From the UHGV virus genome UHGV-0038737: 31,147 nt of DNA. One strand, 5' to 3'. How positions within the stretch are numbered: position 1 is the first letter of the stretch; each line of letters begins with the position of its first letter. The stretch is from a virus. The notes under the pieces were generated by a model. It saw only the letters and a list, made by a program, of their open reading frames with translations, searched no databases and was not told the DNA's origin. Of the stretch, positions 1 to 31,147 are shown piece by piece. Both the position numbers and the translations under genes were made by a program.

Positions 1-78
1 TGGGCCGATGCTGACCCGTACGTAGCGGCAGGAGTCTATGAACACGTTTCAGTGAAACCATTTAAGAAAGTGTTCTAA
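1..78 (+). CDS. 3' end of an unidentified ORF that begins upstream of the window
   Basis: Frame 1 is open from position 1 to TAA at 76-78 (...WADADPYVAAGVYEHVSVKPFKKVF*), followed by a hairpin at 143-177. Too short to assign a product. Confidence 0.25.
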   Translation, partial: WADADPYVAAGVYEHVSVKPFKKVF

Positions 79-142
79 TTTATTAGAAATTTGCACTTAA
101 ATCAAAAAGTTACGGACAATTCAACCACCAATCAATAAATTA

Positions 143-190
143 AAGGGCACATTAAAGTACACAATATTTGTGCCCTTCTCTGTTTCTTTC
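143..190. terminator. Candidate bidirectional intrinsic terminator between convergent genes
   Basis: Perfect 9-bp inverted repeat AAGGGCACA (143-151) / TGTGCCCTT (169-177), followed on the plus strand by the pyrimidine-rich run CTCTGTTTCTTTCCC and on the minus strand by TAATTTATTGATT. Lies just downstream of the invertase stop (197). Confidence 0.4.
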
Positions 191-196
191 CCGTTA

Positions 197-745
197 TCAG
201 CTAGCTGGAAACTTTTTATACAGAGTTGAGAGCCCTACTCCATACGTTTTTGATACGCTTTGTCGTGATTCACCGGTTGCCATCCGCTCCCCCATTTCCC
301 GCCATTGCTCATCCGTGAACTTAGGCCTGCGACCACCAACTCGCCCTTTTGCCCTGGCTACGGCCAGCCCTGCTAAGGTACGTTCGCTATTAAGATCAGA
401 TTCATATTGTGCTGCGGAAAGGATGTTACGAAAGTTATAGCGGCCGCTGGCTGTTTTGAGATCCACGCCATCGGTAATACTGCGGAAGTTGATACCCTTT
501 TCCTGTAACTGCTGGAACATCAACAGCGCATGCAGAACGTTGCGGCCTATCCTGTCCAGCTTCCAGACCACCAGTTCATCCCCCGGCTGCATAGTGGCGA
601 TCAGCCGTTTTAGAACCGGCCGATTCGATTTCCTCCCGCTGGCATGCTCTTCAAAAATTTTCTCACAACCCGCTGACTTGAGCGCCGTTAGTTGCAATTC
701 AGTGTCCTGGTGGTTTGTTGATACTCGGGCATAACCGTAAATCAT
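197..745 (-). CDS. Serine recombinase, DNA invertase of the Hin/Gin/Cin/Pin family
   Basis: N-terminus MIYGYARVSTNHQDTELQ with catalytic-serine context, resolvase-type core and C-terminal HTH (GESRQSVSKTYGVGLSTLYKKF). ATG at 745 preceded by AGGAG; the six-frame ORF extends to 790 but the internal Met aligns with the family N-terminus. Confidence 0.9.
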   Translation of the reverse strand: MIYGYARVSTNHQDTELQLTALKSAGCEKIFEEHASGRKSNRPVLKRLIATMQPGDELVVWKLDRIGRNVLHALLMFQQLQEKGINFRSITDGVDLKTASGRYNFRNILSAAQYESDLNSERTLAGLAVARAKGRVGGRRPKFTDEQWREMGERMATGESRQSVSKTYGVGLSTLYKKFPAS

Positions 746-749
746 GGGA

Positions 750-776
750 TTTCTCCTGTTATGAAAACAGGAGAAA
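750..776 (-). promoter_or_regulatory. Stem-loop sequestering the invertase Shine-Dalgarno
   Basis: Perfect 11-bp inverted repeat TTTCTCCTGTT / AACAGGAGAAA with a 5-nt loop. On the minus-strand mRNA the AGGAG of the invertase RBS sits in the 3' arm, 4 nt before the ATG at 745. Confidence 0.4.
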
Positions 777-804
777 CGGCGAAGCATCACCAGATTTTTG
801 ATGG

Positions 805-1104
805 TTATAAAAAAGGTTGGTTTGGGAGGGATGGGGCAAACCTATAGCGCATCGCAAGATAACTCCTCAGAACCCTCCCCATGTTACGCAGGATCCAGTA
901 CCGGTTCTCGCTTTCGTTTGTCGTCTTATCGGCGAAGTCCGGCTGGTATCGCTCGATCCATGTATTTGCATCCGCCTGACTGAAATGCCAGTTCCTCTCC
1001 TGCAGTTCAGCGATGAACTTGTCTGTATGCAGACAGAGATAGCCCTTCGGGTTTTGCTGTATGGCCGCAATAAAAGCAGCACGAATATCCGGTTGACGAG
1101 GCAT
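805..1104 (-). CDS. Hypothetical 99-aa protein, divergent from the dinI-like gene and sharing its LexA box
   Basis: ORF MPRQPDIRAAFIAAIQQNPKGYLCLHTDKFIAELQERNWHF... with ATG at 1104 and GAGGG SD about 8 nt upstream. The LexA box lies 26 nt upstream. No family recognised. Confidence 0.5.
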   Translation of the reverse strand: MPRQPDIRAAFIAAIQQNPKGYLCLHTDKFIAELQERNWHFSQADANTWIERYQPDFADKTTNESENRYWILRNMGRVLRSYLAMRYRFAPSLPNQPFL

Positions 1105-1125
1105 AAATGCACCCTCACTCGCTCA

Positions 1126-1154
1126 TTGACTGTATGTATATACAGTAGTATTTT
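1126..1154. promoter_or_regulatory. LexA (SOS) box within a divergent promoter region
   Basis: CTGTATGTATATACAG at 1130-1145 fits the CTGT-N8-ACAG consensus, with flanks gaCTGT...ACAGta. For the plus-strand dinI-like gene it overlaps a candidate -35 TTGACT (1126-1131) and -10 TATTTT (1149-1154). Confidence 0.75.
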
Positions 1155-1203
1155 TATGAAAACAGATCAAGCACAGGCAGTTTTCACTTATAAGAGGATC
1201 GGT

Positions 1204-1443
1204 ATGTTTGTTGAACTGGTTTATGACAAGCGAAATGTTGAGGGGCTCGAAGGGGCCAGGGAGATCATTCTGGCCGAACTGACGAAGCGGGTGCACCAGA
1301 TTTTCCCTGGTGCCGAAGTGAAGGTAAAGCCGATGCAGGCGAACGCGCTAAACAGCAACTGCACGAAAACAGAGAAAGAACGGCTTAATCGTATGCTTGA
1401 AGAGATGTTTGAAGAATCTGACATGTGGCTGGTTGCTGATTAA
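1204..1443 (+). CDS. dinI: DinI-family DNA-damage-inducible protein
   Basis: MFVELVYDKRNVEGLEGAREIILAELTKRVHQIFPGAEVKVKPMQANALN...EEMFEESDMWLVAD matches the DinI pattern as recalled. RBS AAGAGGA; LexA box 59 nt upstream. Only the last 80 codons of the long six-frame ORF 817-1443 are taken as real. Confidence 0.85.
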   Translation: MFVELVYDKRNVEGLEGAREIILAELTKRVHQIFPGAEVKVKPMQANALNSNCTKTEKERLNRMLEEMFEESDMWLVAD

Positions 1444-1459
1444 TTACATATTCACATCA

Positions 1460-1485
1460 CCGGGCAGTCATCCTTTTCTGCCCGG
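1460..1485. terminator. Hairpin between convergent dinI-like and tfa genes (weak terminator candidate)
   Basis: Inverted repeat CCGGGCAG (1460-1467) / CTGCCCGG (1478-1485) with a 10-nt loop. No strong U-tract on either strand. Confidence 0.3.
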
Positions 1486-1500
1486 TTAATGAAAATCACA

Positions 1501-1914
1501 TCACGCTGCGGGTTTTTCAGGCCACTGAATATCTGGCACGGTGATATCCAGCGCGTTCAGCGCATCACTGTAACTCAACCAGGCATGCAGGGCTGCGGTT
1601 TCTGAATCACTCAGTTTCATGCCCACCAGGATTTTTGTCTGCCATACAGAAATAGTCGGAGCGATTTCTGACAGCAACAGCCGCCGTTGATTTTCTGCTA
1701 TCGCCAGCGGGTCCAGTTCTGGCAGTTGTTCAATACGCGGTCCTTTCTCGTCAAATATGCCCGCGAATCCATCGGGAGGATTAAAAAACGCCAGATAGTC
1801 AGCCTCGCTCATCTCTTGCAAGTCCGCAGGTAGTGAGCCAGCCGCTTCATACGCAGACAGCATACCGTTATCGAGGTAAAATCCCTGCGTGCTGATGCTG
1901 TAAAAATATTTCAT
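1501..1914 (-). CDS. tfa: Tail fibre assembly protein (Tfa chaperone)
   Basis: MKYFYSISTQGFYLDNGMLSAYEAAGSLPADLQEMSEADYLAFFNPP... is typical of lambdoid/Mu-type Tfa. Start ATG 1 nt after the tail fibre stop. Confidence 0.85.
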   Translation of the reverse strand: MKYFYSISTQGFYLDNGMLSAYEAAGSLPADLQEMSEADYLAFFNPPDGFAGIFDEKGPRIEQLPELDPLAIAENQRRLLLSEIAPTISVWQTKILVGMKLSDSETAALHAWLSYSDALNALDITVPDIQWPEKPAA

Positions 1915-1915
1915 A

Positions 1916-2797
1916 TCAATACCCCATCACTCTTATATGAAAAAAAGGGACCCAGCCTGTCTGAGGAGTTTTAACGCTGACGGTTAAATATGTTGTTAAT
2001 AGCCCACTGCCATTATCTTTATCTCTGCATGTTTTAACATCAGCATTGTATCCGGGGGTTTGATTTCCAAATCTGTCGCCTGAAATGGACGCAACGGCAG
2101 TAATAATGCCGTTAGGTAATGCGACGGGGAGCGGCACTTTATAGTAGTGCGTATAATACGTAATACCTCCCACTGTCTGAGGGTTGTATGCTCCTACTGC
2201 GATGACGCCACCTATGAGGAAATCCATTTGATAAATATCGCCAATTTTTATCACGCTGGAGTTTGTTCCTGACCTGACATAGGTGATACCCAGATTGGAC
2301 AGCGCGGCGTCTCTGGTTGTCGCCCCGGTCCCTCCCTGGTCAATACTCAATGCTGTACTTAGCCCTTTCAGCTCTGTGATATCGCTATTTGCCCCTTTCC
2401 GGGCGAGACCACCGATGGCAGGAATGCTGAGGCTGGTGCCGTTGATTGTCACAGTGACCAGTTGGTTCGCTGAGGTACTGGCGAACGTTTCCCACGCACC
2501 GATATTCTCGTCATACTCATTGATGAGCTGAGACATGGCCTGTGCCAGTCCATCAACCGAGATAATGTCTGATACCAGAATGCCGTACTTCTGGCCGCTC
2601 AGCGCCGGGGAAGCAGCTGGAGTAACCGTCATTGACGTGGCGCTGTTCACGGATGAAATCTGGAACAGCTGCACCGGGTTAGACATCACGATAATTGTCT
2701 GCCCAGCGCGAACCTGGCTGGCCGGTGCCGTCCAGTTTGTGCCCGTCCCGGTGGCGGTATTTCCATTAATGGCGATGGTGCCGGTGTTATAAAGCAT
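1916..2797 (-). CDS. Side tail fibre protein
   Basis: Contains the conserved fibre motif LSIDQGGTGATTRDAALSNLG and Gly/Thr/Ser-rich beta-type composition. ATG at 2797 with GGAG RBS (the ORF track starts at TTG 2812). A Tfa gene follows directly. Confidence 0.8.
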   Translation of the reverse strand: MLYNTGTIAINGNTATGTGTNWTAPASQVRAGQTIIVMSNPVQLFQISSVNSATSMTVTPAASPALSGQKYGILVSDIISVDGLAQAMSQLINEYDENIGAWETFASTSANQLVTVTINGTSLSIPAIGGLARKGANSDITELKGLSTALSIDQGGTGATTRDAALSNLGITYVRSGTNSSVIKIGDIYQMDFLIGGVIAVGAYNPQTVGGITYYTHYYKVPLPVALPNGIITAVASISGDRFGNQTPGYNADVKTCRDKDNGSGLLTTYLTVSVKTPQTGWVPFFHIRVMGY

Positions 2798-2812
2798 ATT
2801 TTCTCCAGGCAA

Positions 2813-2837
2813 TAAAAAAACCCCGCCGGAGCGAGGT
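2813..2837 (-). terminator. Rho-independent terminator downstream of the lipoprotein gene
   Basis: Minus-strand RNA CCUCGC-UCCG-GCGGGG (one G-U pair) followed by UUUUUUU, 20 nt after the lipoprotein stop. Confidence 0.55.
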
Positions 2838-2857
2838 TTATGTTTAAGCGTAGTGGG

Positions 2858-3091
2858 TTATTTGCAGGTTGTTTCGGTAAATGTATTCGCACTTACCCAG
2901 CGCCAGCTGAAAGGATATCCAGCCCGGTACTGCGTCTGGTTGTTTTGTTTACGCACACCGTAAATCTGAACCGTAGTTTCCTGACCGCCAACGATTGCAG
3001 TGCCGCTGCAAACTGGTTCCTGTTTCTCAATTACGCCAGCGCATCCTGTAAGCATGACAGCGCCTGCCATGCAGATAATCAGTTTTCTCAT
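2858..3091 (-). CDS. Small lipoprotein moron (77 aa), possibly Cor-like
   Basis: Signal peptide MRKLIICMAGAVMLTGC with lipobox LTG-C. Own terminator downstream and a separate AT-rich, repeat-rich upstream region. Embedded between tail genes. Confidence 0.6.
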   Translation of the reverse strand: MRKLIICMAGAVMLTGCAGVIEKQEPVCSGTAIVGGQETTVQIYGVRKQNNQTQYRAGYPFSWRWVSANTFTETTCK

Positions 3092-3202
3092 TTTGATAGT
3101 ATCCAGAGGAATTCAGTATCTTAGACGATACCAATACAATTCTGGTGGGTATAATTGATTGGATAGATCAATATTATGTTATTGATCGCTAAAAACGATC
3201 AA

Positions 3203-3877
3203 TCAATCATAGGCCGCTGTATTTATGGCGGTTAATGAAATGCCAGTATTCGTTCCCCCTCCAGGTGAACCTGCCCCAGTGGAGGTCCCCCCTGCGTTTA
3301 TCCTCGTATTGGCCCCGTCAAACCTGCATGAAGAATAAGCATTTATCGTGTAGATAGTCGGAGGCTGGGTTGAATTATTCACAATGATGGTCTGACCCAA
3401 CTGAGCAGGTGCAACGGCCCATGACCCGCTCAGCGTCTGGTCAATATTTATCCCGCCGTTTGCACCAGGCGTGCCAACCGTCTGCAGGTCTGATAGCACA
3501 CGGGACTCATTAGTTAACACAAGCTTTCCGCTCGCATCCCATATTGCCAAACCCCATTTCGGTAATATCTGCGGGAATATGGCAAAAACGTACGCCGTTA
3601 AAGTGAAACTTTGGTTGTAGGGATTAACACCAGCAACATACACATTACCGCCGTTCCTGTAAGACATAACCGGAGTGGGCTGTGCTGTATTGGTGGTTTT
3701 GATAAAAACCATCACTGGGTAATCAGCGTTTAAAGCGATATTTTGAGCAACCTGCTGAGAACTGCCATTCGCGGATGAATTGAAGGTATACTTCCCGTAA
3801 AGACAGAAAGGCGTTGATTGTGGCGTTACAAAGGGATTCCCGTTATCCATTAATATCATCGCGCCAAATTCGGCCAT
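3203..3877 (-). CDS. Hypothetical tail-region protein (224 aa)
   Basis: ORF translationally coupled to the upstream gene (TAATG overlap at 3877). Gly/Asn/Thr-rich beta-type composition, downstream of J. Function unknown. Confidence 0.6.
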   Translation of the reverse strand: MAEFGAMILMDNGNPFVTPQSTPFCLYGKYTFNSSANGSSQQVAQNIALNADYPVMVFIKTTNTAQPTPVMSYRNGGNVYVAGVNPYNQSFTLTAYVFAIFPQILPKWGLAIWDASGKLVLTNESRVLSDLQTVGTPGANGGINIDQTLSGSWAVAPAQLGQTIIVNNSTQPPTIYTINAYSSCRFDGANTRINAGGTSTGAGSPGGGTNTGISLTAINTAAYD

Positions 3878-4179
3878 TATGCTTTCTCCATGAAAACGAC
3901 CACCTCACATTTAGAGGCCGGGTAATTACCCAGGCCCAAAGAAGAGGCTGCGGTTACGGTTATTGTGTTCCCTGACGCGACAATGCTCCTCCCTACGCTG
4001 TTACCTCCTTCATCAAGTGAGAGCGCAAAACCGACCTTCATTCCTGAGGGTACAGTGAAAGACCAGCTGCCGGAGTTTTGTCCGGCGGCAAGTTGTATAC
4101 GTCCAACAACGGAAACGGGCTTGATTCCGTAGTTGTTGGGGTTTCCCGAAGCATCCCAGGTCTGTATTCCATAAGCCAT
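3877..4179 (-). CDS. Hypothetical tail-region protein (100 aa)
   Basis: ORF starting 2 nt after the J stop and overlapping the next gene start. Function unknown. Confidence 0.6.
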   Translation of the reverse strand: MAYGIQTWDASGNPNNYGIKPVSVVGRIQLAAGQNSGSWSFTVPSGMKVGFALSLDEGGNSVGRSIVASGNTITVTAASSLGLGNYPASKCEVVVFMEKA

Positions 4180-4180
4180 A

Positions 4181-7100
4181 TCAGAACACCCCCGTTAATC
4201 GGCCAACCTGCACTCTCAGAACGTTGTTGCCATCCTTGACGCTGATTGTCTGGTTGGTCTGCTTCATGGCTCCCTCCCCAGCTGTCGAACCGTAGTTCTC
4301 AAACGTCCCGGACTTATCCAGTTTCCAGCCAACAGAGCCGGCAACATAATTGTTCGACTGGATGTAATTGCCAATTTTTGCATTGCTTATGGTCCCGTCG
4401 CCAATGACTGTATCCCTGATAATGGCCTGGCCATTCTGGATAACGAACGGCAGTGTTACAGTCCCGCCGACCATAGTAGTCACGGCGAAACGGTCTGCCA
4501 GGAAGATTACCTGTGGCTGCATGCCGGAGGGTGTATTTTGAACCCCAATACCCATCCCGGCAGCGTAATACTGCCCGTTACTGGACACCCCCACCTTGAT
4601 GTTATACATCGCGCTGAGGTTACCGTTTACATCTGCTATAGCCTGTGCGTTGACGTTTATCGCTGCACTGTTTTCGCCTGATTTAACAGTCAGAGTGTTG
4701 ATTTTTGTTGCCGAAGCCTGGGTGAAATCAGCAAGAGTTTCTGTCAGGTCCGTTGAGTTAGAGATATTGCCACCAGCTTCTGCATCCAGTGTGACCAGCG
4801 CGCGTGCGACCGCCTGGCTGGTATCGGCAATCGTAGTATCCACTCTGTCTATACTGGCACTGTTCCCGGCGTTTGTTGCTGTCTGGGAACGACGACTGAC
4901 AACCTGCGCCAGCCCATTCTGGATTATCGCAATTGCCGAATTCTTCACGCCTCCTGTCATACCGTCCATTGAAACGGAAATCTCATCGATTTTTACCGCC
5001 GCCTGCGCCAGCCCGTCAGCGTTTTCCTGTATATCTTTCGCCTGCTGCTCCAGCTCGTCGGCATGGTTTTTGATTTCGTCAGCCATGCCAGCAATTTTTT
5101 CATTGCTGTCCACTGCGCTCTCAATCAGATCTTTAAACGTAGCGGAGTCTTTGATCTCCTCCAGGATCACATCGGTGATATCGGAAACATCGATGCTGGC
5201 CTGACCTCGCACCCAGTCGGTATACCCGGACTCGTTTCCCGTTCTGTCGACCAGTTGCGCGCGATACCAGAAAATCTGCCCTGCCTTAAGACCCATCTGC
5301 TGATATTTGCGCTGCGGATAAGGCACATCGGCCAGCAGCATTGCATCATCTTCGCTACCGGTCAGGCTGTACTGAATTTCCGTCTTCAGCGTGTCTTCGG
5401 TATTCGCCGGGAATCCCCAGTTCAGCTCGATACCGAATACCACGTTTTCAGAAGCGATGAAGCCAACCGGCTTCGGTGGGTTTCCCACTTTACCCGTCAA
5501 CGTTTTCTCTTCTGAATAGCCCCACCCAGATGAAATTTCGGCGGCATTGATGGCACGCACGCGAACCAGGTAGCGTCCTGCATAAATCCCCGGAACATCG
5601 AATGACGTGGTGGAGCTGCGCGGCACATTCACCCAGTTCCCGTCATTGCGACGCCACTGTGCCTCATACGCGATAGCATTTTTCGCCTGGTCCCAGCTGA
5701 CGCGCATGGTCTCAACGCTGATATTCTGCTGAACGACAGAAAACGAACTGATCGCGATATTAGCTGGCGGGGACTGATTACCGGGCGGAATTACACTTAT
5801 TGGCCGCTGGTCGATAATGGCACCGGTATCGATACGCGCATATTTATCCGGATCGTGCAAAGCGCCAGCAATCGAATACGTTCCGTCATTATTATCCGTA
5901 ACGCTGATAACGCGATATTGCTGCGCGTAAAGCTCTTCAGACTCGACAATCCACACCGATTCCACTGCAGGTGTTTCGCTGTATGCCGTTGTCACAGTGA
6001 CGGCCCGCCCGTTTACGCTCTGTATCGTCCTGCTCTGCGATGCGCCGGACGGAAGGTTAACCATCAGACGGCTTCCGGGAGCGGCTGCCGAATCACGATC
6101 AAGCGTGATAACGCGACCGTTAACCGCACTGATGCGCCCTCCCATCACCTTTCCGGATAACAGATCATCGGCAACCGCGATAATATAACCAGGCTGTGGA
6201 ATGTTGCCGTCCAGGCCAACATCAAACGATACGATGCGATCCTTGTTATTGGTCAGAATCCCCCAGCGTCCCTTACGGTTTGCCTCCGACTGCCGGGTAC
6301 AGCCAATGGCTGTCATTTCGAGCTGGTTTGTGCCAAACCGAGCGACGAGCTCCTGTTCAAAAACCGGCTCCATCGCATCTGCGTAGGCATTACCCGGATC
6401 AGACCAGGAAACCAGCGCAGTGGTATAGCGGTTTTTAATGGTGCTGCCAGAATAGGTAAAGCGGCCGTCAACCACGTTAGCGCGGGTGTAGCTGTAATCC
6501 ACATCACGGGGCATATCTGCCAGCGCAACGATTTGATCGCCGCCCCAGTACGTCATGCCACGGAATATGGCCGCAAAATCACGCAAAACGGTATACGCAT
6601 CATTCCTCTCCTGCACATAAACGTTGCACGTATAGCGGGGTTCTGTTCCGGTACCGCCTTTACCGTCGGGAACTGGCTGATCGCAATACTGCGCAACCTG
6701 GTAAAGTGTCCATTTATCAATATTTGCCGCCGTCAGGCGGTCGCCAAGTCCGAAACGGTCGCTCACCACCAGATCGTAAAAAATCCACGCCGGATTGTCC
6801 GTCCATGCCCACTTAAACGCCCCCGTCCAGGTGCCGCTATAGGTCCGGGTTTCCGGATCGTAAGTATCCGGCACGCGGATAACGCGTCCGCGCGGTTCAC
6901 AGGAAATTTGCGGGATGGAGCCGTTAAACTGGCTTGAGTCGAATTCGATGTACAGCAGCGCGGTATTTGGATAACGCAGTTTGGCGTCAATGACCTCTGT
7001 GTAGCTCTGCAGCGTCATCGTGTCGCCAATTTTCGCGCTGTTGGCATCCGCTGTTAGCTTACGCAGGCGCACCGTCCATGTGCTGCCTGCCTGCGGTAGG

Positions 7101-7630
7101 TCGACGCGATGGCTGCGTTCGTAGCCGGAAGTTGTCTTGCCGGTTACGCTGGTATTAAGTACCGTCTGCCAGGTGCCGCCATCGGTCTGCAGATCAATAG
7201 CGTAGTTAATTGAATAGCCAACCAGATCGCCATCGTCCTCCTGTTTAAAAAGCGATGGCCACTTGAGGCGCAGGCGAACGGCTGACAGTTGCGTGTTGGT
7301 AAAGGTATGTGTCCAGCCGGTGGTGCTTGACACTTCGGTGCCCACGCTGATTTCATTTTCGGTGCCGGGGATACCCTGAATATATTTTTGTGCCTGAGTC
7401 CCCGGACGAAATTCCCACGTAACGCCGCTGAAGTTTTGGGAGCCGTCGGCGTTCTCCAGCGCCGTTCCGTCCAGGTAGATATCCTTCCCGGTGAGCTGTC
7501 CAGCAAACTCCCCTTCCCCAAGCGCAACGAGGATCTTTGCCTTCGCTACAGATTGCAGATCATCAGGCTGTTCGGTGGGAGTTCGGGAACTGGAGCTCCC
7601 GCCTTTTCGTCCGGTAATTGTTTTAGCCAT
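4181..7630 (-). CDS. J: Tail tip / host specificity protein J (central tail fibre)
   Basis: 1149 aa, of lambda gpJ size, with fibronectin-like middle region and a distinct C-terminal domain. Position directly after I. Confidence 0.92.
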   Translation of the reverse strand: MAKTITGRKGGSSSSRTPTEQPDDLQSVAKAKILVALGEGEFAGQLTGKDIYLDGTALENADGSQNFSGVTWEFRPGTQAQKYIQGIPGTENEISVGTEVSSTTGWTHTFTNTQLSAVRLRLKWPSLFKQEDDGDLVGYSINYAIDLQTDGGTWQTVLNTSVTGKTTSGYERSHRVDLPQAGSTWTVRLRKLTADANSAKIGDTMTLQSYTEVIDAKLRYPNTALLYIEFDSSQFNGSIPQISCEPRGRVIRVPDTYDPETRTYSGTWTGAFKWAWTDNPAWIFYDLVVSDRFGLGDRLTAANIDKWTLYQVAQYCDQPVPDGKGGTGTEPRYTCNVYVQERNDAYTVLRDFAAIFRGMTYWGGDQIVALADMPRDVDYSYTRANVVDGRFTYSGSTIKNRYTTALVSWSDPGNAYADAMEPVFEQELVARFGTNQLEMTAIGCTRQSEANRKGRWGILTNNKDRIVSFDVGLDGNIPQPGYIIAVADDLLSGKVMGGRISAVNGRVITLDRDSAAAPGSRLMVNLPSGASQSRTIQSVNGRAVTVTTAYSETPAVESVWIVESEELYAQQYRVISVTDNNDGTYSIAGALHDPDKYARIDTGAIIDQRPISVIPPGNQSPPANIAISSFSVVQQNISVETMRVSWDQAKNAIAYEAQWRRNDGNWVNVPRSSTTSFDVPGIYAGRYLVRVRAINAAEISSGWGYSEEKTLTGKVGNPPKPVGFIASENVVFGIELNWGFPANTEDTLKTEIQYSLTGSEDDAMLLADVPYPQRKYQQMGLKAGQIFWYRAQLVDRTGNESGYTDWVRGQASIDVSDITDVILEEIKDSATFKDLIESAVDSNEKIAGMADEIKNHADELEQQAKDIQENADGLAQAAVKIDEISVSMDGMTGGVKNSAIAIIQNGLAQVVSRRSQTATNAGNSASIDRVDTTIADTSQAVARALVTLDAEAGGNISNSTDLTETLADFTQASATKINTLTVKSGENSAAINVNAQAIADVNGNLSAMYNIKVGVSSNGQYYAAGMGIGVQNTPSGMQPQVIFLADRFAVTTMVGGTVTLPFVIQNGQAIIRDTVIGDGTISNAKIGNYIQSNNYVAGSVGWKLDKSGTFENYGSTAGEGAMKQTNQTISVKDGNNVLRVQVGRLTGVF

Positions 7631-7639
7631 ATCGCGCCC

Positions 7640-7668
7640 ATAAAAAAAGCCACCCGAAGGTGGCTTGT
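7640..7668 (-). terminator. Intrinsic terminator-like hairpin immediately upstream of J
   Basis: Minus-strand RNA AAGCCACC-UUCG-GGUGGCUU followed by UUUUUUUAU, ending about 11 nt before the J ATG. Confidence 0.6.
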
Positions 7669-7683
7669 AAAAAGGTTTGTTAA

Positions 7684-8274
7684 CTACTGCTGATCTTCGA
7701 CATAAATTCCGGCAGAAATAATTGCCCCGCCGATTCTCCGGCGGCCGTACAGGAGCGGAACCGGGTAACCCTGTGCGGCGGTATTTGTGACTCCGCCGAA
7801 CGCGTATGAGGCGCGGTTATCTGAGCTCTGTTTGCTGGCCAGCCCCGCTGGTTGAGGGGAAAGCATCTGAACAACCCCGCCAATCATCATTGCGGCACCG
7901 AATTTGTATAAGAATGGTGATGCCGCAGCCCAGGGTGTGAAATTAAGCACCGCCCCAACGGCAACCAGAACTGCACCAAGTATTGTCTGGAGTAATCCGG
8001 CCTTTTTGCTCCCGATAATCACCGGGACAATGCGAATGACATCGCCGGTGACCGGGTAACCCAGGTCATCAACACCAATATTCTTTTTCCCTTTGAATAC
8101 TGAATAAGTGAGACCACGGCGTTGGCTGGAAATCATAAACTGCTCAAAGCCCGGTATAGTCTTTGCCAGCGCAACACTCGCTTCGTTCACGCGGGAAATC
8201 AGGCGATGGTGAACTTTACCGAATGTTTTCCCGAGCACGCCGCCAAGCTCAATCCGGGTCATTACTTCCTGCAT
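7684..8274 (-). CDS. I: Tail assembly protein I
   Basis: MTRIELGGVLGKTFG... and the C-terminal hydrophobic Gly/Ala-rich region resemble lambda gpI. Alternative start at 8262 overlaps the K stop as TAATG. Confidence 0.85.
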   Translation of the reverse strand: MQEVMTRIELGGVLGKTFGKVHHRLISRVNEASVALAKTIPGFEQFMISSQRRGLTYSVFKGKKNIGVDDLGYPVTGDVIRIVPVIIGSKKAGLLQTILGAVLVAVGAVLNFTPWAAASPFLYKFGAAMMIGGVVQMLSPQPAGLASKQSSDNRASYAFGGVTNTAAQGYPVPLLYGRRRIGGAIISAGIYVEDQQ

Positions 8275-8993
8275 GTTTCACCTGCCATTACATCTTTATA
8301 ACGAACGATTTTCATCGTGCGCTCCTGCCAGTATCCGCCATAAGGAACACGCTGACTCAGATGCCCATAAAGATGGTGCAGCAGCATGTTACCCTCCAGT
8401 AAAATCCCGGCATGATTCCACTTATCGGCCTGCACCTGCATGATGACGAGGTCCCCTTCCTGAGGCGGGCCATCAAACTCCCTGAATCCGCACTCGTACC
8501 AGCACTCCTGATAGAAATTGTCCGGGTAGTCGTTTTCCCACCAGGGATAATCCACCCGGTAATCGTGGAGCTCGATACAGTGGGTCTGCCGGAAATAGCT
8601 CATTACCAGACCCCAGCAATCGAAGTGGCCAAGCACGAACGGACGCTCCAGCAATGGCAGCTCCCCGCGTGGCTGAATGGTACGTAAATCCCCCTCTGGC
8701 CAGCTCACAATATGCCAGGGCAGCAGCGTTGCATCACACTGCGCCTTATCCAGCTCGCTGGCCTGCGTCGTCGCATCAGGATGGCTGTGAACAATGGCCA
8801 CCACCGTCCCCCAGTCTTCTGCCGCTGCGTAATCTTCGGGGGACAGGTGAAAATGTTCAGTCGGCTCTGCTGCGAGATTACGACAGGGAAAATAGCGCTC
8901 AACCCGGCTTTTCTGTGCCACCACGCCGCAGCACTCTCGCGGATATTCCGCTGCAGCGTGTGCCATGATGGCATCAATGGTTTTCTGGCGCAT
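8262..8993 (-). CDS. K: Tail assembly protein K (JAB/MPN plus NlpC/P60-like)
   Basis: MRQKTIDAIMAHAAAEYPRECCGVV...HSHP matches the lambda gpK N-terminus as recalled. ATG at 8993 with AGGAG RBS, 1 nt after the L stop. Confidence 0.9.
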   Translation of the reverse strand: MRQKTIDAIMAHAAAEYPRECCGVVAQKSRVERYFPCRNLAAEPTEHFHLSPEDYAAAEDWGTVVAIVHSHPDATTQASELDKAQCDATLLPWHIVSWPEGDLRTIQPRGELPLLERPFVLGHFDCWGLVMSYFRQTHCIELHDYRVDYPWWENDYPDNFYQECWYECGFREFDGPPQEGDLVIMQVQADKWNHAGILLEGNMLLHHLYGHLSQRVPYGGYWQERTMKIVRYKDVMAGETCRK

Positions 8994-8994
8994 A

Positions 8995-9750
8995 TCAGCT
9001 CCTGATAAGAGATGTACCGGGGAAACCGCCAAACGGCAGCTCGTTGCTGTCTCCGTGCCGGAGCTTGCAGGCCGTCAGCGTGCCGTTGCAGACATCCAGC
9101 GATGGATCGTCAACCGGATTATTGTTTTTGTCGAAATAGCGCGTTCCGGCATAGTCGCAGCCGTCGCCGGTCCGGTACTTGTTCCGGATGCACCAGCTGC
9201 ATAACGAATGCAGCTGCCGCGTGGGTATCATCTGGCCCTGTAAATCCATCGGACTGGAAAGCGTAAATTCAACAGATTCATCCGTCTCGGTGCTTCTGGC
9301 ATCGATATAAAAGACCTTCAGCTTTTCCTGTGACGGGTCTGCAGTGGGATTGCCCTGCGGAAAATTTCTGGCGTCCAGATACTGTGCCAGCGTGTCGTGG
9401 ATACTCACTTTCGCCTGCAGCAGATCGTCATACGCCAGACAGAGCGCTGAGATCGAGCTGTCCAGGTTCGCCACACTCAGTTTTGGCTGTGGACTGGTAC
9501 CGTCCGTAGTCGCTTCAATACCCTCAACCTGACACGGCCAGGCTTTATACTCCTCCCCCTGCCACCAGATGGACTTCGCCGGAAGTTTATTCTCATCCCC
9601 GCCTGCAGCCTCAATCTCTTCCGGGGTATGCGCGATATTATGTGCGTGGAAGCGGAGTACATCTGACATACCGAACGCTGTGCCATCGACAGAAAAAAGC
9701 CGGACTTCATTGCCCGGCTCGAGTTTTTGATAATCAGCATTAAGACTCAT
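8995..9750 (-). CDS. L: Minor tail protein L
   Basis: 251 aa, gpL-like, with a C-terminal Cys cluster. ATGA overlap with the M stop. Confidence 0.9.
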   Translation of the reverse strand: MSLNADYQKLEPGNEVRLFSVDGTAFGMSDVLRFHAHNIAHTPEEIEAAGGDENKLPAKSIWWQGEEYKAWPCQVEGIEATTDGTSPQPKLSVANLDSSISALCLAYDDLLQAKVSIHDTLAQYLDARNFPQGNPTADPSQEKLKVFYIDARSTETDESVEFTLSSPMDLQGQMIPTRQLHSLCSWCIRNKYRTGDGCDYAGTRYFDKNNNPVDDPSLDVCNGTLTACKLRHGDSNELPFGGFPGTSLIRS

Positions 9751-10094
9751 GGTGCAAATGCCTGTTCAAACGTTGCGGTTACGGTTATCACTTTTACGTT
9801 TTTAACCACCTTTTTGAGCGTGTCAGCCTCGACACGCCACAGCGCGGTATCGCCGAAAGGCGGTGTGAAAATAAACGACTTCACTTTATGCCGCCGAAGG
9901 AAAGCGTGAATTTCATTCGCTGTAGTCGGATCCCCTGAAAAGGAATATTCATAGGTACGAATCTCATCATTCAGGCCGGAGCCGCTCACCTGTGCGTACC
10001 CGTCGCCGAACTGAACCTTCCTGACTGTGTCTTTGCTTCCCTCGGTGGGCTGGCTGGAAACCTTAATGCCCCAGGGGAATGTTTCTATCGTCAT
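9747..10094 (-). CDS. M: Minor tail protein M
   Basis: 115 aa, gpM-like, placed between tape measure and L. Confidence 0.9.
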   Translation of the reverse strand: MTIETFPWGIKVSSQPTEGSKDTVRKVQFGDGYAQVSGSGLNDEIRTYEYSFSGDPTTANEIHAFLRRHKVKSFIFTPPFGDTALWRVEADTLKKVVKNVKVITVTATFEQAFAP

Positions 10095-10099
10095 AACTG

Positions 10100-12616
10100 T
10101 TACCTGCGATTGGTCGCATTCCAGATAAGCCCACCGGGCTGGATTGCCCTGGCGATACCCTCGTTGACAGATTTGTTAATCACCTGCTGATACGCCTTAC
10201 CCAGCCTGTCTCCGTCGTTTTGCTGCTGTGCGTTACCGGAAGCATTCTCGACCGTCACCGGCGCGTACACGCTCACCCCGAAAGGTGCTGCAGCGGGACC
10301 TGTACCACCGCCCCCGACATACCCACCCGTGGCATACCCTTTCATCATCCGGTAAAGATTGCCGACGCCGATCCGGCTGGTAGCCTCTTTGGTGAAAACA
10401 AATTCACCACGGTGAACGACACCTGCAGGTTCATATTTCCCGCCTGAACCGGTATAACCGCCACCTGCAAATCCCAGCGCGGTTGTCGCTGAATCCACCA
10501 GGCCTACCATCGCCTGTTTCAGCAGGATCTGTGTCAGCATGGAGAGCGTGGAGCGGGTGAAGTCAGCCCAGTCAGCCTTACCGCGCGTCAGCATGTCAGC
10601 CATATTTTGCCCGATTCCATCAAACGTACTGGTAGCAGCCGACTTCATCTGGCCATAAGCATCTGAAGCAGAATCAACATAATCTGCCCATGCGGATTTG
10701 GCCCCGGATTGCCAGTCGTCCCGCAGCTTATCCTGCTCGGCGTAATACGCCTGCAGCGCCTGCAACTCATTCTGATAACCAGCGTCGTTCTCCGAACCGC
10801 CACCATTTTTCCACCCCTGAAGAAGCTGGGCCTCCTCGTTGCGGCGTTGTGCTGCACGACTGCTCATACCAGCACTTTCCGCCAGGGCCCTGGTTTTCTC
10901 GCCGATCTGCGTGACGTATTTTTGGGACGTATCCTGCAGGCGGTTAAGCCGCTCCTGCGCCACTATCTGATCGCCAAGCTTCGCGTTCAGCTCTGCACGG
11001 GAAAGCACCTCGCTTTTACTGGCCAGCAGGGATTTTTCCTCAGCAGAAAGCGTCCGGGTCTTCGCGGCCTCTTCCAGAACTGTAAACCGGGACTGTTGAC
11101 GCCACAGCTCCTGACGCTGCTGACTGATGGTGTCATTTATCCCCTTATGCTCCTGCAGGGTGCGCAACTGTGCCTGCAGCTCCAGCGTCTGGGCGCTGGC
11201 CGTATCGGTTGCACGGGCACCTGCGGGGGTTCTGATTGCCGGGGTCTTCTTCGGCTTTTTAAGGGTGTCTTCGTACTCTTTTTTCGCGGCAGCCAGGTTG
11301 ATGTTGTAGTCAGCCTGGAGGATTCGCCCCTCTTTCAGCGCCTTGTTGAGCTCGCTCTGCCTGGCCGTGTATTTCTCCAGTGCCGTCTGCGTTTTGGCAT
11401 AGTTTGCCTGAGCCTGCGCAGCATACTTCTGGCGATCCGATTCCGCAGCCGCTTCGCGCGAAGCATTCTCTTCATTCGCCCTGGCAATTCCCGCCTGCTG
11501 CTGAGCCATGTCCAGCGCCAGCCTGGCCGTTTCGCGATCATTCCAGAATCGGGCGCGGGCCTCATCATTGACATATCGGTCACCTTTACGCAGGTTCCAG
11601 ATTTCATCGGCTTTTTTGAACGCGGCTTCGGCTTTTGCCACCATCTCCTGCGCGGTGTCAGGTCGGCCAATATCGAGGGCTGCATCCCACATCGACTTGA
11701 AGGCGCGCCTCAGGGAGTCCGCTGAAGACTCTATCGTCCCCATATTGTCGCGGATGGCTTTGGTCTGATCGTTGAATCCGGCTGTAGCCGCCTCGTTAGC
11801 CGCCTGCAGTGCGCCAGCCTCATCACCGGCACGCTGCAGCTGCGCCACATGGGCAATCTGTTCTGCGGTAACGTTATGGAACTGCTGGGCCATCGCGATC
11901 AGGCCCGATGTCGGGTCAGTTGCGAGCTTGCCGTAGGCTGCAGCGACTTTCTCCACCGGCACGCCGGAGGCATCAGTAAACCGCGCCACCGCCTGGCTCA
12001 TTTCATCAAAGCGCGAGCCAGTACGCACACCTGCATTGATAAGCTCGGTCAGGGCTTCACTGGTCTGGTTGAACGTTAGCCCCGCTGCCTGTCCGTTCCG
12101 CGCCAGTGCCAGCATGCGGTCAGCTGTCAGTCCGGCTGTGTTCCCCGACAGTACCAGCGTTTTGTTGAAATCAGACAGAGTGGAAGAGCCATGGTACCAG
12201 GCATAGAACAACGCGCCCGTTGCAACGGACAATGCACCAATGCCGACCATCAACGGGGAAATCGTCCCCAGTAACGCCCGGAATGTCGGAATGATCCCGC
12301 CAAAGGAGTCCTTAACCTGACCGCCCTGCTGAAGCAGAATCAGCCAGGGGTTCTGCCCACCCGCCAGCTGCGTGGCCACGTCAGTAAACTGCGCCGGGAG
12401 CATACGCATCGCTGCGTTATACTGACCCACTGAAATACCGGCCTTACGCGCGGCGTTCTCCTGGCGGCTGAAGGACTGCTGGATACGTAACGCTTCATCG
12501 TTTGCCGTATTGCCGGTCTGTTTTAATTCTTTTTTGACGTAGCTGAGCTGCTCGTTGAATTTTGTCGAGTTAACGTCAAGGTTAACGACCAGATCACCGA
12601 CTGCCGTCTGGGCCAT
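10100..12616 (-). CDS. H: Tail tape measure protein H
   Basis: 838 aa, Ala/Gln-rich coiled-coil composition with a Gly-rich C-terminus. Strong AGGAGG RBS. Confidence 0.9.
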   Translation of the reverse strand: MAQTAVGDLVVNLDVNSTKFNEQLSYVKKELKQTGNTANDEALRIQQSFSRQENAARKAGISVGQYNAAMRMLPAQFTDVATQLAGGQNPWLILLQQGGQVKDSFGGIIPTFRALLGTISPLMVGIGALSVATGALFYAWYHGSSTLSDFNKTLVLSGNTAGLTADRMLALARNGQAAGLTFNQTSEALTELINAGVRTGSRFDEMSQAVARFTDASGVPVEKVAAAYGKLATDPTSGLIAMAQQFHNVTAEQIAHVAQLQRAGDEAGALQAANEAATAGFNDQTKAIRDNMGTIESSADSLRRAFKSMWDAALDIGRPDTAQEMVAKAEAAFKKADEIWNLRKGDRYVNDEARARFWNDRETARLALDMAQQQAGIARANEENASREAAAESDRQKYAAQAQANYAKTQTALEKYTARQSELNKALKEGRILQADYNINLAAAKKEYEDTLKKPKKTPAIRTPAGARATDTASAQTLELQAQLRTLQEHKGINDTISQQRQELWRQQSRFTVLEEAAKTRTLSAEEKSLLASKSEVLSRAELNAKLGDQIVAQERLNRLQDTSQKYVTQIGEKTRALAESAGMSSRAAQRRNEEAQLLQGWKNGGGSENDAGYQNELQALQAYYAEQDKLRDDWQSGAKSAWADYVDSASDAYGQMKSAATSTFDGIGQNMADMLTRGKADWADFTRSTLSMLTQILLKQAMVGLVDSATTALGFAGGGYTGSGGKYEPAGVVHRGEFVFTKEATSRIGVGNLYRMMKGYATGGYVGGGGTGPAAAPFGVSVYAPVTVENASGNAQQQNDGDRLGKAYQQVINKSVNEGIARAIQPGGLIWNATNRR

Positions 12617-12914
12617 AGCGCACGCCTCCTGAAATACCTGCAGCCTTCGCCATCAGCGTATCGTCATCCGGATCATCGATGTCGATGGCTTCCGGTGCAG
12701 AGGAAAGAATGCTGAAACTGTCCGGGGTTAACTCCGGATCGGCAAAAAACAGGGTTGAGATGGTGTAGAGCAAGCCGGAGAAATGTGCGTCCAGCTGCGC
12801 ATCATGAAAGTAATTGTCCTGGTAGAAGATTTTCCAGTCGCCGTATTCCGTTGAGGACATGCCAGCAAGCATGGCACGCCAGTCCGGGCGACCGAACTCA
12901 CGCGCCAGTTTCAT
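12594..12914 (-). CDS. T: Tail assembly chaperone T segment (G-T fusion by -1 frameshift)
   Basis: The -1 frame relative to G is open from 12959 and overlaps the G 3' end. Product carries an acidic C-terminus, as in lambda gpT. Coordinates are those of the ATG-delimited ORF; the fusion would join within 12941-12947. Confidence 0.7.
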   Translation of the reverse strand: MKLAREFGRPDWRAMLAGMSSTEYGDWKIFYQDNYFHDAQLDAHFSGLLYTISTLFFADPELTPDSFSILSSAPEAIDIDDPDDDTLMAKAAGISGGVRYGPDGSR

Positions 12915-12922
12915 GGCAAACT

Positions 12923-13345
12923 TCAGCTCACTGGCGAGGGCTTTTCCGCAGTAACAGGTTCAGCGGGTTCATTACGTTCTTCACCGGGCTCAGCCTGGTC
13001 ATCAGTGACCGGCGCAATCATCCCGGACAGGAGTTTCACCTTATATTCGGCTTCGGCAACAAGTTCGGTCGGCCATGTCTGCATGACCTCATCCTGAATC
13101 TGCTCCACTTCCGCCGCCGCGTTTTCTCCCTGCGATCCTTTAAGCGCGTGGCCATGCCAGAGTGACATTGCCACCAGATATGCTCCACTCTTCACGGTAA
13201 GGGTAATGGCAGCCTGAAAATCACCAGCTTCAACCGCCTCAAGTTGTTTCAGGTATTCGAGGTATTCAATACGCTGCAGCGCCGACAGCTGGAACAATGT
13301 GACGCTGCTGCCGTTACTTTCAAGCAGCTCGCTCTTTAGAAACAT
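12923..13345 (-). CDS. G: Tail assembly chaperone G
   Basis: 140 aa between V and T. GGAG RBS. Ends ...PVTAEKPSPVS*. Confidence 0.8.
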   Translation of the reverse strand: MFLKSELLESNGSSVTLFQLSALQRIEYLEYLKQLEAVEAGDFQAAITLTVKSGAYLVAMSLWHGHALKGSQGENAAAEVEQIQDEVMQTWPTELVAEAEYKVKLLSGMIAPVTDDQAEPGEERNEPAEPVTAEKPSPVS

Positions 13346-13361
13346 AATTACTCCGGGGGAA

Positions 13362-13377
13362 CGGGGCTTTCGCCCCG
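13362..13377 (-). promoter_or_regulatory. GNRA-tetraloop hairpin between V and G
   Basis: Minus-strand RNA CGGGGC-GAAA-GCCCCG in the 36-nt V-G spacer, just upstream of the G SD. Confidence 0.45.
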
Positions 13378-13381
13378 GTTA

Positions 13382-14119
13382 TCAGGAAACAGTGACTTTG
13401 CAGATCGCCACAAAGTTACCGTCATTGCTCATGACGATGATTTCGACGGTGCCCGCCGCCACGCCGGTGACAGTCAGGGTATTGCCGTTAACGGTGACCG
13501 TTGCTTTTGAAGGATCAGAGCTGGCTACGCGGAAGGATTTATCTGACGCACTGGCCGGCAGGACAGAAACCACCAGTTGCGTTGTGGCTGCGACCGCGAC
13601 AGCTGCAGTAGATTTATCCAGACTGATCCCCGTGACAGCAATCGGCGCGGTACCGCCGTCCTCTGCCAGCGACGGTTTGCCGTTGTTTGTGATTTTGGCC
13701 GTGCGGGTCATGACCTCTTTGGAAGTAATGGTTTTACCGAGGCTGCTCACCCAGCCATTAAACACATCGACAACACCATTTGGGTATTTGATTTTATATC
13801 CCCTCACGGTGCCCTCATCGAACCAGTTCACCAGGTCCTGCTGACCGGAATCTCCCGGCATCCACGCGAGCGTCAGATTGGTTTCACCGGCTGATTTCTG
13901 CCCCTGCATCGTTGATGTCCAGTCAGCATTTTCATCATCGATGTAGGTGTCATCTTCAGATTCAGCCGTCAGTTCACCGGGCTGCAGGTCTTTAATCTTT
14001 GCCAGGCGCAGCCAGTCAACGTCTGAAAGCGGGTTGGCATAGGGGTCACCGGTTCCGGTGTAAACCCATAGGGTGGTACCAGCACCTTTTGTTGGTGCCA
14101 GCGGGTTTGGTGTGGCCAT
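13382..14119 (-). CDS. V: Major tail protein V with C-terminal Ig-like domain
   Basis: [45 protein letters not shown]... is close to lambda gpV as recalled. Confidence 0.92.
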
Positions 14120-14126
14120 AGGGTCC

Positions 14127-14525
14127 TCACATGTCGTAAGTAATGGAATATTTCAGGTCGGCAGAACTCCACAGCGCCATATCGTCATCGCGCTGGTAGT
14201 CATAACCCTGCTGAACCATTGTGGTGATAAGGGATTCAAGACCCGGAACCTCTGCGAGAACCGGATACACTCTCGTCTCCATCCAGTCATCCAGATCAGA
14301 ATCAGGTACCTGAGCCTCAAGAAAGACTTCGATATGCAGAATGGCCTGCCAGCTATCGGCGTCCAGTTCTTCCCCTGTGTATTCCGCATCTGTCAGGTAG
14401 ACGGCAACAGCGGGAAAATCACCCTCTTCGAGCACTGCAGGTCTGCCGTCAAAATAAATGACATCAGTACCAATCGCGCTTTCCAGCGCGTCAATAATCA
14501 CCTTGCGAATATCGCTGTGTTTCAT
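14127..14525 (-). CDS. U: Tail terminator protein U
   Basis: 132 aa between Z and V, matching lambda order and size. Confidence 0.85.
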
Positions 14526-15076
14526 CGTGTCAGAATTAACCTGAGTTGGTTGGTAAGGGATGCCCGGAGCTCTTTGGGCATATCTGACTCCATGAGCTTC
14601 GGCAGTTCTTCTTTAAATGCCGTAGTTAATGGAGCTGCCAGCGGGATGCTGACCACTTCAATGGGGTAACGAGGTTTTGAAGTCCGCCTCATGACATGCC
14701 AGCGACCATTTTTAAGTTGCTGGATAAAGCCGCCCGGAAAACGAAATGGCCCTATGCGCAGAACGCTGTTGGCCCCTTTCTTGTCCCGTTTTCTGCGGGA
14801 AAGTCGCACGCTTGCGGTACCGAGTTTAATGGCCGGTAAATTTCCCCGGTTTACCCGGATAAGTGCACGAGGTCTATTGACCGTCGCACGCTTCACCCTG
14901 GCGCGTTGCTTTACCAGTTTTCGCGGTACGCGCGTATCTTTTGATACGACTGCCACGCTGCGGCTGACGGCCCGGTTTGCCACGCGGTTAACGGCCTGCG
15001 CCGATGCCCGCGGAACAGCCGTTTTGCTGATGCTGTTAAGGTTTTCTATGGCCTGTTCAAGGCCTTTTATGGACAT
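14522..15076 (-). CDS. Z: Tail completion protein Z
   Basis: 184 aa, basic, between FII and U. AAGGAG RBS. Confidence 0.85.
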   Translation of the reverse strand: MSIKGLEQAIENLNSISKTAVPRASAQAVNRVANRAVSRSVAVVSKDTRVPRKLVKQRARVKRATVNRPRALIRVNRGNLPAIKLGTASVRLSRRKRDKKGANSVLRIGPFRFPGGFIQQLKNGRWHVMRRTSKPRYPIEVVSIPLAAPLTTAFKEELPKLMESDMPKELRASLTNQLRLILTR

Positions 15077-15085
15077 ATGCGCTCC

Positions 15086-15439
15086 TTAACGGCGACGCGA
15101 AGATGCAGGTGGAGAGCCGTTACCCAGACAGATATGACAGGAGCCACAGTCATCCGGACCAATACGTTCAACCCAGAATTGCCGACCGTTAATCGTCAGC
15201 GTGTCCATACGCTGCAGCTGCCTGACAGTGGCGGTTTCCACAAACAGGGTCGGGCTGGTTCCTTCAACACGAATCCCGGCACCGGCATATCCGATATTTT
15301 CTGGATCATCGAATACACCGACCAGGGTGGCACCTGACAAAGCGCCTGACATCACCTTTGCCTCTGTGCCCATCACACCACGGATAGCGCTATCAGCTCG
15401 CGACATGGCCTCGTCAAAGAGATTATCGAAATCAGCCAT
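15086..15439 (-). CDS. FII: Head-tail joining protein FII
   Basis: MADFDNLFDEAMSRADSAIRGVMGT...GPDDCGSCHICLGNGSPPASSRRR is near-identical in pattern to lambda gpFII (117 aa). Confidence 0.9.
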   Translation of the reverse strand: MADFDNLFDEAMSRADSAIRGVMGTEAKVMSGALSGATLVGVFDDPENIGYAGAGIRVEGTSPTLFVETATVRQLQRMDTLTINGRQFWVERIGPDDCGSCHICLGNGSPPASSRRR

Positions 15440-15449
15440 GTGGCCCCCT

Positions 15450-15875
15450 TCAGACTTCGAAAGCCAGCCCCTTTGCGATCAAGTCGTCGGCATCCTGTTC
15501 AGATACGCGGATAATCACACCAGGCTCTACGATAGATACCGGCTCGTTACGCGTGGCATGCAGAGCGTCAATATGCAGGGTGGCCAGCGTTTCTACTGAT
15601 ACCAGGTCACCCGTTGTGGCCGATTCCGTTTTTACTTTTGCCACGTTAGCAACATTGTTGTCGGTGCTGTCGGTGCTGTCGGTGCTGTCGGTGCTGTCGG
15701 AAGCATTCTGCACGCCGTTTTCACCGTCAACTGACCCGGCATTGCCATCCAGTTCCTCTTCAAGCTCAGCAATACGCATCGTCAGTTCCTGAATGGTGCC
15801 GCTGGTACTGACCTCGCGGTTAAGCTGGGTCCCAAGTTCATTCAGGCGGGCGACCAGCTTTTCTTTTTCTGTCAT
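15450..15875 (-). CDS. FI: DNA packaging protein FI
   Basis: MTEKEKLVARLNELGTQLNREVSTSGTIQEL...HIDALHATRNEPV resembles lambda gpFI. ATG at 15875 with GGAG RBS (the ORF track begins at 15911). Confidence 0.88.
   Translation of the reverse strand: MTEKEKLVARLNELGTQLNREVSTSGTIQELTMRIAELEEELDGNAGSVDGENGVQNASDSTDSTDSTDSTDNNVANVAKVKTESATTGDLVSVETLATLHIDALHATRNEPVSIVEPGVIIRVSEQDADDLIAKGLAFEV
15661..15696 (-). repeat. 9-bp tandem repeat (4 copies) inside FI encoding (Asp-Ser-Thr)n
   Basis: TCGGTGCTG x4 on the plus strand, read as GAC AGC ACC x4 on the coding strand (SDSTDSTDSTDSTD). Confidence 0.9.
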
Positions 15876-15920
15876 GGGAAATACTCCAGAAATGTGGCCC
15901 AACAGGGCCACTGGGGAAAG

Positions 15921-16946
15921 TTATGCCAGCTTGACTGAAACGAACGCGTCCGGATCTGGCAGCAGCATCAGCGGAGCTGACTGAATCATGGTGAACTCGC
16001 GAGCCGGGTCGCCCGTTTGCACCCAGTTTTTCGGATAGCGCGTTGAAGCATTAATGCCTTCGCGCTGTGCATCTGCATCCAGAATGCAGCCATAGGTACG
16101 CAGACCGCGCGCCTGGGTATTTCCCAGCACCATTGTCAGATCCGGCAGGTAGTTCTTTTTGACGTCATCCTCGATGTACTGACCGGAGTACACAACGATG
16201 GCAACGTCGCCATACATCCCCTTATATGAGACGGCCATTCCCAGGTCTTTTACGGCGGTTTCGAGCTCAGAGCTTGAACCGCGACGCGTATCCAGCTTTT
16301 CCTTCACCGCGTCAAAGGAGCGGAACAGCGCCCAGCCCTTTGGATCGAAGACGATAATGTTGACCACACCGCTGGCGTTAAGCGCGTACGCTTCAATATC
16401 ATCGGTCGGGTCGTACGTTTTTTTGTCGCGAGAAGACCAGGCAGCTGCACCCGCCTGGGTGATGTTGTTACCGGCACTGCGTCCCATATCAACTTCAACC
16501 GGCTCAAACGCTTCCCCGGTCATGGTGTATTTACCACTGAGGACTGCAGCAACGGCCTGCTTTTCTTCTACCTGCGCAATTGCAAGCTCTTCATCTTTCA
16601 TGTTCTGAAGAATGATGCGTCGGCGGCGATAGGCAGGGTCGGCCAGATTCTGTGGATCTTCATCAGGCAGGCGGCGGAGGGTCATCAGCGGATTCACTTC
16701 GTGTTTTGGCTTCACATACCCCGGCGTAAATTCCGACGTGCTGCCACCACGGGAACGAATCACTTTCCCGGAGACAATCGGCGATACGTACAGCGCCATA
16801 TTGACCATGCCCGGAATTTGCGACAGGTAGACTTTTTCTGTACTGAAGGGATAAGTTTCGCGAAAGAAGATACGCAGGAAGAGCGGATCGAACTTGAATT
16901 TCTTCTCATTGACCGCCAACAGTTGGGCCGTTGTGTAAATTGACAT
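15921..16946 (-). CDS. E: Major capsid protein E
   Basis: MSIYTTAQLLAVNEKKFKFDPLFLRIFFRETYPFSTEKVYLSQIPGMVNMALYVSPIVSG... is near-identical to lambda gpE as recalled. ATG at 16946. Confidence 0.95.
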   Translation of the reverse strand: MSIYTTAQLLAVNEKKFKFDPLFLRIFFRETYPFSTEKVYLSQIPGMVNMALYVSPIVSGKVIRSRGGSTSEFTPGYVKPKHEVNPLMTLRRLPDEDPQNLADPAYRRRRIILQNMKDEELAIAQVEEKQAVAAVLSGKYTMTGEAFEPVEVDMGRSAGNNITQAGAAAWSSRDKKTYDPTDDIEAYALNASGVVNIIVFDPKGWALFRSFDAVKEKLDTRRGSSSELETAVKDLGMAVSYKGMYGDVAIVVYSGQYIEDDVKKNYLPDLTMVLGNTQARGLRTYGCILDADAQREGINASTRYPKNWVQTGDPAREFTMIQSAPLMLLPDPDAFVSVKLA

Positions 16947-16957
16947 AGATGTTTCCC

Positions 16958-16983
16958 GTAAAAAAAGCCGCGATGGCGGCTTC
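16958..16983 (-). terminator. Hairpin with U-tract between D and E
   Basis: Minus-strand RNA AGCCGC-CAUC-GCGGCU followed by UUUUUUU, about 14 nt upstream of the E ATG. Confidence 0.45.
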
Positions 16984-17013
16984 TGTGGATGATGGTTAGT
17001 GTTAAGTCGGATG

Positions 17014-17346
17014 TCAGACGATACTGATGGCTGTACCTGCGAATGCGTTGCGTTTGATGTGTTCATCCGTCACCGCATCCGGCCAGAGCACATCTTCAAT
17101 ACGGAAAGAGCCGGACTTATAGAATGCCAGCTCAGTGCTGCTCTGGTCGGCAGACACCGCCAGAACGCCACAGGCAGCCCCCGCATGCTGGCCATCCCAG
17201 ACGGTCAGCTTGCCGGAAGTGGCATCCAGCATCAGGGGCGTCATCGCCGGTACTGCTTTCGTCAGTTCACCAGGTGCAAAACCGGTATGCGCCGGATCAC
17301 TGTTCCCGAGGGGCTGATTGTGCGTAAATTGTTCAGTGTTAGACAT
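17014..17346 (-). CDS. D: Head decoration protein D
   Basis: [26 protein letters not shown]...FAGTAISIV is very close to lambda gpD (110 aa). Confidence 0.93.
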
Positions 17347-17355
17347 GTTGACCTC

Positions 17356-17763
17356 TTAAACAGGCGTATTTAACAAATCGTCACCCGCTTCGGCAGAAGC
17401 GCTACCTGCCGTTATGGTGCCGGGTGCGGTTTCCATCAGACGATCCAGCGCGGTATCCGTACGCGCCTGAGCACTCAGAGGAGCCGCGGCAAGGATGCGC
17501 TGGGCACTTTCCACCGTCATCCCGGGCGTTTCCGCCAGCGCGCGCGCCTGTGATTCACGCCCTTTCGCCTCTTCACAGTTCAGGATCCCCATAATGCGAC
17601 CGTTTTCGGCTGCGACCGCCGCTGCCACCTGGCTGCTGATATCAACAGTTGCGCCCGCTGCAGGGTCAGTAACGACCGCAGCAGGCACGTCAACGGTGGT
17701 CACGGTCTGGTCAGCAGATGCTGCTGGTTGAGTGGTATCTGCGGATGCAGTAGTACCTTTCAT
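17356..17763 (-). CDS. Nu3: Scaffolding protein Nu3, in-frame internal start within C
   Basis: In-frame ATG at 17763 (MKGTTASAD...) preceded by GAGGAGGAA, giving about 135 aa co-terminal with C, as in lambda C/Nu3. Confidence 0.65.
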   Translation of the reverse strand: MKGTTASADTTQPAASADQTVTTVDVPAAVVTDPAAGATVDISSQVAAAVAAENGRIMGILNCEEAKGRESQARALAETPGMTVESAQRILAAAPLSAQARTDTALDRLMETAPGTITAGSASAEAGDDLLNTPV

Positions 17764-18693
17764 GCTTCCTCCTCGGGAAATCATCGTTCGTTTGTTAATT
17801 GCATCGCGCATAACGTTCAGCGCATCCATGTTGTTGACCAGCTGCTCCGCCAGGCCGTTGTCAACTGATTCCTGGCCTGAAAACACAGCTGCTTCAGTAT
17901 CAAGAACGGCCTGAACCGACATGCCGGTATAACCCGCCACCTTTTCAGCGAACATCTGCCGGGTAGCGTCGATACGCGCCTGAAAATCTGCGCGTACCTC
18001 TTTGGGTAATTTCTCGTAGGGGTTCCCGTCCACCTTGTGATCGCCGCTGTAAATCAGCGTGACCTCAACGCCGCTGGTTTTAAGGGCGGCGCCGTAATTG
18101 CTGTGGGCCATCATGACCCCGATGGATCCCGTTCTGGCCGTCTGGGTCACAAGCCGACGTGATGCCGCACTGGCAATCAGCTGGCCAGCGCTGCAGTTCA
18201 TATCGTTGGCTAACGCCCAGATGGGTTTGATATCCCGCATGCGGGCGATGATGTCCGCACAGTCAAAGGCACCCGCCACCATTCCACCTGGCGTATCCAT
18301 ATCCAGAAGAATGCCGTCTACACCCGGATCGCTGATTGCCTGCTGGAGGCGGGCGATGATGCCGTTGTACCCCGTCATCCCCGAATACGGCTGGAGTGAG
18401 CGGGTTTTACTGACCAGCGTCCCGGAAACAGGCAGCACCGCGATACCATCAGTAACCTGGTAGCTTCGCGCTGGTTTTGGGCCCATGTCCTCATCATCAC
18501 CAAAGAGAGCCAGCGGTTCAGCCATCTGCTCTGCACCTAGCGTCACGCCCGACACGGTGTCGGTCAGACGGGTGATACCTAACTGACCAGCGAGAGCACA
18601 AAAGAAAACCCGCGCATAGGCGGGTTCAAGTAAAAGCGGCTCATTGAAGGCCATACTGGCAATGTGCGGGAGATTACGCAGCTCTGGCGTCAT
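17356..18693 (-). CDS. C: Prohead protease C (S49/ClpP-like), with nested scaffold in its 3' third
   Basis: [36 protein letters not shown] matches the lambda gpC N-terminus. ATG at 18693 preceded by AGGAGG (the ORF track starts at 18708). Confidence 0.92.
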   Translation of the reverse strand: MTPELRNLPHIASMAFNEPLLLEPAYARVFFCALAGQLGITRLTDTVSGVTLGAEQMAEPLALFGDDEDMGPKPARSYQVTDGIAVLPVSGTLVSKTRSLQPYSGMTGYNGIIARLQQAISDPGVDGILLDMDTPGGMVAGAFDCADIIARMRDIKPIWALANDMNCSAGQLIASAASRRLVTQTARTGSIGVMMAHSNYGAALKTSGVEVTLIYSGDHKVDGNPYEKLPKEVRADFQARIDATRQMFAEKVAGYTGMSVQAVLDTEAAVFSGQESVDNGLAEQLVNNMDALNVMRDAINKRTMISRGGSMKGTTASADTTQPAASADQTVTTVDVPAAVVTDPAAGATVDISSQVAAAVAAENGRIMGILNCEEAKGRESQARALAETPGMTVESAQRILAAAPLSAQARTDTALDRLMETAPGTITAGSASAEAGDDLLNTPV

Positions 18694-20266
18694 CGGTCCC
18701 CTCCTCATTCGATTTTTTCAGTCCAGACTCAAAGGCCGAAGCCGCCCACGCTGGCGGTTTAAGTCCCGCTGCGCGACGCTCCATCGTTTCGCGAACCTGC
18801 TGGGCAAAGATTTCCTGATAATCTTCCCCCCGTTTGGCGCATTCCTTCTCATAGGTGCTCAGCCCAGCCTCAATGAGCATGACAGCCTCCTGCACCTCCT
18901 TCAGACCGTCAATGGCCATTCTCCCGGAGCCGATCCAGTCTGCATTTCCCCAGGCGCTTCTCGCCTCCTGAAAACTGAATCGGGCTTTAGACGGTAGTGT
19001 CACCACCCGGCGAACAATGGCCTCTTCCAGCCAGCATAAAAACATCTGACAGGCCTGGCGGGAGGCAACAAATTTGCGGCGCCCCATAAAGTACGCCCAG
19101 GACTCGTTAGCACTGGCGCGGGCGGTGGAATAACTCATCTGCGAATAGTTGCGAGAGAGTTGCTCATACGACACACCCAGCCCTGCAGCAATGTAGCGCA
19201 GCAGAGATTGTTCAAACGTCGAATAGCCGTTATCAGTATCCTGCGCTGACTGAAGATTCAGGGAGTCGCCCGGCATCAGATGCGGCACCTTCGCGCCGCC
19301 GAGACGAACCGGCGCAGCGGTATAGTACGAGGCCATCTCCCCCAGCCAGCCGGTCATCTTGCTTTGCTGCTCTTTACTGTCTGAGCCGAGAATAAAGTCC
19401 ATCGCGGTTTGCGTATCCAGCTCACTTTCAATCGTGGCGGCATACATCGCCTTGACAATCGCGCTCTGGAGCTGCGTATTCTGCAGTGTATCGAGCATTT
19501 TCATTTGCTCCATGACGCTGTAAAACACGTTAGCACCGCGTGTCTGCCCATCTTCCAGGGGTTCAAATACGTGGATAAAGGAAGGCCGCCCGCCTGGCAG
19601 CTCACGCGGGATGTAGGTCCACTTCTGCGCCATCCACCCCGGATAGCCATCTTCGCTGACGTAATATCCCAGCGCGGCGCCACTGTCATTTGTTCTGACC
19701 CCCGCCCGACAGTTTCGCGTGTCTCCGGCGTTATTGGGGTTGCTGATGCGTTTCGGGCTCACCATTTTGAACTGTGTGCGGAAAAGACGCGTGGAATCAC
19801 TGTCCCAGGTGGCCTGTGCACATAACTCACCGTTAAACGCATGCATGGATACACCTTCACGGATCATCATGGTGAATGTACGCTTACGTTCCGCATCAAT
19901 GCAGCAGCAATCATCCTCCGCAAATTCTTTCCAGGCCGCCTCAACTTCACGGGAGAACGCCCGGGCCTCTTCCTCTCCAATGCCAAGAAAACGCCAGCTG
20001 GGCCGATAACTGAGCCGGAAAAACGACCCTACAATGTGGTCCTGATGGAGCTGTACCGCGTTTGCCGCATAGCCGTTATTGCGGACCAGATCGTCAGCGC
20101 GCGCGTTACCACGGGAAAAATTAGGCAATAACGCAGCATCTGCGCTTTCACTCGGTGGATTCCAGGCGCGGAGCTGACCGCCAAAGCCACCAGCACCGCC
20201 ATGGTATCCGGCATAATCCCGCAGAGCGGTTTTACCGTCCGGTCCTAACAAAGCAGGTGTTTTCAT
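18674..20266 (-). CDS. B: Portal protein B
   Basis: 530 aa, lambda gpB-like, between W and C. Confidence 0.93.
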
Positions 20267-20469
20267 GCGTAAAATCCTGCCGGTCCCCGGCGTCGTGGAG
20301 TGGTGCCAACCTGTGACTCAAGTTCGGCAATGTATTTTTTCAGGTCACTGACGGAGGTCGCGGTAAACTCAACCCGCCGGCCGTCTTTTTGCACCGTTGC
20401 CACCCGCTTTCCCATCATGAGATCGTGCAACGCAGCGCGGGCGGCATCCAGATCAGTCTGTGTCGCCAT
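20263..20469 (-). CDS. W: Head completion / head-tail joining protein W
   Basis: [51 protein letters not shown]... is near-identical to lambda gpW. Confidence 0.92.
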
Positions 20470-22391
20470 TATTCATCTCCAGATAATGCCCTGGCATAAT
20501 CAGCCAGGGTTTTGTTATTGGTCCGGTTCCCCTCTTCCTCCAGTAGGCTCGCGAGCAGTGAATCAAGATTCAGTTGCCATCGCGAAATACTGATCCGCAG
20601 GGCAGCCAGCGCGTACACGAAGCAGTCCAGCGCCTCATTTCGTCGCTTTTTGCTGTCCCAGACGATTTTCTTACGCCCGTCCACCCATTTTTCAACCTGC
20701 TCCTCAGCAGTAAGCTGCTGCGCCTCAGCCAGATCATAAATTTCGGGGTTATTGGGAAAATGCACGGCACCGGCAAGAGGTTCACTCCCTTCCGGCTGAA
20801 GTGTGAAGCGGTTATAAATCTGCTCCTTTGCGGTATCAGTCCCCACTTCCGTCAGATAAACGCCGTTCTTGTTGCGTTTACGCGGCATATTCGCGACAGG
20901 CTTACCGTAAACGGAAGCCCCTTTAATCGGGATCACGCGAAACAAACCATGCTTTTTTGAGCGATTGTAGACAATGGTGGGGTCAATACCGCCGATATCC
21001 CAGCAGATACGGGATACCGACATTTCCACGCCATTCTTTCGGAGATAGGTTTTGTTAATCGCCTCGTCCACCCTGACGAGGGTCGCTTCATCATCATGAC
21101 GGCCCATAATGATCTGCCGGTCAATCAGCCAGCTTTCCTCACCGGGCCCCCATCCCCAGACGCGCATTTCATATCGATCCAGTTGGGAGTCGATCCCGGC
21201 TGTCAGATAAGCAACACGCTCCGGTACGGATGCCCCGAAGAACTCTTTGCGTTCGGCCATGAGCTCCGCGTCAGGCCGTTCACCAATTTTAGGCTCCCAT
21301 GTTTCGCCCAGAGTGGTGTTCACGAAGGTTTTACGCTTTCCTGTATCCCCTTTCGTTTTTAGCCAGTCTTTAACGATCTGAACCCAGGTGGTAAACGGGC
21401 TGTATGCCGTCCAGATGTGAAACGTCACGCTGTCTGGCGGGTCGATTTCGGTGCCTGTTGATGAAAACCAGGATAAACCGTCGCGCGTCCAGATCCCGGT
21501 GGTGTCGCAGATGTAACGAGCTTCAGTGAAATCCAGCTCCTGCTGCTTAATGACGCAGGCATTATGTTCACACAGGTAAAAGACGCTGGAGGGTTCGCCC
21601 GGTGTCCATTTCAGCCCGAACGGGGTCTCTTTGTCGCCGAATTTAAGGTACTGCTCTTCACCACAGTGCGGACAGGCAACATGAAAACGCATGAAATGCC
21701 CGGACTCGCTGGCAGCACGCTCAATCTGGCAGGTCCCCTTTGTTTTTGGCGTTGAGCCGCGAATAGATTTGGGCCAGACAGACCCCTCAATACGTTTATC
21801 ACCCAGGAACGTCGGGGATCCCTCTTTCTCAATATCTTCATCGAATGCCGCCAGTTCATCGTAACCGGCGACATCGACCGATTTCTCACGATAGTTTTTC
21901 GCCGCTTTACCACCCAGACACCAGAACCCGCGACCGTTGGAGAAGCGTTTCATACTGAGCGTATTGTCCCGGTGCTTTTTTCCATACCAGGGGGCCAGCG
22001 CCAGAAGTGACGGAATATCGCGAATCGTCGGCTCAACATGCGACTTCATAAAGTTTTCGGCGTCACCATCAGTAGGCAGCCAGATAAGGGAATTTCGCTG
22101 CTTGTGCTGAATAAAATACGCATAAACACCCAGCAACATTTTTGAATAGCCAACACGGGCAGACTTAACAACGTTGACCTCACGTATGTAATCGTTACCC
22201 ATCGCATTCATGATCGCGCGTTGAAACGGCAACGTTTCCCAGCGCCCTTCCTGGTAGGCCGACTCTTTGGGGAGATAGTAATTATCGTCTGCCCATTCAA
22301 CCGCCGTTTGCGGCTCAGGTCGGTACAGCGAAAGTAGACCCGCGCGCGCAGAGTGCTGCAGCCCCTTAACCTGACTGTTCGATATATTCAC
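20469..22391 (-). CDS. A: Terminase large subunit A
   Basis: 640 aa, lambda gpA-like. Overlaps the Nu1 3' end by 26 nt as in lambda. Confidence 0.95.
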
Positions 22392-22911
22392 TCAGCAACC
22401 CCGGTATTATTTCATCCAGCGCAGCTGCTTTGTTCATGGCTTTAATGATGTCCTTCTTGAGGAAATCAATATGTCGGTTTTCCAGCTCCGGGAAGCGCCG
22501 CTGAACCGACAGAGGAACTCCATCAAGAATGCTGGCTACTTCTCCGGCCATCCGCGACAGCACGAACGTGCAGAATGCGGTTTCCACCACCTCAGCGGAA
22601 TCTTTTGCATTTTTTAGTTCCTGGGCATCTGCCTGCGCTCGGGTGAGGCGGTGACGCTCATAGTCAATCGTACCAGGCTGAAGGTCGGATTCCGATGCAA
22701 GACGAAGGTCTTCCACCTCCTTCCGTAATTTCTCATTCTCAATCGCCGCGTCGCGTGCGGAATACCATTCGATAGCCGCGGAAGATTCATAGAGGACCTC
22801 ATTACCTTTTCCACCGCCACGTGCTACAGGCATTCCCTGATCCTGCCAGTTCTGAATGGTTCGCACGCTGACCCCAAATATTTCAGAAAGACGCTTTTTG
22901 TTGACCTCCAT
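22366..22911 (-). CDS. Nu1: Terminase small subunit Nu1
   Basis: MEVNKKRLSEIFGVSVRTIQNWQDQGMPVARGGGKGNEVLY... is near-identical to lambda Nu1 (181 aa). Confidence 0.95.
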   Translation of the reverse strand: MEVNKKRLSEIFGVSVRTIQNWQDQGMPVARGGGKGNEVLYESSAAIEWYSARDAAIENEKLRKEVEDLRLASESDLQPGTIDYERHRLTRAQADAQELKNAKDSAEVVETAFCTFVLSRMAGEVASILDGVPLSVQRRFPELENRHIDFLKKDIIKAMNKAAALDEIIPGLLSEYIEQSG

Positions 22912-23110
22912 AGCTCACTCCATACACAAAAACAGAGAAAGGAAACGCCCTCTGGCTATTTAGCCGTTTTTAAGGCTTATCATTTCCTTTCTTTTCAGGG
23001 GTGTTTACAGTTAAAACAATGAATTAGCGAGAAGAAGAACGGAAACGGCAAATGCCTGAAAATTTTCATAAATAGCGAGAATCTGCGCGGACGCCGCCCC
23101 GTAACAGGGC
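22912..23110 (-). other. cos packaging site (cosN and cosB region)
   Basis: The minus strand reads ACGGGGCGGCGTCCGCGCAGATTCTCGCTATTTATGAAAATTTTC...CGTTTCCTTTCTCTGTTTTTGT...ATG(Nu1), collinear with the lambda left end as recalled. The 12-nt cohesive-end equivalent GGGCGGCGTCCG is at 23088-23099. Confidence 0.7.
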
Positions 23111-23267
23111 GGATCGCCGGAAAGGACCCGAAAAGATAATGATTATCAATTGCAAGTTATTCCCTTCAAGATAATGCCACCTGGACGGCAATGGCATTGG
23201 CCCGTGTCTGTAATCCATTCATCGGCTGCTTTTTAAGCTCAGATGTATTGCTTTTTGTTTTGCAGAA

Positions 23268-23504
23268 CTACCACCTTGTTACTGCAATCGGAATTGGTTT
23301 CCTGGTAGAGTTCCAAACCCAAATTTTCAGTGGAGGATGGACGGTCATTTTATCCCGTAAAAAATCGCCTGTTGCTGTATCTGGAATGTTTTCAGACTCA
23401 GCAAAACTGATTGATGCCGGGTCTAAAACAGATATCAGTGCGCTATTCGTACCATCCGTTATTTGAACTGGCTCACTACCGATTGTCATTCTTTCTGTTG
23501 CCAT
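23268..23504 (-). CDS. Hypothetical protein (78 aa)
   Basis: ORF MATERMTIGSEPVQITDG... with ATG at 23504 immediately after a G8 tract (the ORF track starts at 23597). Last gene of a three-gene cluster. Confidence 0.45.
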   Translation of the reverse strand: MATERMTIGSEPVQITDGTNSALISVLDPASISFAESENIPDTATGDFLRDKMTVHPPLKIWVWNSTRKPIPIAVTRW

Positions 23505-23507
23505 GTG

Positions 23508-23515
23508 CCCCCCCC
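23508..23515 (-). repeat. G8 homopolymer tract (C8 on plus strand) in the RBS region of the 78-aa ORF
   Basis: Minus strand TAG-GGGGGGG-CAC-ATG: the tract begins in the stop of the 94-aa gene and ends 3 nt before the next ATG. Confidence 0.9.
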
Positions 23516-23799
23516 TACGCCAGTACGTATTCAGGTGTTGATGGATTGATGATAAATTTCTGCGCAGCTTCAGGTATGAGGCCATAGATAACATCAATGT
23601 GATAACCGTCCTTTAGGGTCGGCTCCTTTATCACATTTCCGGCCTCGTCATATTCACCGTCACTGTTATACAGAACGCCCCGCACAGAAAACTGAATAGA
23701 CTTAGTCGGTACTGCCCATCCAGCCCCCTCAGACCACCAACCAGTGGCTGCTCTCGCAGTAGCCTCATCAGGGAATCGTAAATATGTCAGCCTGCTCAT
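23515..23799 (-). CDS. Hypothetical protein (94 aa)
   Basis: ORF MSRLTYLRFPDEATARAATGWWSEGAGW... with start overlapping the stop of the upstream 356-aa gene. No family recognised. Confidence 0.5.
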   Translation of the reverse strand: MSRLTYLRFPDEATARAATGWWSEGAGWAVPTKSIQFSVRGVLYNSDGEYDEAGNVIKEPTLKDGYHIDVIYGLIPEAAQKFIINPSTPEYVLA

Positions 23800-24869
23800 T
23801 ATCTTATGTACTCGATTCGTTGGATGTAGCGCTTACCCCAGTCAGTCGTTGATGCTGGTATTTCAACCTCTTCTGCACCGCCAAAATCGATTTGCTTGGT
23901 CGTTGCGTCGCTATAGTGCAAACGCACAGAGGTTGCAATTCTGCTGGGGTTCTTGATGTTCGCAAAAGCCTTGGATCGTGTTGCAGCAGCGCTGGATGCA
24001 ATGATTGGTGATGTTGAACAGGGATTATCTTCAAGCTGCAGTGTTGCAAACTCCAGAGAATATGATGAATCTCCAACGTAGGTTTCGCCACCGGGTGTGA
24101 TACTGGTTGATGGCCCCATATAGATTATATAGGAAGGTGACTTTACGGATTTTGTCGCAATAACAGTCCCGGAAAACCGTATTACGCCGGGAGAGATAAA
24201 CTCTGCGGTTGTAGTGAGTCCATCAGAAATACCGGTGAATGACACTGACGCATCAGAGATATTTATTACAGATAAAATCTGCGCATCAACAATCAATTGG
24301 TGCGCTAAAATGACAAATGCATACCCTCTCGACTTCTCTGTTTTTTGAATAAAACCGCTAAAGCTGTACTTCTTTCCCGCCGTAACTTTCTGCGGACATG
24401 CAGCGTAGTGTGGCCCTTCCAAATTAGATTCTGTAAGCCTGAATGTCGGGGTATTCAGTATTCTTTCTGCGGAATTACTTATTGCCGCACGCACTGCCCC
24501 TACCCCCCCCGTATAGTAGGTGTTGGTCGCCTGCACTTCAGGCTCATGCCTTCCAACTGCCACACCATTTCGGTACTCAAGCGGCCATACGTCAGGTGCA
24601 GCGAACTGAATAGTTCCGTCAGCTGAGTAGTATGCATGGTTGCTTGCGCAGCTGAACGAAACCCGATAATCCAGTGCAGAGGAGGTAAGATCGATATCGC
24701 TAAGGTCAACCCACTCGCCAGGCGGCAGCGTCATAACATTAGCACCGGGAATAACTATGCCGGATGGAAAACTATCTGATGATGCGCCAAGCTCAGTCAC
24801 ATCAGGGATAAATAAGCCTTTCATAATTGCACCACAAGCGATGATAAATATTTCAAATAAAACCGGCAT
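23799..24869 (-). CDS. Hypothetical beta-rich protein (356 aa; start could be Met16 at 24824)
   Basis: Long ORF with Ser/Thr/Gly-rich composition and no recognisable catalytic or nucleotide-binding motif. Hydrophobic N-terminus. Contains an in-frame G8 tract. Confidence 0.55.
   Translation of the reverse strand: MPVLFEIFIIACGAIMKGLFIPDVTELGASSDSFPSGIVIPGANVMTLPPGEWVDLSDIDLTSSALDYRVSFSCASNHAYYSADGTIQFAAPDVWPLEYRNGVAVGRHEPEVQATNTYYTGGVGAVRAAISNSAERILNTPTFRLTESNLEGPHYAACPQKVTAGKKYSFSGFIQKTEKSRGYAFVILAHQLIVDAQILSVINISDASVSFTGISDGLTTTAEFISPGVIRFSGTVIATKSVKSPSYIIYMGPSTSITPGGETYVGDSSYSLEFATLQLEDNPCSTSPIIASSAAATRSKAFANIKNPSRIATSVRLHYSDATTKQIDFGGAEEVEIPASTTDWGKRYIQRIEYIR
24503..24510 (-). repeat. G8 homopolymer tract inside the 356-aa coding sequence
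   Basis: Coding strand ACG GGG GGG GTA (T-G-G-V). Eight consecutive G. Confidence 0.9.
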
Positions 24870-24923
24870 AGGCCACGCTATTTCATGGCTCTGGTTTTCT
24901 CTATTAAGGAGCTTCTGTAATGG

Positions 24924-25181
24924 CTACTTCGTTTTTGCTTCCGCTCTTTTACGGCGGCGCTCTTCTTTCTTCTCGGCGTTTGCCATGTCCATGAATGCCT
25001 GCATGATCGAGTTCCTCATCATGTAACTTACAAAGTGATGATTGACGCAGCCGTTGAGACGGAGTTGCTCGCCAAACTGATCAACCGAGGCCAGCACCTG
25101 CATCATGTCCTTCTCACCTTTCATGAACTCTGAGAAGTCGCGCCCCGCTCTGGAGGCGCATTCTATTATTCGGGTGCTCAT
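24924..25181 (-). CDS. Hypothetical small protein with basic C-terminus (85 aa)
   Basis: ORF MSTRIIECASRAGRDFSEF...KKEERRRKRAEAKTK. ATG at 25181 overlaps the KilA-N gene stop (TGATCATGA). Confidence 0.45.
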   Translation of the reverse strand: MSTRIIECASRAGRDFSEFMKGEKDMMQVLASVDQFGEQLRLNGCVNHHFVSYMMRNSIMQAFMDMANAEKKEERRRKRAEAKTK

Positions 25182-25183
25182 GA

Positions 25184-25912
25184 TCAGGCCGCCGCATAGA
25201 GCAATTTCATCTGCCCTTTTACCTGGAATGCCGACATGCAACGCGCTTCGAAATCACGATAATCAGAGCACCCATTGGCAATGCTGGTAACGGCAATGAT
25301 CTGTCGCTCAACCAATGTCAGCGCGTCAGGTTTAAGGTGCTGATGGATTTTGTCTCCCGCAGCCAGCCGTCTTTTAACCTCTGCATATACTTCTGGTGGT
25401 AATACCGGGCCATATACCCACTTGGCACTGATCATCCCAAATAGTGCGGGGCGACGACCTGGTCGATGACGGGGCAGCCCTGACATTTTGAACATCGCAG
25501 AATAAAACGGATCGCTAAACCTCTTTTCCCATGGCTGAGATTTATCCAGAAGGAAAATAGCCTTTATTCTTTCATCGTCGATATGATGAACGGAACCCTG
25601 AATGATTGCGTCAATTTGCTCATCACACCAGATCTCAAAATCTACAGAAAGCCATCGAGCAAATCTGACCGCCAGTTTTGGGTGAAGCCATGTTCCGCCG
25701 CCACGGTCTTTGCGAGCGCGGCTGGTTTTTACATATGTGATATTCCCATATCTACTCTTTAACGCCTCGATGTAACGGACAGTCTCAGGAAGCCTAAGCC
25801 ACTGAGCCGGCTCCTTGTTGAACTTGTCAGCTGCCGCAGTCGCGTCAAACCAGCCATCGTCAGAAAAACGCATGGGATGGCCTTCGAAATCAATCGGGAT
25901 GATATTGGACAT
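25184..25912 (-). CDS. KilA-N domain protein (Bro-N/KilA-N N-terminus, P63C-like C-terminus)
   Basis: MSNIIPIDFEGHPMRFSDDGWFDATAAADKFNKEPAQWLRLPETVRYIEAL is a typical KilA-N N-terminus. The ORF track extends to 25987 and the upstream Met cannot be excluded. Confidence 0.7.
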   Translation of the reverse strand: MSNIIPIDFEGHPMRFSDDGWFDATAAADKFNKEPAQWLRLPETVRYIEALKSRYGNITYVKTSRARKDRGGGTWLHPKLAVRFARWLSVDFEIWCDEQIDAIIQGSVHHIDDERIKAIFLLDKSQPWEKRFSDPFYSAMFKMSGLPRHRPGRRPALFGMISAKWVYGPVLPPEVYAEVKRRLAAGDKIHQHLKPDALTLVERQIIAVTSIANGCSDYRDFEARCMSAFQVKGQMKLLYAAA

Positions 25913-26061
25913 CGTATTTACCTTTTTGGTGATATGAGCCAGTTCTCGCAGACATGGACAGCCCAAGAGCGGCACGATGTAAGCCACCGTCCTGTCTCTG
26001 TCTCATATCCCGAAAAGCTCTTGGTTGATATGCGCACGAGAATGCGCGGTTTACTGCGGAT

Positions 26062-26088
26062 ATAAAAAAGCCCCGCATAGGCGAGGCT
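26062..26088 (-). terminator. Rho-independent terminator after the protease gene
   Basis: Minus-strand RNA GCCUCGC-CUAU-GCGGGGC (one G-U pair) followed by UUUUUUAUAU, 19 nt after the stop at 26107. Confidence 0.55.
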
Positions 26089-26106
26089 GGAATCAGACAG
26101 GGGGGA

Positions 26107-27009
26107 TTAAGACTGGATATTCCAAATCATTGCGTTACCGTTATGATTTTCAATGATTTTTGCCAGTGGTGCTCCACCAAAAGAATGCATGTAGCTGTGA
26201 TGTATAGTCAAAACCAAATCTTGAAGTACTTGATCACTTTCAAGTTCGGTAACATTCAACCCAATTTTCTGCGCCTTATCAAAATGAATATGACGCGAGT
26301 GGGTATAGGTTGTGTGATGGTTGTTTAACTCTGAACAAACATGTGTTGCTTTTGATTCTGCCTCAGGATCATTATCAAACATGCCTGTCATAAGCCAATG
26401 CTTAACAATCTCATTTGCCCATTTGATTGCTTTCTCACACTCGCCGATGATCGTCGGGTTTAGCTTTTGAAGAATGAACTGCCACATCTGAACAGCTGCG
26501 GGATTTTGAAAAATTTCCGTCTGCGCACGATTCCATTCTTCAATGATGGCATGGGTGGAGAAACCGTTGAACTGAGGATCAATTGGGCCAATGTTGGACT
26601 GTTTACCCATGATGATTTCATTGGCACAACATGCAAGCATAGTTCCGCAGGACATTGAAATCATAGGAACAATTGCTCTGATGTTAGTTCCAAACTTCGA
26701 CCTTAAGTAATGCCCGATTGATTCCAAAGCGGCAATATCACCACCTGGAGTATGAAGTATCAAATCCAACCCTTTTGATACATCTAAACCATTGATGGCT
26801 GTCATCAACCCGTTCTTATCATCATCAGTCATCTGAGTAAGATGGCGTACTTCTGCACCACCATGCTGTAACCACCCTGAGTAATATGTGATTACATTTC
26901 TTCCAGTATGATTCGAAAGTTGAGATAAGTATTTACGGCGAACCTCATCCATAGGACTTTTATGGGCGAGAGCCGTTATCTCGCCCAGTACGTCGCTCCA
27001 ATTAGGCAT
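26107..27009 (-). CDS. ClpP-fold serine protease, SDH / S49-like family
   Basis: Motifs GLDLILHTPGGDIAALESIGHYLRSKFG, IRAIVPMISMSCGTMLACCANEIIMG and GPIDPQ are characteristic of the ClpP/crotonase-fold SDH serine proteinase family as recalled. AT-rich gene, translationally coupled to the upstream small ORF. Confidence 0.8.
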   Translation of the reverse strand: MPNWSDVLGEITALAHKSPMDEVRRKYLSQLSNHTGRNVITYYSGWLQHGGAEVRHLTQMTDDDKNGLMTAINGLDVSKGLDLILHTPGGDIAALESIGHYLRSKFGTNIRAIVPMISMSCGTMLACCANEIIMGKQSNIGPIDPQFNGFSTHAIIEEWNRAQTEIFQNPAAVQMWQFILQKLNPTIIGECEKAIKWANEIVKHWLMTGMFDNDPEAESKATHVCSELNNHHTTYTHSRHIHFDKAQKIGLNVTELESDQVLQDLVLTIHHSYMHSFGGAPLAKIIENHNGNAMIWNIQS

Positions 27010-27012
27010 AAA

Positions 27013-27213
27013 TCAGTACGTGTAAAGTTGATGACTTGTAGTTTGGTTTTGCTTCGATTGTGTAGCGGTACCTTGTGAGTACCAAACACCTGTGTTTCCA
27101 CTCGTACTAGTTTGCTGTGCCATTACACGAGAAGCGAAGTTGTTAACAGTTTCACCAGTCAACATTTCTGCCGGTTTGATATTGTAAACATCGTAGAACT
27201 CAGCTGGGGTCAT
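27013..27213 (-). CDS. Small protein (66 aa) with Gln/Ser/Thr-rich tail, first gene of the protease operon
   Basis: ORF MTPAEFYDVYNIKPAEMLTGETVNNFASRVMAQQTSTSGNTGVWYSQGTATQSKQNQTTSHQLYTY. Strong RBS AAAGGAG 8 nt upstream. Stop 3 nt before the protease ATG. Confidence 0.6.
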   Translation of the reverse strand: MTPAEFYDVYNIKPAEMLTGETVNNFASRVMAQQTSTSGNTGVWYSQGTATQSKQNQTTSHQLYTY

Positions 27214-27235
27214 AATGATAGCTCCTTTTATAGCG

Positions 27236-27296
27236 CTACATATAGTGCCTGTGCCAAGGGGGACATACTATATGTGCCATTGTTGTCATATTTAAA
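27236..27296 (-). promoter_or_regulatory. Putative promoter/operator region of the small-protein/protease operon
   Basis: Lies between an upstream terminator and the RBS. Contains repeated TGGCAC and ATATAGT-like motifs and candidate -35 (ATGACA) and -10 (TATAGT) elements. Exact promoter not resolved. Confidence 0.3.
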
Positions 27297-27302
27297 TGTG
27301 CA

Positions 27303-27324
27303 AAAAGCCTCAAAAGAGGCTTGA
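27303..27324 (-). terminator. Rho-independent terminator insulating the lysis cassette from the downstream moron
   Basis: Minus-strand RNA AAGCCUC-UUUU-GAGGCUU followed by UUUGCACAUUU. Confidence 0.5.
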
Positions 27325-27583
27325 AAAAGATGCAAAAATACTATCTATGACGTGACTATAGCTACTTACCCACAGTTTATACAAGCCAAAAATGCTAAAT
27401 TCAGATAATCCTATTCGCTGAAAAACTACACAAAAGCTACGTTCATCTTGTCATTAGATAACGTCAGTAACTTTCACTGGATCTAAGCCATTGGTGAAAA
27501 AGCTAATTGCATGATGAAGCACTGTAATGTAGCAGTTGAGGTTGTTAAATGAGAATCACCCTAACAATGTCAACGGACATTAT

Positions 27584-28099
27584 TCATTTTCGTAACTTCT
27601 CAATCTCTCGTATACCCGCCAGGTTATTGTTGCCCTTCTCAATAACAGCCAGCAAAGGTTCAATCCAGAGGACGGCCTGGCAATACGTCATTGAGCTGGC
27701 GGCAGCGGTACTATCATCGGTTGCGTTAGTGTTCCCGGTATCGGGGTGCATTGCGCTGGCACGTAAACGGTACGCGTATTTGAGCAGCCCACCAGCGACA
27801 TCAGCAGGAACAGGCAGATCACAGGTCTTTTCACGTCGGAGAATCTCCCGGTATTCGATGACAGTTTCTTCGGTGCTGGTGTCGATCAGGGAGTTTAGCC
27901 TGTTGGCATGTTCTGCAACCTGATTGAATCGATTGAAGTTGAATGCCTGGGTGGCGATCACCTGCCCCTGCATAGAGTTGTCACTTCGCAGAACGTCGTT
28001 ATCGCTCTGAAGGCGACTGGCGTTGGAGCAACTCTTAGCGAGAGCGACCGAAAGGACAGCAATAACAACAACGCCTATAAGACCCGGATTAATTTTCAT
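27584..28099 (-). CDS. Rz: Rz-like inner-membrane spanin (i-spanin)
   Basis: MKINPGLIGVVVIAVLSVALA N-terminal transmembrane segment then coiled-coil-like region. Starts 1 nt after the endolysin stop. Confidence 0.75.
   Translation of the reverse strand: MKINPGLIGVVVIAVLSVALAKSCSNASRLQSDNDVLRSDNSMQGQVIATQAFNFNRFNQVAEHANRLNSLIDTSTEETVIEYREILRREKTCDLPVPADVAGGLLKYAYRLRASAMHPDTGNTNATDDSTAAASSMTYCQAVLWIEPLLAVIEKGNNNLAGIREIEKLRK
27688..27834 (-). CDS. Rz1: Rz1-like outer-membrane lipoprotein spanin (o-spanin), embedded in Rz, GTG start
   Basis: In the +1 frame inside Rz: (M)KRPVICLFLLMSLVGCSNTRTVYVPAQCTPIPGTLTQPMIVPLPPAQ*, with lipobox LVG-C, Pro-rich mature part and GGGAG upstream. Found by hand translation; not in the ORF track. 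Confidence 0.6.
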   Translation of the reverse strand: MKRPVICLFLLMSLVGCSNTRTVYVPAQCTPIPGTLTQPMIVPLPPAQ

Positions 28100-28644
28100 T
28101 GGTCTAACCCCCAGCACGCCAGCGCGCTTTCCTGGTCCCGTCGCTCAACCTGACCATAGCAGCCATTCTTCTGGCCTTTGGTTAGACGACAATCACGGCC
28201 ACCGTCTTTAATCCACCAGCGGATTGCCTCGCATGCACCGATGCGGTCACCTGCGTTGATGCGCTTATAGAAGGTCGATGGGAAGCATTTACCGGGGCCG
28301 ATGTTATATGGGCAGAAAGAAGCGATACCCGCTTTCTGTGGTTCGGTCAGTGGTACTTTGATATTTCGGTCAACCCACGCCAGCGCCTTGTCGCGTTCAA
28401 TGGCGTTTACCTGGGCGCATTTCTCAGCTGACAGCTTCATGCCCTGTACTACTGGCTTGCCATCAACCATTGTTGCACCACGGCAAATGGTCCAGAGTCC
28501 GCCGCCGTCGCGATATGCTGTCAAGCTGTTACCCTCTTTCTCATCCAGAAACTGATCGAGAATCACGGGTGCGGAAGCCCCGGCAAGAATCAAACCAACG
28601 ACCGCTGCGCTCAATTTATTCTTCAGCTTTAGAGACATAGCCAT
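28096..28644 (-). CDS. Endolysin, T4-lysozyme-like (GH24), with N-terminal signal-anchor-release (SAR) segment
   Basis: MAMSLKLKNKLSAAVVGLILAGASAPVILDQ then DEKEGNSLTAYRDGGGLWTICRG (Glu-Asp-Thr catalytic pattern). Confidence 0.9.
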   Translation of the reverse strand: MAMSLKLKNKLSAAVVGLILAGASAPVILDQFLDEKEGNSLTAYRDGGGLWTICRGATMVDGKPVVQGMKLSAEKCAQVNAIERDKALAWVDRNIKVPLTEPQKAGIASFCPYNIGPGKCFPSTFYKRINAGDRIGACEAIRWWIKDGGRDCRLTKGQKNGCYGQVERRDQESALACWGLDQ

Positions 28645-28894
28645 TGCGCCGATCCTCCCGTTCTTTCCAGCGGAAATACCAGTTCACTGCACAGGTGATT
28701 ACCGTGCATGCGATACCGACAATAATTGCCCAGTCGCTCAGGCTTAACCCTGCAATTCTGTCGGCCAACATCCAGGACACCTCTTTTGCTGTTTTAGCTG
28801 TTTCGGCGTATGCCTTCGCTGATACACCGCAGCCGGTCAGCGTGGTGCCTGTTCCATATGAAAGTCTGCTGTAAATGGTGCTCATTCTGGTCAT
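28616..28894 (-). CDS. Holin (probable pinholin partner of the SAR endolysin) with dual-start motif
   Basis: MTRMSTIYS... (Met1-Thr-Arg-Met4) with transmembrane segment LSDWAIIVGIACTVITCAVNWYF and charged C-terminus. Strong SD GGAGGTGA. Overlaps the endolysin start. Confidence 0.65.
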   Translation of the reverse strand: MTRMSTIYSRLSYGTGTTLTGCGVSAKAYAETAKTAKEVSWMLADRIAGLSLSDWAIIVGIACTVITCAVNWYFRWKEREDRRNGYVSKAEE

Positions 28895-29329
28895 AGCCTC
28901 ACCTCCGATTCTTCGGATGGCGCTGTGTGTGTATGAAAAGGGTCAGGCTTCACGGGCTGGATTTATCAACAAAGCACGTAGCGGATGATCCCCGAGAGGC
29001 CTGAAATAGAAAAGATAGGGCGTACCGGTCAAGATGGCGTGTCGCGTTGAGCTTTCGCTGTTATGATCCTAGTCTGGATTAGTTGCGGCGCCGGCGCTTA
29101 TTATTGGTTTGCCTCATAGGTCTGCATTTCACAGCAATTGAAAGAGTATTCCTCACAGGCCTTGTGCTGCACATCCAAACGCTCTGTCCATTGCGAAAAT
29201 ATCTTGCGATAAGAAGTAATTAAATTTTGACTTTTCATTAGATAAATGAATTTCTGATTGAGGATACTTTCACTAAATGAGATTTTAATGACGAATCTGA
29301 AAGATCAAATTACCTAAAGGATAATCAAA

Positions 29330-29827
29330 GTGAACAATTTTATTCAAGCTTTAGATGTTTCGATTAAAACCCAAAATTGGTACTCAGTATTATTTATATC
29401 GCTTACGCTGCCAGACATTTTCGGGAAGATTGATGAACCAAACAAAGGATCGCAGGCAAGAACTGTTAATTGGTACAACAAGTACATGAAAGATATGTAT
29501 ACACATCATATCGGCCCCGATCGCCTAGAGCATACATTCCTAAGCGGCAACGACTTTTATGCACTTCGCTGCGCATATCTTCACGAAGGAAGTGACGATA
29601 TTAGAAATCAGAGTGCTCAAGATGTTTTAGAAAAATTTGAATTCGTCCAGCCAATAAGTAATCAAAGCCTACACTGCAACCAATTTAATCAAATGCTTCT
29701 ACTGCAGGTTGATCGATTTGGGAAAGATGTGATGTCAGCTGTTGGCTCATGGCTAAAAGATATTGAGGGTGATGTAGAAAAAACAAACAAACTCAATGAG
29801 TTATTAAAAATAAAAATAATACCATGA
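29330..29827 (+). CDS. Hypothetical 165-aa protein, antisense AT-rich moron between Q and the holin; possible HEPN-like fold
   Basis: GTG start with AAAGGA RBS. Very AT-rich relative to flanking phage DNA. Contains an R-x4-H motif (R80-CAYL-H85). Confidence 0.55.
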   Translation: MNNFIQALDVSIKTQNWYSVLFISLTLPDIFGKIDEPNKGSQARTVNWYNKYMKDMYTHHIGPDRLEHTFLSGNDFYALRCAYLHEGSDDIRNQSAQDVLEKFEFVQPISNQSLHCNQFNQMLLLQVDRFGKDVMSAVGSWLKDIEGDVEKTNKLNELLKIKIIP

Positions 29828-29892
29828 GTAAATATTATTTAGTATTGATCTCGAATTCGATGAAACTAACTTACTGAGCGCACCCTTACCTC

Positions 29893-29930
29893 TAAAAACT
29901 AAAAAGCCCAAGGCGCTAACCTCGGGCTTA
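29893..29930 (-). terminator. Late terminator (tR'-like) downstream of Q
   Basis: Minus-strand RNA AAGCCCGAGG-UUAGCG-CCUUGGGCUU followed by UUUUUAGUUUUUAG, about 70 nt after the Q stop. Confidence 0.6.
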
Positions 29931-29997
29931 AAAACTCATTTACTGCCTGTGCATACAACAATGGCACAATATCAGATTTACACGAAATGTAAGCTAT

Positions 29998-30687
29998 TTA
30001 ATTGACTTTTGCAATACCCTGCTGGGAATAAGTCGCCTTTTGTTGTGATCGTGTTCTCACAGTGCAAAGCAGAGATTCGCTATCGAGCCCCTTAAAGATG
30101 CTGCACATAACTCGCCAGTAGTCCGCGTAATTGTGGCTCCAGTTGTCCGGTTTGACACCACACATAGCAGCTAAGTCCTGTTGCTGATAAACATCACGAC
30201 CAGCCAGTTCCGCCTTCACATCCTGCGCAGCCAGCCAGATTAATGCCTTCAGGCGCTCCAGGGTTTTCCCAGCTATTTTGCGCGCCCCCATCTGGGACTT
30301 GAATTCATCCCACGCCCACTGAGTAATCAACACCTGATTATCCCAGCGCACATTCTCGCTGTAGTTCCATAACAGCCACGCCTTTTGGTGTTCTTCGAGT
30401 GACATCAGTGCGCGGCGCCACGATGAGGTGGAGTATTCAACCGGCTGCACCAGCGGAATATGCGATCCCTTAGCATGCGACTGTTTACCGGGGATTGGCG
30501 GGTTATCCAGAGTTATCATCTCGCCAGTAACCTCATCCTTCACCTTCATCTTCTTCCGCTTAAAGGTACCGGTATCGAACTGCGCGTTCTCAAGCCAGGC
30601 CATTAACTGCCCTTTCGTCGCACCACTCAGATCGGCGGTGGCCACTATCAGCTGCTGGCGCACGTATTCGAGAAATTGAGTGTTCAT
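29998..30687 (-). CDS. Q: Late-gene antiterminator Q-like protein
   Basis: 229-aa ORF in the canonical position between rusA/ylcG and the late terminator/lysis genes. Assignment is mainly positional. Confidence 0.6.
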   Translation of the reverse strand: MNTQFLEYVRQQLIVATADLSGATKGQLMAWLENAQFDTGTFKRKKMKVKDEVTGEMITLDNPPIPGKQSHAKGSHIPLVQPVEYSTSSWRRALMSLEEHQKAWLLWNYSENVRWDNQVLITQWAWDEFKSQMGARKIAGKTLERLKALIWLAAQDVKAELAGRDVYQQQDLAAMCGVKPDNWSHNYADYWRVMCSIFKGLDSESLLCTVRTRSQQKATYSQQGIAKVN

Positions 30688-30821
30688 ACAGCACCGCCTA
30701 TGGTTTTGATGTAGTTCTTCAGTATTCGGTAGTCCGTCAGCACAGAGCCGGGGAAATGGTATAAGCGCAATCGCTGCCAGCGAACGCGGAGGTGATCGGC
30801 AAAGTAGGATTCGAATGTCAT
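30684..30821 (-). CDS. ylcG: YlcG-like small protein (45 aa)
   Basis: [49 protein letters not shown] overlaps at both ends (rusA stop and Q start). Resembles DLP12 YlcG as recalled. Not in the ORF track. Confidence 0.55.
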
Positions 30822-31147
30822 GCGGACTCCAGTTCAGTAATGGTCAGTTCAAGTCTGCCGCCTTTGACGACCGGCATTCTCTTCACGCTGTAGTAGTCGA
30901 CTTGTTGGTCATCGAGCCAGAACCCGGATTTCGTCAGGGCGTCGAACGCGGCCTTTTGCAGATTGTCCAGGTCGCGGCGGCGGCGATCCGGCATATGGCA
31001 CTCAATGCGTATTTTCACGGGTGTAGCCAGGCCGATATCCAGCATTGAGTCTTTGATGATTCTGGCGACACTGTCGCGGTACGCCTGCCCCTCTGTGCTG
31101 ATGTGCGTGCGCCCGCGGTTATGCCGGTAGTAGCGGTTGTTGCTCGG
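30818..31147 (-). CDS. rusA: Holliday junction resolvase RusA (5' end beyond the window edge)
   Basis: ...[75 protein letters not shown] matches the RusA C-terminal two-thirds. The frame stays open to position 31147. Confidence 0.9.

Follow-up and report, generated by a model that had tools for sequence, protein, structure and literature searches.

Within the 31,147-nt virus genome UHGV-0038737 (hereafter the window, meaning the whole stretch analyzed), an AT-rich minus-strand insertion of about 1.4 kb follows the lysis genes of an E. coli lambdoid prophage and encodes a small protein together with a ClpP-fold serine protease of the SDH type. We regard this cassette as a self-contained, horizontally mobile two-gene prophage cargo (a "moron"), most likely an anti-phage or abortive-infection-type system, a reading that we hold with middling confidence. 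New here are the recognition of the pair as a conserved module, seen in about 150 of 157 loci across bacteria and Methanosarcinales, the contrast between a fast-evolving partner and a near-invariant protease, the several cassette sites, and the placing of the 5′ hairpin within the cassette's own leader.

A two-gene insertion in the late region of a lambdoid prophage

The two coupled ORFs claimed in a preliminary description of this DNA are both present, on the late strand of the late region (Table 1). The TGA stop of the small ORF is followed by TTT and then directly by the ATG of the protease, for which no separate Shine-Dalgarno sequence was seen when the junction was read by eye; this arrangement fits the translational coupling that had been proposed. 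The strong ribosome-binding site credited to the unit is the AAGGAG of the small ORF. GC content is 0.37-0.43 over 26000-27600 versus 0.48-0.54 in both flanks, in agreement with the higher AT content described earlier.

Table 1 Features of the cassette, in window coordinates.
Feature	Position	Strand	Details	Basis
Putative sigma-70-type cassette promoter	27384..27355	-	-35 TTGTAT (27384-27379), 18-nt spacer, -10 TATAGT (27360-27355)	conservation
Terminator-like leader hairpin	27322..27302	-	AAGCCTC-TTTT-GAGGCTT (27322-27305) plus five T	read from sequence
Inverted repeat	27277..27236	-	box 1 GCACATATAGTA (27277-27266), 18-nt spacer, box 2 CACTATATGTAG (27247-27236)	
Shine-Dalgarno of small ORF	27227-27222	-	AAGGAG, 8 nt before its ATG	read from sequence
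Small partner gene	27213..27013	-	66 aa, ATG start	ORF list
SDH-type protease gene	27009..26107	-	300 aa, ATG start	ORF list
Downstream intrinsic terminator	26088..26062	-	stem-loop AGCCTCGCCTATGCGGGGCT (26088-26069) plus T-run to 26062	terminator scan

Comparison with relatives defines the insertion. In HK97-like phages, which lack the cassette at the exact junction, Rz directly abuts the terminator, the KilA-N gene comes next, and only 26000-26088 of the window is common to these phages. In terms of the HK97-like late region, Rz is on one side of the insertion and the terminator/KilA-N junction on the other. Of 5426 complete E. coli genomes, 42 carry the cassette; its homology boundary is sharp at 26062/63, and comparison of cassette homology across contexts delimits the moving unit as 26062 to about 27400-27433. 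Of the extent given originally (26062-27330), the 26062 end stands and the upstream end has to be moved about 70-100 nt farther out.

Morons were reportedly defined by Juhala, Hendrix and colleagues from HK97 and HK022, and bor, lom and stx are lambdoid examples. The cassette resembles them in being an extra unit, about 1.4 kb relative to HK97, inserted between genes that are adjacent in relatives, in its deviant composition (low GC), and in apparently having its own predicted promoter and terminator. It differs in its two coupled genes and in its structured leader, with a hairpin between promoter and genes.

Predicted promoter, leader and terminator

Conservation suggests that 27384-27355 functions as the cassette promoter. 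Of 13 cassette variants whose overall identity is only 66-83%, 10 retain the pattern TTGnnn-N18-(C)TATAGT, and the remaining three carry TTGCAn-N19-TATTTA/TATATT. The generic promoter scan did not flag this promoter because its -35 element matches at only three of six positions. Within its spacer lies TGTGGGTAA (27374-27366), which differs from a DnaA box at a single position.

Transcripts from this promoter would reach, some 25 nt after their predicted start, a terminator-like hairpin that is kept in 13 cassette variants, with a consensus fold of seven pairs and compensatory changes at four of them; the terminator scan did not flag it. Since the predicted promoter lies upstream, the hairpin would belong to the cassette's own leader and not act as an outside insulator. 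It looks like a leader attenuator or 5′ structure, and its place right after the promoter may result in little expression in the lysogen. The unit had been described as bracketed by intrinsic terminators; this holds at the 3′ end, whereas the 5′ hairpin sits inside the leader, downstream of the promoter. The 3′ terminator forms the right-hand cassette junction, at which homology in other contexts stops (26062/26063), and HK97-like phages without the cassette have the same terminator between Rz and the KilA-N gene. Elsewhere in the window, a comparable Q-proximal hairpin occupies 29917-29890.

Between the hairpin and the genes, an inverted repeat ends about 22 nt before the small-ORF ATG. Across 16 variants, 86.5% of its cells are paired, a share that drops to 15-54% if the partner columns are shifted; at five pairs both sides have changed, and the spacer stays at 17-18 nt. 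RNA folding of this region alone was no better than that of shuffled sequences (z-score 0.04), and a search of Rfam gave no match. The repeat could be an operator or a 5′-UTR stem. It is present in the enterobacterial clade only, and a role as a general operator fails for this reason. Box 1 was matched to a -10 element by the promoter scan; it was rejected as a general feature of that kind because the critical second position varies among the variants.

A ClpP-fold protease of the SDH family

The assignment of the large product to the ClpP-fold SDH-family proteases is borne out by the profile search: it matches Pfam PF01972 (SDH-type ClpP-fold, formerly DUF114 / SDH_sah) over residues 22-255 with 81.2 bits (gathering cut-off 31.3, E 8.4e-23) and phrog_11747 at 2e-138. 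In RefSeq records it is called "SDH family Clp fold serine proteinase". The motifs LILHTPGG, IRAIVP, SMSCGTM and GPIDPQ were all found as described. A set of 20 diverse homologues of 55-100% identity shows no variation at Ser120 (MSxGT), Asp144 (GPxDPQ) and His237/His240 (HxRH), and the protein has Ser, Asp and His in the same sequence order as PF01972. Ser120, Asp144 and His240 (or His237) are listed as the putative catalytic set, with the choice of histidine inferred.

The structure model, a confident one (pLDDT 86.6), is nearest to solved SppA (4kwb; also 3rst, B. subtilis SppA) and various ClpP structures, at 11-17% identity (Foldseek, E about 5e-3). The protein shares the ClpP/crotonase-like core fold with ClpP (S14) and SppA/lambda C (S49), and differs from ClpP and SppA in an extra helical region at about 152-230 and in the order of the catalytic residues. 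No match to PF00574 or PF01343 was obtained in the Pfam search, and TIGR00706 scored 16 bits (cut-off 155). Within PF01972, the window protease falls in a distinct, very tightly conserved subfamily of 350 clusters at 50% identity (E<=1e-30), for which no solved member structure was found, and it scores 95.9 bits against the NCBIfam equivalog NF047768 (Clp_like_SDH), below the cut-off of 250. Identity is at least 49% everywhere sampled. The dN/dS ratio is 0.01-0.03, with synonymous sites near saturation even between copies that are 97% identical in protein; the protease is under extreme purifying selection.

As stated in the preliminary description, the phage has its own prohead protease, a Peptidase_S49 at 17356..18708 beside the portal gene. 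The SDH-type protease is not the phage's head protease, and in contrast to the SppA/lambda C type it does not lie beside portal and capsid genes.

A fast-evolving partner protein

Near its N-terminus the small protein carries an F/Y..(F/Y)(G/N)I motif, which is followed by a helix (about residues 23-36) and by V.YS..T, a nearly invariant motif that includes Tyr45; the chain ends in LYTY, and its Gln/Ser/Thr-rich tail is predicted to be disordered. It matches phrog_25714 (4e-44), which is annotated as function unknown, and comparisons with Pfam, NCBIfam, PADLOC and PDB gave no match, Pfam and PDB also remaining empty with the whole family as query. No DNA-binding fold or family was detectable in the Pfam and PDB comparisons, and the window copy is not basic. 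The structure, predicted as a single chain, is a weak model (pLDDT 58, with residues 45-65 below 50). The partner has diverged about 3-4 times as much as the protease; despite this divergence, its dN/dS of 0.04-0.14 indicates purifying selection.

Among 119 unique upstream ORFs, 52 belong to the family of the window partner and 32 to a second family, which has the N-terminal motif in common with it. The small proteins have in common a conserved, leader-like motif at the N-terminus (F..LGL / FNI), whereas their C-terminal part is variable and rich in Ser/Thr/Cys. Alignment of the two main families with hhalign gave remote homology over the 15-residue N-terminal motif only, so that common ancestry of all partners is not established.

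Distribution and genomic contexts of the pair

In the survey of small-protein/protease co-occurrence, which spans many bacterial phyla and Methanosarcinales, about 150 of 157 loci have a short ORF upstream of the protease gene, and in most of the 157 it ends no more than about 30 nt from the protease start or overlaps it. Some 7-15 of these loci, mostly in Clostridia, have no recognizable partner ORF. The small protein is a real, coupled partner, and the pair is a conserved module. No natural fusion of the two genes occurs among 120 homologues; longer protease homologues that were considered as fusions have only start-site or C-terminal Gln/Pro-rich extensions. In some records the partner ORF has been overlooked by gene callers, so that the two-gene make-up of the system goes unseen.

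In E. coli prophages, the cassette is found at no fewer than three distinct sites. Variants of 70-83% identity lie either between Q and a methyltransferase/holin, as in Nissle 1917 among others, or in the interval from lysis/bor to the small terminase. Among more distant homologues, that of Enterobacter lies between Q and holin, that of Pseudomonas next to an integrase and that of Methylomonas next to a resolvase, and further copies are carried by a Mu-like Shewanella phage, by Porphyromonas phages, where they adjoin HicAB, and by Gordonia phage BeeGee. At about 40 genome loci, drawn from many phyla, an integrase is the most frequent neighbor (7), and resolvases, methyltransferases, AAA_21, BrxL and HindIII are also found; no third gene is conserved around the pair at these loci. 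These variable prophage sites, the non-phage contexts and the lack of the cassette in its close HK97-like relatives agree with the earlier view of an accessory protease and not of a conserved core component of morphogenesis.

Comparison with known systems

The window pair presumably matches the DefenseFinder system FS_HP_SDH_sah, which we take to consist of a "hypothetical protein" and an SDH_sah/PF01972 protein, the latter being the family of the window's large protein. The system is said to come from the study of PICI-encoded immune systems by Fillol-Salom et al. (Cell, 2022) and is reportedly listed in DefenseFinder as an experimentally supported anti-phage pair; we know of no published mechanism for it. 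On this identification, the pair would be of an already known, mechanistically uncharacterized kind, and the earlier statement that no function had been described for the pairing is probably out of date. Both are two-gene units of a hypothetical protein and a PF01972 protein on phage-related mobile elements of Enterobacteria. The DefenseFinder system is reportedly PICI-borne, whereas the window copy lies in a lambdoid prophage, and the two are likened by description, not by sequence. A PICI-borne copy was sought in IMG/VR contigs, and the candidate (L104) proved to be a prophage fragment.

Neither protein matched a family of PADLOC v2.0.0 at E<=0.1. The name FS_HP_SDH_sah was not found as a defence system in the searchable literature text, a full-text search that did not extend to the 2022 source study returned nothing on the small-protein/SDH-protease pair, and the recent defence-discovery papers searched mention no such protease.

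IetAS, a serine protease toxin with an AAA ATPase, is a toxin-antitoxin pair with anti-phage activity (PMC13069673). The cassette would resemble IetAS and e14 Lit as a protease effector on a mobile element that is restrained until triggered. The folds of IetAS (subtilase) and Lit (metalloprotease) are unrelated to the ClpP fold of the window protease, and in place of the AAA ATPase of IetAS, the window-type partner is a protein of 55-90 aa with no ATPase.

Possible roles of the pair

The cassette is probably an anti-phage or toxin-antitoxin-like module, and its context favours such a role over anti-defence and lysogenic conversion, the other options raised initially. In the preferred anti-phage reading, the protease would be the effector and the small protein its cognate regulator, supplied in fixed proportion through translational coupling. 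The conserved N-terminal motif of the partner would dock on the conserved protease, and the V.YS..T segment with the disordered Ser/Thr/Gln tail could serve as a pseudo-substrate that fills or shields the active site, or as bait. Infection would remove or titrate the partner, and the freed protease would cleave host or phage proteins. The leader hairpin may hold lysogen expression low, and would be passed by late transcription once Q has modified it.

The late-region, late-strand position is equally compatible with lytic-cycle expression and a role beneficial to the phage. The pair might be expressed by Q antitermination as a lytic accessory, in which the protease degrades host defence, a competitor's proteins or a lysis regulator and the partner serves as adaptor or timer. 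All enterobacterial and Mu-like copies examined sit in the late region on the late strand, adjoining lysis genes or between these and the late activator. In the pR′-tR′ layout, downstream genes depend on antitermination; the promoter-then-terminator leader of the cassette resembles this layout, and its hairpin is comparable to the Q-proximal one mentioned above. We nevertheless consider this role rather unlikely: the module also occurs away from late operons, next to integrases or resolvases and at chromosomal loci of archaea and many bacteria, its own conserved predicted sigma-70 promoter sets it apart from most purely late genes, and its rarity among E. coli genomes (42 of 5426) means that the phage type can do without it. 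A pure toxin-antitoxin or addiction module, with a protease toxin and a labile small antitoxin that mainly stabilize the mobile element and do not block phages, seems less probable again. The type II-like layout, in which a small, less conserved upstream gene overlaps or nearly abuts the enzyme gene, points in this direction, as do the structured N-terminus and disordered C-terminal tail of the partner in its low-confidence model, the conserved inverted repeat near the translation start as a candidate autoregulatory operator, the copy that adjoins HicAB, and the protease-toxin precedent of IetAS (PMC13069673). The lack of a detectable DNA-binding fold or family in the partner, the non-basic window copy and the confinement of the inverted repeat to the enterobacterial clade argue against it. 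Toxin-antitoxin and defence functions are not mutually exclusive, so that this alternative overlaps with our preferred explanation.

Two further proposals concern substrates of the protease. A small leader-core protein could be cleaved by a dedicated maturation protease into a bioactive or signalling peptide, which would agree with the leader-like motif and the variable C-terminal part of the partners; we find this very improbable, as the roughly 40 loci have no conserved neighboring gene for a modification enzyme, an exporter or a receptor, neither protein has an obvious N-terminal signal sequence on reading, and the arrangement is unchanged in Gram-negatives, Gram-positives and archaea. That the pair is a second morphogenetic (prohead or scaffold) protease with its substrate is largely refuted and retains hardly any probability. 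The similarity to head-maturation profiles is weak (phrog_53 at 6e-5; Clp_rel_HeadMat at 20.9 bits, cut-off 120), and the canonical S49 protease beside the portal gene, the lack of the cassette in close relatives and its variable, non-structural or non-phage sites speak against this role.

Returning to the anti-phage reading, a bolder and doubtful form of it would see an ancient "guarded protease" immune module common to bacteria and archaea, in which a hypervariable bait peptide shuts a near-invariant, self-compartmentalizing ClpP-fold protease until phage factors release it. The bait would dock via F..LGL/FNI, with its V.YS..T strand lying in the active site; once phage factors had bound or destroyed it, the promiscuous protease would abort the infection. 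The rapid divergence of the bait might then be the record of an arms race with phage triggers, and the attenuator-type leader of the enterobacterial copies could be a further layer of control, tying expression to late antitermination.

Implications

The survey supplies handles on the system in the often unannotated partner with its two mutable motifs, the putative catalytic residues, and the predicted promoter and leader. E. coli Nissle 1917 has a related copy, and a tractable, medically relevant host is therefore available. The pair has spread over many bacterial phyla into methanogenic archaea with unusually high conservation of the protease, and if the defence reading is true, it would be among the simplest protease-based immune modules, with about 1.1 kb of coding sequence.

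Layout and composition of the cassette

The two genes of the cassette lie on the minus strand, with a GC content of 0.37-0.43 against 0.48-0.54 in both flanks. Upstream of them are the genes for the Q antiterminator, holin, lysozyme and an Rz-like protein, and downstream the KilA-N gene is followed by terminase, portal and the S49 head protease (17356-18708). A strong Shine-Dalgarno sequence, AAGGAG (27227-27222), precedes the small partner ORF, whose TGA is separated from the protease ORF by three bases. No Shine-Dalgarno sequence was seen on reading the DNA upstream of the protease start, which fits translational coupling of the two genes. The ORFs, ribosome-binding site, composition, hairpins and neighbors are as the preliminary description had them, including the position of this AT-rich unit between the lysis genes and the KilA-N gene and its separateness from the phage's own head protease.

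Features of the cassette
Feature	Position	Strand	Basis
Predicted promoter, TTGnnn-N18-(C)TATAGT	-35 27384-27379; -10 27360-27355	-	conserved in variants
GC-rich leader hairpin + U-run	27322-27305	-	about 25 nt after predicted start
Small partner ORF, 66 codons	27213-27013	-	ORF reading
Protease ORF, 300 codons	27009-26107	-	ORF reading
Downstream terminator	26088-26069 + T-run	-	terminator scan

Both ORFs are in the same frame with TGA TTT alone between them (27010-27015), and UGA read-through would yield a 368-aa fusion; this arrangement is probably a coincidence, because spacing and frame vary in other loci. The interval from the KilA-N gene to the small terminase gene contains two minus-strand ORFs (23799-24869 and 24924-25241) with no Pfam match. 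RefSeq labels one ORF of this interval "phage head spike fiber domain", an odd place for such a gene.

A conserved ClpP-fold protease

Profile search places the 300-aa protein in PF01972 (SDH_sah) above the gathering score, and it matches phrog_11747 (function unknown) at 2e-138. The NCBIfam equivalog is reached with 95.9 bits, below its cut-off of 250, and no match was found in PADLOC, nor any solved structure related by sequence. The AlphaFold model, built on an alignment of 20 sequences, is confident (pLDDT 86.6, pTM 0.85), and its best PDB matches are SppA (4kwb, 3rst) and ClpP at 11-17% identity. The model thus confirms a predicted ClpP-type core, to which a helical region is added at about residues 152-230, in agreement with the SDH-family assignment made earlier from motifs. 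Ser120, Asp144, His237, Arg239 and His240 are invariant in homologues down to 55% identity.

The subfamily has more than 8000 database matches and forms 350 clusters at 50% identity (E<=1e-30). Its loci, every one at least 49% identical, span many bacterial phyla and Methanosarcinales archaea; it occurs on 200 viral contigs, and of the deposited phage genomes only seven carry it. In some Firmicutes the protease is extended at its C-terminus by a Gln/Pro-rich stretch.

A fast-evolving small partner

The DNA upstream of the protease was surveyed in 157 loci for the proposed co-occurrence with a small protein, which is borne out: 150 have an ORF ending near or overlapping the protease start, typically at -29 to +15 nt. 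No such ORF of at least 30 aa was found in L028, L034, L058, L070, L156, L159 and L167, mostly Lachnospiraceae/Clostridia, and a handful of further loci offer implausible upstream ORFs only. In iterative profile searches the family of the window partner takes in 52 of the 119 unique upstream ORFs, with members in Pseudomonas, Methylomonas, Nitrospirae, Clostridia, Elusimicrobia and Methanosarcinaceae; a second family holds 32, and several small families exist besides. The two large families have in common only an N-terminal motif, hydrophobic-x-x-hydrophobic-F/Y-x-x-L/F-G/N-L/I. Near the C-terminus of most partners, a short hydrophobic strand is followed by Ser/Thr residues; in the window partner this segment reads V-W-Y-S-Q-G-T, and Tyr45 within it is almost invariant across the family.

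The partner ORF is under purifying selection (dN/dS 0.04-0.14, against 0.01-0.03 for the protease), and its amino-acid changes accumulate 3-4 times faster than those of the protease. Synonymous sites are near saturation even where the proteases of two copies are 97% identical. The partner matches phrog_25714 and has no match in Pfam, NCBIfam, PADLOC or PDB; modelled alone, it is predicted with low confidence to form two short helices and to have a disordered tail.

The partner's tail varies, yet every enterobacterial variant (small ORFs L003-L132) has (L/M)Y(S/T)Y at its extreme C-terminus (27013-27027 in the window). This end resembles the internal V.YS motif and might serve as a further site of protease binding or as a degron. 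RefSeq omits the 66-aa ORF in a genome identical to the window (L001, NZ_CP029242, 9014-9214), in EC14 (L172) and Nissle 1917 (L171) the homologous ORF is entered as a hypothetical protein, and gene callers report it in only some metagenomic loci.

Promoter and leader

Alignment of the upstream DNA of the enterobacterial variants reveals a conserved order of promoter, hairpin with U-run, inverted repeat, and Shine-Dalgarno and ATG, the last about 20 nt after the repeat. Thirteen cassette variants keep the hairpin, 4 of its 7 stem pairs showing compensatory changes, and the terminator scan did not flag it. The inverted repeat (12+12 nt) has a constant 17-18-nt spacer and covarying positions, with 86.5% of cells paired, and is missing from copies beyond the enterobacterial clade. 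Compared with shuffled sequences, the complete predicted leader has a modestly better fold (z-score -2.39) and the repeat region on its own does not; Rfam gave no match.

Hairpins do occur at both ends of the cassette, as first described. Since the upstream one follows the conserved promoter, it sits within the cassette's own transcript and does not simply bracket the unit. It would act as an attenuator keeping expression low, ignored by Q-modified polymerase in lytic growth, and may also end unmodified transcription that comes in from Rz. A terminator-like hairpin (AAGCCCGAGG...CCTTGGGCTTTTT, 29890-29917, minus strand) follows the Q stop codon at a distance of about 80-110 nt; it is probably the late-operon terminator tR', and the cassette's promoter and hairpin are laid out similarly.

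Within the promoter spacer, TGTGGGTAA (27366-27374, minus strand) differs at a single position from the DnaA-box complement TGTGGATAA. The box is perfect in variants L012, L126 and L118; in L012 a second box, TTATCCACA, closely follows the -10 element. DnaA control of the promoter is possible.

Insertion and mobility

Only window positions 26000-26088 are common to HK97, HK022 and the mEp phages, and in HK97 this stretch is the terminator directly between Rz and the KilA-N gene. By sequence comparison, the cassette is an insertion. A search of 5426 complete E. coli genomes found it in 42, and homology breaks at 26062/26063. Variants 80-83% identical in other contexts match from 26062 to about 27400-27433, indicating a mobile unit of about 1.35-1.4 kb; of the limits first proposed (26062-27330), the downstream one holds and the upstream one lies slightly too far inward. 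The terminator sequence at 26062-26088 closes the cassette in unrelated contexts, is found between Rz and KilA-N in HK97-like phages lacking the cassette as well, and may have served as the recombination junction.

In E. coli Nissle 1917 (lambdoid prophage, next to the methyltransferase; NZ_CP022686 454923-456041, 70% nucleotide identity) and an O21:H9 strain, related copies lie between Q and a DNA methyltransferase/holin. In further lambdoid prophages they are flanked by the lysis or bor region on one side and the small terminase subunit on the other, and in Enterobacter by a Q-like antiterminator and holin. Elsewhere, the pair adjoins an integrase at a prophage end in Pseudomonas, a resolvase in Methylomonas and HicAB in Porphyromonas phages, and follows the late activator C in a Mu-like Shewanella phage and the tail genes in Gordonia phage BeeGee. 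In about 40 genome loci, among the two genes closest to the pair on either side, integrases are the commonest family (7), then methyltransferases, AAA_21 ATPases, resolvases and phage lysis genes, with single BrxL and HindIII matches. These mobile-element neighbors, together with the lack of a conserved third gene in this set, indicate that the module is autonomous cargo of mobile elements.

Between the Q/tR' region and the holin gene, and on the strand opposite to both, there is another AT-rich unit (29330-29827, plus strand, GC about 0.35-0.40). Its 165-aa product matches phrog_18591 (function unknown, 7e-47), has no Pfam match and has a faint JetD-like PADLOC match (E 0.019). It looks like another moron, an accessory unit inserted in a lambdoid phage.

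Possible function of the cassette

The evidence excludes a morphogenetic role and supports a mobile accessory module of conserved enzyme and fast-evolving partner. The protease is thus accessory, as proposed, and the functional interpretation offered with that proposal stands in part only. The main rival is a late function beneficial to the phage, suggested by the recurrent late-region placement and the promoter-terminator leader. Pairing a conserved enzyme with a fast-evolving partner is characteristic of toxin-antitoxin and defence systems. DefenseFinder lists FS_HP_SDH_sah, a two-gene system of phage-inducible chromosomal islands that reportedly blocks phages (Fillol-Salom et al. 2022). The cassette architecture fits this system.

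In conclusion, the window cassette is probably a new member of the FS_HP_SDH_sah kind. For such a module we favor a mechanism in which the protease would be the effector, held by the partner as pseudo-substrate or bait, because of the gene coupling and the partner's docking-like motif, extended Ser/Thr-rich segment and disordered tail.

Follow-up and report, generated by a model that had tools for sequence, protein, structure and literature searches.

The 258 bp that follow the Rz gene of this lambdoid prophage (27583-27326, minus strand; the window is the whole stretch of 31,147 nucleotides, viral genome UHGV-0038737) are probably the upstream non-coding end of a horizontally acquired moron with low G+C, which occupies approximately 26062-27583 on the minus strand and begins at the very 3' end of Rz. 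In this best reading, the segment carries the promoter of the moron and the first part of an attenuator-type leader of an operon for a 66-aa protein and a protease, with junk spacer upstream of them. For the segment itself the outcome is mostly deflationary; it appears to hide no gene, about two thirds of it would be junction DNA, and the remainder would be the control region of the next operon.

The late genes of the prophage lie on the minus strand. The window contains the Q antiterminator gene (30687-29998, minus strand; PF06323), a PR'-like promoter (30012-29984) with a terminator-like site at 29929-29904, and the minus-strand genes for a holin (28894-28616), a lysozyme (28644-28096), and the 177-aa Rz (28117-27584), an Rz-like spanin of phrog_214 (E 7e-58) whose stop codon is at 27586-27584. 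A preliminary description had noted the gap at 27326-27583 as AT-rich and free of any ORF of 60 aa or more, and both observations were borne out: the G+C content is 0.353 vs 0.515 in Rz and 0.518 in the window, the longest stop-free run in any frame is 41 codons, and the ORFs called inside the gap are one of 24 aa with a TTG start and one of 22 aa with a GTG start. Its comparison with the position of bor in phage lambda was also right as far as the slot is concerned, since a related prophage has bor annotated directly 3' of its lysis genes. On the plus strand, an ORF of 124 aa (27549-27923) starts in the last 35 bases of the segment and runs antisense through Rz; from its position antisense to this confirmed gene, it is probably spurious.

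An identical 387 bp was present in 42 of 5,426 complete E. coli genomes; lysogens with the identical sequence include E. coli 120899 (NZ_CP025916), ECCRA-119, and FAM21845, while no DNA similarity to the region was detected in phage records, searched in near and distant modes, or in plasmids. Rfam 15 gave no match at gathering score over the whole window, and a search of 27150-27650 at E <= 10 returned noise only, with a best sub-threshold score of 22 bits against cut-offs of 37-70.

The borders of the module and its pattern of conservation are apparent from the sequence comparisons. In approximately 300 other genomes, Rz has homologues with 75-90% identity whose match to the window breaks off at 27591-27600, in the final codons of the gene; relatives such as L004 and L005 have other, unrelated cargo after Rz, and the module is thus present in some related phages and absent from others at the same junction, as it should be for a moron. 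Diverged copies of the module (81-94% nucleotide identity) align unbroken from 26062 or 26107 to an end point that varies with the copy (27396, 27408, 27433, or 27474); the upstream limit of BLAST similarity is 27408 for L035 and 27433 for L039. At the downstream end, similarity to relatives stops at 26062-26064, and the module appears to be closed by an intrinsic terminator of its own on the minus strand (26062-26088, with the hairpin at 26088-26069), in which AGCCTCGCCTATGCGGGGCT is followed by TTTTTATATC, giving 8 pairs, 6 of them G-C, and a T5 run. The low G+C content is not confined to the 258 bp; the entire block 26062-27583 has 0.41 vs 0.515 in Rz and 0.495 in the KilA-N gene.

Morons, a concept reportedly introduced by Juhala and Hendrix in 2000, are independent cargo units of lambdoid phages, and two classical cargo slots of these phages are the position after Rz, where lambda carries bor, and the position after Q/PR', where stx is found. 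The present module resembles morons in being a cargo block between conserved late genes, with its own promoter-like site and terminator, a lower G+C content, and occurrence in both classical slots. Every part of the moron definition that could be examined here was found, and by that standard the feature seems ordinary in kind. It differs from lambda bor in three respects: the cargo is a 66-aa protein and an SDH-type ClpP-like protease, with no similarity to Bor; the module runs with the late operon, whereas bor lies on the opposite strand; and the module has a structured leader with a predicted internal terminator.

The 66-aa gene (27213-27013, minus strand) is preceded by a Shine-Dalgarno sequence, AAGGAG, at 27227-27222 and belongs to phrog_25714 (E 4e-44), a family of unknown function. 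It lies directly 5' of the protease gene in all gammaproteobacterial relatives, and the C-terminus of its product is kept as (L/M)Y(S/T)Y. It is annotated in NZ_CP060924 and left unannotated in NZ_CP025916; a real gene is therefore missing from at least one RefSeq annotation. The protease, of 300 aa (27009-26107, minus strand), is an SDH-type ClpP-like serine protease (PF01972, E 8e-23; phrog_11747, also of unknown function, E 2e-138), and it matches NCBIfam NF047768 below the curated cut-off. PADLOC gave no match for either protein, and a full-text literature search on the protease family returned nothing relevant.

Loci encoding relatives of the protease were gathered from viral, genome, and metagenome collections, yielding 25 distinct upstream regions from E. 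coli prophages, Mangrovibacter, Buttiauxella, Pseudomonas, and uncultured phages. In all 25, a small ORF with a product of 64-70 aa ending in (L/M)Y(S/T)Y stands directly before the protease gene, and the upstream elements follow one order, namely a promoter-like site, a first hairpin (H1), a second hairpin (H2), and a Shine-Dalgarno sequence with ATG. The module is always in sense orientation within late operons, either after Rz-like spanins of three families (the window, L035, and L110) or after Q genes of four families; the copies in the Q slot, where a PR'-like unit is present, are L041, L042, L043, L047, and L126.

Conservation is distributed very unevenly along the 258 bp. In the reference copies used for segment identities, third codon positions are 56-59% identical to the window. 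Against this background, identity is 93-96% at 27324-27298, 54-75% at 27348-27325, and 75-81% at 27396-27349; it falls to 46-49% at 27474-27397 (L035, L036, and L039) and to 29-39% at 27583-27475, where diverged copies are unalignable and the value comes from a forced alignment. Set against the synonymous sites, these identities indicate that only the last 70-90 bases or so of the segment, its proximal part (27412-27326), are under constraint. A comparison with related prophages, which the preliminary description had proposed as a check, therefore divides the segment, with conservation in the proximal part and none in the distal part.

The distal spacer (27475-27583, minus strand; G+C 0.385) lies directly 3' of the Rz stop and counts, in formal terms, as the 3' untranslated region of the lysis genes. 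For the distal 109-187 bp, no homologues were found in phages, plasmids, or other E. coli contexts, the only copies being those of 42 near-identical E. coli prophages, a result that speaks of non-conservation and is not proof that the DNA is without function. A hairpin predicted at approximately 27575-27535 is unconserved and unexceptional (z = -1.5). A promoter-like site at 27548-27521 (TTAACA-16-TACAGT) was rejected because this part is unconserved and the scan gave as many hits as expected by chance. The middle flank (27397-27474, minus strand) is common only to the closest relative, L032, with 86% identity vs 89-92% at its third codon positions, a neutral level that gives no sign of constraint. 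Taken together, the distal two thirds (27583-27397) appear to behave as unconstrained junction DNA. The suggestion that the segment is a remnant is thus borne out in part: the distal 109-187 bp do look like homologue-free junction DNA, but the proximal part is conserved and there is no trace, at the protein level, of bor or of neighbouring cargo. A tblastn search with Bor (from L002) against 27300-27600 found no bor remnant, the best E value being 0.38 in a target of 301 nt, and searches with eight further proteins, encoded in relatives either 3' of Rz or ahead of the module, yielded matches at chance level only.

The preliminary description had also allowed for a small protein, and for this the 258 bp offer two ORFs on the minus strand, the one of 24 aa (27384-27310, TTG) and the one of 22 aa (27522-27454, GTG). 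That the region encodes such a protein is hardly credible. Neither ORF starts with ATG, and the shorter one lies mostly in the unconserved part. The 24-aa frame begins inside a putative -35 hexamer, crosses the first hairpin, is cut by stop codons after 1-13 codons in L100, L101, L054, L106, and L042, and is frameshifted in L099.

Within the conserved part, a candidate sigma-70 promoter, P1 (27384-27355, minus strand), consists of a -35 hexamer TTGTAT (27384-27379), a spacer of 18 nt, and a -10 hexamer TATAGT (27360-27355). Its spacing lies in the range of 16-19 nt and its -10 hexamer has A at position 2 and T at position 6. With 8 of 12 consensus positions and a weak -35 hexamer, P1 falls below the threshold of a consensus scan and was not listed by it; the scan listed 2 sites in the region vs 2.2 expected by chance. 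The predicted transcription start is the A at 27348, with a C just before it. Relatives provide the main argument for the site. All 25 have a TTGnnn and nATAnT pair, 16-19 nt apart (mostly 17-18), whose -10 hexamer ends 122-141 nt before the ATG and whose scores are 6.5-10 out of 12, and C-A-T-A usually stands at the expected start. In a shuffle control, only 10% of the best candidates fell within the observed 20-nt window and none of 400 replicates reached 20 of 25, although such controls overstate significance because the 25 relatives are phylogenetically related. The stretch 27393-27355 is the only non-coding piece that still has a BLAST match in Mangrovibacter (85%).

A transcript that contains H1 has to begin upstream of 27322. 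Support for the location also comes from three copies in the Q slot (L041, L042, and L043), which have a strong terminator just 5' of the promoter-like site; transcripts through H1 and H2 must in these cases start between that terminator and H1, which is where P1 lies. The position of the site is thus fixed among the relatives, and it would seem to act as a promoter from which transcription begins at 27348.

A second promoter-like site, P2 (27267-27296, minus strand; TTTAAA-18-TATAGT), scored 9 out of 12 in the scan, and its -10 hexamer is the left arm of H2. Candidates like it occur 49-53 nt before the ATG in 12 of the 25 relatives, and the A at position 2 of the -10 hexamer is unconserved. 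A transcript from P2 would start inside H2 and so would bypass H1.

Two DNA motifs accompany P1. Just 5' of the -35 hexamer is a near-palindrome, CTGAATTTAG (27395-27404, minus strand), which was seen by inspection only and may be a regulator site; at the same place it is a perfect palindrome, CTGAATTCAG, in L054 and L100, and reads CCGAATTCAG in L104. Inside the P1 spacer, the 9-mer TGTGGGTAA (27366-27374, minus strand) resembles a DnaA box, with one mismatch to the consensus TGTGNAWAA. A perfect TGTGGATAA is found at the same offset in L042, L110, L117, and L118, whereas L047 and the E. coli copies have a version with one mismatch and the Pseudomonas-type copies lack the motif.

The first hairpin, H1, was noted in the preliminary description as a terminator at 27303-27324, and a hairpin does exist there. 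On the minus strand, H1 with its U tract spans 27322-27302, with the stem AAGCCUC/GAGGCUU (27322-27316 and 27311-27305), a UUUU loop, and UUUGC following. Its energy is -10.8 kcal/mol (z = -4.5; none of 200 shuffled sequences folds as well), and it has the form of a terminator on the minus strand only. The stem has 7 bp with 4 G-C pairs, and the U tract becomes U5 if the two basal A-U pairs open. A simple terminator scan missed the hairpin because the maximal stem leaves only 3 T in the tail.

All 25 relatives have a hairpin at +8 to +28 from the predicted start; in 24 of them its energy is between -7.8 and -14.1 kcal/mol, and in L112 it is -2.7. A U-rich tail after it was flagged by a script in 18 of the 25, and 5-7 of the 25 have no clear U tract, so that what is conserved in H1 may be a function other than termination. 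The stem sequence is replaced between clades (AAGCCUC/GAGGCUU, ACCUCC/GGAGGU, GAGCUCC/GGGGCUC, and GUAUCCC/GGGAUGC); both sides have changed in five of the seven pairs, and G·U outnumbers A·C by 14 to 1. Overall, H1 may be read as an attenuator inside a leader, at which transcription would terminate.

The implication of the preliminary description that the lysis operon ends at this hairpin was not supported. H1 travels with the downstream module, including in phages in which the module stands after Q instead of Rz, and would therefore not be the terminator of the lysis operon; it should be annotated as part of the downstream module rather than as the end of the lysis genes. The same observation bears on the possibility that all 258 bp are functionless filler or a remnant, with the hairpin as the lysis-gene terminator. 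Such a view would agree with the distal 109-187 bp, which have neither homologues nor constraint, with the chance-level number of promoter matches in the scan, and with the unremarkable minus-strand fold of the region taken as a whole (z = -0.95; on the plus strand, z is -2.2, which we attribute to mirror images of the same hairpins, and neither value is informative alone). Nevertheless, it is quite unlikely, since 27396-27298 is conserved far above synonymous sites and the hairpin moves with the module and not with Rz, being found after Q genes as well. In addition, going by what is known of lambda, Q-modified late transcripts would not be expected to stop at such a hairpin.

Downstream of P1, the predicted 5' leader RNA has 135 nt (27348-27214, minus strand; fold z = -2.3), of which only the first 23 nt lie inside the 258 bp. 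Its second hairpin, H2 (27275-27238, minus strand), has the arms ACAUAUAGU and ACUAUAUGU around a variable loop of 20 nt, and ends 10 nt before the Shine-Dalgarno sequence. In the window, the inverted repeat has arms of 9 nt that are 100% complementary, and the arms of the relatives have 9-11 bp with a loop of approximately 20 nt. H2 is present in all 25 relatives; four of its pairs have changed on both sides, and this strand has 20 G·U vs 8 A·C, and seven of the latter come from the window-type E. coli copies, in which one outer pair is C·A. Both arms keep an invariant A.AT.T.G, a conservation beyond the needs of pairing, which suggests that some factor may recognise the arms and would fit a protein-binding site as well.

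The two hairpins covary at the RNA level on the minus strand. In the alignment of the 25 regions, 91.8% of the cells are paired vs 25-53% when the partners are slid, and nine of the 18 pairs change on both sides, with 49 such cells vs 17.5 ± 4.4 in shuffled alignments (none of 500 reaches 49; the relatedness of the copies inflates this value too). RNAalifold recovers H1 and H2 unaided. A covariance model, R1, built from 17 relatives, has a single match in the window (27325-27232, minus strand; 79 bits, E 2e-13) and also recovers L110, which had been left out of model building. The evidence on H1 and H2 therefore points to RNA structure on the minus strand, and a terminator-like hairpin that is supported as an RNA structure thus lies within the predicted leader, as in an attenuator.

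Since the preliminary description had named an sRNA as one possibility, the first part of the leader deserves separate consideration. A transcript of approximately 47-50 nt from P1 to H1 is indeed possible, and to that extent the suggestion stands; a 5' leader is the simpler reading, because P1, H1, and H2 occur at a fixed distance before the genes for the 66-aa protein and the protease in every one of the 25 relatives. The alternative would make P1-H1 a separate gene for an sRNA of about 47-50 nt, acting in trans or on the module, and would have the operon transcribed from P2. This we regard as unlikely. In its favour, small RNA genes are built in this way, with a hairpin and a U tract some 50 nt after the promoter; L056, L109, and L115 agree in all of the first 18 nt of the leader, although their small proteins appear by eye to be only about half identical; and P2 scores 9 out of 12, with comparable candidates in 12 of 25 relatives. 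However, H2 covaries in the manner of RNA, with a G·U bias, yet a P2 transcript would begin inside it, and the A at position 2 of the P2 -10 hexamer is unconserved. Moreover, the 5' part of the leader is its least conserved segment in the E. coli clade (54-88%), no Rfam family matches, and the U tract is missing in 5-7 of the 25.

It may also be considered whether the conserved elements act as DNA and not as RNA structures; a repressor or DnaA would then bind the arms of H2, the palindrome at 27404-27395, and the DnaA-box-like 9-mer as operators of P1 or P2. The invariant A.AT.T.G shared by the H2 arms, which are near-palindromes in many relatives, would suit this explanation, as would the perfect DnaA-box 9-mer in the P1 spacer of four divergent relatives and the perfect CTGAATTCAG 5' of the -35 hexamer in L054 and L100. 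Nevertheless, this explanation is very unlikely; it is compatible with P1 as a promoter and competes mainly over the role of H2. The variable positions of the H2 arms in the window pair across the arms and not within one arm, the mismatches are mostly G·U on the sense strand (14:1 in H1 and 20:8 in H2), a bias that DNA recognition does not favour, and H1 shows no conservation of sequence across clades, only of pairing.

The reading of a moron promoter with an attenuator-type leader can be potentially described as follows. The spacer at 27583-27397 would be transcribed only as the passive tail of the late lysis transcript, and P1 would serve as the module's own sigma-70 promoter, with the proximal third of the segment carrying the first 23 nt or so of the leader as well. 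In the lysogen, polymerase from P1 would mostly stop at H1, giving an RNA of approximately 47-50 nt and low levels of the 66-aa protein and the protease. In lytic growth, Q-modified and terminator-resistant polymerase from the late promoter PR' would read through H1. Q-modified polymerase ignores terminators in lambda, and since the module is always in sense orientation within late operons, after a spanin or Q gene, read-through of this kind would be available in every case. This contrast between lysogenic and lytic expression is deduced from the arrangement of the elements, and it may be the logic of the leader.

The proposed arrangement has several known counterparts. In the PR'-tR' unit of lambda (the 6S RNA unit), a terminator stands close behind the promoter and lets only Q-modified polymerase through. 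Similarly, the promoter-like site of the module is followed approximately 45-50 nt on, inside the late operon, by a hairpin with a U tract; across the relatives, the base of H1 lies 7-27 nt from the predicted start. By inspection, P1 does not resemble the PR' region of this phage (30012-29984), and the same P1 stands beside four Q families, which makes a Q-specific binding element unlikely; on these two grounds P1 is probably not a Q-dependent promoter with a Q-binding element and a pause signal that match the resident Q.

As in attenuator leaders, a terminator-like hairpin lies between promoter and first gene, together with a second conserved hairpin, and both covary. Unlike in attenuators, the leader has no conserved leader peptide, antiterminator pairing, or Rfam family that could be found: neither MFE and centroid folds nor inspection revealed an antiterminator, an alternative pairing, or a ligand-binding domain; the direct repeat D4 hinted at pairing between the right arm of H2 and the 5' end of the leader, which other clades do not conserve; and a leader peptide was rejected on inspection since the ATG mini-ORFs across H2 differ or are missing among the relatives. 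The order of promoter, short RNA, terminator, and protein genes is also that of type III toxin-antitoxin systems (ToxIN). In contrast to these, no tandem repeats were found in 27150-27650, so that the RNA is not ToxIN-like, and the downstream proteins do not resemble endoribonucleases.

The leader motif and the gene pair appear to be undescribed, and what seems modestly new is a covarying two-hairpin leader before an uncharacterised pair. A further-reaching view, which seems unlikely, holds that the P1-H1-H2 leader, conserved from E. coli to Pseudomonas prophages and absent from Rfam, is an undescribed regulatory RNA that gates the protease and small-protein pair; in one version of it, the pair could be silent in the lysogen and be released by Q- or N-modified polymerase or by a specific RNA-binding factor. 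If this were true, the module would represent a new late-phase or anti-phage function, and the terminated RNA of approximately 50 nt might perhaps be active itself.

For the reading of a moron promoter and attenuator-type leader, two hairpins open to mutation (H1 and H2) and a transcription start predicted at 27348 would offer a handle on the timing, expression, and function of the cargo. The case also illustrates how the position of a promoter can be worked out before any transcript is mapped, by combining covariation with a strand bias downstream of it and terminators that lie upstream of it in other contexts. Farther out, the leader covariance model gave no match at the loci of protease homologues with approximately 50% identity, which come from Elusimicrobia, Roseomonas, Chloroflexota, and metagenomes; a small ORF upstream of the protease gene is present in several of them.

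The ORF at 27013-27213 (-), which encodes a 66-aa protein matching phrog_25714 (E 4e-44), is a real gene; it is annotated in NZ_CP060924 and unannotated in the RefSeq record NZ_CP025916. The gene of the SDH-type protease always lies directly downstream of it, and the 66-aa protein has a conserved C-terminus, (L/M)Y(S/T)Y. Because this tail is conserved and the protease gene is adjoining, the comparison suggests that the 66-aa protein is a substrate or partner of the protease. Distant homologues of the protease (about 46-56% identity) come from Elusimicrobia, Chloroflexota, and metagenomes, and several of them are immediately preceded by a small ORF, about 60-90 aa long (L044, L046, L066-L070, L075, and L121-L125 among the relatives' loci). 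These small ORFs differ in sequence, and the leader motif is absent at the same loci. Since small ORFs accompany the distant proteases where there is no leader motif, the pairing of small ORF and protease appears to be older than the leader.

In five relatives (L041, L042, L043, L047, and L126), the gene of the Q antiterminator is followed by a promoter-plus-terminator unit, and then immediately by the module. In L042 this unit reads TTGCAA-17-TAGGAT-tttctt-AACGATGGG, which resembles a lambda-type PR' with its pause element. Therefore, both classical cargo slots of lambdoid phages, the stx-like slot after Q and the bor-like slot after Rz, are used by the module. In the window, the module ends with a terminator (26062-26088, -) that shares 92% identity across 25 nt with a terminator of L041 (2056-2080), which sits just upstream of the promoter of the module. 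Shared terminator sequences of this kind may be the recombination points by which the module is moved.

The phage's own late promoter and terminator are likely to be at 29904-30012 (-) in the window, where the Q gene runs at its end into TTGCAA-17-TACATT, and where a hairpin of 11 bp, accompanied by a T run, lies at 29929-29904. This region resembles the post-Q region of the Pseudomonas locus L043.

The spacer of the module's candidate promoter contains, at 27366-27374 (-), a DnaA-box-like 9-mer (TGTGGGTAA) that has one mismatch in the window and is perfect (TGTGGATAA) in four divergent relatives (L042, L110, L117, and L118); through this putative box the module may be under DnaA control. The bases at the 5' end of the predicted leader (CAUAGAUAGUAU, 27338-27349) form an 83% direct repeat with the left arm of its second hairpin, H2 (CACAUAUAGUAU, 27265-27276), and could in principle compete with that arm for the right arm of H2; such pairing is not conserved in other clades.

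The interval from the module to the small terminase gene holds further cargo (23799-25987, -), including a KilA-N/P63C-domain protein gene (25987-25184, -) and a gene (24869-23799, -) whose 356-aa product has a head-spike-fibre domain. Both of these genes are missing from L001, which has the same module. A second low-GC island (29100-29900; G+C down to 0.26), with the Q/PR' region on one side and the holin gene on the other, is probably another moron, and it holds a 165-aa gene (29330-29827, +; phrog_18591, function unknown) on the strand opposite to the late genes.

Follow-up and report, generated by a model that had tools for sequence, protein, structure and literature searches.

A 48-codon open reading frame on the minus strand (27834..27688), nested within the i-spanin (Rz) gene of a prophage lysis cassette, is very probably a real and expressed o-spanin gene. 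The o-spanin (Rz1 equivalent) would be the outer-membrane subunit of a two-component spanin, the i-spanin being its partner in the inner membrane. The frame lies in the window, by which we mean the whole 31,147-nucleotide stretch of viral DNA that was analysed. In the ORF listing the frame begins with GTG and ends with TGA to give the product MKRPVICLFLLMSLVGCSNTRTVYVPAQCTPIPGTLTQPMIVPLPPAQ, although the default listing cut-off of 60 residues would conceal an ORF of this length. A sequence-only reading of this DNA had proposed a 48-residue peptide at these positions and the listing returned the same ORF, with the minus strand, which that reading had left unstated, now assigned. The reading had also put the gene in the +1 frame and wholly inside Rz. 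Both statements held: the nested ORF begins 265 nt into the Rz ORF (265 mod 3 = 1, hence the +1 frame) and, occupying nt 265-411 of the 516-nt gene, ends within Rz. Translation of this frame, lipidation of its product and a role of that product in lysis would follow from the logic of the sequence and by analogy with the lambda Rz/Rz1 system.

Table 1 Features of the nested o-spanin gene and of the surrounding lysis cassette (positions in the window)
Feature	Coordinates	Strand	Evidence or remark
o-spanin (Rz1-type) CDS	27688..27834	minus	ORF listing, frame offset, relatives, HK225 match
GTG start of o-spanin	27832..27834	minus	overlaps Rz Arg89 (CGT) and Glu90 (GAA)
Shine-Dalgarno GGGAG	27845..27849	minus	10 nt 5' of GTG, within Rz codons Arg84-Glu85
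Signal peptide, residues 1-16 (MKRPVICLFLLMSLVG), lipobox L-V-G-C	27787..27834	minus	PS00013 pattern and side rules
Cys17 codon (TGC), predicted lipid-modified mature N-terminus	27784..27786	minus	invariance; acylation predicted
Mature o-spanin, 32 aa (CSNTRTVYVPAQCTPIPGTLTQPMIVPLPPAQ), 7 Pro (22%)	27691..27786	minus	composition, relatives
Cys29 codon, candidate homotypic intermolecular disulfide	27748..27750	minus	invariance; putative role by analogy with lambda
i-spanin (Rz-type), 171 aa	27584..28099	minus	phrog_214 'Rz-like spanin', E = 1.8e-57
Endolysin (phage lysozyme)	28096..28644	minus	PF00959, E = 7.4e-23; phrog_7; PGAP 'lysozyme' 28096..28638
Holin (class II, HP1/P21-S-like), 92 aa	28616..28894	minus	PF16080, E = 1.7e-11; PF04971, E = 1.7e-7

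Selection on the nested frame was assessed with relatives gathered from IMG/VR (80), from species-representative genomes (51) and from several phage records. These gave two samples, one of 66 distinct close relatives and one of 109 distinct sequences that ranged from Escherichia to Pantoea/Brenneria, down to ~50% Rz identity. In the 66 close relatives the mean nucleotide diversities at Rz codon positions 1, 2 and 3 were 0.056, 0.039 and 0.163 upstream of the overlap and 0.170, 0.053 and 0.483 downstream of it, whereas inside the overlap the values were 0.203, 0.046 and 0.057. As position 1 of an Rz codon is position 3 of an Rz1 codon, the wobble passes to the nested frame only within the overlap. 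The same shift was seen in the 109 sequences, where diversity at position 1 exceeded that at position 3 in 32 of the 48 overlap codons versus 12 of the 94 codons outside (Fisher p = 1e-10, Mann-Whitney p = 1.5e-13). Moreover, the third positions of Rz were ~3-8 times less variable within the overlap than outside. The Rz1 frame lacked an internal stop in all 109 sequences, the third frame contained stops in every one of them, and column conservation over the same DNA was 0.90 for Rz1 versus 0.80 for Rz. From these alignments purifying selection on the nested frame is clear.

A conceivable objection is that the ORF is an untranslated by-product of Rz, that is, a lipoprotein-like frame that arose by chance; gene callers and PGAP leave it uncalled. 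Upon 20,000 synonymous recodings of Rz, ~32% of the recoded genes harboured a nested ORF running for 48 codons or more from start to stop. A nested ORF of the PS00013 type was present in 1.9%, and one of this type with a proline content of 20% or more in only 0.035%. The test is conservative because the recodings retain an Rz protein that co-evolved with Rz1. Against a chance origin, the wobble periodicity moves to the nested frame exactly inside the boundaries of the ORF, third positions of Rz are constrained there, the frame stays open throughout the sampled range, its peptide is better conserved than Rz, and Cys17, Cys29 and the lipobox are invariant. The chance reading is effectively refuted and we consider it barely credible. 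By the sequence evidence this frame is translated as a gene and is under selection.

The codon at 27834 is most likely the start of the o-spanin, as judged from its sequence context and from relatives. The GTG spans positions 2-3 of the Arg89 codon of Rz plus position 1 of the Glu90 codon and is the first ATG, GTG or TTG past the upstream in-frame stop in the window, the open segment of the nested frame beginning 17 codons before it. All 81 close relatives had this GTG, and a wider survey of 140 loci carrying the nested gene (89 distinct 48-mers) gave GTG at 130 loci, ATG at one and a non-start codon at nine. The preceding GGGAG was kept in relatives and had a calculated anti-Shine-Dalgarno duplex energy of -7.4 kcal/mol, within the top 4% of Rz positions. 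Hence the GTG start that the sequence-only reading had assigned is both conserved and preceded by a Shine-Dalgarno sequence. Given the Rz Arg89 codon CGT, GTG would be the sole start that the overlap permits, as an ATG would need histidine (CAT) in Rz; in the one relative having ATG (locus L126, an Enterobacteriaceae MAG) the start indeed coincides with an Rz His codon (CAT). We rejected the idea that GTG is forced because an ATG here would introduce a stop codon into Rz: the only consequence is the change of Arg89 (CGT) to His (CAT).

We also weighed the possibility that the gene is real but starts elsewhere, either at a non-canonical codon upstream in the open segment or internally, at the GTG of codon 5. 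Distant relatives (Serratia, Hafnia, Pantoea and ZF40) lack a start at the GTG-equivalent codon and need TTG at -24/-18 or ATG at -28/-32 relative to the Cys; at the nine non-start loci (Serratia, Pantoea and others) a TTG or ATG is available 2-16 codons upstream. Thus, the start position is not fixed across the family. Two close relatives (L007 and L047) also have an upstream in-frame TTG or ATG, and the Shine-Dalgarno sequence lies 10 nt from the start, a spacing close to the usual maximum. However, the window offers no ATG, GTG or TTG in the stretch from the upstream stop to the GTG, close relatives keep that GTG without exception, ATG replaces it in one distant relative, and the same start was chosen in two independent manual annotations. 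Initiation at GTG codon 5 or ATG codon 12 would discard the charged n-region, the former leaving a 12-residue leader without Lys or Arg, and the anti-Shine-Dalgarno duplex energies of these codons were only -0.9 and +0.6 kcal/mol, respectively. We therefore regard a start other than the GTG at 27834 as improbable.

The product has the features of a lipoprotein, as the sequence-only reading had proposed upon noting a lipoprotein signal peptide followed by a proline-rich mature part. The PROSITE PS00013 pattern and both of its side rules were satisfied, with Cys17 as the lipobox cysteine and K2 and R3 among the first seven residues, and the mature part has seven prolines in 32 residues. The hydrophobic core (residues 5-16) had a mean Kyte-Doolittle hydropathy of 2.84. 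All 89 distinct 48-mers contained a lipobox of the form LVGC, LAGC, LTGC, LSGC or LMGC, both Cys17 and Cys29 were present in every one (89/89), and the mature length was 32 residues at 139 of the 140 loci. Besides the two cysteines, Tyr24, Leu36, Pro43 and Pro45 were invariant among these peptides and most of the other residues of NTRTVYVPA-C-PIP were at least 90% conserved. In the Lol pathway of E. coli, Asp at position +2 of a lipoprotein is the signal for retention in the inner membrane. The +2 residue is Ser in our peptide and was Ser (85) or Thr (4), never Asp, among the 89 peptides, and hence sorting of the o-spanin to the outer membrane is predicted. Cys29, which would be periplasmic, is a candidate for intermolecular disulfide bonding by analogy with Cys29 of lambda Rz1, the disulfide role of which is attributed to Berry et al. 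in the summary given in PMC6139136. In Rz the codons of Cys93 and Cys140 showed zero diversity at first and second positions among the 66 close relatives.

The setting of the gene is that of a lysis cassette. On the minus strand the gene order is holin, lysozyme and then Rz, and the Rz ATG, also used by PGAP, overlaps the endolysin stop codon (ATGA). Rz has an N-terminal hydrophobic anchor, MKINPGLIGVVVIAVLSVALAK. The holin also matched phrog_20 and is called 'phage holin' by PGAP. The endolysin N-terminus is hydrophobic and rich in Gly and Ala and appears SAR-signal-like, as read from its sequence and the annotation of a relative. The lysis region of the window is 100% identical to that of E. 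coli ECCRA-119, in which it belongs to a lambdoid prophage beside yciI, with tail, head and terminase genes leading to the lysis cassette, Q and rusA. A scan of positions 26900-29400 for promoter and terminator consensus sequences gave no signal beyond that expected from shuffled sequence, nor any that bears on Rz1.

Family models placed the peptide less firmly than did its architecture. It matched phrog_456 (Rz-like spanin) over residues 3-44 with E = 2e-6 and 28.4 bits, a weak match that is supportive only, as PHROGs have no curated cut-off. The Pfam LysC model (PF23793, 'Rz1-like lysis system protein') aligned peptide residues 12-45 with profile positions 1-32 of 69, but at 15.6 bits (E = 0.015) it failed the gathering cut-off of 27. 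PF23793 was the sole entry listed by hmmscan against Pfam-A at E <= 1, and hence there was no match to the lambda Rz1 Pfam model. NCBIfam gave no match for either spanin subunit and Pfam gave nothing significant for Rz. By sequence, therefore, the peptide is not a member of the lambda Rz1 or P2 LysC families, although it matches both by every architectural criterion tested. It has an SPII-type signal with a lipobox, no Asp at +2, nesting in an i-spanin gene and a periplasmic Cys, all of which are criteria of the o-spanin class, whose genes may be embedded in, overlap or directly follow a gene for a type II inner-membrane protein. A further criterion of the class is a requirement for outer-membrane disruption, null mutants giving spherical cells that do not lyse when divalent cations are present. 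The o-spanin identity given by the sequence-only reading was thus borne out by the lysis-cassette context, the phrog_456 match and 46/48 identity with the catalogued o-spanin of phage HK225. The Qin prophage genes rzpQ and rzoQ of strain K-12 were considered as a curated homologue because PGAP calls nearby lysozymes rrrQ. They were set apart by description rather than by sequence: rzpQ is a DUF2514 protein and the 84-residue rzoQ is placed differently, so the pair looks like another family.

A small lipoprotein need not be a spanin, and a role such as Cor-like superinfection exclusion could be imagined for the product. The peptide gave a weak match to phrog_1119 (Cor superinfection exclusion; E = 0.13), and the same prophage carries a separate cor gene. 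However, the match was confined to residues 1-20 with nothing past the signal peptide, and the spanin families matched better (the phrog_456 and LysC E values given above). Moreover, nesting in the i-spanin gene was obligatory at the 140 loci, and embedded two-component spanins are diagnosed by this very arrangement (PMC6139136). A role other than that of a spanin is thus very improbable.

The o-spanin gene model, including its GTG start, is already known, being present in the literature in the supplements of Kongari et al. (2018, BMC Bioinformatics 19:326, PMC6139136) and in GenBank in the record of phage LLS. Kongari et al. described HK225, ZF40 and mEp237 as a three-member family of embedded i-spanin/o-spanin pairs. 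Their supplements list the HK225 o-spanin as MKRPVICLFLLMSLVGCSNTRTVYVPAQCTPIPTDLTQPMIVPLPPAQ, of 48 residues with 32 in the mature part and the Shine-Dalgarno sequence marked tcgaataccGGGAGattctccgac, together with the remarks 'not annotated/ putative o-spanin' and 'found it emb in Rz'. In that catalogue the HK225 gene is nested at nt 286 of a 178-residue i-spanin, the mEp237 gene has an offset of 265 in a 516-nt Rz gene encoding an embedded i-spanin of 171 residues, and GGGAG is likewise marked as the Shine-Dalgarno sequence of both phages. No coiled coil was predicted for the i-spanins of the HK225 family, and beta-strand was predicted for the o-spanin (PMC6139136). The literature on the HK225 spanin contained nothing besides the 2018 catalogue, and we found no experimental paper on the family.

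Our peptide is 46/48 identical to that of HK225 (93.8% by tblastn), the differences being Gly34-Thr35 here versus Thr-Asp in HK225, and 42/48 identical to that of mEp237 (87.5% by tblastn), with cassette DNA 97.5% identical to that of mEp237; identity to ZF40 was 73% over 37 residues (tblastn). The gene thus shares with HK225 and mEp237 the 48-residue precursor, the 32-residue mature part, the GGGAG Shine-Dalgarno sequence and the embedded architecture, but differs in being an unannotated copy in an E. coli chromosomal prophage beside yciI. Gene 56 of phage LLS (PQ299149.1, 'o-Spanin outer membrane lysis protein') is the same 147-nt GTG-start CDS within an i-spanin gene and encodes VKKPVICLFLLTLLVGCSNTRTVYVPAQCTPIPTSLTQPMIVPLPPAQ, which is 87.5% identical to our peptide (tblastn). 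The LLS cassette differs in having an S21-type pinholin/antiholin in place of the 92-residue holin found here.

Comparison with the better-known spanins showed a likeness of design more than of sequence. Like lambda Rz1, the prototype of the o-spanins, the gene lies in the +1 frame of Rz in a late holin/endolysin/Rz/Rz1 cassette and encodes a Val/Leu-Gly-Cys lipobox, no Asp at +2 and a proline-rich mature peptide whose only periplasmic Cys is residue 29 of the precursor. However, lambda Rz1 starts with ATG and is a 60-residue precursor with 40 residues in the mature part, as opposed to GTG and 48 and 32 residues here. The penta-proline run of lambda Rz1 is also absent, the prolines of our peptide being dispersed with a C-terminal PLPP, and no sequence homology to lambda Rz1 was detectable. 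The partner i-spanin likewise differs from that of lambda, as no coiled coil was predicted for it in the 2018 survey (PMC6139136). The likeness to P2 LysC (PF23793) is weak and restricted to the lipobox and the first ~30 mature residues, and the LysC proteins are about twice the length, with genes that overlap LysB but are not nested within it.

The sequence-only reading had cautioned that automated callers can miss a fully nested gene, and the public records bear this out. In ECCRA-119 PGAP calls Rz a 'hypothetical protein' and gives no Rz1 CDS. Rz of this type is carried by 219 of 5,426 complete E. coli genomes, and all 40 rows sampled across those 219 genomes likewise had Rz as a 'hypothetical protein' and lacked a second CDS in Rz. 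The o-spanin CDS is missing too from the RefSeq entries for mEp237 and HK225, and in two Serratia phage records the nested gene is annotated but from a CTG that is 60 codons too far upstream. In a collection of 15 billion proteins the exact Rz protein was found on 273 contigs as 'hypothetical protein', whereas none of six common o-spanin alleles was present. Homology search with the 48-residue peptide returned only four called proteins, three of which were frameshift or deletion chimeras, and hence these matches are useful solely as evidence of under-calling. In the survey of Kongari et al. 196 o-spanins were wholly unannotated (PMC6139136).

Given the lambda spanin model as summarised in PMC6139136, the nested gene would act as follows. 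A Q-dependent late promoter would give a single mRNA for holin, endolysin, Rz and Rz1, on which ribosomes would initiate independently at the GTG by means of the GGGAG located 10 nt upstream. Following Sec export, Cys17 of the o-spanin would become diacylglyceryl-modified, signal peptidase II would then remove the 16-residue signal peptide, and the Lol pathway would carry the lipoprotein to the outer membrane. The C-terminal proline-rich part of Rz1 would bind Rz, likewise in its C-terminal part, across the periplasm, with homotypic disulfides formed by Cys29 of Rz1 and by Cys93 and Cys140 of Rz. Once holin and endolysin had cleared the peptidoglycan, the spanin complexes would disrupt or fuse the outer membrane and thereby complete lysis. 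Transfer of this mechanism from lambda is less secure than the gene call because of the lack of a predicted coiled coil and the beta-strand prediction for the o-spanin (PMC6139136).

A 32-residue o-spanin, predicted to be beta-prone, paired with an i-spanin that lacks a predicted coiled coil raises the thought that HK225-type spanins might disrupt the outer membrane in a manner unlike the coiled-coil hairpin collapse proposed for lambda. In the overlap, the o-spanin frame is also better conserved than the Rz frame. We consider this proposal doubtful. If it were true, spanin-mediated membrane fusion would have a minimal model in the very short HK225-type lipopeptide.

With the lambda-like o-spanin assignment, the prophage has a complete four-gene lysis cassette. 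The value of the finding is practical rather than conceptual, in that it provides a quantified example of a real gene omitted by standard pipelines. A profile for the i-spanin/o-spanin pair in annotation resources would mend hundreds of records.

At its start the nested o-spanin gene (Rz1) has GTG in the window and ATG in only one of the 140 relatives carrying the gene, L126 (Enterobacteriaceae bacterium UBA3516, DFPL01000067.1), where the change is accompanied by an Arg to His substitution in the overlapping Rz codon. The L126 sequence is a natural experiment that supports this codon as the o-spanin initiation site. Two Serratia phage records, L084 and L086, annotate Rz1 from a CTG codon, which puts the lipobox about 75 residues from the N-terminus and hence the annotated start is over-extended. 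In both phages a TTG codon preceded by GGGGAAAG lies 24 codons ahead of the Cys residue and is a more plausible start than the CTG.

Features of the spanin loci and their surroundings
Feature	Sequence	Coordinates	Strand	Remark
'lipoprotein Rz1 precursor', ~107 aa from CTG	L084, Serratia phage MT843276	1012-1335		record annotation
'lipoprotein Rz1 precursor', ~107 aa from CTG	L086, Serratia phage MT843275	1003-1326		record annotation
holin/endolysin ORF overlap	window	28616-28644	(-)	
i-spanin (Rz)	window	27584-28099	(-)	PHROG 214
7-bp hairpin AAGCCUC-UUUU-GAGGCUU, then U-rich tail	window	~27303-27325	(-)	
66-aa ORF	window	27013-27213	(-)	phrog_25714 match
SDH-family Clp-fold serine protease gene	window	26107-27009		

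Few called proteins resemble the o-spanin, and three of those found by homologue search (P0002, P0003 and P0004) are chimeras. P0002 and P0004 begin as Rz1 and continue in the Rz frame, a switch indicative of frameshifts. In P0003 an S21-like holin N-terminus is fused to the Rz1 C-terminus, an arrangement indicative of a deletion that removed the endolysin together with the front part of Rz. All three probably derive from decayed prophages or assembly errors. Among the 40 sampled rows from E. coli genomes having this Rz type, ten (H92-H101) have an Rz match that ends at nucleotide 323, within the Rz1 coding region, next to a tail-fibre or tail-protein gene. This shared end point suggests a common deletion in a cryptic prophage that destroyed both spanin subunits.

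Upstream of the spanins, the endolysin ORF overlaps the holin ORF. The endolysin may start at either of two close ATG codons (28638 in PGAP versus 28644 for the longest ORF), and the overlap accordingly measures 23-29 nt. At its N-terminus the endolysin has a sequence (LSAAVVGLILAGASAPVIL) that resembles a signal-anchor-release (SAR) domain. Such a domain would call for a partner of the pinholin type, a role that the 92-aa holin may or may not fill.

The hairpin, which lies roughly 260 nt past the Rz stop codon, could be a terminator separating the lysis genes from the protease unit. The 61-nt region containing it (27285-27345) folds at -12.9 kcal/mol (z = -2.6 versus shuffles), and a simple terminator scan did not pick up the hairpin. 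The 66-aa ORF beyond it matches phrog_25714 (unknown function) over its full length (E = 3.9e-44), lacks PGAP annotation in the identical E. coli record and is probably a second small gene that annotation has missed. Its end lies 4 nt ahead of the serine protease gene's start, and the two probably form a two-gene unit flanked by the lysis cassette and the KilA-N gene.

The i-spanin itself is covered by no Pfam or NCBIfam model, PHROG 214 being the only family that recognizes it, and 'hypothetical protein' is its sole name on 273 contigs. This is a gap in the annotation of a family that 219 of the 5,426 complete E. coli genomes carry.
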